Assembly: GCA_034226945.1 (NCBI GenBank)
Contig: CP120458.1
Location: 248,001 to 312,000 of the forward strand
Source of the DNA: Picochlorum sp. SENEW3
Taxonomy: Eukaryota
DNA: 64,000 bases
Direction of reading: 5' to 3'
In this document: positions 1 through 64,000 of the stretch, in pieces
Layout of the letters: the number at the start of each line of letters is the position of its first letter
Position numbering within the stretch: position 1 is the stretch's first letter
Position numbers and translations under genes: made by a program
The notes under the pieces: model-generated
Told to the model about the DNA's origin: nothing
The model's database searches: none
What the model saw: the letters and a program-made list of their open reading frames with translations, nothing else

Positions 1-1364
1 TCCGTTCTCCCAAATCCAAAAGGCGTTGCATATTCAAAGTATTGCATTATTTCAGAAATCTTCTTCCCAACAAATCGCTCCCGTGTGTCGTGATAAATTC
101 CGATGAAGCAAGGAGAGTTGTGATCAAACAAGTTGTGAGACACAACGCTGGCAACAGGATGTCTCAGCAAGCGAGCAGTCCTGAGGGTGTTGATCTTTGT
201 TGTAAATATTGGTCGAACCGACGACGAGCACGAATACTTAATCAGCTCCAGTCCATCTTCCGTCTGCATCTCTGCAATAATAAGAGGTTTTTCATAGGAT
301 GAATGGACAGCCTCATCCATGAGGACAGCACTGCGAAGAACTTGTGCATCAGATTCTCTGCACCGCTGGCTGTAATCACCAGCAATAATCACCGCCTTTG
401 CTTTTTGAGCCGCGATTAAATCCAACGCCAAAGGATCCAAAGGCGATCCTTGTCGAAAGACGAGCCTGCATCCATACCTCAAATGCTCTGGCACTGCTGT
501 TTCAAACAGTGACTCCATACCCAATTTCTCCTGCCCCTGACAGAGCACTGCAATCGCCACACCACCAGCAGTATTTCGATGCGATCCACAAATCTCTTTG
601 ACAATACGAATTGCTTGATTCAGGTCCCGTGACGATTCCCCCCAGCAGAGCAGCACATAGTGCCCTTCTTCCATCACTGCCGACCCCTTCCTCACATTGC
701 CTTCTAAAACCTCCAAAACAACCTGCTCTATCAGAGCCAATATCAACGCAAACGATGCCAAACCAATCACCGCAATCGTCACTGCGAAAATCTGCTCCGC
801 TATCGCCACACCAGTTTCCTCTGGCAAATCTTGGCCCAATATAATTTTAAGTATTGAATACAGTGAATTCCAGAAATTAAAGACACCTCCGTTAATTTCT
901 CCCTCCCCAGGAGGCACCATCTGCCCCTGTATAACTCCTCCAAGTAGTAATAAGAGCGTGTTGATCACCATGAATAACTGCAAATCACTCCACGTATCCT
1001 TCCTCCACAGAAAGTACTGATACAACAGCGTCTGCCAAAACTCATCCCACCCACCAGCCTTCTTTTCCCCCTTTCTGGATACTTTCTTACGAATCCAATG
1101 AACTTTCTGTGCTACAGATGTATCCTGATCAGATAATCTATTACGGTTTATCGACGGAGGAGCCGTGTGACGAGTATCTGATCCATTGTCATCCCTTCTT
1201 GCCCTCATAATTGGTCTATGGATCTGTCTCTGGACTCCTTTGTATATATTTATATTTCTCTGAACTATCAGTGGCCTTGTATGCCGAGGATGAGCGGTAC
1301 CCTTGTCCAACCCTACCAACCCCCTCCGCATGGCACATGGAAATGTTGTTGCTAGAGAAAGCAT
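1..1364 (-). CDS. CASTOR/POLLUX/DMI1-family (PEC-like) cation channel with RCK domain and probable plastid transit peptide; 3' end runs off the window
   Basis: Manual translation gives an open minus frame from ATG 1364 (MLSLATTFPCAMRRG...) to position 1. It has TM helices, then VMEEGHYVLLCWG, LVFRQGSPLDPLALDLIAAQKAKAVII and ESDAQVLRSAVL, matching POLLUX/DMI1 RCK motifs. It is absent from the ORF track because there is no stop in the window. Confidence 0.8.
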   Translation of the reverse strand, partial: MLSLATTFPCAMRRGLVGLDKGTAHPRHTRPLIVQRNINIYKGVQRQIHRPIMRARRDDNGSDTRHTAPPSINRNRLSDQDTSVAQKVHWIRKKVSRKGEKKAGGWDEFWQTLLYQYFLWRKDTWSDLQLFMVINTLLLLLGGVIQGQMVPPGEGEINGGVFNFWNSLYSILKIILGQDLPEETGVAIAEQIFAVTIAVIGLASFALILALIEQVVLEVLEGNVRKGSAVMEEGHYVLLCWGESSRDLNQAIRIVKEICGSHRNTAGGVAIAVLCQGQEKLGMESLFETAVPEHLRYGCRLVFRQGSPLDPLALDLIAAQKAKAVIIAGDYSQRCRESDAQVLRSAVLMDEAVHSSYEKPLIIAEMQTEDGLELIKYSCSSSVRPIFTTKINTLRTARLLRHPVASVVSHNLFDHNSPCFIGIYHDTRERFVGKKISEIMQYFEYATPFGFGRT

Positions 1365-1473
1365 ATTACCAGCTTTGATATTCAAATACGCATGCGTATT
1401 TTATAAAAACATTCTCATTATCTAATACAACTATCTGCTAATATTATATGGATTGGTTGAAATTACGATTGCT

Positions 1474-2667
1474 CTATGGAGCCCTTGATGCAACAGACCG
1501 ACGGGTCACTCTGGACTGATTCTTCTTTGTCTCCATATTAGTGACGTTATCATCATCCCTTAAATCATCAGATGATGCGCTTACATCTTTCTTGACTGCA
1601 TTGTCTGCTGCTTCACTCCAGTAGAAGAGCGTCTTTGCTTCTCCATTCATATAGGCATGTAAAAAGGTTGTTGCCAAGACGCTTGGGACAATGTACAACA
1701 GGGCTGGCTGGGCAGCCTTGAAGACATTCATCACGACAATTGTCGCAACAACACCAATCACATATCCCAAAAAACACGAGTAGAACAAGCGTGGCTTTCC
1801 TGTGGATGCCTGCTTGGGTGTCACCAGGTGCTTCTGGACATCATACCTCAAGATGATGGCAACCATGATTCCTGGAATAACAATATCTCCGAGACCTAGC
1901 ATGGAAAATTCTGCTGCTGCCAGCTCCTTTGGGAAGAGCAATTTGATGGGAGCATCAAAGGACTTGGCCACAGAGACCATGACAGGGGTGCAAAAGACCC
2001 AGAAGACGTCATAGAAGAAGAGTCCACACAGCAAGATGACGCCATTCTGCACAGTTCCAAGACTCAAATGCTCCACCCCCTGTAGACTGAAGGCAATGCC
2101 CAGGATGTTGTTGGCCAGCCAATGCTTTGTCTGCCAGTACCAATAGCAAAACCCAGCTGCTGGTATGCATAATACAAGCTCCAGCAAGGAGAATTCAAAC
2201 TCCAAGCCATCTTTGAGAACCACAGGGATCGCTGGTATCTTGAATTCGCGTTGCTTTCTGAGAAGATCCGCATCTGAAAAGCCAAGCAGCGGGTCCACAG
2301 TGGCAACCAGCCCCAGCGTCCCCAAGAGAATAAAGTACAAGGTCAACACCATGTTCACAATGTCCTTGGGTAGAAATTTAAAGGCTAAAAACAGCCCAAA
2401 CAGCATCACAGACCCAACCAGAGGAAATTTATAGGCATCCTTCTTCGACATGGATTCCGTTGGCGGTTCGGACTTGACCGATCTCCAGCATCCACAGAAT
2501 ACAACGATGGCTGCTGTTACTATGACATTTACATTCGGAGGATATGTCACAAACAAAGGAATCAATGAGTTTATCCCGACAAGAGCGTGTGACAAGAGCG
2601 TGATCCCTCGAAACTGCTCTTGCAGCGTCCGAGTACTTGTATTCCCCGATCCGTTCCTCTTTGCCAT
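1474..2667 (-). CDS. SPP: Signal peptide peptidase (presenilin-type aspartyl protease, A22B)
   Basis: Motifs LFFYDVFWVF, LGLGDIVIPG and QPALLY. The likely start is MAKRNG at 2667; the ORF-track start at 2787 overlaps the SAP18 stop. Confidence 0.93.
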   Translation of the reverse strand: MAKRNGSGNTSTRTLQEQFRGITLLSHALVGINSLIPLFVTYPPNVNVIVTAAIVVFCGCWRSVKSEPPTESMSKKDAYKFPLVGSVMLFGLFLAFKFLPKDIVNMVLTLYFILLGTLGLVATVDPLLGFSDADLLRKQREFKIPAIPVVLKDGLEFEFSLLELVLCIPAAGFCYWYWQTKHWLANNILGIAFSLQGVEHLSLGTVQNGVILLCGLFFYDVFWVFCTPVMVSVAKSFDAPIKLLFPKELAAAEFSMLGLGDIVIPGIMVAIILRYDVQKHLVTPKQASTGKPRLFYSCFLGYVIGVVATIVVMNVFKAAQPALLYIVPSVLATTFLHAYMNGEAKTLFYWSEAADNAVKKDVSASSDDLRDDDNVTNMETKKNQSRVTRRSVASRAP

Positions 2668-2755
2668 TTTTTTACTATTAAAACATATACTACTTGTTTG
2701 ATTTATTTCTACTATACTAGCAGATGCACACATATATGGTGCGGAATACATGTAG

Positions 2756-3445
2756 TCATCCACATACAACATCCACAATATCCCCAATTTGAAATCCTAC
2801 ATCCTGCAACGTTTCTTTGCTCTCCTTCTCATCTGCAGAGCCAGACACCTTTCCTATACTCCTCATGACGAGTCGACCTCGGCTATCTGGATAAACAAGC
2901 GAGAAGGACATGGTGGTGGCATCAGTCATTTCAAAGCCTTGGTCTGGCAACTCTTCATCACCACGCTCATCCTTGACAGTCTTTTGTACCAATTCGTACA
3001 ATTCCTTCAACGTTGCATCTTTCCATGTGTATATCCGAAACTCTGGCAGCAGTTTGCCTTGTGCCTGTGGCACTATCTCTCCATCCTGTACTGTAACTCG
3101 ACAGTACTGTGAATATTCCTCTGGCTCTCGCTTGACAGAGCCATCGCGGGGGAATACCCGAAGCAGCAGTGGACAAACGCTTTTCCTATCAATTGATATG
3201 CGTGACTTTGGCTTCCAGGTGCCACCCATCCGTCCTCCATAGCCTGAAGACCGACGACCAAAGTTGCCTCCACCGGACCGAGGAGGAAAGCTCCGCCTTC
3301 CCCTTGGTCTACTAGAATAGTTGCTATAGTTGCTACGTCTATAGCCATCGTCTCGCCTGACAGGTGAATATGAAGACCGACGGAAATTTCCACCCTCCTC
3401 TCGGTTGAAATGGACTGGTCCTCGACCTCTCGGTTGGGGTCCCAT
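2756..3445 (-). CDS. SAP18: Sin3-associated polypeptide 18 (ASAP/HDAC complex subunit) with RG/RS-rich N-terminus
   Basis: IDRKSVCPLLLRVF, IYTWKDATLKEL, FSLVYPD and KETLQDVGFQIGDIVDV are hallmark SAP18 motifs. Confidence 0.9.
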   Translation of the reverse strand: MGPQPRGRGPVHFNREEGGNFRRSSYSPVRRDDGYRRSNYSNYSSRPRGRRSFPPRSGGGNFGRRSSGYGGRMGGTWKPKSRISIDRKSVCPLLLRVFPRDGSVKREPEEYSQYCRVTVQDGEIVPQAQGKLLPEFRIYTWKDATLKELYELVQKTVKDERGDEELPDQGFEMTDATTMSFSLVYPDSRGRLVMRSIGKVSGSADEKESKETLQDVGFQIGDIVDVVCG

Positions 3446-3720
3446 GGCAACTCTTTTACTACTATTTAATGCTACTACTATGAATGAAATTGAAGAATTC
3501 TATGAGAATCTTGTTGTTACTCACACGCAGAGAAAGAGTAAGACTTTTTATAAAGTCTAAATTTAGATGGACAGAGTAATTCGTTAGACTATCCAACGTT
3601 CACCTACATTATGCACCTACCGCATCAAAAGAAGAGTAGCAAATGTAAATTACTTGTTCAAGTAGATGAACCAAATGTTGAGATCAGATTGATGCACAAA
3701 CACACCTAGGGCATTGAAAA

Positions 3721-5295
3721 ATGAATCAACCCAAGAGGGCGCTGAGAGCATCTTTGCTGGCTTCTTCTGCTATATATAGAAGAAAATATTATACTTTTTT
3801 GGATACGCGCGGTAGTAGTCGGTTGAAACGGAGGGGTGTGGTTGTCAGAGCAACAGTTGACTATGAAGAGGATACAACTGGCAGTAGTAATAATAATACC
3901 ACTACGTCTTTTCCTGATGGGATTCAGGGAGCGAAGAATAACATTATGAATAAAGGGCCATCGAAGATCTCAGAAGAGGTCAAGGAAGACGTGGTCGATG
4001 ACAACGTGTCTCAGACGAGTGGAACACTGTGGGGGGCCATGGCACTGATTATTGGGAGTACAATTGGGGCAGGGATACTGGCTCTGCCTGATATTACACA
4101 GGATGCTGGGTTTGTTCCCAGTACGACTGGTCTGGTTGGAGTGTGGGCATTTTTGGTGGGGCAGGCATTGTTGTTGGCAGAGGTGAACATCAATCTGATG
4201 GAGATTCAGGCAGAGGAGGAGGAGGAAGAGGCCACATCATCATCATCATCAGATACTATTCTCACGTTGAGAACAATGGCTGAAAAAACGCTGGGAAAAG
4301 GGGTGGGTAAAGCAGCGACCGGGATATATCTGTCGCTGAGCTACTGCCTCTTGGTTGCATATTTGACAAAGGTGGGAGAAATTTTCTCTTTTGCATCGGA
4401 TGGAAAGCTGCAATCAGGTACCATGGTGGATGTCTTTGCGCTTGGATCCTTGGGCATGTTTATGTTTGGTGGCCCTATGTTTGCTGACAAGTTGAATCAG
4501 GGATTGACGTCAGTGCTGGTAGCGCTGTTCATGTCTATTCTGGCACTGGGGATGGCACATACCAATTTGGATGTGTTGTTTGGTGGTGACAGCGTTCAGT
4601 CCTTCCAAGCTGTCGGCCCTGCGATACCAATCATGTTTCTATCTCTAGTATATCATGATTTGATTCCTCTGATTTGTTCATACCTTGGTGGGGACAGGAA
4701 GAGGACGCAACAGGCCCTTGTTTTTGGGAGCTTGGTTCCATTGGCCATGTTCGTCTCGTGGGAGGCAGTCACATTGTCATTCTTCAAGGAATACAATGCA
4801 TCAGGTATTCACTCTACCGTGTATACATCGGGTCATATAGACCCCGTGAATCTGATGATATCTGCCAGTGGAAGCCCTCTCATTGGCAGCCTGGTTCAGG
4901 GATTTTCCTTTGTCGCCATTGCCACATCATTCCTGGGGACAACCATGGGAGTCTCAGAGACTATTCGATCCGAAGCATCCGAATTCGATACTGATGACGA
5001 GCAAAAGATGGGCGATGACGTCTTGAGAAATGTTGGCCTGACTGCAACGCTCATTCCACCTCTGCTCTTCACCACCTCTGGAGACCCCAAGGCATTCATT
5101 CAGGTCCTGTCCGTAGCTGGTGGCTATGGAATGACTCTTTTATATGGCATTTTCCCTCCACTCATGGCTTGGAAGCTGAGAGAGACGATGAAAGCCCCGA
5201 AATATGCAGTGCCTGGAGGCAACCTCATGTTGGGCTCCTTGCTCAGCATTGGCATATCTCTGGGGATCTACAGAGTCCTCCAGGACGCTCTTTGA
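3721..5295 (+). CDS. Aromatic amino acid permease (TyrP/HAAAP family), plastid-targeted
   Basis: GAMALIIGSTIGAGILALP, LLLAEVN and AIATSFLG; about 11 TM helices; transit peptide ending VVVRA. Confidence 0.88.
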   Translation: MNQPKRALRASLLASSAIYRRKYYTFLDTRGSSRLKRRGVVVRATVDYEEDTTGSSNNNTTTSFPDGIQGAKNNIMNKGPSKISEEVKEDVVDDNVSQTSGTLWGAMALIIGSTIGAGILALPDITQDAGFVPSTTGLVGVWAFLVGQALLLAEVNINLMEIQAEEEEEEATSSSSSDTILTLRTMAEKTLGKGVGKAATGIYLSLSYCLLVAYLTKVGEIFSFASDGKLQSGTMVDVFALGSLGMFMFGGPMFADKLNQGLTSVLVALFMSILALGMAHTNLDVLFGGDSVQSFQAVGPAIPIMFLSLVYHDLIPLICSYLGGDRKRTQQALVFGSLVPLAMFVSWEAVTLSFFKEYNASGIHSTVYTSGHIDPVNLMISASGSPLIGSLVQGFSFVAIATSFLGTTMGVSETIRSEASEFDTDDEQKMGDDVLRNVGLTATLIPPLLFTTSGDPKAFIQVLSVAGGYGMTLLYGIFPPLMAWKLRETMKAPKYAVPGGNLMLGSLLSIGISLGIYRVLQDAL

Positions 5296-5407
5296 TGTAT
5301 CTTTTTTTCGCAAGACCACGTGTACACTAGAGAAGCATTTGTTTGTATTTGTATTGTATTATTTGTACAGTAGTTGTTGTAACCCTGGTGACATTTGAAT
5401 AATCCAC

Positions 5408-7691
5408 ATGTCTGGTTGTGACGCAGACGTCGCTAGTTTGGTCCGCCAGGCGATATACGACGTCAATCAGTCAACAATCGAAGATGAGGATATATTTGAT
5501 TACTTGGTATCCGTCATTAGTGATGATACCTTTGAATTCGGTGAAAATGCGGAGGATGCACATGACACTCTGGGACCACTCTTGGTACGCTTTTTTTCCT
5601 CGATACTGATGGATACATGACACACTGCAGTACATCGACCCTATACTACATAAAATGCAGATTGATGCGCAATGCGCGTCGGATGAGGAGGAATCGCATC
5701 GACTTTGTAAGAAACTCCAAGAAGCACTGGAAGCAGTGAAAATTGGCAGCAGTGTGGAACCAAAGCCACTGGATCAAGGTCCAGTGCTGTTGGATGACTT
5801 GAACAAGATCCATCTGCACCCTCATGATGAAAAATTAAGCACTGGTGGGAAAAATGCAGTGACAAAGGACTTTTCTTTAATGTCAGAAAAGGATGCCATC
5901 AAATTGCAAAAGCAGGAGGAAAAGGCCATGAAATCCCGCAAAGCTGCGATGCTGTCTCACCAAAAGGAGTTGGAGCGGACGTTGCAATCAAAAGCAGTGC
6001 GGGTTGTTCGCCATACGGGGGGTCCAACGGTGAGGGATGTGTGCTTGGAAAATATCAATGTCTCAAACAAGGGCACAGAGTTGATCAGTGATTGTGACAT
6101 CACGTTGGCGTATGGACGGAAATACGGCTTGGTTGGAAGGAATGGAACTGGTAAAACCACGTTTTTGAGGGCATTTGCAGCAATGGAGATTTCTGGCGTC
6201 CCCTGGAATTGCCAGGTTCTCCATGTGGAACAGGAGATTGCTGGTGATGACACATCTGTGATTGATGCCGTGCTTCAATGTGACCAGGAGAGACTTGACC
6301 TGTTGGAAGAGATGGAAAAGAATCCAGAAGATGAAGCTGTGATGAAGAGGTTGCATGAGATTGATGCGTTTGGAGCAGAAGCACGAGCTGCCATGATTTT
6401 AGCAGGCCTTCAATTCACACCAGATATGCAAAAGGTTTCTACAGCATCCCTTTCTGGAGGATGGAGGATGCGTGTAGCGTTGGCTCGAGCTCTGTTCGTT
6501 CAACCAGATATATTATTGTTGGATGAACCCACCAACCATTTGGACCTGCATGCTGTTTTATGGCTGGAAGAGTTTTTAGCACACAGGTGGCCAAAGACTG
6601 TCATCATTGTGTCCCATGCACGTGAGTTTTTGAACACAGTCTGCACGGACATTATTCATCTATTTGGTAGAAAATTGACTCCATATCGAGGCAATTACGA
6701 CGTCTTCCTCAAGACAATGGAAGAACGCTTGAAAAATGAGCAGGTCCAGGCAGAGTCCATATCACGGAAAAAGGCACACATGCAAGCCTTTGTCGACAAA
6801 TTTCGTTACAATGCAAAGCGAGCAAGCTTGGTACAGAGTCGTATTAAACAGATTCAAAAGCTAGATGGGGATGCACCAGAACTCTTGGGCAGCGAAGAGG
6901 AAGAGGATGTCCGCTACAATTTCATCTTCCCTCTGCCAGAGGATGCAAATTCCCTCGGAGGACAAATTATTTCCTTCAACGATGTATGTTTCAAATACGA
7001 CACGCAACACGATTTGTTTTTCGAAAACCTATCGTTTGGAATTGATTTGTCTTCTCGAATAGTATTAGTGGGCAGCAATGGTATAGGGAAATCGACACTG
7101 CTGAATCTGATATCTGGCACCTTGGAACCCACACAGGGCCACATCTTTCGGAATCCAAAAGTACGCATAGCAGTATTCAGCCAGCACCACGTGGACGGCA
7201 TAGATTTATCATTGACTCCTCTCCAGTACATGAAGCAATTCTTCCCCTCCAACAGCATCAGCGATTCCGCAGCAGAAGAAAAGTTTCGGTCCCACCTGGC
7301 ATCCTTTGGCATTGACAGAGACTTGTGCGCACAGCCAGCCTACACGCTATCAGGAGGCCAGAAAAGCCGCGTCGCGCTTTCGAAAATCACCTGGGAGAAG
7401 CCTCACATTATATTACTGGACGAACCATCGAATCACCTGGACATTGACTCGATCGATGCCATGCTGACTGGACTCCACGACTTTTCCACCCATGGCGGTG
7501 GCATCCTTATGATTAGCCACGACCAATACTTGATCGAAAGCTTCCTTTCGAGTGACGACTCCAGTGAGCGCCCTGCAGGACAAATATGGCATGTCACATG
7601 CCACACTGAAACGTCGCAACGACGCCATATTGATGTCTTCCCAGGAAGCTTTCAAGACTACAAAAAGAGTCTGTATTCTGCTGCTTCATAG
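5408..7691 (+). CDS. ABCF3: ABCF3/GCN20-type soluble ABC ATPase (exons 5408-5584, 5661-7691)
   Basis: Two nucleotide-binding domains (GRNGTGKTT/LSGGWRMR/DEPTNHLD; GSNGIGKST/LSGGQKSR/DEPSNHLD) and no TM segments. A GT-AG intron at 5585-5660 joins the DEDIFDYLVSV exon in frame. Confidence 0.92.
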
Positions 7692-7863
7692 AAGAAGCGA
7701 TCAGATTGTGATCATTCTTCCCTGTCATCATATTACTGTATGTAATAATAACAATGATTGTCTACTATCGAGGTATCTTGAAGCAGGAGGAAAAGCAAAA
7801 TCATCATCACCACCAACAACAACACTTCAAGATGATGAGGGGTGAACAAAAGGAGAGTAGTCG

Positions 7864-7938
7864 TGCTCCCAGACGGGCTTGAACCGTCGACCTTACGATT
7901 ATTAGTCGTACGCTCTAACCAAACTGAGCTATGGGAGC
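7864..7938 (-). tRNA. tRNA-Ile (anticodon AAT)
   Basis: The reverse complement folds as a cloverleaf: GCTCCCA/TGGGAGC acceptor stem, GCTC/GAGC D-arm, TACGA-CTAATAA-TCGTA anticodon arm, GACGG-TTCAAGC-CCGTC T-arm. 75 nt, no intron. Confidence 0.95.
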
Positions 7939-8147
7939 TTATACATCAAGGTATGTGTGCTTCCACGAATTTCCTCTTGGCTATATTGAGGTAATTGGCT
8001 TTATCGGAGGTGGCGGCTAACCGCAAAACGCATAGATAGCCCTTATTCTGCCCCTCTATTACACCGTACATATATGTACAATACTTTCATTGGAATATAA
8101 ATATGTATACGAATAATCGATGCGCCCATATATATGGTACCGTAGTG

Positions 8148-9347
8148 TCATTTACCATTTGGATCTCTCCACTGGGGAGGTGGTCTTGAAAAGAGGTAGA
8201 TGCCCACAATGGTGATCAAGCACCCAATCCATTTAATGGCACTAAAACTTTCATGGAGGACCAGCCAGCACATGATGAAGACGGTCACTGTCTTTAGATG
8301 GCCCATCACCTGGAATTCTACAGCTGAGAATTTACCAAGGCATAGGTATTGGGAAATGTTGACGAGGATGGCAAGTGCTGCGGATACTATCACGCCACCA
8401 GCGACCCACGGATTCCACGCAAACTCTGTGATCCATTGGTTGGATACTTTATAGTCCATGAGCGGGCTGAGAGTCAAGAGCACCATGCCAGAGTATGGGC
8501 CGATGAATGCGATCAGATCCATGGCACTCTTTTGCTTCTCACTCTGCATCTTCCTCACGGATATCTGTTGTAGACTGCTTGTCAGGACAGACATCATGGC
8601 AATGGTGAATCCTGTCACACTAATATCGAATTCCAAGTCATTAATTGTTCTGCAATATAATAGTAAGAAGAAGAAAATATTGTTAGGAATGAGGTAAACA
8701 GGACAACGACAAGAAAAAAAAAGGGAAAAACACAATCACTACTATATACACTAGTAGTATTCATTAAAAAAAGGGTAAGTTAACACGTACACCAGGGCAA
8801 CTCCAACAAGGGTCTGCACAATGCACCAGATTCTCCAGCGTGAGAGTGGTGTGTTCAAAAGAAAGTACTCAATCACTGCCGAGCAGGGAACAATCAAAAG
8901 CTTTGTCGCCTGCATATATTATGTATATATATAATAGTCATAAGAAAAGAATCATCACCATCGTCTTCCGAGATTATACATGTACTATATAATACATTGA
9001 AGCCGAAGATGGAATGAAGCATGGCATGTCTCTCGCACCTGGTAAAAGCTGACTGTATTCAGCATCAGGGACAGATTCAACGACACAAGCGATGACACAG
9101 CCCACAGAATCAACAGAATGGTATCAAGCTCAAATGTAAAGCTCGCACTCCCAGCATTCCCTTTCAGAACCCTGACAAAAGCCCCACTGGCCAACAAGTG
9201 AAACCCTGTCAGAAGCGAAGGAAACTTGAACCCCCACGATGACATCACCAATCTATTTATAAATACTATCATAACACTAGAGGAAATATTTAATCCCAAG
9301 AACAAGGACTTTTTCGAAGCCACGCTCACAAATTCAGCGAAACGCAT
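8148..9347 (-). CDS. Nucleotide-sugar transporter (TPT/SLC35E3-like, UXT/URGT group); exons 9347-9039, 8909-8791, 8649-8148
   Basis: Spliced product has SSVMIVFINR, NLSLMLNTVSFYQATKLLIVP, VNISQYLCLGKFSA and FQVMGHLKT. Two canonical GT-AG introns keep the frame. Confidence 0.87.
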
Positions 9348-9499
9348 TTTGATTTTGTTGAATTAATTCTACCAACAGCAATCTTGCTGATATCGGTTCT
9401 TCTTCAAGCGTCACACATGACGTTATATACATATATATCTATATATTTATTGGCATAGCAGTGCTGTTAAGGAGTGCACTTGGGTTTGTACCAAGCGCT

Positions 9500-9955
9500 C
9501 TACCTGAGTGATGAAGATGCAGATGATGATGATGCGTCTTCTGAAGAAGAAGAAGAAGAACAGGAGGTTTCCTCCAGCCATTCACGTAGCAAGGTTTCTG
9601 CCCTGGCTCTTTGCTCATCATCCATTTGGGCATGTGGGTCAAAACGCACAGTGAGGTCAATGCCAAACATGTCATTGGGCCTGACCGCCCTGGAATCTCC
9701 TTGGGGAAAAAACGCACAGGTCAGATCCACATCTTCCTTCGTGCTCTCTGGGTACTGATCCATCAGTACCATCTCATATGCCTCTCGAAGACGTACGAAT
9801 GCCTCATTGGCTCTCTGCTTGTCTTGATCTGTCCTCTGCCGATCAGGGTGAAGCTCCAGAGCCCTTCTCAGGTATGCTTTGCGAATCTTTGAGACGCTCG
9901 TGGTGGCTGTCTCGCTGATGCCAAGGATGGATAATGCTGTTCTATAATCCATCAT
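9500..9955 (-). CDS. Small DnaJ (J-domain) protein
   Basis: ILGIS...IRKAYLRRALELHPDR...ANEAFVRLREAYEMVL with the HPD motif. Start codon uncertain. Confidence 0.8.
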   Translation of the reverse strand: MMDYRTALSILGISETATTSVSKIRKAYLRRALELHPDRQRTDQDKQRANEAFVRLREAYEMVLMDQYPESTKEDVDLTCAFFPQGDSRAVRPNDMFGIDLTVRFDPHAQMDDEQRARAETLLREWLEETSCSSSSSSEDASSSSASSSLR

Positions 9956-10333
9956 GCATCGTGCCATGTACGATTCAGGTGACAACAGTTCATGTCAGGG
10001 CAAAGAACCAGCTACTATACCAACCCCGTTGACCATTCGGGGTCGCCGTCCTATGTACGTTACTATTTGCGTCTGGGACTGCACTGGGGCATTAAGTGAT
10101 GTTATTATAGTTATTTGAATATATTCCCTCACCAGGAGTAGCATGTTCTGATTGGATTGAGCCATTATGTTCGAATCTTGATGAACGTTGCTGAAACCAT
10201 ATTTGTTGCATAGGAAGGTGTCTATGATTCCATGCCATGGTTTATAGCTAAACTAATTCACTCGTAGTATTCTCAGCAATGAACTGGAAAGGTTCTTTCC
10301 ATTAAGGAGTACCCAGTCACAACGAAGAGTATC

Positions 10334-12230
10334 ATGTTGCGTAGAAGTGCACATCAGATGACCGCATCTGTTCTGCAACGATTGGTACGCTATTTTTCTT
10401 CTTTGTTTTCCTTTATCTGTCACTGTAGATCACTCAGAGTATGGTTTGAATTGCTTTCTATTACAGGGCTCTGTGGATGATTGTCTTGTTGCCACGCTGA
10501 AGAGAAAGGGTTTGGGGCGGTGGTGTGTTTTCACTCAAGGAACTCAACAGGTGCAAGGGCGATATTTTGGGGCGACTCGGAGGGTATTGGATGGGTCGAA
10601 GAGTGGCCCTACCGGAATGGAAGAAAAGAAGGATGAAAAGTCTATCGACTTGATTCTTGTGGGGAGTGGCATACTTGGGTTGGCCATGCTGGCCAATGCT
10701 GCTGGTGTGTTTGGAGGGGGTGGTGGTACGAAGCAGCCATCTGATACCAATGGTGCCACAGATGGATTAAAAGATTCTGTAGTGTTATCACATGATGATG
10801 ATGATAAAGGTGAATACCTGGTCCATGATGAGCATTCTCATGACGATGCCTCATCAACAGAGGAGGTGCAGAAGAGGCATGATGATGATGGTCGCAAAGA
10901 AGAGGAGGACCATGGGCACATGCAGCAACATAATAAACAAGAAGAAGAAAAAGAGGATGGTGTGACAATCCTAGACAGCCACCATGTTTTAGGGTCTATT
11001 GAATCTGTGTTGACAAAATCGGCTGATACAATGTTACAAGAGGATGCAGATAATGTATCAACTAATGAAACCACCCAAGAACAAAAAGAAGAAGAAGAAA
11101 AGGAGGAGGACAAGAAGGAAGAAGATTCCCATGCTGCTGTACATGATGCTACAGCCACCATGTCTGCTATTTCTTCTGCCATGGCAGATACAGCCGGGGA
11201 GTCTGTGGCAAGTTCCATCATTGGAATGTCCAGAGAGGCTGCTGCTCCGTCATCTGAAGCAGACGAGAAGAAGGAACCAAAAGATTCTCCAAAAATCGAG
11301 GCACCGACTGCCATAGTATCTGATGCAACAAATATTTCTGCATCTCAGTTGTTGCAAATGGCATCAATGTACGAAGAAGAAGGCAACGTCATGTGGGAGT
11401 CATTCCCAGCACGGCACAGGCAGGCAGAGGCAGATGCAAAGACTCTCACATTGCTCTTGAAGGAAACAAAGGATGCATATGATAGAGAGTTACAGAGATT
11501 GCATTCGAAAGCCAAGAAATTCAAAGCGACTCTTGAGAATTTGGAACATATGCAACACGAGTTGTTGGAAGCACAGGCAGCAACGCTGCATATTGATCAC
11601 GAAAAGAACATTACTAGAGAGCGGGTGAAACGCCAAGAGGTTCTGGATTCTGCCCGGATACAGTTAGACTCTCTTTCTGTGGCTTTATCACGACAGTCGG
11701 AAAGAGCCAAGAAGAGTCAAGAAGCGCATAAAATGTCGAGCGCAGTGTTCCATATTCGTGATGCCTTGGAGCATGGCAGGGATTTTTCAGCATCAGTTGA
11801 GTACTTGAAGAGTCTCGATGACAAGGTGGCCAACATTGCACTTGAAAACATAACAACAGATAGACCAATCAAGACAAGGCATGTGTTGCTCTCTGAATTT
11901 GAAAAAAGAGTCAAACGTCCTGCCATGGAGCTGTCCTATATTCCTCAAGGGGAAGGAGGAGGTATGATGACATCCTTGGTCGCAAAGATTGCCAATGCTC
12001 TGAAAATCGACAATGAGGACGATACTATGCAAAGCTTCGTGGGTACGATAGAGCAAGGCGACATCCTTGAGGCAGCAGAGCAGGTTTCTAAACTGGTAGA
12101 GGGTACAGTGGCGGCACATGCCATTCGGGATTGGTTGCACGATGTCAAGACAAGCTGTGCAGCTGCCCAAGCATTGAAAATCTTAGATGCCAGAGCTGCT
12201 TGCTTATCATCTCCGTATCATAATCATTAA
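10334..12230 (+). CDS. MIC60: MICOS subunit MIC60 (mitofilin)-like; exons 10334-10384, 10467-12230
   Basis: Mitochondrial presequence MLRRSAHQ, single TM, acidic region, long coiled coil, and a C-terminal mitofilin-like segment (GGGMMTSLVAKIA...DWLHDVK...AAQALKIL). Confidence 0.72.
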
Positions 12231-12292
12231 AGAATTGAATGAAACAATAAAAAGAATGATGGCATTCGTTTGATTGAATTCAAAGCCTGGCT

Positions 12293-13279
12293 TCATGGGC
12301 TTGCCCTGGCAAACCTGCCTTTGACTCGAACTCTCTTGTCAGCATTATCCTTCCTCATTTGATATCGAATGTGCTTCTTAAACGACCTTTTGGCCTTTTT
12401 TTTCCTATATCGCTCGACACAGGCCATACGCTTGGCAGAGGACTTGGATGCAGATGATGATGATGCCTGTGGCATGGCTCTCCTGCTGCTGCAAAAATGG
12501 GTCCCCTGCCCGGAATCGGAATCTGAGGAAGGCACCACGCCCGGAGGAACGTGCGCAGCAAAATAAATGGGCGTCGCAAAACACTGATACGGCATCATGG
12601 GACCATTGACGTACCATTGCATTGGGAACGGCACCTGTGGGTATTGCTGCTGCTCCTTTGAGCAATAGTACCCAAACTGATTGGTATTGCTGCCATCATT
12701 GTTATCCCTCACTGGTTGCTGCACCATACCGTGCCTCTGTTGCATTTGAATTTGCTGCATGCTCGGTACCATGGGGGGCATCATATTGGGCTGCATCATT
12801 GTTGAGTTGTTGTAGCTAATTGGCATTCCATTCACAACATGTTGCTCCTTCCCACCACAATGATGTCCCATCTGGTCTCCTCCACTACCTTCCTTTCCTA
12901 ACGGGATATTGCTATTCACGAGACCCATTGGCATACATTGTGGAACCATGTCCATATCACTCAGACTCACATCCCCCCATGCTGGGAACCGTTGAGAGGA
13001 CTCTCTTCCAAGACACCCATCTCCCATCTCCCTCGCAAGCATATCCCCCAAATCACTAGACTCGCAGTTGAAAGAGGGAAATATATCTGCTGCATCGTCA
13101 AAATGCTGAGGTGAGACGGATGTATACTGCCTTGACATGGATCCATTATTAGCATTGTTGTTGTTGTTGTTGCTCACATGCTGCTGTGACCCCCCGGCGA
13201 GCCCTCCCACAGAAACAATTTGCTGCTGCTGTTGCTGTGGAAACACTCGCTGTTGCTGTTGTATCGATGCTCGTGACAT
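12293..13279 (-). CDS. CCT-domain protein (CONSTANS/TOC1 family motif), Gln/Met/Pro-rich
   Basis: C-terminal RMACVERYRKKKAKRSFKKHIRYQMRKDNADKRVRVKGRFAR is a CCT motif. No B-box or receiver domain seen. Confidence 0.88.
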   Translation of the reverse strand: MSRASIQQQQRVFPQQQQQQIVSVGGLAGGSQQHVSNNNNNNANNGSMSRQYTSVSPQHFDDAADIFPSFNCESSDLGDMLAREMGDGCLGRESSQRFPAWGDVSLSDMDMVPQCMPMGLVNSNIPLGKEGSGGDQMGHHCGGKEQHVVNGMPISYNNSTMMQPNMMPPMVPSMQQIQMQQRHGMVQQPVRDNNDGSNTNQFGYYCSKEQQQYPQVPFPMQWYVNGPMMPYQCFATPIYFAAHVPPGVVPSSDSDSGQGTHFCSSRRAMPQASSSSASKSSAKRMACVERYRKKKAKRSFKKHIRYQMRKDNADKRVRVKGRFARASP

Positions 13280-13692
13280 CAACAATCACTTGGTGATAAT
13301 AATATTATTATTATGTACTCTGTGCTGCAAAGGACACCAATCACACACGTCAACACCCATTCATGCCACAGTAATATATATATACTTTATAGAGAATGAG
13401 AGAGAACGTCACATTCCCATGAAAGAGATTCCGACACAGACTCGGACAATCATCATGCCGAGACGGACTCGGCAGCAAGAAACGTACCTTTTTCTGCAAT
13501 CACCACCGACGTATATAGAGTACAATCATATGTGTTACTTTTTTACTTTCGTCCGTTAAATAATACAAATATAAATCAATAGAAGGGCGGTTGTCCTCGG
13601 CCCCATATTTTCCGCACGTGAACGGGAGCGAAACACGCGCGCTTTCTATCGCGCCTATTTTCAGTGGCCGAGATTCGCCCAAGCGGATCTGA

Positions 13693-14543
13693 TCAGCCAT
13701 TGCAATCAACCATAAAGTATGTGTCGATATCTGCCACCTGCGTCGGCCCGAAGAACTGCCATATCCCTTTAGCATGAACATCTCCCTGTAGGAAGAATGT
13801 CAACGCATGAGGAAATGTCGAACATTGACTTATGATGCTGAGAATATAGTCTTTGGGAACATCTGATGCATCCATGGTCAATGTGAGCATGGATGGCAGG
13901 GATCTCCTGGCAATGGTGGTTGTATGGATTTTCTTCGAGCCAGCAAGAGCATCATAGAATAACACTTGTAATCTCCCACTGACATTTGTTGGCAGAAAGT
14001 TGGGGTTGTATACTGGAATGGTGACGTTCAGCCTGACCTGATACCACGCCTTGGTTGTGTTCCATAGCATTTGATCTGGTACAACATCCACCTGCCCAAT
14101 GCTCATTGTCCTTGGAACCATCACATATACGGTAGAGGCTATGATCAATGCAAAGCTCAGCATGTACAAGGCAGTGAGTCGAGCACTTCGAGGCTGCCTC
14201 GTGCGGGTGGTTTCCGACAGAGGCACAAGAGTCAAATACCCAGAGGGAGGAAATTGCTGCTGCTGTTGTTGACTCGCCTGTTGTTCGCTTCTACTACTAC
14301 TGCTAAAGAATAAGAATCCCTTGGATAATCTGCATGGACAGAGTGTGATTCAAATCCAATTCCACGACAGCCAGGCTGTGCGTGTTTCATGAATTCGCAG
14401 AAATGTGATTACACACAGTATTGGCCACAACCGTACCTTGTCCATAGAGAGGGAGTACTATTTCCATGTGGTATTACATTTCCACCGGGTGGAGGTGTCC
14501 CATATCTATCATGTGAGTCAAGTAAAGGATTGGAATCCGTCAT
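13693..14543 (-). CDS. Single-pass membrane protein with LEA_2/TMEM106-like domain; exons 14543-14437, 14329-13693
   Basis: TM helix followed by VMVPRTMSIG and LNVTIPVYNPNF (LEA_2-like NPN motif). A GT-AG intron joins the MTDSNPLL exon in frame. Confidence 0.65.
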
Positions 14544-14651
14544 GACTGTTCCATTTCTCTGCTGTATTTATTCCATGACCTAGAATCATCACCTGTTGGG
14601 TTTATATTACCAATATTTATTCAATTTAATGTACATGCTTTGTTTGATGTA

Positions 14652-17600
14652 TCAACTAGGAGGTGTTGGACGTTGATTTGACAATTTATCAGATTGCCCT
14701 TTCCATGGCCAGGCTTTGAGTGACAACTGCCACAAGGCATTGGCTACGGTGGATACCACTGATGCCTTTGGATTGCTCTCATCTGTATCTGACAGTTGGG
14801 ATGGATGTGAGACGGCAGACACGAGCGATTCTTCCTCTGCTTGCTCATCATCATCATCATTCTTGGTCTCGGAAGCAGAGGGCCAATGCTGCATGTTCTG
14901 ATGATACTGTACGAGCTCATTAGCATCGAACGACATGTTTCTTCTCGAAAAATGGATATGTTGAATGACTTCGGATATTGAGTTGGTCACGGACACATCT
15001 GGCTGCTCTGCAGTATGTTTGGGTGATGTGCAGGTGAGGATTGTGTCTTGGTGTAGCTCATACCACAATGCAACGTCTGCTGGGGAGAACAGGTCGCGAG
15101 AGAATCGAATCCTCATGAGCTTTTGTTTTCCATTCTTCATGGTAAAGGTCGCTGAGACGCCTTGGTCCAGTTCCTCTGTCCAACAGTATGATGGACTGGG
15201 TGGGCCTTCAGGAATGGTCTGGTTCACATGGCCTCGCACGAGAAGCCTTTCTTCTTTATCATTCAATTCCTGTTCCCATTGTTTCAACAGGTACTTTTGT
15301 TCTTGCAATGTTGCAAGCTTTTCGCTCTCAAGTCTTGACTCGTGAGAATACTGTGGCCTTGCCACAGAGGTGGCAGTGTCCTGCGCATCATGAGATATGT
15401 CGCTCTTCTTCTTCTTTTTCCAACGAGAAGGGGTGTGTTCAACAGATTTTGAAGACTCTTGTGCCTGGAATGAGGAACTTTGATATCTTGATGGCGCTTC
15501 CCATGATTCAGAAAAGCTATTCAGACTGTGGTGGGATGCAAACTGCCCCATTGAACGGCGCACATGTCTCATGTCTCCGGATTGCGATGTTTCTGATACG
15601 CTGATGACAGATTTTGATGGTCTCGATAAGCTTGCGTGGAGACTATCGCGGCTGAAGGAATCCCTCGAGGACATGTCCAGACTGCGCCCTCTGTTTGTCT
15701 CTGTTTCATGCAGAGTGGCACTCGTCTTTTCAATACGCGCATGCAATCCTTGCAGCGCACTAGATCTTTCCATCAATGTATTGAAATAGTAAGAAGCGGT
15801 ATCCCATGCATCTCTGCTAAAGTCGGAGACAATCTTTTTTGTATTGTGTTTGCACACAACACTGGAGCAAAAGGATCCACATGCCACACTGGATATGTGT
15901 CGTGATTTCAGTGCTTCAATCATCACCGGAAAGACTGAATCTTCCAATTTACCTTGTCCAATCTGGCCTTCTCTGCCCCTGCCCCATGCAAACACAAGCG
16001 ACGATACCTCACCCACTGGCCTGGCATTCCTTCTGTCAAAGGGCCGCCCAGCAACGACCACATGATGCATTCCACAGTCAATCTTGTCTACAAAAACATT
16101 CGATAAAGTTCCACGTACTGCTACCGGTGAATATGCTCCTTCCCATGGATGCGGAGTGCTAGATAAAGTTGATTGCTGGATAACACATCCCATGCTCCCC
16201 ATCTGATAGACAGCACCTGCTGTGGAAATAACAGCTGTAAAATTTGATCCAGCCGCGACATCCTTTACCGAGTCTCCCTCCAAAGGACCTTTTACCATTC
16301 TAGGCTCTAGTTCTCCACGATATATAGTATCTTCGCCATGCCCAAGACAACCTTTGTTGTTCTCACAAGATTCGCGTCCCTGTGCCTGCAAGCAAGGCGA
16401 GTGTGCACCACCCCATGTGAACAAATACCCACCTCGCCCTTCTCGATAGCAATCAATCGTAGCATCTGGAGTCAAAATAGTTCCAAAGGTACTCGATATA
16501 TGAGACAGTGTTCTCCTATGCTTATGATGTGGGCTTCTTTGAACCTCTTCTACATACGTTTGATCTTGACTTTGCGGAGGAGGATCCCCGCCCTCTGATT
16601 GAAATCGAACAATTGCTGCAGAATGCCACAAGCCGCAAGCTACTTTTTGGACCACTCCTGGAAGATCTGCCACAAGGGTTGGCTGCGCACGACTTTGCAC
16701 ATCCCCATGCCCCAACTTGCCTGCCATGCCTTCTCCCCATGTGTACAACTTTCCTTGACTGCATATACCTCCACAATGATATGGACCACAGGCAACAGAT
16801 GCAATTTTAATTCGTGAGAAAACTCCAGAGTTCAACAAGGATGGAATTGGAGAGGCACACTTGCCCCAAGCATAGACTTTCCCATCCTCTGTCACGGCCA
16901 GAGAAGATTCGTTGCTCAAGTGTACATCGACTATCGATGAGAGAGTGTCAAAACCATATTCAATCTTTCTTGGATGAGAGAGATCGTCATCATGCCCCAA
17001 GCCAAGCTTACCATTCTTTCCTTCCCCAAAAGAGTACACACATCCTTCAGCAGATTGTATAACACAGTGCCTATGTCCCACGCAAGCCTTCTCAATATTT
17101 AGCAGATTATTTGATGGAATCAACAGAGGAATAGAAGATTGTGGTAATGAAGAACTAGGTGATGTGCAAAAATGCAACGTGTTCCCTGCAGGCAGCATGG
17201 CCTCCAACCCCTGATATTCTTTGTGTGGGCTAGCTGCCTTGTTCGTAAACGTGATTGAATCATCCCCGAGGAAATTCACGTTACCCCACATCATCATATC
17301 TCCCAAGTCTCTCCGAATGATTGGAGGCCTTTCCCCCTGAACCATGACCTGATGTGCATATCGAGCAGCCTCAACAAGACCCTGGTACCACACATCCCTC
17401 TGAGCCTTGTTTAAAAATGTCAGGTCTAGGGTTCTTGAACTCTGATTCATATTTCCACTCGTACTCACATAAGCAGATGATGACGCATCATACACGAGAG
17501 AGAAGGACGAAGCCTCCTCCTTCAGAGGAAACTTTCTAAACACTGGCGATGCCTGCCCAAGCAGAATATCCTGCACCCGAGACAGAGGAACTGAACGCCG

Positions 17601-17801
17601 TGTGCCCGATGACCTCGTCCATACCAATTCCATGGAATCCTCAGACAGCTGAAAGTAGTGTACCTTGGGGCGGCCTTGCCGCCCGTGTTTCAATAGAAAA
17701 CTTCCCTTCCAGAGCGGCGTCAGTTGAGCTTTAAGAGAGGAGGAAGACCAACCTCGCTCCAACGAGCCCTTGGCCCAACCATCACCCAGATTTATAGACA
17801 T
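14652..17801 (-). CDS. PRAF/RLD-like protein: PH domain, RCC1 repeats, coiled coil and C-terminal BRX domain; no FYVE domain seen
   Basis: PH-like start LWKGSFLLKHGRQGRPKVHYFQLSED. RCC1 repeats (VYSFGEGKNGKLGLG, LYTWGEGMAGKLGHGD, VFAWGRGREGQIGQG). BRX-like WTEELDQGVSATF...LMRIRFSRDLFS...VALWY. Confidence 0.85.
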   Translation of the reverse strand: MSINLGDGWAKGSLERGWSSSSLKAQLTPLWKGSFLLKHGRQGRPKVHYFQLSEDSMELVWTRSSGTRRSVPLSRVQDILLGQASPVFRKFPLKEEASSFSLVYDASSSAYVSTSGNMNQSSRTLDLTFLNKAQRDVWYQGLVEAARYAHQVMVQGERPPIIRRDLGDMMMWGNVNFLGDDSITFTNKAASPHKEYQGLEAMLPAGNTLHFCTSPSSSLPQSSIPLLIPSNNLLNIEKACVGHRHCVIQSAEGCVYSFGEGKNGKLGLGHDDDLSHPRKIEYGFDTLSSIVDVHLSNESSLAVTEDGKVYAWGKCASPIPSLLNSGVFSRIKIASVACGPYHCGGICSQGKLYTWGEGMAGKLGHGDVQSRAQPTLVADLPGVVQKVACGLWHSAAIVRFQSEGGDPPPQSQDQTYVEEVQRSPHHKHRRTLSHISSTFGTILTPDATIDCYREGRGGYLFTWGGAHSPCLQAQGRESCENNKGCLGHGEDTIYRGELEPRMVKGPLEGDSVKDVAAGSNFTAVISTAGAVYQMGSMGCVIQQSTLSSTPHPWEGAYSPVAVRGTLSNVFVDKIDCGMHHVVVAGRPFDRRNARPVGEVSSLVFAWGRGREGQIGQGKLEDSVFPVMIEALKSRHISSVACGSFCSSVVCKHNTKKIVSDFSRDAWDTASYYFNTLMERSSALQGLHARIEKTSATLHETETNRGRSLDMSSRDSFSRDSLHASLSRPSKSVISVSETSQSGDMRHVRRSMGQFASHHSLNSFSESWEAPSRYQSSSFQAQESSKSVEHTPSRWKKKKKSDISHDAQDTATSVARPQYSHESRLESEKLATLQEQKYLLKQWEQELNDKEERLLVRGHVNQTIPEGPPSPSYCWTEELDQGVSATFTMKNGKQKLMRIRFSRDLFSPADVALWYELHQDTILTCTSPKHTAEQPDVSVTNSISEVIQHIHFSRRNMSFDANELVQYHQNMQHWPSASETKNDDDDEQAEEESLVSAVSHPSQLSDTDESNPKASVVSTVANALWQLSLKAWPWKGQSDKLSNQRPTPPS

Positions 17802-18148
17802 TATTGTACTAGTACTTCATTACTGTAATCCAGAGGACCTATTGAATGCTACTGATGGAGGCTGGACGAGAAACGAGCTCTCGTAACGAGAATATTGTCT
17901 CAAACTATGACTAATCACCTCATTCGCCGTCTCCACATCTCACCCTATGTACAAAATGTACATATTTCACTAATTAATGGCTCCTTTGTACCAGGCTGCG
18001 TCAGTATACGCAGAGAGAGCGCCAAAGCTGCCGTGAGTTTGAAATACGGAACTTTGTTGCATTCAACTCTTGCATCTGCCCACCAGACGGCCATGCGGTA
18101 TTTCAATTACACCCTTTGGAATTAATGTAAAGACATGGTCACAGGAGG

Positions 18149-19633
18149 ATGTGCATGAAGAGAGTTCTGAGCAACGTAGCGTATGACTCTTTGTATTTTT
18201 CTTTTGGAGGGACTCCAATACGCTGCACCGGAAACTCTGTTGCTTCTCGTAGTGCTGTCAAATCAGTTTTAGAGAGTTCTGGACTGAGTAGTATACGCAA
18301 ACGCTACTTTGCTGCAGAAGTAGAGCGGACTCGAGGGGACTGCTTGGTTGGCTCGTTTAGCCTAGAGGGAGAGGATTCGACCAGTACATCAGCCACACCA
18401 CAGAACCCGAGCATTGAAAGCATGGAAGCACGTCCATCTGGGGTGAGTACGTCATTTTACAAGAGAGAACTGCCATCTCCACCATCAGTGGCATTTTCCT
18501 CTGCAACTGGTCAGGACATATTTCAGGATGCCATGCGCCATGGTATGCTGCGGGGATTCTTTTCGTTGATTGAGCAATTTAGAACGCAAGATGAGCCTGC
18601 ATTTTGTGGACTTGCGTCTGTGGCAATGGTGCTGAACTCGCTATCAATAGATCCCAGGAGACCATGGAAAGGGCCCTGGAGGATTTTTCATGAGCAAATG
18701 CTTGACTGTTGCATTCCTCTGGAGACGGTGCAGAAGGAGGGAATAACCCTGTCTCAAGCAGCATGCTTAACACGGTGTAATGGAGCGGGTGCAGAGATTT
18801 TCCCGTATGGGTCTGTTAGTTTAGAGGAATTCAGAGGCATGATTGAAACAGCATGTTCTACCAATGAGTACCATTTGATTGTGTCATACTCTCGGAAGCA
18901 TTTTCTTCAAACAGGCGATGGTCATTTTTCACCAATTGGTGGGTATTCTCCGACCCATGATGCGGCACTGATTCTTGATACTGCTCGATTCAAATACCCT
19001 CCACATTGGGTGCCTGTCCCAATGCTGTATGATGCAATGGAGTACATCGACCCAACAACCAACAAGTCTAGGGGTTTTATGAAAGTTTCGGCGACGCCAA
19101 TACTTCAGAGTGTACTCTTTGCGCTGGATGTGAGAGATTCTTGGGAGGATGCGCGTCATTTTATCACCACGACCATGCCAGAGATATTACTCTCAGGACA
19201 TGCTGATGAGGACAAAAGTGCAAGTGCTTTAATAAACATACTCCTTCATCTCTGCGTGTCAATACCCGAAGATGTGTTGCATCAGTTTATGGCAACACGA
19301 AGCTCAAATCCGGCATGTAATGGTGGCGCCTGTGTACAGCAAGATGCAGTCAATACGCTCCTGGCAGAAATGACTCTCTTTCCATTGTATACTGAGCTTG
19401 TAGCTTTCTCTACAAAAAATACTGGGAATGACAACATGAAGTTTGAAAATGAAAAGAGGTTCATGTTTATTCTCATGTGCCAAGAGGTTATTTGGGAATC
19501 ATTACAAGGGATGGGGTGGGCCAAAGAGCAAGTTGCTCATCTTTTTGACACAGCTCAGCATAAAGTTGTGGACCACGAAGTCAAATACTTGAAAGAGCAA
19601 TATAAAGCTCTACTTACACAATTCAACTCGTAA
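18149..19633 (+). CDS. PCS: Phytochelatin synthase
   Basis: FYKRELPSPP, QDEPAFCGLAS (catalytic Cys), GDGHFSPIGGY (His) and LILDTARFKYPPHWV (Asp). Confidence 0.95.
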   Translation: MCMKRVLSNVAYDSLYFSFGGTPIRCTGNSVASRSAVKSVLESSGLSSIRKRYFAAEVERTRGDCLVGSFSLEGEDSTSTSATPQNPSIESMEARPSGVSTSFYKRELPSPPSVAFSSATGQDIFQDAMRHGMLRGFFSLIEQFRTQDEPAFCGLASVAMVLNSLSIDPRRPWKGPWRIFHEQMLDCCIPLETVQKEGITLSQAACLTRCNGAGAEIFPYGSVSLEEFRGMIETACSTNEYHLIVSYSRKHFLQTGDGHFSPIGGYSPTHDAALILDTARFKYPPHWVPVPMLYDAMEYIDPTTNKSRGFMKVSATPILQSVLFALDVRDSWEDARHFITTTMPEILLSGHADEDKSASALINILLHLCVSIPEDVLHQFMATRSSNPACNGGACVQQDAVNTLLAEMTLFPLYTELVAFSTKNTGNDNMKFENEKRFMFILMCQEVIWESLQGMGWAKEQVAHLFDTAQHKVVDHEVKYLKEQYKALLTQFNS

Positions 19634-19654
19634 TTATTTATTTACTTTATGCTG

Positions 19655-20611
19655 TCAAACATCGAGGCATGGATCAGGAGACAGCCCACGTATTCCTGGT
19701 ATTCTCACAGCAAAAATGCCACCATGGTGCTGGGAAGCAGTCTCTCCAGTCTCCACTCGCGTCGTCACAAACAGCGTCTCTAGGTCTTTTCCACCAAAAT
19801 TGCAGGATGTTGGCCGCTTCACAGGCAACGACACCCGCTGCAATTCCTCTCCTGTCTCGGAATCATAGCACACAACAGATCCAGAGTCTCCCAACGCAAC
19901 CCACAGGTTGCCTGAAGTATCAATTGCCATTCCGTCCGGCACATGCTTGTGGCCGGTCGGCAATGCATTGATTACTTTCGTATTCTCTGTATCGTCAACC
20001 AATGGTACACCCGAGCCACTGTCAGTAGGATACTGTGTGATTGATTCTGCACACGAGTCCACCGAGTACATGGCAGTGTTATCTGAATTCCACGCCATCC
20101 CATTTGGTAATCCAATCCCTCCGGGAGGAGTCACGTCTTTGAATTGTCGACTCTCCGTCGACCAAACATACAAGCGCCCTTGATGCCCCTCCCTCCACTT
20201 TGAATGCATATGCCCAATAATCAAGGCAGTCCCGGATGGTGACACCTTGCCATCATTAAACCTCATGCATTGCTCGTCCACAGAATCAGCATCCAGTGCC
20301 CCAATCTCCTCTATGTGTCCATTTTCTTCATCTGGATGTCCAGGTAGACGCACTTTCATCAACCGCCTCTTGGTGCCTACACCAACTGTGCCAACCTGAC
20401 GAGTCAGAAAGACACAGCCAATCGGTTCATCAAGCTTGAAGACAGCGTGATGGCGTGTATCCAACATCAAAGAGTGAATCTCCATCCCATTAATGTCTAC
20501 AAAGTACAATGTATCATTCCTTGCGTCATAAATTGGAGATTCACCCAGGTTGCACGAGCAATTTAGCACAAGCTCGACCTGCTGCTGTGTTAGATTGCCT
20601 TCTGTTGCCAT
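19655..20611 (-). CDS. SMP-30/gluconolactonase/regucalcin family protein
   Basis: LGESPIYD, RFNDGKVSP, PNGMAW, PDGMAIDTSGNLWVA and PTSCNFGGKDLETLFVTT. Confidence 0.92.
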   Translation of the reverse strand: MATEGNLTQQQVELVLNCSCNLGESPIYDARNDTLYFVDINGMEIHSLMLDTRHHAVFKLDEPIGCVFLTRQVGTVGVGTKRRLMKVRLPGHPDEENGHIEEIGALDADSVDEQCMRFNDGKVSPSGTALIIGHMHSKWREGHQGRLYVWSTESRQFKDVTPPGGIGLPNGMAWNSDNTAMYSVDSCAESITQYPTDSGSGVPLVDDTENTKVINALPTGHKHVPDGMAIDTSGNLWVALGDSGSVVCYDSETGEELQRVSLPVKRPTSCNFGGKDLETLFVTTRVETGETASQHHGGIFAVRIPGIRGLSPDPCLDV

Positions 20612-20917
20612 CTTGAGCTGATTATGAATACATCAATACAAATTATAGGGATGGCAGAGTCATCAGAAGCCAAAATACTGCTGCTGCATCAAAGTTTTGA
20701 AATAGGGACCATGAGGGTTAAAAAAGCAAGGTTGATTGGGCAGCAATCTTTCATACAACTGAGCGATGGGGACCTCAGAGACCACAGTATATGAATATAT
20801 GTATCTGTGACAATTGATGGCGGCTCTCAATGCTATAGAATGAGTGAATTGCTCAACAGTTGCCTTGAACGGACAAACTCAAACCACTGAGCACATTGCT
20901 CCTCATGAGGACTAGAT

Positions 20918-21807
20918 ATGGCATTAATTCCACTCAAATATACGTATGTGATTAATTCTATAGCAGGATCTGTGCGAAGGACAAAGCCATCAGTGGTGAC
21001 TGCAAAGTATTCCACGAGTCAGGTCCCAGAAAGTGGGGTGGCTATTGATGTTGATGGTTTGTGCTTTTCCTACTCGAATGGACGGCAGGTAGGGCCTACT
21101 TAAAGTGCAATTCATGATCAATCAATGACAGTTTCTCATCTAATGTAATTGCCAATGTGCTGCAGATTCTGAGGGATGCCAGGCTCAAGGTTGAAGAGGG
21201 GACGTTTCACATGTTGCTTGGAGCAAATGGCTGTGGAAAATCAACCTTGTTGAAATGTCTGGCCGGACTTGCCACACCTAGTTCGGGGCATATCCATATG
21301 GATAATGAAAGTGTGGGCTACGTATTTCAGAATCCTGATAATCAGGTTGTCCTTCCTAGTGTGTACTCGGATGTCGCTTTGGGGCTGGGAAAGTACACTA
21401 GTTTGGATCCCAAGGATGTGGACCTGATAGTAAAACATTCGTTGGAGCGAGTAGGAATGTTAGAATACGCAGAAAGACAGACGTCTTCGCTATCTGGAGG
21501 TCAAAAGCAGAGGGTTGCCATTGCTGGTGCGCTGGCAGAAAATCCCAACATTTTACTGCTTGATGAATTGACCACATTTTTGGACGGAAAGGATCAGATG
21601 AACGTTGTCAAGTCTGTGAGAGATATTGTACATGCAAATGATTTGACGATTCGTGAAGAACGAGTGACAGCAGTCTGGGTTACGCATAGAATGGAGGAAA
21701 TTGATTATGCAGATTTCGTAAGTTTCATGGACAAGGGGCAGATTCTCTGGACAGTTGTACCAGAAGAGGCCAAAAAGAGGATGAAACGATTAGGAGCGAG
21801 AATGTAA
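20918..21807 (+). CDS. ABCI10: ECF-type/ABCI10 (NAP13)-like plastid ABC ATPase; exons 20918-21088, 21166-21807
   Basis: MLLGANGCGKSTL, YVFQNPDNQVVLP, LSGGQKQRVAIAGALAE, LLLDELTTFLD and WVTHR. The intron at 21089-21165 is in frame. Start uncertain. Confidence 0.85.
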
Positions 21808-21835
21808 TAATGTGTATATTTTCCTATGAAATAGA

Positions 21836-23968
21836 CTACATGATGGAACATTTGATTCCTTGACCCTCTTCTCCCTTTTGTTTCTTTGATGATGAGTTTT
21901 TGGTCTCTGCATCCAGAGGCCTTGGTCTAAAACGAGACTTTTCCTTTCGTTTATTGATCACCAAATCTCTCTTTGCTTTGACGTCTTCCCGAAAAGCAGA
22001 ATATTCTTGAACATCTGCATCCTGGTACATCTCTGTGAGAAGAGGCAACCCAACATTGGAGGCAGTCTCTGCATCTTGAAATTCAATCAATGCCTTCAGA
22101 CCGTTCTCTAAAACAGTCACACGGACACCTGATAATCCCTTTTTCCCTAAATCCCGTGAGAGTTCGTTACCTCTGCGGACCTGAAGATGCTCGGGAATGT
22201 TTCTGACATAGATGATGTGCTGCCTCTGTGGTACATCTTCCTGGCCAGAGAATGCTGCATACTCCATATCAGATCGAGTCAGATGCATTTTCCATGCAAG
22301 TGACTCTATGACATCAAATCGCATCGATGACAATTGGCCGTCCTCTTCTTCGGAACTGCTGCTCTCAGCAATATCAGAGGCATGGGCAACCAGGCAAGCA
22401 AACACTGTGCCAGTCATAAATGCATCATATCCCGCCTCATGAGCAAGTTCTCCTGGAGCAATATGCGCATACTTGTCAAACCCCTGAGCATGTAATACAA
22501 GATCTTGACGCGGGCTCAGACTCACAGCCTCTGTGATGAGCCTTGATTCCTCTGATAGAAAATCTCCCACTGTCAACAAGTTGTACAGCGATCCCAGACC
22601 AGTATCGATTGGCTCTGAGCAGTTCTCAAATAACTTTTTCGCAATCAACTTTGTATCAAAGATACCACCAGGGAACTGCCACTGCACAAGTTTCCTATAC
22701 TCCTCCCACGAGGAAGGAAGAGGACAAACAAATGAATGAAGTGAATATGCTACATCAAACGAGTAATTGTGCCCCACAGCTGGTTTCCCTGATATTCTCA
22801 TCAAATCCAAAACTTCCGAAAACCCTGAAGCCTTAATAATAGCGTTTCGGCGCTGCTCCAATAGATCCTTCTCGCGCTGCGCCACCTCTTCTGATGATGC
22901 CCTGACCAATTTAATCATGGCTCTTCCATTCTCCCCATCAACCTTGTCTGTATAAAACCCAGGTGGATCACCATACCCAAACTGATCTTTACGCAACTCT
23001 TGATACTGCAACGCCCTCTGGTATGCATTTACCGGAGCCAAGAGTAATTCTGCAGAATCCTCATGAAGCAACCATGTCCTCACCATGACCCTCAAATCCG
23101 CAACCAGCATCTTATCTTCTTCAGCCATTGGCACAATCTCGTTTCGCCGTTGAGGCGACTCGATCATCTTGAGTTTCTTATCCCGTAAAGAACCAGGCAT
23201 GTATGATATCCCATCATGAACCCACTTATTGAAATCAAACTTGTGCTGACTCAGAAAATCCAAACTGCTTGCTTCACACAGAAACCGAGGCTGATACTCT
23301 TCAAAAGGCCTCGGAAAGGTGTAAAAGTTGAACGTTTTTGCTTGATATGATGATCCGTTCCATTCAAACGTGGACAACCCAAACTGATTAATCACAAACG
23401 CTTCGCTACTCTGCAGAATTTCTTCATATCTGTCCTCCATATCGTGCAAATACGCTGGAGGCTTTCCTTCAGCCAACCCATTTCTATCCGAGACAAACAA
23501 CCCAGTCATTTCACAATCAAATGCATAAAATTGACATGCATCAAGTGCCTCGCCAACGAGTGGCAGCGTCTCCCTGAAATTATGCCGAGTCACTTCCATA
23601 TCAACTGACTGGTATGAAAAGACTGTCAAACTCCTTCTTCTTGGCTGATGGCCAGGCCTCAGTAAAGTATGTATAGTCTGCTTTTTATTCTTGAAATCTG
23701 AATTCCTTCCTCTACTTGTGTGAGATGGCTGTAGTGAACAAGAATGTGATAACAATGCCAAGCTGCTTCTGCCTCTTCCTTCTGCTGTGGCAGGTATCAG
23801 ACAACAGCGGGGGTATTGTTGTTGTTGTTGTTGTCTACAGAATAGCCTCTGTGGATATCTATCACCAAGAATATAATTTCTATTGCAATAATTCGTAGTA
23901 TTTCTGTGTGAAATAACTGCCTGTAAAACCGCTCGACTCGTCCTCTGCGAAGACGAATGCAGTCTCAT
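21836..23968 (-). CDS. PARN: Poly(A)-specific ribonuclease (CAF1/DEDD family with R3H and RRM-like regions)
   Basis: MEVTRHNF, FYAFDCEMTGL, FDFNKWVHDGISY, VGHN, IFDTK and AHEAGYDAFMTG. Confidence 0.92.
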   Translation of the reverse strand: MRLHSSSQRTSRAVLQAVISHRNTTNYCNRNYILGDRYPQRLFCRQQQQQQYPRCCLIPATAEGRGRSSLALLSHSCSLQPSHTSRGRNSDFKNKKQTIHTLLRPGHQPRRRSLTVFSYQSVDMEVTRHNFRETLPLVGEALDACQFYAFDCEMTGLFVSDRNGLAEGKPPAYLHDMEDRYEEILQSSEAFVINQFGLSTFEWNGSSYQAKTFNFYTFPRPFEEYQPRFLCEASSLDFLSQHKFDFNKWVHDGISYMPGSLRDKKLKMIESPQRRNEIVPMAEEDKMLVADLRVMVRTWLLHEDSAELLLAPVNAYQRALQYQELRKDQFGYGDPPGFYTDKVDGENGRAMIKLVRASSEEVAQREKDLLEQRRNAIIKASGFSEVLDLMRISGKPAVGHNYSFDVAYSLHSFVCPLPSSWEEYRKLVQWQFPGGIFDTKLIAKKLFENCSEPIDTGLGSLYNLLTVGDFLSEESRLITEAVSLSPRQDLVLHAQGFDKYAHIAPGELAHEAGYDAFMTGTVFACLVAHASDIAESSSSEEEDGQLSSMRFDVIESLAWKMHLTRSDMEYAAFSGQEDVPQRQHIIYVRNIPEHLQVRRGNELSRDLGKKGLSGVRVTVLENGLKALIEFQDAETASNVGLPLLTEMYQDADVQEYSAFREDVKAKRDLVINKRKEKSRFRPRPLDAETKNSSSKKQKGEEGQGIKCSIM

Positions 23969-24141
23969 GGATATCTCTCAGATGGCAACACAGCGATTGC
24001 TATTTGTTCAAGTACACATGCATATATATAGTTTTTATAAAGTACAAATAAAGAATACCATGACTGGCCCAGTGGTGGTATGGATCACACACAAGAAATA
24101 ATAATATGCTATGGCAAGATGCAAGAAGAAAAACAGACACA

Positions 24142-25872
24142 TCACCACATCTTTTCGATTTCTTCAAGGCTCTTTCCTTTCGTCTCTGGTACAGTTGCAT
24201 AAATAGTATACAGGGCCACGCATCCGATAGCACAGAATGCAAAGTACAAGCCTGCAGGGCCTAGGGTCTCCTGCAGGGATGGTATACATAGACTGACAAC
24301 AAAGTTACTGGCAAAGTTTGTCAATGTTGCCAAGGCGAGTGCTTGTCCTCGTATGGAGAGTGGAAATACCTCACCGACGATGAGCCATGATATTGGTCCG
24401 AATGAGACCTGGTAGGCTCCTACATACAAGAGCAAAGCGACAACATTGGCCCAAATGCTACTTTCAGGAGAAGATGGCACTAGTTGACCAGACTGCACAC
24501 ATCCTAGTACGAACAAGGAAAAGACGATACCAGAGACACCAAGTAATAGCAATGGGCGTCGTCCCCATGAATCGACAGTGGCCACAGCAACGCCTGTGGT
24601 GACTAATTTGAAGAGACCCAAAACAACAGAGATGCCAGTGGCAGAGTCTGCGCTGCCAAAACCTGCATCTTGGAATATCTTTGCCGCATAATATAATACA
24701 GATGGCTGCCCAGTAATCTGCTGAAATAACATGAGAGATAATCCCACTGATAAAGGTTTTCTATACTTTTTTTCTGACAGCAACAACAGGGCATTGTTGT
24801 TGTTCTTGTCTGACAATCCTCCTTGCTGAGCTGCATTCATGTCAATGGCTGCCTGCATGTCTGCGATTTCTTTATTCAAAATACTATCATCATTTTCCTT
24901 CTTCTGAATAATGCTACTAGTAACTCGTCCAGCACCGAGGGTGCGCCGCAGCGCCTCTCTCGCATCATCTGCCTTGCCTCGCAGCAAGAGCCACCGAGGA
25001 GATTCTGGCAAATACAGCATCCCACATACAAGGATGAATCCCAGTGGCACAGCATCCCCATAGATACTTCTCCACCCACCCAAGGTAGATACTTCCAGAT
25101 AGGATACAAGATAGCCTAGCAAAATACCAGTCACTATAAACGCCTCCTTCATAGATATAAGCACACCCCTCACAGATGCAGGACTCGTCTCTGCAATATA
25201 TGCTGGTGCAGCATGCATTGAAAACCCTATTCCAAGCCCATATAAAAGCCTTCCTAATAAGACTATTGTCAATCCATACTCATTCTCTGGAGACGCAAAG
25301 ACCAATCCAGCCCCCGCCATGTACAGCAACCCCCCCAGAATGAGTTCCTTCCTCCTCCCCAAATCATCTCCCCACACAAATGCCAACCCAGACCCCAACA
25401 GCGCCCCTCCCAACGACAGACTCACCACAAGACCCGTATCTGTCGTAGACAATGCATACCAATCAGTCCCACTCAACTCTGGACTCGTCATGGATAATAA
25501 TGCCCCGCTCGTTGCCCCAATGTCATACCCAAACAGCAACCCACCCAGAGCTGGAAATACAAAGAATACCAGCGTATTCACCCAATCTATCGATGATTCT
25601 TGGCTAGTAGTAGTAGATGAATCTTCTTCTATCATTGTTGAATCAGTGGTTGTATTGTCGTTCTCTTTGGCATGTGGAATACTAATACTGATGATTCGGG
25701 ACCTCGATCCGACGATACAGGAATTCCTCTTCTTCTTCTTCTTCCTGTTGGCAGCATTATTGCTTCCAAGACTACTAATACCAACTAATATATCACTAGC
25801 ATATGATCTCTGAGGCGATCGTATGAATACACGACTGTGTCTAACAAAAGCAGCAGCAGCAGCGAGAGACAT
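24142..25872 (-). CDS. Sugar porter (MFS), plastidic D-xylose-proton symporter-like 3/VGT clade
   Basis: FPALGGLLFGYDIGATSGA, MHAAPAYIAET, FQQITGQPSVLYYA, YQVSFGPISWLIVGEVFP and PETKGKSLEEIE; N-terminal transit peptide. Confidence 0.9.
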   Translation of the reverse strand: MSLAAAAAFVRHSRVFIRSPQRSYASDILVGISSLGSNNAANRKKKKKRNSCIVGSRSRIISISIPHAKENDNTTTDSTMIEEDSSTTTSQESSIDWVNTLVFFVFPALGGLLFGYDIGATSGALLSMTSPELSGTDWYALSTTDTGLVVSLSLGGALLGSGLAFVWGDDLGRRKELILGGLLYMAGAGLVFASPENEYGLTIVLLGRLLYGLGIGFSMHAAPAYIAETSPASVRGVLISMKEAFIVTGILLGYLVSYLEVSTLGGWRSIYGDAVPLGFILVCGMLYLPESPRWLLLRGKADDAREALRRTLGAGRVTSSIIQKKENDDSILNKEIADMQAAIDMNAAQQGGLSDKNNNNALLLLSEKKYRKPLSVGLSLMLFQQITGQPSVLYYAAKIFQDAGFGSADSATGISVVLGLFKLVTTGVAVATVDSWGRRPLLLLGVSGIVFSLFVLGCVQSGQLVPSSPESSIWANVVALLLYVGAYQVSFGPISWLIVGEVFPLSIRGQALALATLTNFASNFVVSLCIPSLQETLGPAGLYFAFCAIGCVALYTIYATVPETKGKSLEEIEKMW

Positions 25873-26435
25873 GTCAACACACGTTGTTGAACAATGTAGA
25901 AGTTTCTTATGATATATACACTTTCAATCACTCTCCTGGTACTTATCAAGTGATTGAAAACGTATAGATGAATTCCTTACGTGGCAAGAATACGGAATCA
26001 AGGTTTGAATAGAACCTCTCCCAAATTACGACACCTATTTAGGTGCAAGCTTGCACTGCGCATGCGCTCACACGTGAGTCCATGAAAGAAAGACATCCAG
26101 GGATTTCTCTTGTTATAATTGTTATAATTGGAACGCAGATTGATACTTTCTGCAGTAATGAACTCTGACTTATGATTTGCGACGTATATTGCATCAATAT
26201 CAGTAGTGTCCCTCTTGTGCTTGTTCTTGTTCTCCACGTCCCTGCCACCGCTGTAAATCAATATAGGGTGAACAATACTATTCGCGATCACGTATGAGAC
26301 AGGGAAAAATGATTCTTTTACTACTGTACTGTAGTATCCGATCCATGTTGCGGTGGGCTTGTTGACAAGGCAAAGAGCGTGTCTTTTGGCAGTAGGTAGA
26401 GGTGGTTCATACACTCCTCAAATCTTCGTGGATAG

Positions 26436-27658
26436 ATGGAAATGCTTAGCACTGCCTGCAGCTCCTCCACAATCTGCATTGCATTCATTATACTTTTTCT
26501 TTTTGCTGTGCCGCTGTACATGTATATGGGTGAGACTGCAGGACTTGTCACAAAGCATTATAAAGAGGAGTTGTTATTCAAGAATAGTAACATCTTCAGG
26601 CCGCCTGAACGTCGCTCGTATTCCGGAAACGAGTTGGTTTCAAAGGAATTGAATTCACTTTTCGAGGAACATGCTGGTGCGAATGTATCGGTGTGCACTT
26701 CGGAAGAATGGGTTGATATGACACTGTCATACTGGGGGTTGATGTACTTGGCCCCAGAGTCAAATTTGGATGAGAAGGATTTGAATACATTCTTAAATCC
26801 TCTGGGTCCAATCGGCACGATTAAAATGGATTCACCGGATGGCCTCCGACACGTAAGTTTCCTGCAGAGGAGGCCGCATAGAATAGAGATTTTCCAGTCC
26901 AACAAAGCAACACTAGTCTTACCAAGTTGGTGTAGAATGTGGCCATATCCGGCTGATAATTGCAAGTGGCAGCAATATACGTCGGCTATTTTGAGCGGAA
27001 ACAAGTTGTGCTTTTGGCCAAGCATACCCAAGCAGGAAGGCGCCATAGATTCTGCTGTTCATCTGAACACAACCGTCTGGGCGAGCAAATTTGGAGGCAA
27101 CGGTACCAAAGTGGATCAGATCATGGTTGCAGGTGGCTTCTTTGATAACTTCTGGCATGCAGCAGCTATTTTCAACACATGGTGCAATATCAAGCATCAG
27201 AAAGATGTGCATTTCTTAGTACAAAGCGAGAGCATGCCATCGTTTGTCCCAATTGTAGCAAATGCATTAGGCATACAGAGAAGCAGAATGATCCAAGCCG
27301 GAACATCCCGGAAGACATCCATCATCAGTTTGTGTCGGTTCTCTCACACACATTTAAACATCTACAGGTGAAAACATTCTCAGGAAATGAAATATTCGAG
27401 GACACAAGGGAACTTTTTCAGAGGGCCAGAGTTGTTGTTGGTCCTCACGGTGCAGGAATGGTCAATCTTGTATTTTGCAAAGAGGGCACACCTGTGATTG
27501 AATTTACCGTACATTCTTTGTTAGATCGACCATGGCAGGCAATGGGTGCACAAAGTTTCGGGTTGAAATGGTGGCCTGTTCTATTGAAAAATTTCAGTTC
27601 AGCTGATGAAATCACAGCATCCGTCTCCATCGTCAAGCATGCTCTGGCGCTGTCCTAG
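26436..27658 (+). CDS. Glycosyltransferase family 61 (DUF563)-like type II membrane protein, apparently frameshifted near 27295
   Basis: Frame 1 has the TM anchor, DNFWH and ALGIQRSRMI. Frame 2 has SRNIPED..., VVVGPHGAGMVNLVFCKEGTPVIEF. No clean intron joins them. Confidence 0.7.
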
Positions 27659-27821
27659 ATGTGTCTGCAAACATATTTACACAACTGTAGAATTATTTGC
27701 GGCAACCAACACTTCCAATTCGTTATTTATATATATCATAGTACATTAGAACTATACAGCCTTCTCTATCGTATCGGATAGCCATGATATAGCGTTTTTC
27801 TCAAGAGTGGCATTTCTTACC

Positions 27822-28991
27822 ATGGCTAAACACAACCCAAAGGATACGATGAGCAACGAAGAAATAACTCCAGAGTACAATGACAATATCAAACAAAAGT
27901 CTCAATTAGTATCCGATGGAGAACCCGGTCCTTCACGAGCAGCAGCAAGAACAGCAACAAGAGAAGGACGAATGCCCCCTCCGTTTCATGTCGACGACGA
28001 CAACTCAGAAGAAGAAGTAGATCAGATATGCGTCGAGATGGCTTCAGATTTAGGATTTTCAGATACTCAGTTGGAAAAGACATTTCAGAGAATGTATATG
28101 GAGTCTCAGAGGAAATTGGATGTCCAATTTCACATTGCAAGATCAATGGCTTGGGCTGCTGTCGGTATTCGGATGCTCTCTGATATGTCGAATCGGTTCC
28201 TTTCTCACTATATTCAGAGTGGTATTGTTCTTTTCGGTGCGGTGACGACGCTGTTTCCTGGGTATGCGTATCAGTTGTTACGGAATGTTGAGTATCACAG
28301 GTATAGGCCTGTGGTGGTGATGCTGGATAATGTGCTGCAAGTGGTGCTTGGGTGCTTTACGCACGATCAGATCTATCCAGAGCCTCAGGATATTGCATCA
28401 TGGAGATTTGCGTCTCCATTTAGAGCTGTGGCGGTGTTTGTGACGGGGAGCGGGGTGGCCTGGTTGAACATGTCTGCCCTGTTGGGAAGTCTGACCTTTC
28501 GATTTGCTTGGATTCAGCAAATCCTTCTGGTGGCCATCATGATGCTCTCCTCTCCCGAGATGTGTTCGAGGTCGTATAGTCTTCAGAAGGCACATATTCA
28601 TGTTATGGCTCGGATTGTGAATCTGTTCAAAAGGATCATGGGAGCGAATCAAGCATCAAGCATTATAGGAGAGGACCATGTGGCTGTTCAGGCCTGGACC
28701 TGTGTATACGGAGAGGAGAGTGCCTGCCAGCTGGATGCAGAACATGCATGCCTGGTTGGCCAAACCGGCGTCCTGCTGCTTGCTGGATTCATCTTTCCAA
28801 CCCTCTACCTCTTTACCCAAGAATTAACCATGAGGAAGAGATTTTTACAGCAGAATTTTCAGTACTCTCCTCATCAGAAGATTGTATTGACTCCTGTAGA
28901 GCCAGGACTGCTGCATTATGCTGCTTTTGCAGTCCCAACAGTGGCTATGCTCTACTTTTATTGGACCAATTTCTCTACATTACATCATTAA
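27822..28991 (+). CDS. Multi-pass membrane protein of unknown function
   Basis: About 389 aa ORF with 6-7 hydrophobic segments, filling the intergenic space. Confidence 0.75.
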   Translation: MAKHNPKDTMSNEEITPEYNDNIKQKSQLVSDGEPGPSRAAARTATREGRMPPPFHVDDDNSEEEVDQICVEMASDLGFSDTQLEKTFQRMYMESQRKLDVQFHIARSMAWAAVGIRMLSDMSNRFLSHYIQSGIVLFGAVTTLFPGYAYQLLRNVEYHRYRPVVVMLDNVLQVVLGCFTHDQIYPEPQDIASWRFASPFRAVAVFVTGSGVAWLNMSALLGSLTFRFAWIQQILLVAIMMLSSPEMCSRSYSLQKAHIHVMARIVNLFKRIMGANQASSIIGEDHVAVQAWTCVYGEESACQLDAEHACLVGQTGVLLLAGFIFPTLYLFTQELTMRKRFLQQNFQYSPHQKIVLTPVEPGLLHYAAFAVPTVAMLYFYWTNFSTLHH

Positions 28992-29229
28992 GGTAGATGA
29001 CATTGACTTTTAATGTCTCTGTAGAGATCCACCACATCGGTGTGACTCCATGGCAATGTTCCATGAAGAAGAAGAAGAAGAAGGAAATGATGATGTAGTC
29101 GCTTGTATCATATATTGCTGATATTATAGTACTGTAAGAAGAAGAAGAAGGTATTATTATTATTTTGAGATCACAAACAAAGGTAGAAGTAAACACAGTA
29201 CTCAAGTAGCGCTGCGCTGAGATCAATGC

Positions 29230-30187
29230 ATGGCCAACACTACCAGGCAGTGGATCTCTCTCCAAGAACAAGAGAAACGCGACAATCTTCATTGCTTTCA
29301 TATCAATGATAATAATAAAGGGGTTTTCTCGTGCTTTAATTGGAATATTCTTTCCTCCAAGTATGCCAGCGAGCACGCTGGCCACTGTCCCTCGGAATTC
29401 CTTACTACAGAATATAGGATCCAATTGATCCTTGATGAGCTCGATAGATGCAATGCTGACATCATATGTCTCCAGGAGGTGGATGAAGAAGATGTATTTC
29501 ATGCCCATATACAGCCATGGGCAATGGCCAAGGGGTACCAGGTGGGAGGGTTTCTTGTATGCCCAAGTGACTCACAGGGTGTTGTACTCTTGTATACATC
29601 ATCAACCTTTGTGTGCCTTGAATCAATCATCATTCGATATGCGGATATTGATGATACAGCATTATGTCACGGATACGAAGAGGGTGCTGTTCTATTGAAG
29701 CTGGAAATGCGTGCAAATGGGATTTCCAGCCATCTGTGCATTGCTGGCACCCATCTGTACTGGAATCCTGCTCGGCCCGAGGTGAAGAGGAGACAGGCCG
29801 AGATACTCAAAGAGGCCTGTATGAGGTTTTCTTCAGAATCAAATACCACGACGATCATCATCATGGGAGACTTGAATGACCTGCCTGGAACCCAATCCTG
29901 TGGTGTACAGGCTGCCTTGCCCAGTGACATGACAAGCGCCATGGATACATGTCTGGGAGGCATAGAACCCCCACCAACAACATCCACCCCATGGTTTACA
30001 GGATGCTTGGACTATATATATTACACCCACACAACCCTTGAGTGCTGTGCCTACTGGGCATCATCATCATCATCATTTTTGGATAAAGATGGTGTCAGAG
30101 TCCTCCTTCCAGACCAATATTGGTTGTATATACAACCCATCCGATCACATTCCAATTGCTGTTCGATTCCGTATACCAAAGTTCTGA
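29230..30187 (+). CDS. CCR4/nocturnin-like EEP-family nuclease/phosphatase with a frameshift just before the terminal PSDH motif
   Basis: FNWNILS, ADIICLQEVD, THLYWNP, MGDLND and FTGCLDYIYY. PSDHIPIAVRFRIPKF-stop lies in another frame at 30137-30187. Confidence 0.82.
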
Positions 30188-30544
30188 ATAGATCTGTTCC
30201 ATCACATATATGTATTAAATTATTAAAATATTTAATATTACTGATCAGGTATGGGTTCAAGATTCGTCTATTAATACAGTAGTTGTTGTTGCAAATTCTG
30301 GCGTGATCTTGACAACGCCCCAGAAGGGCTAGATATATCCTTGATTCTGCTACTAGTAGTATATCTATCGCATGAGTATCTCCACTTTACCTATGTATAT
30401 ATGAGTATGCTGCTCCCGAGAAGAAGAAAGAAAGAAGACGAAGAAGAAATTTGCGATGGAGACAATTTCACACTGACCAACATTCTGCTGCTGCTGTTGC
30501 ATGCAGGAAGGAAAAAGAATTTTCTTTGTCTTTATCATTCAAGT

Positions 30545-31600
30545 ATGGGAAACGTATGCTCTGGTAGTAGATCTACTGATCAAGAGCACAGGACTGAACA
30601 CAGTTCCAAAGCGGTTGGAAGACAGCCAACGTTTAGCAAAGTACATGCTCGTCTTCGACAGGATTGCAAGGTGAGGGATGCGTACAAGATTGGAAAGACA
30701 GTTGGCACTGGTGGGTTCTCAATCGTCAAGATGGTGACGGATCGAGAAACGGGGGAGGTGATGGCATGCAAGATTATGACTCTGCCCCCAGAGGGGGCCA
30801 AGGCTGCTGATGGGGAGAGCACTCGGAGCGATATTTTCAAAGAGATAGATATCATCATGTCCTTGAGGCATGATAATATTATTTATATGAAAGAATACTT
30901 TGAGGAGAATGGGCGTGTGTATGTGATTATGGAGTATCTTCCTGGTGGAGAATTGTTGGAAGCCTTGTTGGGCAAGGAAAAGGGGAGTGATGGCAAGGAG
31001 CCCCACTACTCTGAAGAGGATGCGAGAATAATCTTTTCTCAGTTGATTGAAGCTGTGCATTACATGCACGATAAGCAAATTGTTCACAGAGATTTGAAGC
31101 TGGAGAATATGCTGCTGCAGAAGCCGAATGATATCAATTCCATCAAGATTGCAGACTTTGGCTTGGCCAAAAAGTACGGCCAGGCAGCGCTGAGTACAAT
31201 CTGCGGTACGCCCCAGTATGTCGCACCAGAGGTTATCAAAGGAGGAAGTACACCGTATACATATGGAAAAGAGTGTGATTTATGGAGCTGCGGAGTCATT
31301 CTGTTCATCCTGTTGGGTGGATACCCCCCATTCTATGATGATTCAGAGCCACGATTGTTCAGAAAGATTCGACAGGGCAAGCCTGATATGGATGATCCAG
31401 TGTGGGATGAGGTCTCTACAGAAGCCAAGGATTTGATCATGAAACTGCTTATCGTTGATCCAGAGAAGCGATTGACTGTTGAAGGTGTTTTAGAGCATCC
31501 TTGGATGAATCCAAAGCATACTGGAAGCAGAAAGGATTTGCTCAAGACCATGTCCAAGATGAAGACAAGTTTCAAAACAAAACAATTACAAGCTACCTGA
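30545..31600 (+). CDS. CaMK1-like Ser/Thr kinase, N-terminally acylated (MGNVCS), no EF-hands
   Basis: GTGGFSIV, MACK, HRDLKLEN, DFG, CGTPQYVAPE and DLWSCGVILFILLGGYPPF. Confidence 0.93.
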   Translation: MGNVCSGSRSTDQEHRTEHSSKAVGRQPTFSKVHARLRQDCKVRDAYKIGKTVGTGGFSIVKMVTDRETGEVMACKIMTLPPEGAKAADGESTRSDIFKEIDIIMSLRHDNIIYMKEYFEENGRVYVIMEYLPGGELLEALLGKEKGSDGKEPHYSEEDARIIFSQLIEAVHYMHDKQIVHRDLKLENMLLQKPNDINSIKIADFGLAKKYGQAALSTICGTPQYVAPEVIKGGSTPYTYGKECDLWSCGVILFILLGGYPPFYDDSEPRLFRKIRQGKPDMDDPVWDEVSTEAKDLIMKLLIVDPEKRLTVEGVLEHPWMNPKHTGSRKDLLKTMSKMKTSFKTKQLQAT

Positions 31601-31720
31601 TTACTAGGATTTATTCACTCATTCGTTGTTTTTTTAAAGTTGTAGTAGTAGTACGTGAATGGAATCCATGTGATCTTTCTCTGTCGAATCGAGTCGATCA
31701 ATACAATTTCTAAGTTGGTC

Positions 31721-32740
31721 ATGTCTACAGAAGAATCTTCGACGTGGGAAGCGTATTTCTCACAAAAGGTTCGATACAGATGTGAACATCGTGATATAGA
31801 ATTTAATATTTATATTTCATTGCCTATTGATGAGATTCAAGGGAATGATACGCCAGTTGTGCTCTGTCTTCACGGTGCTGGGTATTCGGGTTTGACTTTT
31901 GCACCGCTGACGAGAGCGATTGCCAAGGAATGTCCTCAGTGTTGCATTGTTGCGCCTGATCTGAGGGGTCATGGGGATACACGGGCTTTGGATGAGGCGG
32001 ATATGTCTGCACAGACCCTCGTAGAGGATGTGGGAGCATTGCACAGTCATCTCAGGCATGATTGCAACATGTCTGGTCCCCTGATTCTGGTAGGATGGAG
32101 CATGGGAGCGGCGATTGCGGTCAAGTATGCTTGCAGTACAGATGATATATCAGGCCTTGTTGCTATTGATGTGGTTGAAGGGACGGCGCTTGGCTCTCTT
32201 AGGACAATGTCAGGAGTGTTGCAGCAGAGGCCCAAGGGCTTTGCATGCATGTCAGATGCAGTGGCCTGGGCATTGAATAGTGGAACGTCAAGACGTGAAG
32301 AATCGGCCACGATATCAATACCAGGAATGTTGAAGTGCTGTAATAGTGATGTTGAAGGACAACGAAGGGAGGATAAAGATGTATTGAGGCCTCATGGGGG
32401 GCTTGGCAGAATTGCAGAGGGCCCATCATCAGAATCACTGGAAGACAAAGAAGGAATCTCAAACTACAGATATACCTGGAGAGTTGATCTGGCTCGATCT
32501 GAACCCCATTGGGAGGGATGGTTCAAGGGCCTGTCCCAGGCATTTTTGGATGTACCATGCCCAAAGGTTCTGGTGCTGGCAGGGACTGACAGGTTGGACA
32601 AGACGCTGATGATTGCTCACATGCAGGGGAAGTTCCAGCTCAATGTCATACCAAACTCTGGTCACGCGGTGCATGAAGATCAACCAGAGTTGGTGGCTGA
32701 TACAATTACGAATTTTATGACACGGTATAAAATTACATGA
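31721..32740 (+). CDS. PPME1: Protein phosphatase methylesterase 1 (alpha/beta hydrolase)
   Basis: CLHGAGYSGLTF, DLRGHG, GWSMG, IDVVEGTA, LAGTDRLDKTLMIAHMQGKFQ and GHAVHED. Confidence 0.92.
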   Translation: MSTEESSTWEAYFSQKVRYRCEHRDIEFNIYISLPIDEIQGNDTPVVLCLHGAGYSGLTFAPLTRAIAKECPQCCIVAPDLRGHGDTRALDEADMSAQTLVEDVGALHSHLRHDCNMSGPLILVGWSMGAAIAVKYACSTDDISGLVAIDVVEGTALGSLRTMSGVLQQRPKGFACMSDAVAWALNSGTSRREESATISIPGMLKCCNSDVEGQRREDKDVLRPHGGLGRIAEGPSSESLEDKEGISNYRYTWRVDLARSEPHWEGWFKGLSQAFLDVPCPKVLVLAGTDRLDKTLMIAHMQGKFQLNVIPNSGHAVHEDQPELVADTITNFMTRYKIT

Positions 32741-32765
32741 CAAATGCTACTACAATTGAAATTTT

Positions 32766-32927
32766 CTATTTGGTCAACGTGATTGCTAAAATAATGGCAA
32801 CTGCTATGGCTGCAATCAAGATCATGATCAGTATACAACAAATCATTTTTCTGGATCGCTTTTGTGATTGTTTTGCAGCAGCCAAATGTGTCACGCCAGT
32901 CTCCACTTGAGCTAGGGAACTATTCAC
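32766..32927 (-). CDS. Alternative terminal exon B of the same syntaxin (second half of the SNARE motif plus TM anchor)
   Basis: Acceptor ttcctgcag, then VNSSLAQVETGVTHLAAAKQSQKRSRKMICCILIMILIAAIAVAIILAITLTK-stop. Same phase as exon A and paralogous to it. Confidence 0.8.
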   Translation of the reverse strand: MNSSLAQVETGVTHLAAAKQSQKRSRKMICCILIMILIAAIAVAIILAITLTK

Positions 32928-33073
32928 CTGCAGGAATGTATGTCACATATACCGTGGTGAACTCCCCTCCATGACAGTGATGCACTGGGAAGAAGATGTC
33001 GTGGGCTTGAGAAATACCATTTCGTGTATATAGAAAGAAATAATTCTGCAGACTTGATGAAATGGGCTTGCAA

Positions 33074-34231
33074 TCAGAAACCTGTGGTTGCACCAACAGA
33101 TGCTAAAACAACAGCAACAATGATGATGAGACCCAAAATGATGGCACAACACAGCCATTTGCGAGTTTTTCTTTGACTTTGTTTTGCTGCTTCCAAATGG
33201 GTCACCCCTCCCTTGACATGCTCTACACTCTTGGCAACCTGAACAGGAGATCAAACAAGCGAAATTGCATAGATTATACATACATGATAGTGGGCTTGCA
33301 ATTTCACACACACATACACATGAGACATAATATACCGTACCTGTGCTTCAATGTTATCAATCATTTGTCCTTGAGCTTCTACAAGAACAGCCATATCCAA
33401 GAAAATCTGATGCAATTCCATCAAACTCTTCTCCAAATCCAACACAGCATCACGGCGCTCCCTAATCTCTGCCAGAGTGTCCAACACATACCCTCTCCCT
33501 TGTTCCATGATTGCATTTTGGAAAATCATCTCCCCTTCTCCCTCGTCTATCATTCTTTCAATCTGCTCTTCAGACGCATGTTCTCCCGTCACCGTATACA
33601 CACGCCTCTCAACTGTTTCTTTGTAATCATTTTGCAATTTGACACGAAGATCCTGGAACTCTCCCATCAACTCTTTCAACTTCTTTTTCAAAGCTCCAGT
33701 AATCGCAGTCCTTGTCCGCTCTGAAGCAGATCCTCGACCACACCCCTTCTTTTTCAACGCAACCGCATTCTGAGCATCCAGATCTTTCAAATACGTCTTG
33801 ATCTGCTCCGCCTCCTTTGATATTGTATTTGCATCTTGCTGCATTTGCTCACGCAGCGCATGCACTTCAGCAGTCCTCACAGCAACCTTTGTCTTTTCGT
33901 TGCTATTCTCCAACCGTTTCTGATATTCTTTAATATCCCCCATCAATGCCTTGATCAGAGCAACCTGTGCATAGAACTGATCCATATCAGGATCCTTTCC
34001 ATCAGTCACTGCTGGAGCTTCTATATCAAAAGAGGGCTGCCGTTTCTTACTCTTTCCACCAGAACTTTTTGATCTCTTCCTGGACAGAGAAGACAACAAC
34101 CCACGCCCACCAGAACCAGACTCCTCAGATGCCTGTTGCTGCTGTGCACTAGTAGTTGCAGAAGTACCAGCATGTTGCTCTTGCTCAGTCACAGGGGCAT
34201 CCCCTCCACCCTGAGGATAATTCACATCCAT
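33074..34231 (-). CDS. Plasma-membrane Qa-SNARE syntaxin (SYP1/SYP13-like), isoform A: exon 34231-33341 plus terminal exon 33238-33074
   Basis: Habc motifs (ERTRTAIT, ETVERRVYTVTGE) and the SNARE motif LEKSLMELHQIFLDMAVLVEAQGQMIDNIEAQ. A 102-nt phase-0 intron leads to VAKSVEHVKGG...RKWLCCAIILGLIIIVAVVLASVGATTGF-stop. Confidence 0.9.
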
Positions 34232-34685
34232 GTTAGTCAATCAATACCAATATCATATCCCTCAAGGGCCATCAACGCACCTTTACAAGTCCAAGCAGAT
34301 CGTTCATAATTGGTGGCACTGCGTCTGTCTATAGCAATTACCAGCACAACTACTTGGCATATAGGTTTATAAAAGAATAGATCAATACACCTGAAGAGGA
34401 CCCCAATACTCCTTGAAGATACCGATGGTCGGATGTTGTGAAAATTCCTAGATTAGATGGATTAAAAATCTCTCCGGCGAGTCTTCTAATGCGCCCAGAC
34501 AATCTCCAGCAATCGATTAAAGATATTCCAATTACACACTATTACCACAGAATTCGTGACTACAGAGACTATATATCAATCCATAGACAGAAAGAGAGCG
34601 TTTGTGATCTCCTCGACCGTCGAGTGATAGAACCAACCCAGGTGGCTGTCAAGATTGTCACAAATACATTCTAAAGTAGCAAAGA

Positions 34686-35600
34686 ATGCTGTCAGAAAGC
34701 ACTGGTGGCTCAGGTTCTACCTATGCGAACAAGGGTAAGGCTCTTGTAGGACAAGGTGACAGGAAACTGTTGAGTTTGGGTTGGTTTAGCAATAAATATG
34801 AGGATGCGGCAGAGTTGTTTGAACGTGGGGCGAATCAATTCAAGCTGGGTAAGATGTGGAAAGAGGCTGGTGAGACGTACATGAAATTGGCTGATGTGAG
34901 CATGAAATTGGAGAGCAAGCATGATGCAGCATCGGCACTTGTAGAAGCTGCCAAGGCATTTCAAAAGTGCGAGGGGGAGAAGGAGAAGAGGAAGACAATT
35001 ACCTGTTTGGAACGTGCAGTATCTTTATATACTGATATGGGGAGATTAGGAATGGCTGCGCGGCAATTGAGAGAGATTGCAGAGACTCTGGAAAAGGAAG
35101 AGAGTCATCAGGAATCAATGATGTTCTATGAGCAGGCAGCAGATTTGTTTTTTACGGATCATTCTACAGCTGAATCGAATAAATGTTTATTAAAAGTGGC
35201 TCAATTCTCTGCCGAGGTGGGAAACTATCCCAGGGCTGTGGATATCTATGAGAATGTTGCCAAGGCTTCTGTGGATAACAACTTGCTGCGCTTCAGTGCC
35301 AAGGGATACTTGCTGTTGGCGTGCTTGTGCCAAATGTGTTACATGGATCCTTCTGCTGTAGGGGACAAGGTAGATCAGTACAAGGACATAGATTTCAATT
35401 TTGATGGGAGTAGAGAAGCCAAGCTTGTTGAGGAATGCGTTGCTGCTTTGACTGAGGGTGATTCAGATGCATTTTCTGCAGCAGTGGCAGAGTTTGATTC
35501 TTTGACACGCCTCGACGCTTTCAAGACGGAATTATTGCTGAGGACAAAGAGAAAGATGACGGAAGCACCAGCATCAGATGATGAGGAAGATTTGACCTGA
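34686..35600 (+). CDS. Alpha-soluble NSF attachment protein (alpha-SNAP/Sec17)
   Basis: KYEDAAELFERGANQFKL, DMGRLGMAAR, NNLLRFSAKGYLL, EFDSLTRLD and C-terminal DEEDLT. Confidence 0.95.
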   Translation: MLSESTGGSGSTYANKGKALVGQGDRKLLSLGWFSNKYEDAAELFERGANQFKLGKMWKEAGETYMKLADVSMKLESKHDAASALVEAAKAFQKCEGEKEKRKTITCLERAVSLYTDMGRLGMAARQLREIAETLEKEESHQESMMFYEQAADLFFTDHSTAESNKCLLKVAQFSAEVGNYPRAVDIYENVAKASVDNNLLRFSAKGYLLLACLCQMCYMDPSAVGDKVDQYKDIDFNFDGSREAKLVEECVAALTEGDSDAFSAAVAEFDSLTRLDAFKTELLLRTKRKMTEAPASDDEEDLT

Positions 35601-35730
35601 TGTGGCCATCATTCATGCATGTATTACATGTTAAACATGTAAGTACACATTTCTGCTCATGTATAGAGCAGCGACTATAATAATAATAATACATCATCAT
35701 CATATGAATGCATATGAATCACAGTATATA

Positions 35731-36675
35731 TTACAGTTTGCTTTGAGCCACGCCTGTCTTTCTGGAGGTGGATTCAACAGCTCTTGATGTTGCCAGCACT
35801 TTTTCTCTTGGGATCAATGGTTCTCTATACATCCATTCGCCACCATCAACCACCATTGTATGTCCATTCATAAATGATGCGCCTTCAGAGCATAGATAGA
35901 TGACTGCCATGGCAATGTCCCATGCACGCCCAGGATGCCCAACAGGTATCCTGTCCTTCCATAATGCATTCAAGGCCTTTTCCTCCCCAGGGGCGAGTTT
36001 CTTCAATCCCGCTGTTCCTTCAATAGGACCAGGAGCTACTCCATTCACCCGAATACCATATCCACCCCATTCTAAAGCCAGAGTTCTAGTTAATGAGTCT
36101 ACTGCTGCTTTTGCTGCAGATGCGTGAGCCTGATACCATGTAGCACCATAATGCAAGGTTGCAGAAATATTCACAATTGAACCCGACCCTGATGCTTTAA
36201 GACAATTCAATGCTGCCCTGGAAGCATTAAATGTACCTAGGGCATCAATATCCATAACAGTACGAAACCCATTCGAACTCAATTGCTCCGCAGCTGCAAG
36301 AAAGTTGCCTGCAGCACAATTCACAAGAACATCGATTCGATGGCATTTGGTCTGTGTCTCTTCCACCATTTTCTGACAGTCTGAATACTTTCGAACGTCC
36401 CCCTACAGCCACACAGCCACGGTGAAGGATGAATACCCAGCAAGTTGAAGCAAGTTCAGAATACCCACCTGAACAAACATGGCGTCGATGCCTAGGCCCC
36501 TCAGAGTGTCACACGCAGATTCTAATACATCAGATCGCCTACCACTTATCGTTATAGTAGCTCCATGAAGCCCCAGCTGTTTGGCGATCTCGAACCCTAT
36601 TCCGGAACCACCGCCTGTGACAATTGCAACTTTCCCCGAGAGAATATCCTGCCTGTATGGCGATTGATCCGACAT
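35731..36675 (-). CDS. DECR2: Peroxisomal 2,4-dienoyl-CoA reductase (SDR); exons 36675-36469, 36402-35731
   Basis: TGGGSGIG, NCAAGNF, NISATLHY, HASAAKAAVD and GVAPGPI; C-terminal PTS1 SKL. Confidence 0.92.
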
Positions 36676-36923
36676 TGCAATGATATTAAAACTATGATAA
36701 AATTCTATGTGGTACATCATAGGCATCGGGGCGAATCTGATGAAAAGCAATGTCGGTTGCCTTTCTTCTCAACATCAGAATGAGTTCACTTGATGAGGGA
36801 AAAATGGCTGACTCAGCGATTGATGATGGTTCCATACCAAGGCAACCATCACCAAAGCATTGCAGTCCATGTATCATTGATGAGGGTGGAATCCATGTTA
36901 CATACGAGGTGAATGATGTATTC

Positions 36924-38685
36924 TCAGTTGCTGTTCACCATGCATATTCTTGACGCATTGCAAGACTGTAACGTTTGGTCCCACACATGTTCCCAGCGTT
37001 TCATCCAGGTATCTTTATTAAATAAGCCGTACTTTTGAAGAAGTGTTGCTACTTTTTCCGAGTCCGGCCGAGCCATTTCTACCAGGGTTCTGTATTGTCT
37101 TCGTTTCATGGGAGACCCCCCCGAATTTTTTCTAGTGTTGACATTGTACAACTGTACATTTTCAGGGAGGGTCGGGTCCATTCCTAAAAACTCCTTCAAC
37201 CGTCTCATGACAGCATCTGTTTTTTCTACGAATTCCTCGAATTGTATGACGTGAATTTGGCGGGCTGGCCATACTTTCAGCCAGCCTTCCAGAGGAATTG
37301 CATAGTGCCCTGTGTAGGCTGACGGCGTCAAGTGAGGGTAGAGGCAGTCGAATAACTCTTCATTCTCGTCACAAGCTATTCTGTTATCTTTGTGAGTTGA
37401 GACTCTGACACCTTTCTGGGTCCACATCCGTGTGTATGATATCACCCGTGATATGGGTTCTCTCATCATCACCACAATTTTCAGCCATGGAAACACCTTT
37501 CTGATTTCCCTCGCAAGCTCTTCTCCTTTCCATGCATAGTCGACTGAGGCATCGACGGTGGCAGAGAGCAGGCCATCTTCTGCAGCATCTTTAATCCGGA
37601 GAAAATTTTGAATGTAATCTTGCGTGCTATTTGCCTTGCAATTACTGTCGTTCCAGGACTTTTGACACGCAGTGAAATAGTGTGCCTCCTTCAGGATGCT
37701 GGGAAGGTACTCTGGATGCCCTCTGAGATAATGGTTGACACTCGTCGTTGCGCACTTTTGAAAGCCTATCAGGAAGAAATGTGGGGCGTTGAATTTTGTT
37801 TTTCCTTTCAGTTTCTTGTGGGATGCCTGAATACAGGAAATGGTGGAGCATGTCTTCAAATGTTCCAGAGCCTCTCTGGTTTCCTGATCAAACATGGACT
37901 CCTCGTCATCAGAGTCTTCCTCATACTCGTCCTTTGAATCCAAGCGAAGATCAGAAACATCTGTAAAGTCTTCATAGACGTATTCTTGGCTATCATCCTC
38001 CGAATTGTAACTCACCTCTTCTTCATAGTCTTCATTGTTGTTCCTGAGCTGTCCAGGAGGAAACTTGGTTTTGTGCGTTGGATCACCTGTCTGCTCATGT
38101 TTATTGTCATTATTCAAATTCATAGGAGGATTAGTGCCTTCATTAGTATGGCTAGATAATTCAGAAGACGCAGGATTGCTTTTACTGACCGATTCGGAAC
38201 CGTTGGATCCATCTGGTGTGATGTCTTTGGACCCAGTATCTCGTGGGTGAGTGGCAGATATTGTACCAGCCCACTCTTCACCATTTACATAGGTCCGGTG
38301 GTCAATTTCCTTGGACTTTTGAGATATTATATCGGTTCCTACGGACTGAAAGTCTCTATGTGACGCCCCACTCTCCCAGTTCTCAACAACATTTGCTAGG
38401 TACACACTCTCTCTCCTGCAAGTACAGAATGATATTGTAACGAGAGCCATTGATGCGTCCACTATTGTCAAAAGAGTCGTACTTTAATGCTCCTAGTAGA
38501 GCGACCACTGTAAGCAGAGACAAAAGGAAGAAAACTAACACTTTAATTCTCCTGCACTCAGGATTCCACAGAGGAGGTTAGTTGAAAACTCGCTTGAGCT
38601 TATAACTGCCAAAATCCACACTGTAACCCGATAAATATGCATATTACTCTCAAACATACCTATATTTTATCGTATGGGGCTTCAT
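36924..38685 (-). CDS. Golgi type II PAPS-dependent sulfotransferase (heparan-sulfate 3-O/N-sulfotransferase-like fold); exons 38685-38660, 38551-38483, 38415-36924
   Basis: Spliced N-terminus MKPHTIKYRRIKVLVFFLLSLLTVVALLGAL. 5'-PSB motif FFLIGFQKCATTS, KEAHYF and 3'-PB motif MREPISRVIS. Confidence 0.85.
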
Positions 38686-39081
38686 TATCCTAGTCTATGA
38701 TGTTTTCACGCTTTGTCAAGAGGCAGAACCTCGTAGATCAGAGAAGAAGCGTGCGCAGTCCAATGATTGGGGATCAAATAGGAACACTGACATTATATAC
38801 AATGATTAAATGATAAATTATCTATCTTTATGGCGATTATACAAGCACAACGCACAAAAAGGGCGGTGTGAGGAAATCTGTAACAAGAGCGCGTGCAGGG
38901 TCGGATAAACTGCCAATCGGGAGCTTCTGTGTACCTGGGTATCTGGGACATCTGGAGCAGTTGATACGATGCGTTCACTGCACTTAAGGTCCGCGATCCA
39001 TACGCAGTAAGTGTTTTTGAGATCTCATTCAATACAATGAGATCAAGGCATCGACAATCGATATGTCATGATTACAAGGCA

Positions 39082-40702
39082 TCAAGAATAATGCAGTACA
39101 GGTGGCGGCTGTACCTCAGCTTCTACTTTGCAGATATCAACGTCATTACAGTTCGCAAGAACCTTTTCCCAGCCAGCTTCCCATCGAGATAGCCAGGACT
39201 TCTTACCAATGAGACCGTGATGGTGCAGAAGAGATAGAGTCCTCTCAACATCTGATTCAATCAGCCTCAGGAGTTTCATATACTGACCCCTGCGGAAGTC
39301 TGTTTCTATCACATCCATCCCCTTCAAGGAAAACTTTCCGACTAACTCTGCTACATTTGCACCAATAAAGTATTTGAGATCAAACATGACTTTATCCGGC
39401 GCTTCCAAGAGTTCCTCATACTGAACGACATGGATCTGCTCCTTGGGGAAAGTTATCAACCAATCCTCAAGAGGCTGTGAATAGTTGCTATCGATGAGTC
39501 CTGGAGCTGCAATACATTATATACTCGTCATATCCAAGATTATATATGACCGTTTATTCCATGCATACGTACCCATGTACTCCTGAATGCAGCCCAGTAT
39601 TTTCCGCTTGGGGTCACAATCATATACAACAGTGCCATCTGCAAATCATGAAAGAAAATCAAACCAGAAATCTCCTCGAGACTAAAGGTAATCTACAATA
39701 ACATACTTTCTAATCTTCTGGTTATCTTTGATAAAATTCGTGTGATGGGATCTCGAATGACGATGACTACTTTCAACCATGGAAAATAACGGTACAATCT
39801 CCGTGCCAGTGGACCACCAGCCAATACATAGTCGGTCGAAGCATCTACGGTGATCATTTCTAGTGACTTGTCAGCTGCTGCACTCGCCTTTAGAACTTTC
39901 TGGACATATTCTCTTTCAGAGCCAACCTTGCATCCCTCAGCTTCAACATCAGGTCCTTTTTCTGTTTGACAAGCATTAAACCATGATGATCCATGGGCAG
40001 TAATGGAACCATCAAACTCTGAATGCTGATTTAAATGTTTGATGATCTGCTGCACCCCTGCATACGGATACCCAAGAAGGAAAAAGTGTGGGAAATTAAA
40101 TGTTGTTCTTCCATCCAATTTCCCATGCACCCTAATAATGCAACTCAAACGATCGCATCCCTTCAACTCTTCCAACACACTTTCGAGTGGATCCTCTTGA
40201 AACTCATTGAAAGGCCGAATAGGAGGCTGCGACCTAAATGCTCGTGGAAAAGGAGGAGGTGGTGTACTAGACTCTTGTTCCTCTTCCTCATCTTCCACAG
40301 CCTCGGGTTCAATCGGCGATCTAATCGCGGTAAGATGAATCTCTTCTACAGATGTGTTTGCTATTGACCCTTCATCAATTGCTCCTTGTCGTTGATTTGT
40401 GAGACTGCTACCTGTGCTTGTCTCAACTGCGTCACTTTCTGGTGCACTGGAGGTCCCAAATTGAGTCCTGAGATCAAAAAGGTTTCATATATCGATTTCA
40501 TAAATTTCTGATTCACAATATCAATGGATGCACGTACCTAAAGAGTTGTCCAACCAAAAGCAACAAGGGAACAAGCAACAGAAGGTAACGGCTGGTGTAT
40601 CCGCTGCACGGCAATGACAATACAGGAACTTAGATGACAAAGAAATATTCTTTCTTGAGAAATAGTGGTATTCCTATACCTTGTATGTTTGGACAACCTC
40701 AT
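39082..40702 (-). CDS. Tandem paralogous sulfotransferase-like protein with a degenerate 5'-PSB loop (multi-exon)
   Basis: Spliced N-terminus MRLSKHTSGYTSRYLLLLVPLLLLVG. Aligns with its neighbour (FNFPHFFLLG, TVDASTDY, FPWLKVVIVIRDPITRILS, QIHVVQYEE). Several GT-AG introns. Confidence 0.8.
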
Positions 40703-40835
40703 GGTCGTTCGAGTTCGTGCTCACCACGATCGGACGCTTCAACAACTACCTCTTCTCATATGAGAAAATTATTCAGTTTCATCGACTTATTCTCTTTTAT
40801 ATATATATATATCTGTAAAATAATTATTGGACAAC

Positions 40836-42752
40836 TCAGCCATTTTCTTGGCCTGATGTGGGCGATGCGTACGCCTTTGCCTTGTGCTTTGGGGTGAATG
40901 TGAAATTCTTGGGTGTTTTTCCGAGGAACATTTCAGAGATCATGATCCAATCTCGTGGATCTGGACTTCCTAACAATGTTTCCAGATCAGAGCGACCGAC
41001 GAAAGAAGCTGGTCTCCAGTTTGACTTTTGTGGCAACACTTCTAGCAGTTCTGATGGGACGTATCGGTGGGCAAAGGAGAGCCATTCCAGCAGGAAACGT
41101 CTACAGTTTTCCACCCCTCGCGAATCGCTCCCCCAGTGCTCCAACCCATTCTTCACGAATCGCTTAACTATATCCAGTCGTTCTGATGCGCTAATGTCCC
41201 AATCCCTCTTCTCCTTGATTTCAGTGAATATCCAGGGTTTGACTAGTGCCCCTCGAGCCACATATGTTGTGACAACATTACTAGCTACATCCTCAGACTG
41301 CAATGCATGTACATGATCCTGCCAAGAGAAAACATCCCCATTTCCTACTACTTGAATATAAGGGCTTGTCTGTGCCGCTTCGCTTGCACAGTATTTGATG
41401 TAATTCCAGTCAGCAGGCTTGCTGTACCGCTGCTCCCTAGTTCTGCCATGCAATGTGACTGCTGAGGCACCCCACTCACTCAATTTCGGTATCAATGTAT
41501 GGGCAACGTCTTGACCTTCGTGGTAACCACGCCTCATTTTCACAGTCACAGGCTTGCTCAATACAGAAGATACTCCCCTGACAATTTGCTCCAAGTACTG
41601 AGGTCGCTTCAGACAAGCTGAGCCAGCCCCCTTGTTTACTACCAAGTCAATAGGACAGCCACAATTGATGTCTACAAAGTCAACATCACAGTTGTCTTCA
41701 ATCATCTGAGCGCATCGCGTCATGGAGTCCGGGAATGCCCCGCAGATCTGAACACCAAAACAATCCTCATCTGGATGTCGTCGCAGCAGTGCCCACTCAG
41801 ATGTTTGACCCTGCAAAAGATTCGTTGCCATCGCCATTTCCCCGCACGTTATATCTGCTCCTAAAGACTTACAAAGCCTTCTAAACGGAAGATTACCCAC
41901 GGTGGTCAAAGGAGCCAAGAAAGTTTTTCCTCTGGCATCAAAGATTTTCCTCGTACCATCCCTGGATTTCTTGTGTCCTACATCATGACACCCTTCCAGG
42001 GCGCTCTTTTGCATTTTATGGGGACTATTTGCTGGACCATTATCCGTGTCGTTTCTCTTTTTAGACTGGTTTGATTTCTTCACCATGGAATTCTTGATAC
42101 CCAGAGACTCCAGGATTCTATCAGATGAAGTAAAGTCATAACAGCGTTTCCTCAGTGTTGTTTGCAATTCTTTATCCAAATGATTCAGAGACGATAATGT
42201 AACTAGACTAGATCCCCCCACGTCAATGGTATGGTCTGGAATACTGCCGTCATTCATCCACCATTCTGTTCCAGAAACACCATCCAAAGAAAAAAGCTTA
42301 TCAGGTTGAGCCTCTTTGACATCATCCGCAACGCCCTTGTGAGTAGACGCGAATCGACACGTCCAACCATGAGGACATATTCCTCCATTTGAACCAAAAG
42401 GACATTGCCCAGGTAAATCCTTCTCCTTCTCCCCAAGAAACGCCTTCAGATCGTGTCCATAACGACAGGACTCTGTTCTCATACAAGTCTCTCCCCGAGC
42501 CACTGACGGACACAAATGCTTCTTTGCTTGCTCCATTTTGTTCTTCTTGGCCTGTTTCTTACTTAGACGCTGGTTCTCGTCCATCGAGAAGTCCTCACCC
42601 CCTCTATTGCCCACATGCTTCCAGAATGGAACCGCACTGGTTGCCATTTTGAGATGACTCTGCTTCACAGGAGCATCTGAGCGCTCACTGCAACGTTTCA
42701 AGTATGCATCCCTACTTAATTCTTGGACACAAAGTTTCTCTGCGTCAGCCAT
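40836..42752 (-). CDS. DUS3: tRNA-dihydrouridine(47) synthase DUS3-like, with CCCH zinc fingers
   Basis: LAPLTTVGNLPFRRLC, DINCGCPIDLV, HGRTREQRY, GLEHWGSD and PKHKA. Confidence 0.95.
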   Translation of the reverse strand: MADAEKLCVQELSRDAYLKRCSERSDAPVKQSHLKMATSAVPFWKHVGNRGGEDFSMDENQRLSKKQAKKNKMEQAKKHLCPSVARGETCMRTESCRYGHDLKAFLGEKEKDLPGQCPFGSNGGICPHGWTCRFASTHKGVADDVKEAQPDKLFSLDGVSGTEWWMNDGSIPDHTIDVGGSSLVTLSSLNHLDKELQTTLRKRCYDFTSSDRILESLGIKNSMVKKSNQSKKRNDTDNGPANSPHKMQKSALEGCHDVGHKKSRDGTRKIFDARGKTFLAPLTTVGNLPFRRLCKSLGADITCGEMAMATNLLQGQTSEWALLRRHPDEDCFGVQICGAFPDSMTRCAQMIEDNCDVDFVDINCGCPIDLVVNKGAGSACLKRPQYLEQIVRGVSSVLSKPVTVKMRRGYHEGQDVAHTLIPKLSEWGASAVTLHGRTREQRYSKPADWNYIKYCASEAAQTSPYIQVVGNGDVFSWQDHVHALQSEDVASNVVTTYVARGALVKPWIFTEIKEKRDWDISASERLDIVKRFVKNGLEHWGSDSRGVENCRRFLLEWLSFAHRYVPSELLEVLPQKSNWRPASFVGRSDLETLLGSPDPRDWIMISEMFLGKTPKNFTFTPKHKAKAYASPTSGQENG

Positions 42753-43136
42753 ACCGCTCTTCTTCTAGAATGTACAGGTTTTCTTGACTCTAATTCGTCA
42801 ACTCATGCATGTAGCTAAGCGAATTCGGCATGCCATCTGATGATGTGACACGCTACAAACCTTTCAATTGACTCTTTATACACATTTCTTTCGCCAATCT
42901 CATGCCACAGGCGCGATTTGCAGCATTATTGTGACAGTCTTCTAAGAAGAAAGTCAGAATCATCGAATTACTTTGTCCCTGCAGAATCGATGTTGATATC
43001 CAACTTATCCTGGGCGATGCAAATCCAGTCCTACCCGAGACTTATCCTGTACAACAAAATCGTTTGTTTCGCTGCGAGCATAGAATTCCCACGTCCTTGA
43101 CTTATTATCTGAAATTGTGACATTTTAACAAGGAAA

Positions 43137-44274
43137 ATGCAGATTGTTGCCAAGCAAGGAGGACTCTTCGGTAAGAAGACTGCCAAGAAGGCTGCCACCA
43201 CCACCAGCAAGGTGACCGTCAAGAAGTCCAGGGGTTCTTCAGGTATGGCATCAAAATAGTTTTAGACCATTAATTGATTGGGATGGGGTAGAAAGCGGTG
43301 CAGATGAGTCCTGGCGTGCTAATGATGACCTGCGACACTGGCGCCGCTGGACTCTTCTGCGACAGGGTGTGTTTCTAGTATAGAAGCCATATATACACGA
43401 ATCTTCGTTTCATCGAGAGATTGACTAGGGCAAACAGGGTCAACTGAGATGATCGTGCAAGATTTGGTGTAGTTGGATGGGGTTGGATATCCTGGGGGCT
43501 TGCTATATCTATGTCCTATCCAAGCTCTTTGTTGACCGGAGATATAATAGACATGTGAATGATACCCAAGACTGTACTAAAGTTAACGTTTGAATTTGTG
43601 TCGCAGATCCTCTTTGGTTGCCAAACACTGAGAGACCATCATGGTTGGACGGATCTCTTCCAGGAGACAGAGGTTTTGATCCTCTTGGTCTCTCCAAGCC
43701 AGTGGAGTATCTCCAGGTTGATGTTGACGAGCTCGACCAGAACGCAGCTGTGAACAAGGCTGGACGTATCATTGGAACTTTCACCCCAGTCGTGGATGAG
43801 GTTAGCACAGACTCTCTTCAGCCATACAGTGAGGTGTTCGGACTCCAGCGATTCCGTGAGTGCGAGTTGATCCACGGACGTTGGGCTATGCTTGGAGCCT
43901 TGGGTGTGTTGGCCTGCGAATTCTCCACTGGTGTTGCCTGGCAAGATGCCATTGCACAGGAGTATGCACAGCCAGCATACGCCAACTTTGACCTTCCTTT
44001 TGATATCAACCAGCTTGCTGTGGCCAACTCAGTCCTCATGGGAGGGGTTGAATTCTTGAGAAACACCACCACAGACCCAGAGCAGCGTTGCTACCCAGGA
44101 GGAGCCTTTGATCCACTCAACCTTGCGGCAGGATCAAATGGAGACCGCCTTAAGGAGGCTGAGATCAAGCACGGAAGACTCGCTATGGTTGCTTGCTTTG
44201 GATTTGCTGTCCAGGCTCTTGCATTCGGAAAGGGAGCTCTCGACTCCATTGAATCTTTTGCCAATAGCTTTTAA
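43137..44274 (+). CDS. LHCB4: Photosystem II minor antenna CP29; exons 43137-43242, 43607-44274
   Basis: LWLPNTERPSWLDGSLPGDRGFDPLGLSKP, the CP29-specific insertion, PYSEVFGLQRFRECELIHGRWAML and EIKHGRLAM. A phase-1 intron joins the MQIVAKQGGLFGKK exon. Confidence 0.95.
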
Positions 44275-44606
44275 ATGAACAATGATGTTCTTAGATACAG
44301 CACCGTACACTGTGCGATTCTTGTAATAGCATCTCGAGAAATTTGCATCATTGATTTCTCTATAGGAAAAGTTTCGCCGCAGATCTCGATCATCTGCACA
44401 GATCGATCGACTTGCAAGCCAATCGGGTACAACGGTGAGAGTGCGCACGCGTGGTCAGGGGGCCATTTGGCCCACAAAGGGGAACGATTGAATCAGCGGA
44501 GATAAAAGTAGAGATCGTGCAAATTGTGTGCCTTAGATCAATTTTTACATGATTTAATCGACAAAGTTTGCACCTTGACTTATCATTGGTGTCAACGCAA
44601 AGAGAA

Positions 44607-47456
44607 ATGACCTCAACTGGTTCAAAACGGCCTACTCTCCAGTCGGCAGGAGTGCTCCTCGCAGCTCTCCTCATCGTTGCAGTATGATTCAAACCGGCAA
44701 CAGGATACGATTACGACTTAAAACTTTTGCAAACGGAGATCGGTAAAACGATTGAGGATATTGGGGTCGGTACGTCTTAACACGCGAACGTTTTCACCTA
44801 GACCATGTGAGGATCGGAGTTGTCAATTTTCACAGGTGATTGCCTAATTTTATTCATTAATTTTCCCTGAGATTCTACCACAATAGTTAAGAATATGGTA
44901 TTCACGAGCATCGACTGTATTACCAACTTGTCCCCCTCCCCCCCTCCCCGAGCGCAGCCGAGTTGCCGGGCACCGGGTGTGGGCTTGCAGTCGGTTGCAA
45001 TGCGACACCCATGTTTCTGAATGCTTTTCTACATCAGTATCCATTCCTATAGAGAAGAGATGAATGACATGATACCCTATATTCTCATGCCATCCTATGC
45101 TCGTCTGCAGGGTTTTCTTTTGCTCATGAACAAAGCAATGTGTTCAAGTGGATGGAATACTCTGGTTGCAATGCTGGCCGTACATTCGTGAATCCCTTCA
45201 TGAGTGGTTCTTATGAAGATGAAAATCAAAAGAGAGATATTCGAACAGCTGATTGGAGGTCGTATCTCTCGCACAGATGGAGTGAGAGTCGATCAAGCCG
45301 ATTTGGGGATCAATTTGGTAGGTCCTTCAATGGTGACGCTGTCGAGTCCAAAGAAGGCTGGCTTTCTGCGGTTGACAATGTTAAAAACGCCGCAAAAGGT
45401 CCTGGGAGATTTTGGGACTGGTTGAGAGGCCAGGAGACTGTTAATTGGGCTGATCTATTGGATCATCTTGACAGGCAGGTGGATGAGCCACAAAAGGGGC
45501 AAGTTGGAAATCACAACTATTATCACCGCCGTCTGAAAGATGAAGGTTACAAGGTCATGGCGCTATGGGATATTCGATGCAAAAATCTGGAATACAAAAG
45601 CGTCGTGAACATCAATCCAGAGTACTGGAAAGAGCGTTGGGAAACATATCGCTTGTTCTATATTGGTGGTCGGTGGCTGGCTGAGAGAGGGATCGAATAC
45701 GTTGAGCTGTACAATGAGCCTGACAAAGATAAACAGGACAAAGGTTGTATTGATGGGTTGAGGTGGGCTGATGATGTAAGGATCAGAAGCCAGGCTATCA
45801 GAGCTGCTTATGAGGATGAAACAGAAGGGCAGTTCGAGCCAGTAATTGTTGCCCCAGCATTAACTATTGCTTGGAGAACAGAATTCTCGTGCGTCATCAA
45901 CAACAATCATCTTCATATTGTGTGTGATCTTATATATTCCCATACTTGATTTTTCTTGTACTGTTTGCAGAGTCCCTCTGGCTGATAACTGGAGAATTCC
46001 TTTCCCAGAGGCTGAGGAGAGCTTGACCTATACCGTGGCGGATGTGTATTCTCTTCATGACTACGGTTCTTTCTCAGGCCCATGTGATACATTTGGTCCA
46101 CAATGTCGAAATAAAAATGGATATGCCACGAGAAAGTCGTATAATAAGGCAAAGCAGAAGCTGAACCAGAAATTGTTGGGACATGTGGAAGTGTCCATCA
46201 CAGAGACCAACTGCTTCACAGCAGGTCAATCTGACAAGAGAGGGCACCCATTCTTCGAAGGAAAACACGTCGCTGATTATGCATCTACAGCCACATGCCT
46301 TGCATCACAGTTCAGTGGTCTCTCCCGAATTGCAGGAGGACCCAAATTTGTCAATATCCATAAATTGGTACAGACACGCCACGCAACACTCCCATCAAGA
46401 ATTGCAAAAGATGGTGTTCTGTATGCTGATACGACAGGACCTCCATTCCATGTGGCGAGCAGTACCAAAACTGGAGAATCATTGAGGCAATTCTGCACAA
46501 AAGCTCGAGGTGGTCAAGCAGTGTATGGTGTATCCTCTGCTGATGGCAAAGATCCAAACTATAGGACAAGCCGCTTTAATACTTGGAGTACAAAGAGTGG
46601 CAACAATTTGCATGTATTCGTGATAAATGACGAATGGGAGGATGACAGTGTTGTGCTGGACTTTTCAGACTTCCAGCCAGATATTTACTCATCATATATT
46701 GTCACATCCATCAGTGATTATGCACCACATGGCTCCCACTATCATGGAGAGGTGTCTCAAACCGGCAAATTGGGAGAGAGCCGTAGAGTATCAATCTCAG
46801 TTCCAAGAGAGTCGACGCATATTGTCACGTTACCTCTTGTGTCTACTCGGCGAGTGGAAATCACAGCTGACCGAGATGCCACATTCCAGGCAGAGGGAAA
46901 AGCAAATGGGGGCGATACCTCCATCAAGGTGAAGACCAATGGACAAGATAGTTCTATCGGTATGTTCAATTTCAATAAAGAAGGAAAAGTAGGCGATATT
47001 GGGGTTGTCAATGCTGTCCTCCAACTCCACTTGGAGCGAGCAACAAACAGTGAACCCCAAGTCCTAGCAGTATTTGGATGGAATCAGCCTTGGGATGAAA
47101 GTAATCCAAACTGGAACGGCATATCAATGCTCAACAAGGTGGAAGGGGACATTCGAAGAACAAAGGACAACTTTGTGAATTGGGATGATGGTCACATTAG
47201 TGTTGTTGGCCACATCACCATCCCTCCAGGTGACCAGATCCCAGGCGAGGGCATGAAAATCCGATTGGATGTATCCGATACAATTGAGAAGGTCTCAAAT
47301 TACGCCGTCGTGAGAATGTTCCGAATGGATAATTCCATTGGAGACGCCCCATTCACCCTGCCAAAAGATGCACCACAGGGAGAGTACTTCTTTGCATCAA
47401 AGGAGTCTTCCAATGGTGACAATGCACCAAAGTTACTGATTGATTACCAGGTATAA
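44607..47456 (+). CDS. Secreted glycoside hydrolase-like protein (clan GH-A barrel, beta-sandwich, DNRLRE/CBM96-like C-terminus); exons 44607-44769, 45111-45888, 45971-47456; in-frame TGA at 44685
   Basis: Signal peptide; YVELYNEPD (acid/base) and VSITETN (nucleophile). C-terminal ITADRDAT...VVNAVLQL...WDE...FASKES...PKLLI pattern. Both introns are frame-consistent. Confidence 0.7.
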
Positions 47457-47612
47457 ATCGACAGCAGTGTATGTCTTGCATTCAGCATTTGATCGTCTTT
47501 ATTACATGTGAAAATATCATCAAGATATGGAAAAACATTCAAACAGGATTCGCTATCATTGAAAATTTCGTCGTCAAATATCATCGCCATTCATTACGCT
47601 CTTCAAAATCAT

Positions 47613-47816
47613 TCATCTGAATCTCATCTTGTACTGATACGTCACCTCGCTCGCAGTAGAGGGCTCTTCATTCGACATCATCGTCGTGGCATCCAACCAG
47701 GCCGACCTGCCGTGCGTCAGTGTGTACGTAAAACTGCCCAGTGCCGACGCTGCGAACAAAGTCCCAGCAATAGCGCTGTGTTTCTTAACAATAAAGTCTC
47801 CAAGACCCTTCAACAT
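47613..47816 (-). CDS. Candidate 67-aa single-TM microprotein
   Basis: ATG-initiated ORF with one hydrophobic helix, filling an otherwise empty gap of about 650 bp. TGTAA lies about 107 nt downstream. Confidence 0.5.
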   Translation of the reverse strand: MLKGLGDFIVKKHSAIAGTLFAASALGSFTYTLTHGRSAWLDATTMMSNEEPSTASEVTYQYKMRFR

Positions 47817-48113
47817 CGTTATAGAGCTGATATTGTTAATTCCGACACGTGTTTATCTTTGTTTCGGTAATGGTGTCGGAAGGCAGAAGAGGTGCTTTAT
47901 CCAATGCCAAAATCTTCAAAATCGGATTAAAATCAAAATTGAAAGTATTCACATACAGTATGGAAAATTGAAATGAACCAGTGCGCAAAGTGCTAGAGCA
48001 TATCTAGAAAGAAACAGAGCATTGGCCTTCATTTCAGACTTTCCCTTGAGAAGGCGCCTTGGATGGGAGATGCACGTGTACACATGACAATTCTGAGATG
48101 CTAGCAGAGTTTC

Positions 48114-49281
48114 TTACATGTTACATTTCTCAAGATAGCATTTTCCTCTAAAGTTTTTCAATACTCTCTGTACGCGATCTACACCTTTCTTTTCTACTTC
48201 TTCTGTGGTGATGACTACTGCAAGATCAATGGCATCTTTTTCAAGAAACACTCGTGCCTTTGCCATTGCCTTGACCATGGTGGCCACAGCATCTTCCCCT
48301 ATAGCTTCCACAAGAGCACCTGTGTTTTGATCTCTCGCCTGCAGACAGATATAATAATGTTTATGCCTAGGTATGCTCACGGATATAATAAGAGTAGTGG
48401 TACGTACCCTGCCAGCGATGGCACCTGCCAGGGATGTAACCTTTGATCGACTGGAAGTCACAAACTCAGCATCCTGCAAAACATCCACAGGGCTGAAATA
48501 GTATATATCTACTATTGATACGCTAGAAAACTCCACACACGTACACTGGAATCCACATCCGTCTTTCTCTCCTTGCTGGAACGCAAATGAAACAGAATGG
48601 TGTCAGAATCAATGACATCCTTGTAGAAGGAGGGCTGGCACATTAGCTCCCCAGGCTCTTGGTCAGAACCCAAATACCCACGCGCTATTGCAATAATCTA
48701 CACATTGTAAGAATTGAATAGAGAAACGCCAATCAATCACATGCCACAGAGATTATGATCTGGCAAACCCACCTCCAAACCCTTCATGATGTCTTTGAGT
48801 CCATGTGCAAAGAGTGGTTTCAATACTTCATTCCTCCGCACACTCCAAGCAATCTTGCCAGCAACTTTATGTATATCATCTGAGAGCTGCATCACATAAT
48901 GGTCAGTCAAGAAACAGAGTATACTTCAACAACACAAGCATGCAAAACTCCAAACATGAAACGCACAGCCAAGCATGATGATGGCACCGTCTTTGACGGC
49001 CCATCTCTCTTTCTATGCCTCTTCCTTGTAGAATCCCTCTCCGCATAGTCCCTACTATCACTGCTGCTTGGACTCAGGCTTGAGTCACTATCATAGTGCC
49101 TCCTCCTCCTCCTTCTCCTCCTTCTTCCATCAGAGCCACCCCGCTCTCTGCTTGTCGATCTATATCTATCCCTTTTCCTGTATCTGTCATAGCTTCTACT
49201 TCTAGGACGGGACTGGTATCGATAACGACCCTCCGATCTTCCCCTGTAATCACTCTCGCTCGATAGACTGATATCCGACAT
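48114..49281 (-). CDS. RS-domain plus tandem SpoVS (Alba-like) domain protein, 290 aa; exons 49281-48967, 48886-48773, 48697-48545, 48473-48408, 48338-48114
   Basis: Four phase-0 GT-AG introns give one ORF. Repeat 1: DDIHKVAGKIAWSVR...GLEIIAIARGYL...LMCQPSF. Repeat 2: SSRSKVTSLAGAIAGRAR...VEAIGEDAVATMVKAMAKARVFL...DL. Both match the SpoVS pattern. Confidence 0.8.
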
Positions 49282-49457
49282 GACGAACCTCCCTTCAATT
49301 TTCAATCTTTTTATTCATAGAGAAAAATGAGATTAAGAATGAGGCTGGTCGACCGGAGCAAAACTCATGGCATTCAGAATTGGCACTTTTCTCCTTAAAA
49401 AGAATAGGAAGATTGTCATCTTTCATTGGTTTATACACCCTTCATATCAGTCATGCT

Positions 49458-52400
49458 ATGAATTCAAATGTTTTTAATACGATTCCATGGAATGATGAGC
49501 CTGCTGAATGGGCGTCGGGGGGGCCTCAGCCTCGGTCAGGTGATGTATGCCAGTTGAGAGAGTGTGTCGCTATGAATCGGAGCAATAGCAGTTTACATAT
49601 CAATCTGGAGGTCTTTGTAAATAAACAATTAGACGAGATAGAAAGGCAAGCTGCTGGGACCTCGAACAAAGACAAGATTATTCGTCAGAGTTGTTGTTTT
49701 GTGAAGCGAATAGTATCTGATTATGGCAGTGTTTCCCCATCAGTGCCTGATCAGGAAAAGGAGGATTCGATGTTTGGGTCTCGGGGCGTCCACGGGGCGA
49801 GTGGGGGATTGCCGGAAGAAGTGACAGTGCCTCTGCTGTCACTCTTGAAGTCTTGCTTGGAGACAAAGAATGAGAGGGTTATTGAGCCAGCGTTGTCCTG
49901 CTTGCATAAGCTGATTGCGTATATGTATCTTCAAGGGGAGACGAGGGCAAGCGGGAGATTGGATGATGCAGGAAATATAGTGACTACGGTGGTATTGATG
50001 GCAGCAAAGGCAGCCAGCACACCCTTCTCCAATCACTCGGTGCAGTTGACGGCGGTGAAAACATTGTTGACAGCGACGACGGCAGAATATTTTATACCTC
50101 ATGGCGATTGTTTGATGCTGGCTGTGCGGACGGCGTTCAATATTGCAATAAATGGGGCAACAAAGGATGTACAGAATGCGGCAGCGTCTGCATTGTTGCA
50201 GATGCTGAATACACTGTTGAAGAGGGTGGCAAATCAGGTGATCACACCGTCTGGTACTCCGATAAAATCTCAAGGTTCTGATACGTACATCAAGGATTCA
50301 TCGAGCCCACTTGAGAAACATCAGTCAGCTGGATTCGGAGATGCGTTCATGAAAGAAGGTGATGATGGTGCCCTGGGAATTGAGGGCCCTGTGACGATTG
50401 CTGGTCAGAGAGCTGCGAAATTGTCTCAGCTTGCAGAGCAGTCCGATATACGTGGGCTGGAGGAAGCATTGACGAGCAGCATTCCTTCTCCAATCAAACC
50501 TCTGAAAAGCTTACAGGTGAAGACTTCTTCCAAAGAGGAACAACATCTTCTGCTCAAGGAGCATGAAAAGATTGACCAGACTCCTGGATCGAGTGAAATG
50601 CCAAGTTTGCGCAGAGTCGATACACCACCAGATCCGAGACGAGCATTAATGCGAGATCTTAGGGCGTCAGAGTGGAAGGTTCTGACAACACCAGAGAAGG
50701 ATTTTGTGATTGTCCTGAGTGCAATGTGCAAAATGGCCTCCAGGGAAACTGGGTCTGGAGCAGCTGGAACATATTACCACACTGGGAAGTTATTCGCATT
50801 GGATACCGTCGTTAAAGTTTTAACGAATCCCATGCATGAATGGGACTATATTCGGACAGAGTTGGCTATTCAACTTCGCCAGCCATTGTGTCTGGCAATC
50901 CTTAGAAACTGCAAATCTCCATATGAATCTGCAATAGCCGGAAGTGTGAATATTTTGTGTGCCATTCTAAATGCTTCACCGCTGAGATCAACTTTAAGGG
51001 CCGAGATTGGTGCTTTATATCCTCTGATAATATTGAGGCCATTAGAGAATGGAGGTGTTAATCACTCTGGAATGCAGAAGCATGCAATTGCTGCCCTGCA
51101 TGGCTTGGAGAAGATTTGTGCACATCCTCAAGTACTGGTCGACATTTTTGTTAATTTTGATTGCTCAATGCAAGCTTCAAATCTTTTTGAGCGCACAGTG
51201 AACAGCTTGGCGAGGGAAGCATCAAGTCCTCCAAAGCAGTTCCCACAAGGGTGGTCTGTAGCAAAGAGTTCTCTTCTTAAATGTATAGATTCTTTAGATA
51301 CCTGGGCTGGGCCTTTGAAACCTTGGCTGAATGATGCATCGAACCTAGAAGAGGAAGCATCAATGGAAGAAGTCCTTCCTGGGCGTGATCAGGATGTTCT
51401 CCGTCAGATACATCTGGACAAAGCTAAGAAAAGCTCCTTGCAAGAAGGTCTAGCATACTTCAACCAGGATCCTGTCAAGGGGGTAGACTATTTAGTAGAT
51501 TCAAATGTGATTGAGTCGGATCCTGACTCGATAGCTCAATTCCTAATTGGTCATGACTCAAAGTTGGACCCAGAAGCAGTTGGAGAATTACTTGGGCATC
51601 ATGATGAAAGAAGCATCAAGGTACGCTGGCTCCCAGGCTTGCTTGGAATTTTTCTTCACGTACAAACTCATCCAATTCTACTACATATTTTTGCAGATAA
51701 TGCATGCATTTGTTAGGAAATTTGACTTTTCTGGTTTAACAGTTGATGCTGCCTTGCGAGCACTCTTGAGAGGCTTCAGGCTTCCAGGAGAGGCACAAAA
51801 GATTGATAGAATCATGGAGAAGTTTGCAGAAAAGTACTGCGAAGATAACACTGATGTTTTTCCAGTTGCTGATGCAGCCTACCTGCTTTCTTTTGCTGTG
51901 ATTATGCTGAATACAGATGCTCACAATCCAATGGCAGAGAGGAGGATTCAGGGAGATGATTTTGTGACTATGTGCACGTACCAGACTGAGACGGGTGAGT
52001 ATGAACAAATCATGCCAACAGATAAGTTGCTTGATTTGTACACCAGGATTGTTGATGAGGAAATTGCTGTGCCAAAATCCCGCAAGTCTTTCTCTGCAAA
52101 CCAGAGGTCAAGGAATAGATCTCTTAGGAGATTAGCCGCTGCAACTGGATTATCAAAGCTCGTTGCTCCATTTCATCCTGGAAACTCGTGGGATAAGCAG
52201 TATGGAGCTGATCAGGAAAGATTGGAAATGGATAAGCTCTCCATGCAGATATCCACTTTTTCTTCAGCTGTTTCAGAGAAGGACATGTGGAAAACCGCAA
52301 CGCATGCTGAACATGCAAGGCCAATGCTCCAAGTTGCTGGAGATCCGATATGTAAATCTTTGATAATTAATTTGAGGGCAGCAAATTCGGTAGCTGAGGC

Positions 52401-54987
52401 TATGCCTATTCTCAAGGGATTTGAGCAGGCTATCAAATTATGTGCATTACTGTGGCTTGAGAATTTGACCCTGCAGTTCGTTAAAGGATTGGCTTTGTCC
52501 TCTGGCTTTGGACAGGTCAATGATGACTTCAGTATCGCTCAAAGCGCTTACCCTGGGACACCAGAAGAAGCTAAGAATGTCGCATGTTTGAGTCGCTTGG
52601 TCAGTTTGGCGTGCTCTAAAGAAGCTGGTTTGCTTGGAGGTGCCTGGATTGTAATTTTCAAGGTATTGAGTGGATTAGAAAAATTAAAGGAACGACTGTC
52701 CCCTGAAGTTGAAAAACCATTGCCTTCAAATCTACATCTGAAATGGATGCTTCGATCTTTCAGCAACAAACAGCAGTCCTCAAAGATTGGGTCACATGAG
52801 CCTAGAAAAGGACCCACTAGAACCGTAATGAGGGATTCACAGGGGCCATTGATAATTAGAGAAGAACCTGGTATGGGAGTTGTGATTTGGGCTGAAACTT
52901 CTGGGGCAGCATCAATCGAGCGAATTTTTGCCAACAGTACTGAGCTGGATGGAGAATCGATATTAACCTTCATGCGAGCACTATGTGCTATCAGTCAGGA
53001 GGAGCTTGAGCATACTGGGGACTCATCCACGAGAATTTATTTGCTACAGCGTGTTGTTGAGTGTTCGTACTTCAATGCTGGACGCATTAGATTGGTATGG
53101 CAAAAGATATGGACAGTTGTATCGCAGCATTTGGTTTCTGCAGCATGCTGTCCTGACACATATGTTGCAATGTTTGCTGTAGACTCATTGCGACAATTAG
53201 CGGATAAACTTCTTTGTCGCACTGAGTTAGCGGGATTCTCTAGTCAAGGGGAAGCAATTCGACCCCTTGGATCTGTCATTCGATGCAGTGATTCCACAGC
53301 AGTTAGAGAATTGTCCATTGCATGTATTGCTCATATTGTTGATTCGCATCACGAGCGAATAGCAGGTGGTTGGTGGGCAGTTATTGATGCTTTGGCAATT
53401 TCTGCTTCCGACACTTCTACAGAAGTCATAAGTCAGTCAATTGATATTATGCGTGAAGTTTTTAAACTTCTTTTCCTGGATTCAAGAGAAGGCGCTGGTC
53501 ATGATCTACTAGAGGAGTGTGTGCATGCTGCAGTGATGGTAGTTACCAACCAAAGCTATGAAGAGGACACTGCTCCTGCAACTACATCATTAGAACTATT
53601 TCAGATGCTTTGTCAACAGCTGTACGAGTCAGAGACAGAGAGACAAGTGATTCAAAGGTGGATATCTGTTTTGTCGCCTCTCGCAGCAATTTCCAGATCA
53701 GATCCTCGACCAGAAGTTGCTGATACAGCGTCTACAGTTCTTTTCTATGCTTTGACAACATATGGAGACTGCTTTAATCGAGATATGTGGGAGAATATTT
53801 TTGAAGTGGTGATTAGTCCAGTCCTGTCTGTGTGTCCAACACCCATTTCCCAAGATTCAATTGAGATGATTGTATCAAATGCACAATATGCAGAGCATCC
53901 CGTGTCTTTCAAGGAATCAAAGGACGTTTTAAAGTTTTATATCGAGTATAATGCACCTGTTCAGCATATCAAGCCCTGGACAAGAGAAAGTTCGCTGCGG
54001 ATTGTCCGTCTAGCAAACAGTCACTTGCCAAGCCTTTGGGACACTTTGTCAAGCAGCCCCATGGCATCTCACCTGGCAGTGGACTTTCTTAAAATTTTAT
54101 GGTCGTACTCAATATTTCAGGACGAGATCATTGCGGAAATCTCCGAAACTTTGTGTGAACGGATGTTTTCAATGGTGTGTAGTTCTGTTCCCCCAGGTTC
54201 TTGGAAAGACATTTCTCGAGTCTTTGCAACATGGTTGAGTCTTCCGGATATTGATGAACTTGTCCCATCAAGAGCAGAGGATGAGCTTCGAAGACGATGC
54301 AACAGTGTCATTAAGGGCTTTAATCTCATTGAATGGGTGCTGATGAACTGTACAGTTCCACAAGAATTTGTGTGGGGTATTTTGCAAGTGATGCAAAGCA
54401 GTACCGAGGCAATTCGGGCATTGAATGACAATCATAGTGCACGAGTGAGGCTGGAAAAGTTGCTGCGTTCCCCTGCCTCATCCAGAAAAGTAGATGCTCA
54501 CGATGAATCGCCAACAGGGACAGAACATGCTGCAAATAGGTTTGAGAGCCTTGCAGATGCTGTTGTTGACACTGTACAAAGGACGGACGAGAAGTTCCTC
54601 CCAGCATTTAGTAGGGTCGAGACATTGGGAGAGAAAGCCTTTGCTGATTCCATCATGCATGTTGCTAAAGAAAACCTGGCAGGAATTGAAAAGCAAGATG
54701 AGCTATATTCCATGCTAGTAGATTGCATCGTGCAGAAGGTTTATCAGAGCTGTGGGAGGTTAGAACAGATTGAAAACTATCACAATAGTGATACTTTCTG
54801 GTTGGAAACTGAAAGAATTTCATCCAGTGCATCATTATTGGTGTACCTTACAGACATTCCAGAAAAGTACTGGGAGAATAAGAAAAATGATATGATGAAG
54901 TGCGCGTCTCAAATGGTTCGATTCCAGAATACTGGAGTCCGAAAAGCTATATCCGTGTTTTTCCAAAAGCTAGCAGGGAAACATTAG
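49458..54987 (+). CDS. Large Sec7 ARF-GEF (BIG family); intron 51621-51696
   Basis: DCB (EPALSCLHKLIAY), HUS box (DIFVNFDC), Sec7 (FRLPGEAQKIDRIMEKFAEKYC, IMLNTDAHNP) and HDS (MFAVDSLRQLA). Start uncertain (49458 or 49572). Confidence 0.93.
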
Positions 54988-54990
54988 TCA

Positions 54991-56023
54991 TCATGTAATC
55001 CCAATTGTCTGCCTAAATCTTGCAAGCGACAACTCCAAAGTCAAGGTCTCCTTCTCTAGACTACACAATGCTCGATTGGCACGGTGTAAGTCGAGACTAA
55101 GATTTGTCTCTAACGAAAGGCGCTCACATTTGGGGAGATCAATGTGAATCACCGACCCACTGATCCAGACTTGCCCAGCAGTAGGGTGATGGGCCAACAC
55201 ACAACAGGACTCTTTGACTAATCTCACGACTATTCTGATACTATGCACTGGATTTCCTACGAATGACATACTCCAATCTTCTTTATGTAGACGATGCGTA
55301 CATTCCACACCATCTCCAGTCGCATCTCCTGTTACCATGTCCTTCTTTGATGCAACACAGGGTTCAGGCAGCACATCCATCAAGACAGTCTCATCCATTC
55401 CCCACAACATGATGGACTCCAAGCCCCCTTTACTCTTCATCCTGGGAAGCTTAATATCTGGGTCAAGGTACATTCCTGTATCTTTTGCCACTTTCGACAT
55501 CACCATGGCAATCAGATGCATTTTGAAATTCACATTGTCAAACGCAGCCTGAAGCACCCTTGGATGCGTGGCACAATGTATCACTGCAGTCACATTGAAG
55601 CACCACCATCAATTCTATTTATCTTGACATGAGCCTGTAGGTATATCATACCTGTACAAGCATCTCCACGCTTGTCTACATCCATCTTGGGCTTGGATAT
55701 AAAAAACTCAGGCCGAATATTCTTCTCCTCCCAACCGTCCTCATGGACCCATGATGCCATTAAATCCCCTTCTCCCTCCCATTCAACTGGTAATATCGAC
55801 CTTGCACTTGAACAGACGTTGATAAACACCTTTCTTTGGTCCTCATCCCTGCTTTTAATGACAAAACCAGGTTTGGGTATATTAGCAGGATCTGTCACCC
55901 GTATACCCTGTACAGTGGATTAAACAATGCATCATATGAATATATACATCCATTATACCATCTAGATCGCACCTGATCCACAACATGGGAAAGTTCTTCC
56001 CCTAGACTGCTCCGAATTGGCAT
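54991..56023 (-). CDS. PIH1-domain protein (PIH1D1/MOT48/Kintoun family), three exons
   Basis: PKPGFVIKS, KVFINVCSS, DVDKRGDACTV and KLPRMKSKG, then a CS-like tail. First exon MPIRSSLGEELSHVVDQ. Confidence 0.82.
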
Positions 56024-56342
56024 GAGTAACTTTGACAGGGCTATAACTGCTCCACACGCATTCTATTTCATTGATCAACTTCTCGACGCATCTTTGGGGG
56101 TCTCGGAAATCCTATAATGGCTCATTCGTGTTTTTCAAGTGTCCTTGGTTGGATTCAAACCCCCCCTTTGTGATGGGGTCAGATCAGACAGGCATTCGTG
56201 AATATCTCCATGAGAAGCGCCTTAGATACCCTGAGACAGCCATGGGAAGGGCTCATTTTAAACCATTAACATGATTTCTTTAGTAGTAGGGTGAAACAAA
56301 GGAGTCTGAGTGTATTCAGAGGAACGCGTTTGTGCCTGGAAT

Positions 56343-57758
56343 ATGGAAGGGCAAGGCAGGAGGGGTCTTCTTCTGGAGATTATTCTGGTTTTAGTTGTGA
56401 GTAGCTCTGTATATGCTTTTGAGAGAGTTGAGACGTCAAGTTCTGCGTGCTCTGTACAAGAACCTCCGCCGGTGACCCCTCTGGAGAGCGTATCCTGTTC
56501 AGGGAGTGAGGAGGCGACCATTGAGGAGGCCAAAGATGGGGCTTGGAGGTTTGCACCGGTGGTGAAATTCCATCCATTGGAACGGTATAATTTGCAAGAT
56601 ATTTCTGCATGGTATAATGCCTCGGTATTTGTGGGAGCAGATGGGTCAGGGGATCCAAATGTCAAACAGGGGTACAGAACTTTGAGAACAGGGGCAGCCA
56701 TGTCTGATGAGGAACGAGAGGCGTTGATTTCGGGGGCACCGTTTGATGCGAATGGTCATAGTACTGCTGATATATATTACACAGTGAGTGATTATGATGA
56801 CGGTCGATTCTGGTTGTATAACTTTGACCTCTTTTTTTCCTGGAATGGATGTTCAAATCAAGAGCTGGTGTTTGATAGCACAGCGCTGAAATACATCATG
56901 TGCCCAGCAGGGGAGCACGAAGGTGATTTGGAACGTCTTTCTGTTCTTGTTTGCAAGTCGGATTACAGGATTGCGAGGATTGGGTATAATCAGCATGGTT
57001 GGTCAGAAGTCAGAGATTGCGATGCAGGAAACTGCCCTGTGGATGCAGGTACAGGGAATCCTGTGGTGTATTCAGCACTTGAATCTCATAGTTTATATCC
57101 AGAAAACAATGGATTTCACGTATATTATGCATTTGGCCCCATTTATATTGGCGATAGGACTGGAGATGATGCAGAGAAAATGTTTGTGCCCCGTGCGGAC
57201 AATGTTGTATATTTGCCACCTCTAGCAGAGATTGAAGCAACAAATGGATGGGAATGGGCGAAATTCTCAGGTAACTGGGGCTCCCTCTTATCTCCATATC
57301 CTACAATGCTGTATTGCTTATCAGATGATGGTCGTACTCTGTTTGACAATATATGTGAGGATACAAGTGCCTCGCAGTTGATCACATCTGTGTCATCGAG
57401 CATCGGCCTTGCCAATCCTGCGGATGAACAGTTCATGCATGGACCCCTGTTCCGCCCATCTAATTTTCAAATCAAAGGGACGGAGGTGGCGCCAATTGTG
57501 GAGAGCGGAATCACAATGCTGACTTGTGCTGATGATGTGGCAGCTGCAGCAAGATCAAATCTGATGAATGAATCTGCACAGATTCCTCCGGCTGAAGAGG
57601 CTGTGGCAGAAGAAATCCCTCGTGAACAAATTACAGAGAATAGCGAGATGAATGAAACAGTCGTGGCAGCTCCACCCCCCAGGCCTTCCTCTGGGTTTGC
57701 TGCATATCCCCTTATATGGTCTCTTTCTCTATTGTTTTCTCTCCTGAATTGCTTTTGA
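56343..57758 (+). CDS. Vps62-like domain secreted protein with probable GPI-anchor signal
   Basis: Signal peptide; FAPVVKFHPLE, HEGDLE, PVVYSALESHSLYP and FSGNWG; C-terminal SSG followed by a hydrophobic tail. Confidence 0.8.
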   Translation: MEGQGRRGLLLEIILVLVVSSSVYAFERVETSSSACSVQEPPPVTPLESVSCSGSEEATIEEAKDGAWRFAPVVKFHPLERYNLQDISAWYNASVFVGADGSGDPNVKQGYRTLRTGAAMSDEEREALISGAPFDANGHSTADIYYTVSDYDDGRFWLYNFDLFFSWNGCSNQELVFDSTALKYIMCPAGEHEGDLERLSVLVCKSDYRIARIGYNQHGWSEVRDCDAGNCPVDAGTGNPVVYSALESHSLYPENNGFHVYYAFGPIYIGDRTGDDAEKMFVPRADNVVYLPPLAEIEATNGWEWAKFSGNWGSLLSPYPTMLYCLSDDGRTLFDNICEDTSASQLITSVSSSIGLANPADEQFMHGPLFRPSNFQIKGTEVAPIVESGITMLTCADDVAAAARSNLMNESAQIPPAEEAVAEEIPREQITENSEMNETVVAAPPPRPSSGFAAYPLIWSLSLLFSLLNCF

Positions 57759-57803
57759 GTTACATGTCTGGCAGTCAAAACTATTTTTCATCTTCAAATG
57801 GCA

Positions 57804-59465
57804 TCATGCAACAATTTTAGCGACTTTTTTCTTCCCATGGGCATCTAGATGTGATGAGTTGGTTGTCTCCCCGTCTCCATCGTCCCACCTGGGCGTCTTG
57901 CGCAATGTGGGTGCTGGAGTCATCATGGCCTCCTCTGTCGGCGGCAATGATTGTTTTTCGTCAACTGTAAGAACCTTGCGGCTCTCTGCAAAGTACTGAT
58001 TCGGGTGATTTATTCCTGTATCACAGGAACAGCCCATTTTACCTTCCCATACAGTTGCACATGCCAGTTGATAGTGGCCTTGTGTTGCCTTTTTCACAGC
58101 TTCGTCAACCTTTGAGGCAGACAGATCTAATCTCGACAAACTCTGACGCAACAATTCCTCGCCCATCACTCTATACGGACATCCATGAACCTGTCCAGGT
58201 CCAGGCATGGCATTGATTATTTTCAAACAAGAATGAGGGGTATAATCTTGCCTTTTTCCCTCCTTGCCATAGTTATGCCTAATGTTGTACAGATATTGCT
58301 TATCAAATTTATCACCTGGGGCAACAGGAGCCATTTCTGTTCTCCAAAAACGGATGGCTTCTTCCATCGGTAACCCAATGCCCTTGAGAAACAAACCAAG
58401 TTGCTGTCTCCCAGTATGCTTGAGATGATGCTGTGTTCTCAATGAATCCATCATCACAGACATACAAAGAGGAAAGGATTCCTTCTGTAGCCGGGGCAGC
58501 ATGGAAGCGTTAATGCTTTCTTCGGATCCCCCGGATGACTTGACACCATTATAGTCTGGCCCAAGGTATCGTTCACTCAGACCTGACACCAAAGGCACTA
58601 GACGCTCCTTTTCTTCACCAGCAGAAAAGGCACTCCATTGTCTCGAGAGCAATGCCAAATGCTTGGAGAGATGAGATCGAAATGGAGCCATGACAAGGGA
58701 TCCAATTTGGTCCCGTGAGACGTATGCAAAACCCTCCCTCAGATATACTCGTCTCATGGCAACCAAATCAGGCACTTTTTCAAAGCCCACCTTGTAAAAC
58801 GATTCGTGTGCTCCTGACGACGAGAAGAGTGATTGTACTTGAGCCACTGAATTCGTTATAGATTGCAATGTAGCCTTCAAACACTCTTGCACGTCTTCAA
58901 ATTCCGCCCTCGTGAGCACCTGAACAGGCAGGCCATGCTGCTCAATGAATGCCCTCTGATCTGATGACAGCATATCTTTGAAACGAGCCCTGAACAGCTC
59001 GCACTCCTGATTCAAAAACCATTTCCTCTTATCTTCAGTCTGGCAAAATGCCAAACGCAGCACATAATGCGATGCCACGTCCTTTCGCATCGTGGACTCC
59101 TTTGTTGCATCCTTCAAGTGCACCTGCGCCAGCTTGACAATCCTGTCCAACAATTCATCTCCTTTATAGTTCCTTGCCTTCAAATCCTCAATCCCTCGCA
59201 ACACTGTAGAACATGGAAAAATTATTGTCGACGATAGACCACACACATCGCATACTATACCAGAACACCTACCATGCAGCCGATCCACTGCAAACCTCTC
59301 AAACTCCTCCAGGGAAATATCCCCATCTGGAGCCTCATCATACATTGACACCATCATCACCCGACCATTCTGCTGAGCAGATGAAAGAGATCCTGAAATC
59401 TCCTTACTCACAGCGATAGCTTTATCATGGCTGTTCAGAATCCTGTTCGCCTTCACCCAAGACAT
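57804..59465 (-). CDS. PRIM2: DNA primase large subunit; intron 59272-59204
   Basis: ISLEEFERFAVDRL, KDVASHYVLRLAFC, SFPLCM, YNIRHNYGKEGKR, HGCPY and NHPNQYF (Fe-S cysteines present). Confidence 0.95.
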   Translation of the reverse strand: MSWVKANRILNSHDKAIAVSKEISGSLSSAQQNGRVMMVSMYDEAPDGDISLEEFERFAVDRLHGRCSGIVCDVCGLSSTIIFPCSTVLRGIEDLKARNYKGDELLDRIVKLAQVHLKDATKESTMRKDVASHYVLRLAFCQTEDKRKWFLNQECELFRARFKDMLSSDQRAFIEQHGLPVQVLTRAEFEDVQECLKATLQSITNSVAQVQSLFSSSGAHESFYKVGFEKVPDLVAMRRVYLREGFAYVSRDQIGSLVMAPFRSHLSKHLALLSRQWSAFSAGEEKERLVPLVSGLSERYLGPDYNGVKSSGGSEESINASMLPRLQKESFPLCMSVMMDSLRTQHHLKHTGRQQLGLFLKGIGLPMEEAIRFWRTEMAPVAPGDKFDKQYLYNIRHNYGKEGKRQDYTPHSCLKIINAMPGPGQVHGCPYRVMGEELLRQSLSRLDLSASKVDEAVKKATQGHYQLACATVWEGKMGCSCDTGINHPNQYFAESRKVLTVDEKQSLPPTEEAMMTPAPTLRKTPRWDDGDGETTNSSHLDAHGKKKVAKIVA

Positions 59466-59807
59466 GGCTACTGTTGTTATCACCCGTTCAATCTAGCTCA
59501 GTGCCAATCAGATACTGCCGAATAATACCACCAATCTCCTTAAATCAGTGAATGATAGAGATTCGAGAAGTTCTAAACCACCGCTGCTGCGCTGTACCAG
59601 ATTTTGGCGGAAACAACGGACGATTGGTCAATTGGCAGATGCTGTTTGTTGTTGGAATGGAGTATTCTTACAACAACAAAACAATAATAACAATATTAAT
59701 ATGCCGATAGCGTCGGCAAACCAAACCAAGATCAAGAATACACATGCTGCAACGAGATGAGACGCTCTCGTGTAGAGAAAAATTCAAAAATACCCTAGAT
59801 GTTTTCA

Positions 59808-60422
59808 TTAGGGTATTATCTGGTCCTTGGAATAATCATCCACCAAGCGAGTCAATGCCTCAATCTTTGCATCCTTGAGCCGTATCATCTCCTCTTGCTT
59901 TGCACATTTCAGCTCAAGAACCCGAATCACGTCGTGTAGCTCGTCCATCACTCTGCCATCATGGTCTTCAGACTGCCCTCTTCTCTCTGCTGCTGGAATG
60001 TGGGACACCATTCCCTTCTTCTCATCCATTTGAGTAGGACACATATTCTCATCACTCCCATGGCCTGCTGATAGTCTATACAACGTATTCCTCAACAACT
60101 TGAGCACCCTCTCCACGCACCCAACCTCGCAGGATACAACAGATCGCATTGTCTCCACAGACAACTTCATCCCAATATTCTTAAGTACTTTATCATTTAA
60201 TGTCCTCCAATTTTCCATCTTCTGCTTCGAATTACTGGTAGGACTGTAATTGTGCAGGTCAACTAATTTCGGTTGGTAGTAATGAATAATATCTGCCACA
60301 CACACAGCATCACTGAAATCCCTGGTGATATTCTTCTTCTGTTTAGAAAGTGGTATGCTATCTACCCATACGTAAATCTCACCGAGCTCATCTTCGTCGC
60401 GAATGTCTGGTAACAATCCCAT
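59808..60422 (-). CDS. SPEF1: SPEF1/CLAMP-like microtubule-binding CH-domain protein
   Basis: WVDSIPLSKQKKNITRDFSD, PKLVDLHNYSP and NWRTLNDKVL; C-terminal coiled coil LELKCAKQEEMIRLKDAKIE. Confidence 0.88.
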   Translation of the reverse strand: MGLLPDIRDEDELGEIYVWVDSIPLSKQKKNITRDFSDAVCVADIIHYYQPKLVDLHNYSPTSNSKQKMENWRTLNDKVLKNIGMKLSVETMRSVVSCEVGCVERVLKLLRNTLYRLSAGHGSDENMCPTQMDEKKGMVSHIPAAERRGQSEDHDGRVMDELHDVIRVLELKCAKQEEMIRLKDAKIEALTRLVDDYSKDQIIP

Positions 60423-60879
60423 TCTTTCCCTTTCCGCGTTACTCTTTTTCTGTATGGGTCTGGATACGATTTACATTGACAATATATACATATATGCACC
60501 GTATTTGGTTTGGATGTGAGCAGAGGATGGAGGAAGGAATACTCGAGTTTGGGCATTTGTCCTTCCCATCGACAGCCTCTGTTTGAAGGGCTCTGCAATC
60601 GTTTTTTTGTGTCTCACTCATGCAATCGCATGGGTCTTTTCAGTGGTCTCTTTGTAGCTCTTCTGTAGAGTGAATTATCATTATTCATCTTCTATTCTAG
60701 TGAAATATCGAATACCAGAGATAATACTGTATCGGAAGCGCGGTAGAGTTTGTACCGTGGCTTTGCGATTGAATCGCAAGCATCATCCTTACAACGGTCA
60801 CCAAGCATCACAAAGGAACGGGGGTAATTGAGCGACTGCTGTGGATATTAATAAATCTTTTTCCTTACATCGGCAGAAT

Positions 60880-62384
60880 ATGGAGGTCTCAGAGACCGTG
60901 GAAAGCAATTGGGGTCGGGCGAATGGCAGTCAGAATGGGCTGACCGTGGCAGTTCAGAATCGACATGCTTCACAGATTGCACGCGTCAATTATCGACAAG
61001 ATATGACATCCAATAGAGATGCGAATATGCAGTTTTCGATTCACATGACGCTTGCCAATCAAGGTGCGACCAGCGCTGTGGACGTTAGAGTGAGGCGGGA
61101 CTTGGGGTCCCCAACGGAACCGCTGAATTCGCGCATCGGGCATGCAGAGAACTCGCGTATTGTAGATGTTAAAGAGGAACCTGTTAGTGATGACGAGGTG
61201 AACTACATGGGTGCAGGAGAAGGGCCAACAGAGAGGGATTTCCATCATGCAGGCAGGCGGGGAAATGTGCACCAGACACCCCAGGAGGCCCCGCCTCAAC
61301 GAGGAGTGATTGATTCCAATAGTACCAATCATCCAATTCCTCCTGTGGTAGCCAATCGGAGGGAAGAAAATCCCGAGCCACGCGAAGAAGATATTCCATT
61401 AGTATGTGTACAATTTTGCATGAGGTGTGTTCTGATGGTATTTAAAAATCTCGTCTCCTGAACTGTGCAGGCCGATATTCAACGTGCAATTCTCCACATA
61501 ATTTCAGGAAACATATATGATGGCGTTTATGTGAGCAATACAATGATTTTTAGAATGATGCAATCGGCATGTCCTCATATATCTCCACAGCATGTAGAGC
61601 TCCAGGACTCGCTCTCAGAAAGGGTACGCGCCTTCCACGTTGAGTCTTCTCATGTGAAAAATCTGTATTCTTGAAACAAGTTTACTACTACGCGCAGATA
61701 CAATATTTGGTGCGGGAAAAAGTACGCCGTGGCCTTTCAAGGGAATTTACCAAAGCGTTTCTCAACGTATATCAGTATGAGTATGGTGAACAAAATGTCC
61801 ATCTTGATGGCAGGAAAAAAGTGTACATCAGTCAAGCATTACGTGAAAGACTTATAGAAGGTATGTATATGTGTTTTATATGTATCAGGTGGCAGCCTAT
61901 GCCAAACAATACATGTGCGAGGTGTGCAGGGGAAAACCAAGGGAGACCATCGTACAGATACTGGGGTGGCGATCCATATGGGAATCCCATATTCAGACGA
62001 CTTTTATTTGCGCTTCAAGATGCTCATCTACAGGTATTCGGCTTTAACAGGCAGGACTTTCCAAATTTGAGATACACCCAAGACATCAATGAAGGTATCA
62101 GAACCATCCCCCCAGCAATTCTGGCATTCTATGTCTGCAAGGTACGCGGATGCAAGACGTTGCTTGATCCACCTGCGTCAACAGAAGTTTAATTATGTAT
62201 ATTAAGGAGAGATCTATCAATCTCACTCACACATGTCTATACACACGTGCAGTTTGAATGCCTTCTTTCACCCGAAATATCCAGCATGCAGAGCTGGTAT
62301 ACACAGGTGCTTAAGGTGGTCAGCAGACGCACGAGTGCATACGTCAGATTTCCTATCAATTACGAGCAGGCTTTCAGGCCCTAA
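60880..62384 (+). CDS. Five-exon gene of unknown function
   Basis: Canonical GT-AG introns at about 61402-61470, 61624-61697, 61861-61929 and 62142-62252 join five segments in frame to TAA at 62382-62384. No recognisable motif. Confidence 0.6.
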
Positions 62385-62596
62385 AGTTCATGGGGCCATG
62401 CTGAGCAAATATGCTTTGGATGCAAACCAGCTATATACCTACGGGACGAGTGCTCTTGTGAGTCACAGGAGAGAGAAGAAAGAAAGATCCTAGTCGTCTT
62501 GCCAGGATCAAGATGGCCCCTCATGCTGTCCAGTCCCACACAAGCATAATAATATTCTTTTCATGTAAGAATACCTGAATGTTATAGAACAATACC

Positions 62597-63842
62597 ATGG
62601 TACCATACAATGCACGCACATGGAATGGGTCGTGCATCCCTGTCCATGTTGCAGGGGTCTCCTCTCCCAGTCTGAGACATAGATTCAACAGTATTTCACA
62701 TACAAGTACATCATATAGCAGTAGTAGGCTTATTGTGAGGGCAGAGAAACGCCCGTCGTCGAGAAAGACTCGTCAAGTTTCGGGTAAAAGGGATTCGGGC
62801 TTCTTTGCCGATGTGGATCCGAATGGTGCGTTGTTATGCACATATCTGCATTATATAGTTCAATACTGAACGATTTCTATGCGCAGCGACGATATATCCG
62901 GTGAAGGGAAGCTTGAAACAAGACCCAACCAAACGAGGTGGGAGGTGGGAGAGCGATTTTGTATGGAATAGCAATTGGAAGGAGGCTATGGAGTATGATG
63001 ATGCGATACGAGAGAGTAATAATGCCAGGCAGAAGAAGACTGAGGAGAAGGAGGAGTCGAGCAAGGGCAAATTGTCTTTGGTGCAGGCCAAGAAGGACTT
63101 GAATGATGTCAATGTGGATCTGTCTGATCAGCTGCGGCAACGTAAAAGGGATGACGATGAGAAGAACAATTCTAATGTGATCATTCAGGTAGAGAAAAAG
63201 CCTCGAAGGAGTTCGGGTGATGCAAAGATGACGCAGAGGGAGGGGCGTGCATGGCGTCGCAGTGACAGATATGCCATCAGAGGAGGATCAGGGACACGTG
63301 CAGGCGAGGAGGAAGAGAAGGAAAAGGCACGAGAGATTGAGCGAGAACGATATGACCAGTTGAAGAGAGAACTTCAGTTGTGGAGCGTGGGGCTGACTGC
63401 TGTGTGCTTTGGATGCACTGTTGCATTTTATGGAAGAGATGTGGGAGCAAGCTATGGCATTGGAGCTCTGGGAGGGCTCTTATATCTGAGATCTTTGTCT
63501 CGAAGTGTGGATTCGTTTGGAGTGGGTGGCGTGGGAGGAGGCCCTCGCTTGCTGATACCAGTCATCCTTGCCTTGGGGTACAACAGGTACAACACATTGG
63601 TTGCAGAGCAATCAGGCCTGTACCTGCAATTGCTCCCCATGCTGGCAGGATTCTTCACATACAAGGGAGCCGTCATTGCCAGACAGAGCAAAGCATTGTT
63701 TGACGAGTATACAGGCAAAATACAGCAATGGGATGATGATGACATGGATGATGACATGTCTGACCAAGACAGAGAGCACAAGCAAGAGAGTGTTGCCAGC
63801 GTGGATAGAGCCTTCTCTCGCACCATGCTGACCAAATACTGA
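62597..63842 (+). CDS. CGL160: CGL160-like chloroplast ATP synthase assembly factor (Atp1/UncI domain); intron about 62827-62887
   Basis: Transit peptide (LIVRA); WESDFVW; RYDQLKRELQLWSVG...ASYGIGALGGLLYLRSLSRSVD...PRLLIPV...GFFTYK. Confidence 0.85.
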
Positions 63843-64000
63843 TTGATTGATAATAATAGTAGTACGATGCATATAGCCAATGCATCATCATCATCATCAT
63901 TATAGAATTGTGTTGATTTTTAAAAAAGAAACATGTATCCTTACATACAATGCCAAACCAATTGGACGAGTACCAAATCCACATCAGTTTTGGTTTGCAA

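Follow-up and report, generated by a model that had tools for sequence, protein, structure and literature searches.

A Picochlorum syntaxin gene with two conserved last exons in tandem, probably used as alternatives

The window analyzed here is a stretch of 64,000 nucleotides of Picochlorum sp. SENEW3 (contig CP120458.1), and all positions refer to it. Its minus strand contains a syntaxin gene in which a common exon is followed by two alternative last exons, A (proximal) and B (distal). The gene starts with a first coding exon of 27 nt (34281..34307) that has an ATG start and codes by translation for MNDLLGLVK, the same N-terminus as in proteins P0001, P0121, and P0122. It is separated from the common exon by a 70-nt GT..AG intron (34211..34280) backed by a contig joint, 34210<->34281, in sequencing runs X3 and X7, so that what had originally been taken for exon 1 is actually the second exon. 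This common exon (33341..34210; 290 codons) codes for the N-terminal region, for the Habc/Syntaxin domain, and for the SNARE motif as far as ...MIDNIEAQ, and it ends with ...ATTGAAGCACAG at 33341, followed by the donor GTACGG. Between this donor and the acceptor of exon A there are 102 nt (33239..33340), which also form the initial part of the 413-nt intron of the B isoform. Exon A (33074..33238) has 54 codons plus a TGA (33076-33074), an acceptor TTCAG/GTTGCC in phase 0, and an anchor tail reading ...VGATTGF. From its stop codon to the acceptor of exon B extends a spacer of 146 nt (32928..33073), which would be 3'UTR in the A transcript and intron in the B transcript. Exon B (32766..32927) has 53 codons plus a TAG (32768-32766), an acceptor CTGCAG/GTGAAT, also in phase 0, and an anchor tail reading ...AITLTK. 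Either exon supplies the final third of the SNARE motif together with a polybasic linker, CC, and a membrane anchor. Their peptides are identical at 24/53 positions in an ungapped count and show 15/24 identities by BLASTP (E 3e-9); this likeness is far above chance because the same exon pair recurs in relatives. The exon, donor, and acceptor coordinates, phase 0, and both peptides given in the original prediction were all confirmed in the sequence, and its value of 24/53 for the A–B identity was reproduced.

By its domains and closest named relatives, the gene is classified as coding for a plasma-membrane-type Qa-SNARE of the SYP1/syntaxin-1/Sso1 type. The Habc (Syntaxin) domain (Pfam PF00804, E 3.7e-46, residues 73-234) is encoded by the common exon. 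When the two C-terminal peptides were scored singly against the Pfam SNARE family (PF05739; gathering cut-off, 26.8 bits), A reached 44.7 bits and B 26.9 bits, both of them attaining the cut-off. The sequence VEAQGQMID of the common exon aligns with VESQGEMID of syntaxin-1A, and it contains what we take to be the SNARE zero-layer glutamine. Following the layer numbering that we assume, the hydrophobic layer residues V, S, V, G, L, and A are equal in A and B, and the surface residues differ. Peptide A contains RKTRKW and then 26 mostly hydrophobic residues to the C-terminus, and peptide B KRSRKM and then 25; as read from the sequence, each is predicted to have one hydrophobic tail anchor at its C-terminus, preceded by a polybasic linker. 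The isoform A and B proteins both align to syntaxin-1A chains as far as the juxtamembrane KARR, and their best solved relatives are syntaxin-1A, Sso1, and Sso2. Names found among the best matches included syntaxin-131, syntaxin-132, syntaxin 1B/2/3, and one "syp12a-group" label.

Downstream of exon B lies a convergent alpha/beta-hydrolase gene on the plus strand (31652..32740; PF12697, E 3.8e-29), whose stop codon is 25 nt from that of exon B, and the 3' ends of both genes presumably overlap. This hydrolase neighbor is also present in L002, one of the metagenome loci described below. The syntaxin gene also forms a head-to-head pair with an alpha-SNAP gene. A TGTAA, a possible poly(A) signal, is located on the minus strand at 32733..32737, 31 nt past the first base of the B stop codon. 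It had been read as a sign of a 3' end shared by A and B: it does occur as a single copy after exon B, with none in the 146-nt spacer, but it sits inside the last codons of the hydrolase gene, is altered at 32735 and 32736 in three of four sequencing runs (X1, X2, and X3), and is absent within 300 nt past exon B in the related loci L003 and L004. It is therefore weak evidence of a shared 3' end, and was ruled out as a conserved shared poly(A) signal. In these data, neither a poly(A) signal nor a 3' end of an A transcript was identified. Loose contig ends at 33032/33033 in X3 raised the possibility of a poly(A) site following exon A, which was rejected, since the strand of the A-run does not fit and TA repeats flank it; we read these ends as a strain indel.

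The arrangement of the locus suggests that the last coding exon was duplicated in tandem, and that either of the two acceptors is probably used by one donor. Joining of the donor at 33340 to the proximal acceptor at 33238 would generate isoform A (353 aa), and joining to the distal acceptor at 32927 would remove the 413-nt intron, exon A included, and generate isoform B (352 aa). Everything from the N-terminus and the Habc domain to the zero-layer Q of the SNARE motif would be common to both isoforms; the membrane-proximal third of that motif would be isoform-specific, as would the polybasic juxtamembrane linker and the tail anchor.

In order to evaluate both junctions, four sequencing runs (X1, X2, X3, and X7) out of 19 were compared. 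None of them is recorded as RNA; X1 and X2 behave as DNA, and X3 and X7, which show spliced contigs, are RNA by guess. The B junction (32927<->33341) was represented by contig joints in two runs from separate studies, X3 (depth 595.6) and X7 (depth 6.95). It was also found in the MMETSP transcripts P0001 and P0124 and in the spliced Logan contigs P0150, P0152, and P0155 from a P. soloecismus-like lineage (79% identical). All transcript assemblies of the window's own lineage carry B. Among transcripts, the A junction was found in just one, the MMETSP transcript P0132, from a relative that is ~69% identical. Gene models using A are P0122 and P0123 (BPE23) and P0147 (P. soloecismus); the A-type proteins in the window's lineage are gene models whose supporting evidence is not stated. 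No joint from the common exon to exon A was listed among the contigs of the four runs; assembled contigs drop rare variants, and a missing joint is not evidence of absence. Exon A was covered in X3 (33033-33368) and X7 (33042-33308) solely by contigs that also hold the upstream intron and may represent either DNA or unspliced RNA. One of them, the intron-retaining contig 19 of X3, had a depth of 158.6 versus roughly 500-1500 on the common exon; the intron is likewise retained in the MMETSP transcript P0009. When the B end of P0001 served as query in a region search, two of 52 candidates were retrieved, its own cluster and a P. renovo model. With the A end of P0122 as query, one of 24 was retrieved, an Apatococcus protein, but only cluster representatives were scored, so that spliced A forms inside clusters are missed. 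Cluster members of 10 further relatives comprised intron read-through forms, and no spliced form was detected among them. The expectation that both junctions are used was thus borne out within the genus, where each is present in at least one transcript assembly, and not within the window's lineage, where the four runs contained only B. We infer that A and B junctions occur within one organism, and both isoforms may be made in one cell. The pyrimidine tract of acceptor A is better than that of B, yet B predominates; this would require a repressor of A, which is hypothetical.

The distribution of junctions among transcripts, with one type per lineage (B in the window and the P. soloecismus-like lineage, A in the P0009/P0132 lineage), would also be expected if each species constitutively used one exon, B in the window lineage and A in that of P0132, the other exon being a relic. 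An unused copy should decay, and the sequences of relatives make such a fixed choice improbable. Of the four closest loci, three (L002, L003, and L004, diverged Picochlorum-like metagenome loci) had enough downstream DNA for comparison, and L001 stops 10 codons into exon A. In all three, both last exons are intact, and the donor, two phase-0 AG acceptors, two open frames (52-55 aa), and two stops are kept. One donor serving two in-frame last exons, each with its own stop, is therefore the layout of these loci as well as of the window, and the acceptor AGs and the phase of both exons are preserved in 4/4 sequences (window, L002, L003, and L004). Contrary to what would be expected of a dispensable copy, neither exon is absent or degenerate in L002–L004. 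Protein identity to these loci is 81-87% for exon A and 85-90% for exon B, whereas introns and spacers are only 30-57% identical in global alignment between lineages (A–B spacer, 42-57%), that is, unalignable. The dN/dS-type comparison in relatives that had been suggested was carried out as pN/pS. Between lineages, pS was 0.69-0.96 (saturated; 0.75-0.96 for exon A), and pN was 0.08-0.19 for exon A and 0.10-0.15 for exon B, the difference between pN and pS being significant in 6/6 comparisons (Fisher p <= 5.6e-11). Among the differences listed between near-identical strains, 1/1 in exon A and 5/5 in exon B were synonymous, the listing leaving out 24 more differences. Exons A and B are both under purifying selection, as the original prediction had proposed.

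These values also bear on the role of the A protein. Retained-intron forms are frequent (contig 19 of X3; P0009), as they would be if use of acceptor A or intron retention mainly tuned the level of B and the A protein had no role. Selection on exon A at the protein level would be unexpected if only the act of splicing mattered, and exon A is moreover the ancestral-like copy and the better SNARE match, so that we regard such an unproductive choice as very unlikely. Finally, the deposited SENEW3 model P0121 (399 aa) corresponds exactly to the first exon, the common exon, the first 47 of the 54 residues of A, and exon B, and there is a comparable model, P0055, in another alga; inclusion of both exons in tandem, through a donor TCT/GTTGGT inside exon A joined to exon B and giving two SNARE C-halves and two hydrophobic segments, is nevertheless hardly credible, since no joint from the interior of exon A to 32927 was listed in the four runs, transcript-derived proteins have A or B and never both together, the GT of the "donor" is merely that of a conserved Val codon, and we know of no tail-anchored SNARE in which another SNARE half follows the anchor. 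The SENEW3 gene model fusing A and B is apparently an error.

Returning to the alternative use of two acceptors, a candidate cis element was found around exon A. Copies of the motif AAGCCCAC are located on the minus strand at 33290..33297 (starting 59 nt from the first base of exon A, with its last base 51 nt before the acceptor), at 33063..33069 (as AAGCCCA, beginning 5 nt past the exon A stop), and at 33001..33008 (in the A–B spacer, starting 81 nt from the first base of exon B). The first two copies share an exact 12-nt repeat, ATTGCAAGCCCA (repeat family D3). A copy of the motif starts 54-59 nt before exon A in the window, L002, L003, and L004, and AAGCCCAC is the sole 8-mer common to all three lineages in both the pre-A intron and the A–B spacer, a result reached in 0/2000 shuffles. 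Three of the 10 occurrences in the 64-kb window fall within the 413-nt intron, all of them on the sense strand; across the window as a whole the motif is not enriched (10 found versus 9.08 expected). By analogy with the CELF site between exons 8a and 8b of unc-64, the choice between acceptors may be regulated via these intronic copies. RNA pairing of the docking/selector type was ruled out, because no complement of the motif (GTGGGYT) is present near the donor in 4/4 sequences and folds are ordinary, RNA folds of the intron and the spacer being no more stable than those of shuffles. Inverted and direct 9-nt repeats around exon B were about as numerous as estimated by chance.

With respect to the origin of the two exons, sequence comparisons identify A as the probable ancestral-like copy and B as the derived one. 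Parachlorella, Micractinium, Chlorella, and Auxenochlorella have a single C-terminus, and exon A is similar to it. In a tree of C-terminal exons (48 columns, 39 rows, angiosperm SYP132 exons not included), it falls in a clade with Auxenochlorella, Helicosporidium, and Prototheca. Chlorella-type exons have an A-like SNARE half and a B-like anchor. A Coccomyxa-like locus shows the same layout with a second exon, B', and a second exon is present in the organism of P0055 and in Coccomyxa-like genomes. Picochlorum B (support 98/100) and Coccomyxa B' (support 100/100) form separate long branches in the tree, which is compatible with one duplication as well as with repeated ones, and both have in common VN.S...V..G...L..AK...KRSR. 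It is possible, although we hold it to be rather doubtful, that the two exons constitute an old regulated switch, in which the duplication preceded the Picochlorum radiation, and perhaps the separation from other trebouxiophytes, and a sequence-specific RNA-binding protein acting at AAGCCCAC on either side of exon A sets the A:B ratio. If this were true, a unicellular, intron-poor alga would obtain two functionally distinct plasma-membrane syntaxins from one gene, and terminal-exon switching of Qa-SNAREs, older than multicellularity and deeply conserved, would be a recurrent means by which exocytosis is diversified.

Comparable systems are known in dicots and animals. According to the available text of the sources, dicot SYP132 (SYP13II) produces alpha and beta isoforms via alternative last exons (PMC7145992, PMC6063945), which correspond to SYP132A and SYP132C in Medicago truncatula and are also termed products of alternative polyadenylation or termination (PMC6063945). 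The alpha exon has its own acceptor, and removing exon and acceptor turns all output to beta; the isoforms behave differently with VAMPs and do not play the same role at a specialized membrane, and the alternative exon is dated by the authors to the base of dicots (PMC7145992, where Huisman 2016 and Pan 2016 are cited on SYP132). From these accounts, SYP132 and the Picochlorum gene are alike in being green-lineage plasma-membrane Qa-SNAREs with two last exons in a proximal/distal arrangement; SYP132 differs in its link to symbiosis and its multicellular host, and its dating to the dicot base implies an origin independent of the algal case. The statement in the original prediction that land plants use separate genes was incomplete in this regard. 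In Caenorhabditis elegans, isoforms A and B of unc-64 arise from exons 8a and 8b joined to one upstream exon, and the choice is described as set by UNC-75/CELF at a site in the intron between 8a and 8b, with intron retention involved (PMC4946901). This provides a model for reading the AAGCCCAC copies and the retained-intron contigs of Picochlorum, with the differences that unc-64 is an animal gene with tissue-specific choice and that the Picochlorum motif is a candidate element. Neither dicot SYP132 alpha/beta nor unc-64 A/B had been considered originally. The comparison made there with vertebrate syntaxin 3A/3B was correct (PMC11476516): as far as that source describes, the same protein segment is swapped as in Picochlorum, but two exons (9 and 10) are exchanged instead of one terminal exon, in a multicellular animal and with retina-specific expression. 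A further comparable case is that of the mammalian syntaxin 2 isoforms. By analogy with SYP132 alpha/beta and syntaxin 3A/3B, the two Picochlorum isoforms may have different SNARE partners or occupy different membrane domains, the division of labor between cytokinesis and secretion put forward originally being hypothetical. As originally surmised, no report of such a gene in chlorophytes was found in the literature (subscription papers and supplements being outside the search), and the layout, known from dicots and animals, has apparently not been reported from green algae.

The presence of two last exons would explain the annotation conflict among sister species, in which A is annotated in BPE23 and P. 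soloecismus and B in P. renovo. Alternative last exons of animal and dicot syntaxins are tied to tissue- or symbiosis-specific membranes. Here, strong selection acts on the device in a single-celled alga that measures 2 micrometres and has a compact genome, which argues that it is not a by-product of multicellular complexity, and the phase-0 intron past ...NIEAQ appears as a recurrent place of exon duplication. With the AAGCCCAC copies, a chlorophyte has a concrete cis-element candidate for the control of splice choice. Picochlorum is transformable, and the gene offers a simple, genetically tractable system for studying which properties of a Qa-SNARE are set by its C-terminal third and its anchor.

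The minus strand was read over positions 34700-32500 and its stop-to-stop frames were listed, which confirmed the exon coordinates of the original prediction, a claim of one syntaxin gene with two duplicated alternative last exons and thus two SNARE C-termini. The common exon (34210-33341, 290 codons) ends in ...ATTGAAGCACAG, and its donor reads GTACGG. An intron of 102 nt separates it from exon A (33238-33074), which follows the acceptor ...CTCCTGTTCAG and encodes VAKSVEHVKGGVTHLEAAKQSQRKTRKWLCCAIILGLIIIVAVVLASVGATTGF before a TGA stop; exon B (32927-32766), lying 146 nt past exon A, has the acceptor ...ATTCCTGCAG and encodes VNSSLAQVETGVTHLAAAKQSQKRSRKMICCILIMILIAAIAVAIILAITLTK before TAG. 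In both cases, donor and acceptor are in phase 0, and the mechanism that follows from this anatomy is acceptor choice from one donor. The common exon had been taken for the first one and is in fact the second, since a 27-nt coding exon (MNDLLGLVK, 34307-34281, also on the minus strand) and a 70-nt intron stand before it. It matched the Pfam Syntaxin family (E 3.7e-46), and exons A (44.7 bits) and B (26.9 bits), scored alone, both reached the Pfam SNARE cut-off of 26.8 bits. The G+C content of the window was 0.44-0.47, and the nearest relatives of the common exon were Picochlorum proteins (best 120 of 1802 proteins, E up to 0.001). Recounting on the translated peptides gave the predicted identity between A and B (24/53, ungapped), and BLASTP aligned them with 15/24 identities across the SNARE/linker part (E 3e-9). 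Isoform A and B proteins align with syntaxin-1A, Sso1, and Sso2 chains as far as the juxtamembrane basic stretch. Since the exon boundary IEAQ/V corresponds to IEYN/V of syntaxin-1A, each alternative exon supplies the third of the SNARE motif nearest the membrane, presumably layers +3 to +8, together with the linker and the anchor. In this assumed register, the layer residues V, S, V, G, L, and A are identical in A and B, which differ at surface positions and in the anchor.

The syntaxin start (34307, minus) is divergent from an alpha-SNAP-type gene (34680-35600, plus; Pfam SNAP PF14938, E 7.4e-92), the two genes lying head-to-head about 370 nt apart. This arrangement recurs in the metagenome loci L001, L002, and L004 and, farther afield among chlorophytes, in L007, L008, and L016, which suggests that these two SNARE-machinery genes form a conserved bidirectional pair. 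At the other end, 25 nt separate the stop codon of exon B (32768-32766, minus) from that of a convergent alpha/beta-hydrolase gene (32738-32740, plus), so the 3' ends of both genes presumably overlap; the convergent hydrolase neighbor also follows exon B in L002.

Metagenome contigs were scanned once with an alignment of 18 relatives, yielding 37 loci, and C-terminal exons were sought by tblastn with both peptides and with a six-frame profile of 39 C-terminal ends. C-terminal exon matches of any kind were obtained at 30 loci, and four of these have two separate full units: the Picochlorum-like L002, L003, and L004, and the Coccomyxa-like L026. The contig of L001 (95% identical) stops 10 codons into exon A. 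Identity of the common exon to the window was 84% in L002, 70% in L003, and 69% in L004, and all three loci retain the GT after ...CAG, the AG before each exon, phase 0, and the stop codons, with open frames of 52-55 residues and an A-B spacer of 151-238 nt. Across these loci, protein identity to the window was 81-87% for exon A and 85-90% for exon B; intron and spacer reached only 30-57% when forced into global alignment. Values of pN between lineages were 0.08-0.19 for exon A, 0.10-0.15 for exon B, and 0.05-0.13 for the common exon, and pS among the three lineages was 0.69-0.96, so synonymous sites are saturated. Fisher tests of non-synonymous versus synonymous changes gave p <= 5.6e-11 in all six comparisons. 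The differences listed between near-identical strains, with 24 more outside the listing, were synonymous third positions in 1/1 cases for exon A, 5/5 for exon B, and 18/19 for the common exon. These results showed that exons A and B are both under purifying selection as coding sequence. The reality of this pair of selected alternative terminal exons is well supported.

Contigs of four sequencing runs were compared with the window. X1 and X2 look like DNA, and X3 and X7 (two studies; RNA not on record) hold spliced contigs. Both X3 and X7 contained the joint of the first intron (34210 to 34281) and the joint from the common exon to exon B (33341 to 32927; depths of 595.6 and 6.95, respectively). 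No joint from the common exon to exon A was listed in the four runs, whose contigs lose rare variants and can attest that a form is present but not that it is missing. Exon A was covered in X3 and X7 solely by contigs that also include the upstream intron: 33033-33368 in X3 (depth 158.6, versus roughly 500-1500 on the common exon) and 33042-33308 in X7. The X3 contigs depart from the window at 33032/33033 with loose ends, TA repeats, and a plus-strand A-run, which we take to be an indel of the A-B spacer particular to that strain. Among protein records, exon B is carried by the MMETSP transcripts P0001 and P0124 (99% identical; P0124 labelled P. oklahomense) and by three Logan contigs of 1.2-1.3 kb from a lineage 79% identical (P0150, P0152, and P0155), with the spliced MNDLLGLVKGGG at their start. 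Exon A is carried by P0132, an MMETSP transcript of a relative at about 69% identity, and its sister transcript P0009 (MMETSP) retains the intron. Each junction occurs in some transcriptome of the genus; selection on both exons suggests that both junctions would occur in one organism, and we infer co-expression of A and B in one cell. Nearly all metagenome and Logan gene calls of this family (P0010 and others) ignore the donor that follows ...NIE(A/N)Q and continue into intron sequence. A phase-0 intron at this point is common to most intron-bearing chlorophyte loci (L020-L035), and prasinophyte-like loci are without it.

Gene models disagree on the last exon. Exon A is used by the BPE23 models P0122 and P0123 and by P. 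soloecismus P0147, exon B by the P. renovo model P0033, and both in tandem by the SENEW3 record P0121 ("Syntaxin-124 [Picochlorum sp. SENEW3]", 399 aa). The latter consists, letter for letter, of the first exon, the common exon, the first 47 of the 54 residues of A, and B, the annotation joining A and B via a GT within exon A; this exact match places the window in the SENEW3 genome or one identical to it. Such a splice was not backed by any contig joint in the runs compared, and the tandem in P0121 most likely arose as an artefact of annotation. P0055, a eukprot model from another alga, is a tandem fusion of two such C-terminal units.

Parachlorella, Micractinium, Chlorella ohadii, and Auxenochlorella each have a single, A-like C-terminus (VAKSVEYVQAG.THL.AAK..QKNTRKWMCC...). 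In a tree of C-terminal exons (48 columns, 39 rows), Picochlorum A exons formed one clade (support 99/98), placed beside Auxenochlorella, Helicosporidium, and Prototheca and having in common with them a ...G..(R/K)GF tail, and B exons formed one clade (support 98/100) on a long branch (length 1.02). The A-like single C-termini elsewhere and this tree point to exon A as the ancestral-like copy and to exon B as derived; despite this, the junction most often seen is that to B. Chlorella/Micractinium-type last exons (P0215-P0222 and P0224; scoring about 70 bits with the B profile) combine an A-like SNARE half (VAKSVEYVQAG..KNTRKW) with a B-like anchor tail (AAAIAIPIAIKLSK against AAIAVAIILAITLTK in Picochlorum B), a mixed look that might reflect exchange between the copies or a duplication of greater age.

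The GC-rich contig of L026 shows the same layout as the window (4100-5310), with one donor (...IEAQ, then GTGTGT) and two terminal exons. The first (acceptor 4596) opens with VGKARNHVQQGVTQLVEAKKLQKKTRKLMCC... and is followed by a stop and a spacer, and the second (acceptor 5143) opens with VSMSREAVQRGTTELVSAKRYFKRSRRCMCF.... Annotated Coccomyxa proteins have one exon or the other: the first in P0043 (C. sp. Obi) and P0036 (C. viridis), the second in P0047 (C. subellipsoidea). Directly upstream of its first alternative exon, L026 carries a tandem unit of ~32 nt that includes CTGTTCTGTTACTGTACAGAAG and is repeated about four times, and related CTGTTCTG-like words come after that exon. A B-type exon profile run against 1.84 billion representatives returned 460 proteins (E up to 0.001), and the tails of P0211-P0299, among 150 listed, were read. 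Among the matches listed, P0211 and P0212 are further Picochlorum-type B exons predicted as stand-alone ORFs, and Coccomyxa-type second exons make up at least six clusters (P0213, P0214, P0223, P0226, P0233, and P0294). No second unit was found in the Trebouxia-like L023, L031, and L033-L035, despite more than 1.5 kb downstream, or in the prasinophyte-like, intron-less loci. Taken together, Coccomyxa-type pairs and these single-unit loci indicated that the two-exon layout is either recurrent or old within trebouxiophytes, and not universal.

The introns were compared for shared words, and AAGCCCAC was the sole 8-mer present in all three lineages in the pre-A intron and the A-B spacer alike (0/2000 shuffles shared an 8-mer in this way). 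One copy begins 54-59 nt before the first base of A in the window, L002, L003, and L004, and the spacer holds one or two; the window copies at 33297 and 33069 sit in an exact 12-nt repeat, ATTGCAAGCCCA. The 7-mer was not enriched across the window (10 found versus 9.08 expected), and three of the 10 occurrences, all on the sense strand, lie within the 413-nt A/B intron stretch. Neither a "docking" sequence complementary to the motif nor an unusual RNA fold was found. By analogy with C. elegans unc-64, where a UNC-75/CELF site lies between exons 8a and 8b and the mechanism also involves intron retention (PMC4946901), AAGCCCAC copies would be candidate sites for a factor repressing or timing the use of acceptor A, and exon choice may be regulated through them.

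The original prediction had drawn a parallel with syntaxin 3A/3B, which is correct; unc-64 A/B and mammalian syntaxin 2 are additional syntaxin examples of such a device (PMC4946901). It had also held that land plants use separate genes, yet Medicago SYP132 (SYP13II) has alpha and beta forms that differ in the last exon chosen; when the alpha exon is deleted along with its acceptor, output moves to beta, and the authors date the alpha/beta origin to the base of dicots (PMC7145992). These forms are also described as alternative polyadenylation (PMC6063945). As anticipated, a search of article texts found plant and animal cases only and no report of a syntaxin terminal-exon switch in Picochlorum or green algae. 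Isoforms A and B would be functionally split. The finding adds unicellular chlorophytes to the groups with Qa-SNARE terminal-exon switching, shows its recurrence at one ancient phase-0 intron, yields a cis-element candidate, and amends the gene model deposited for SENEW3.
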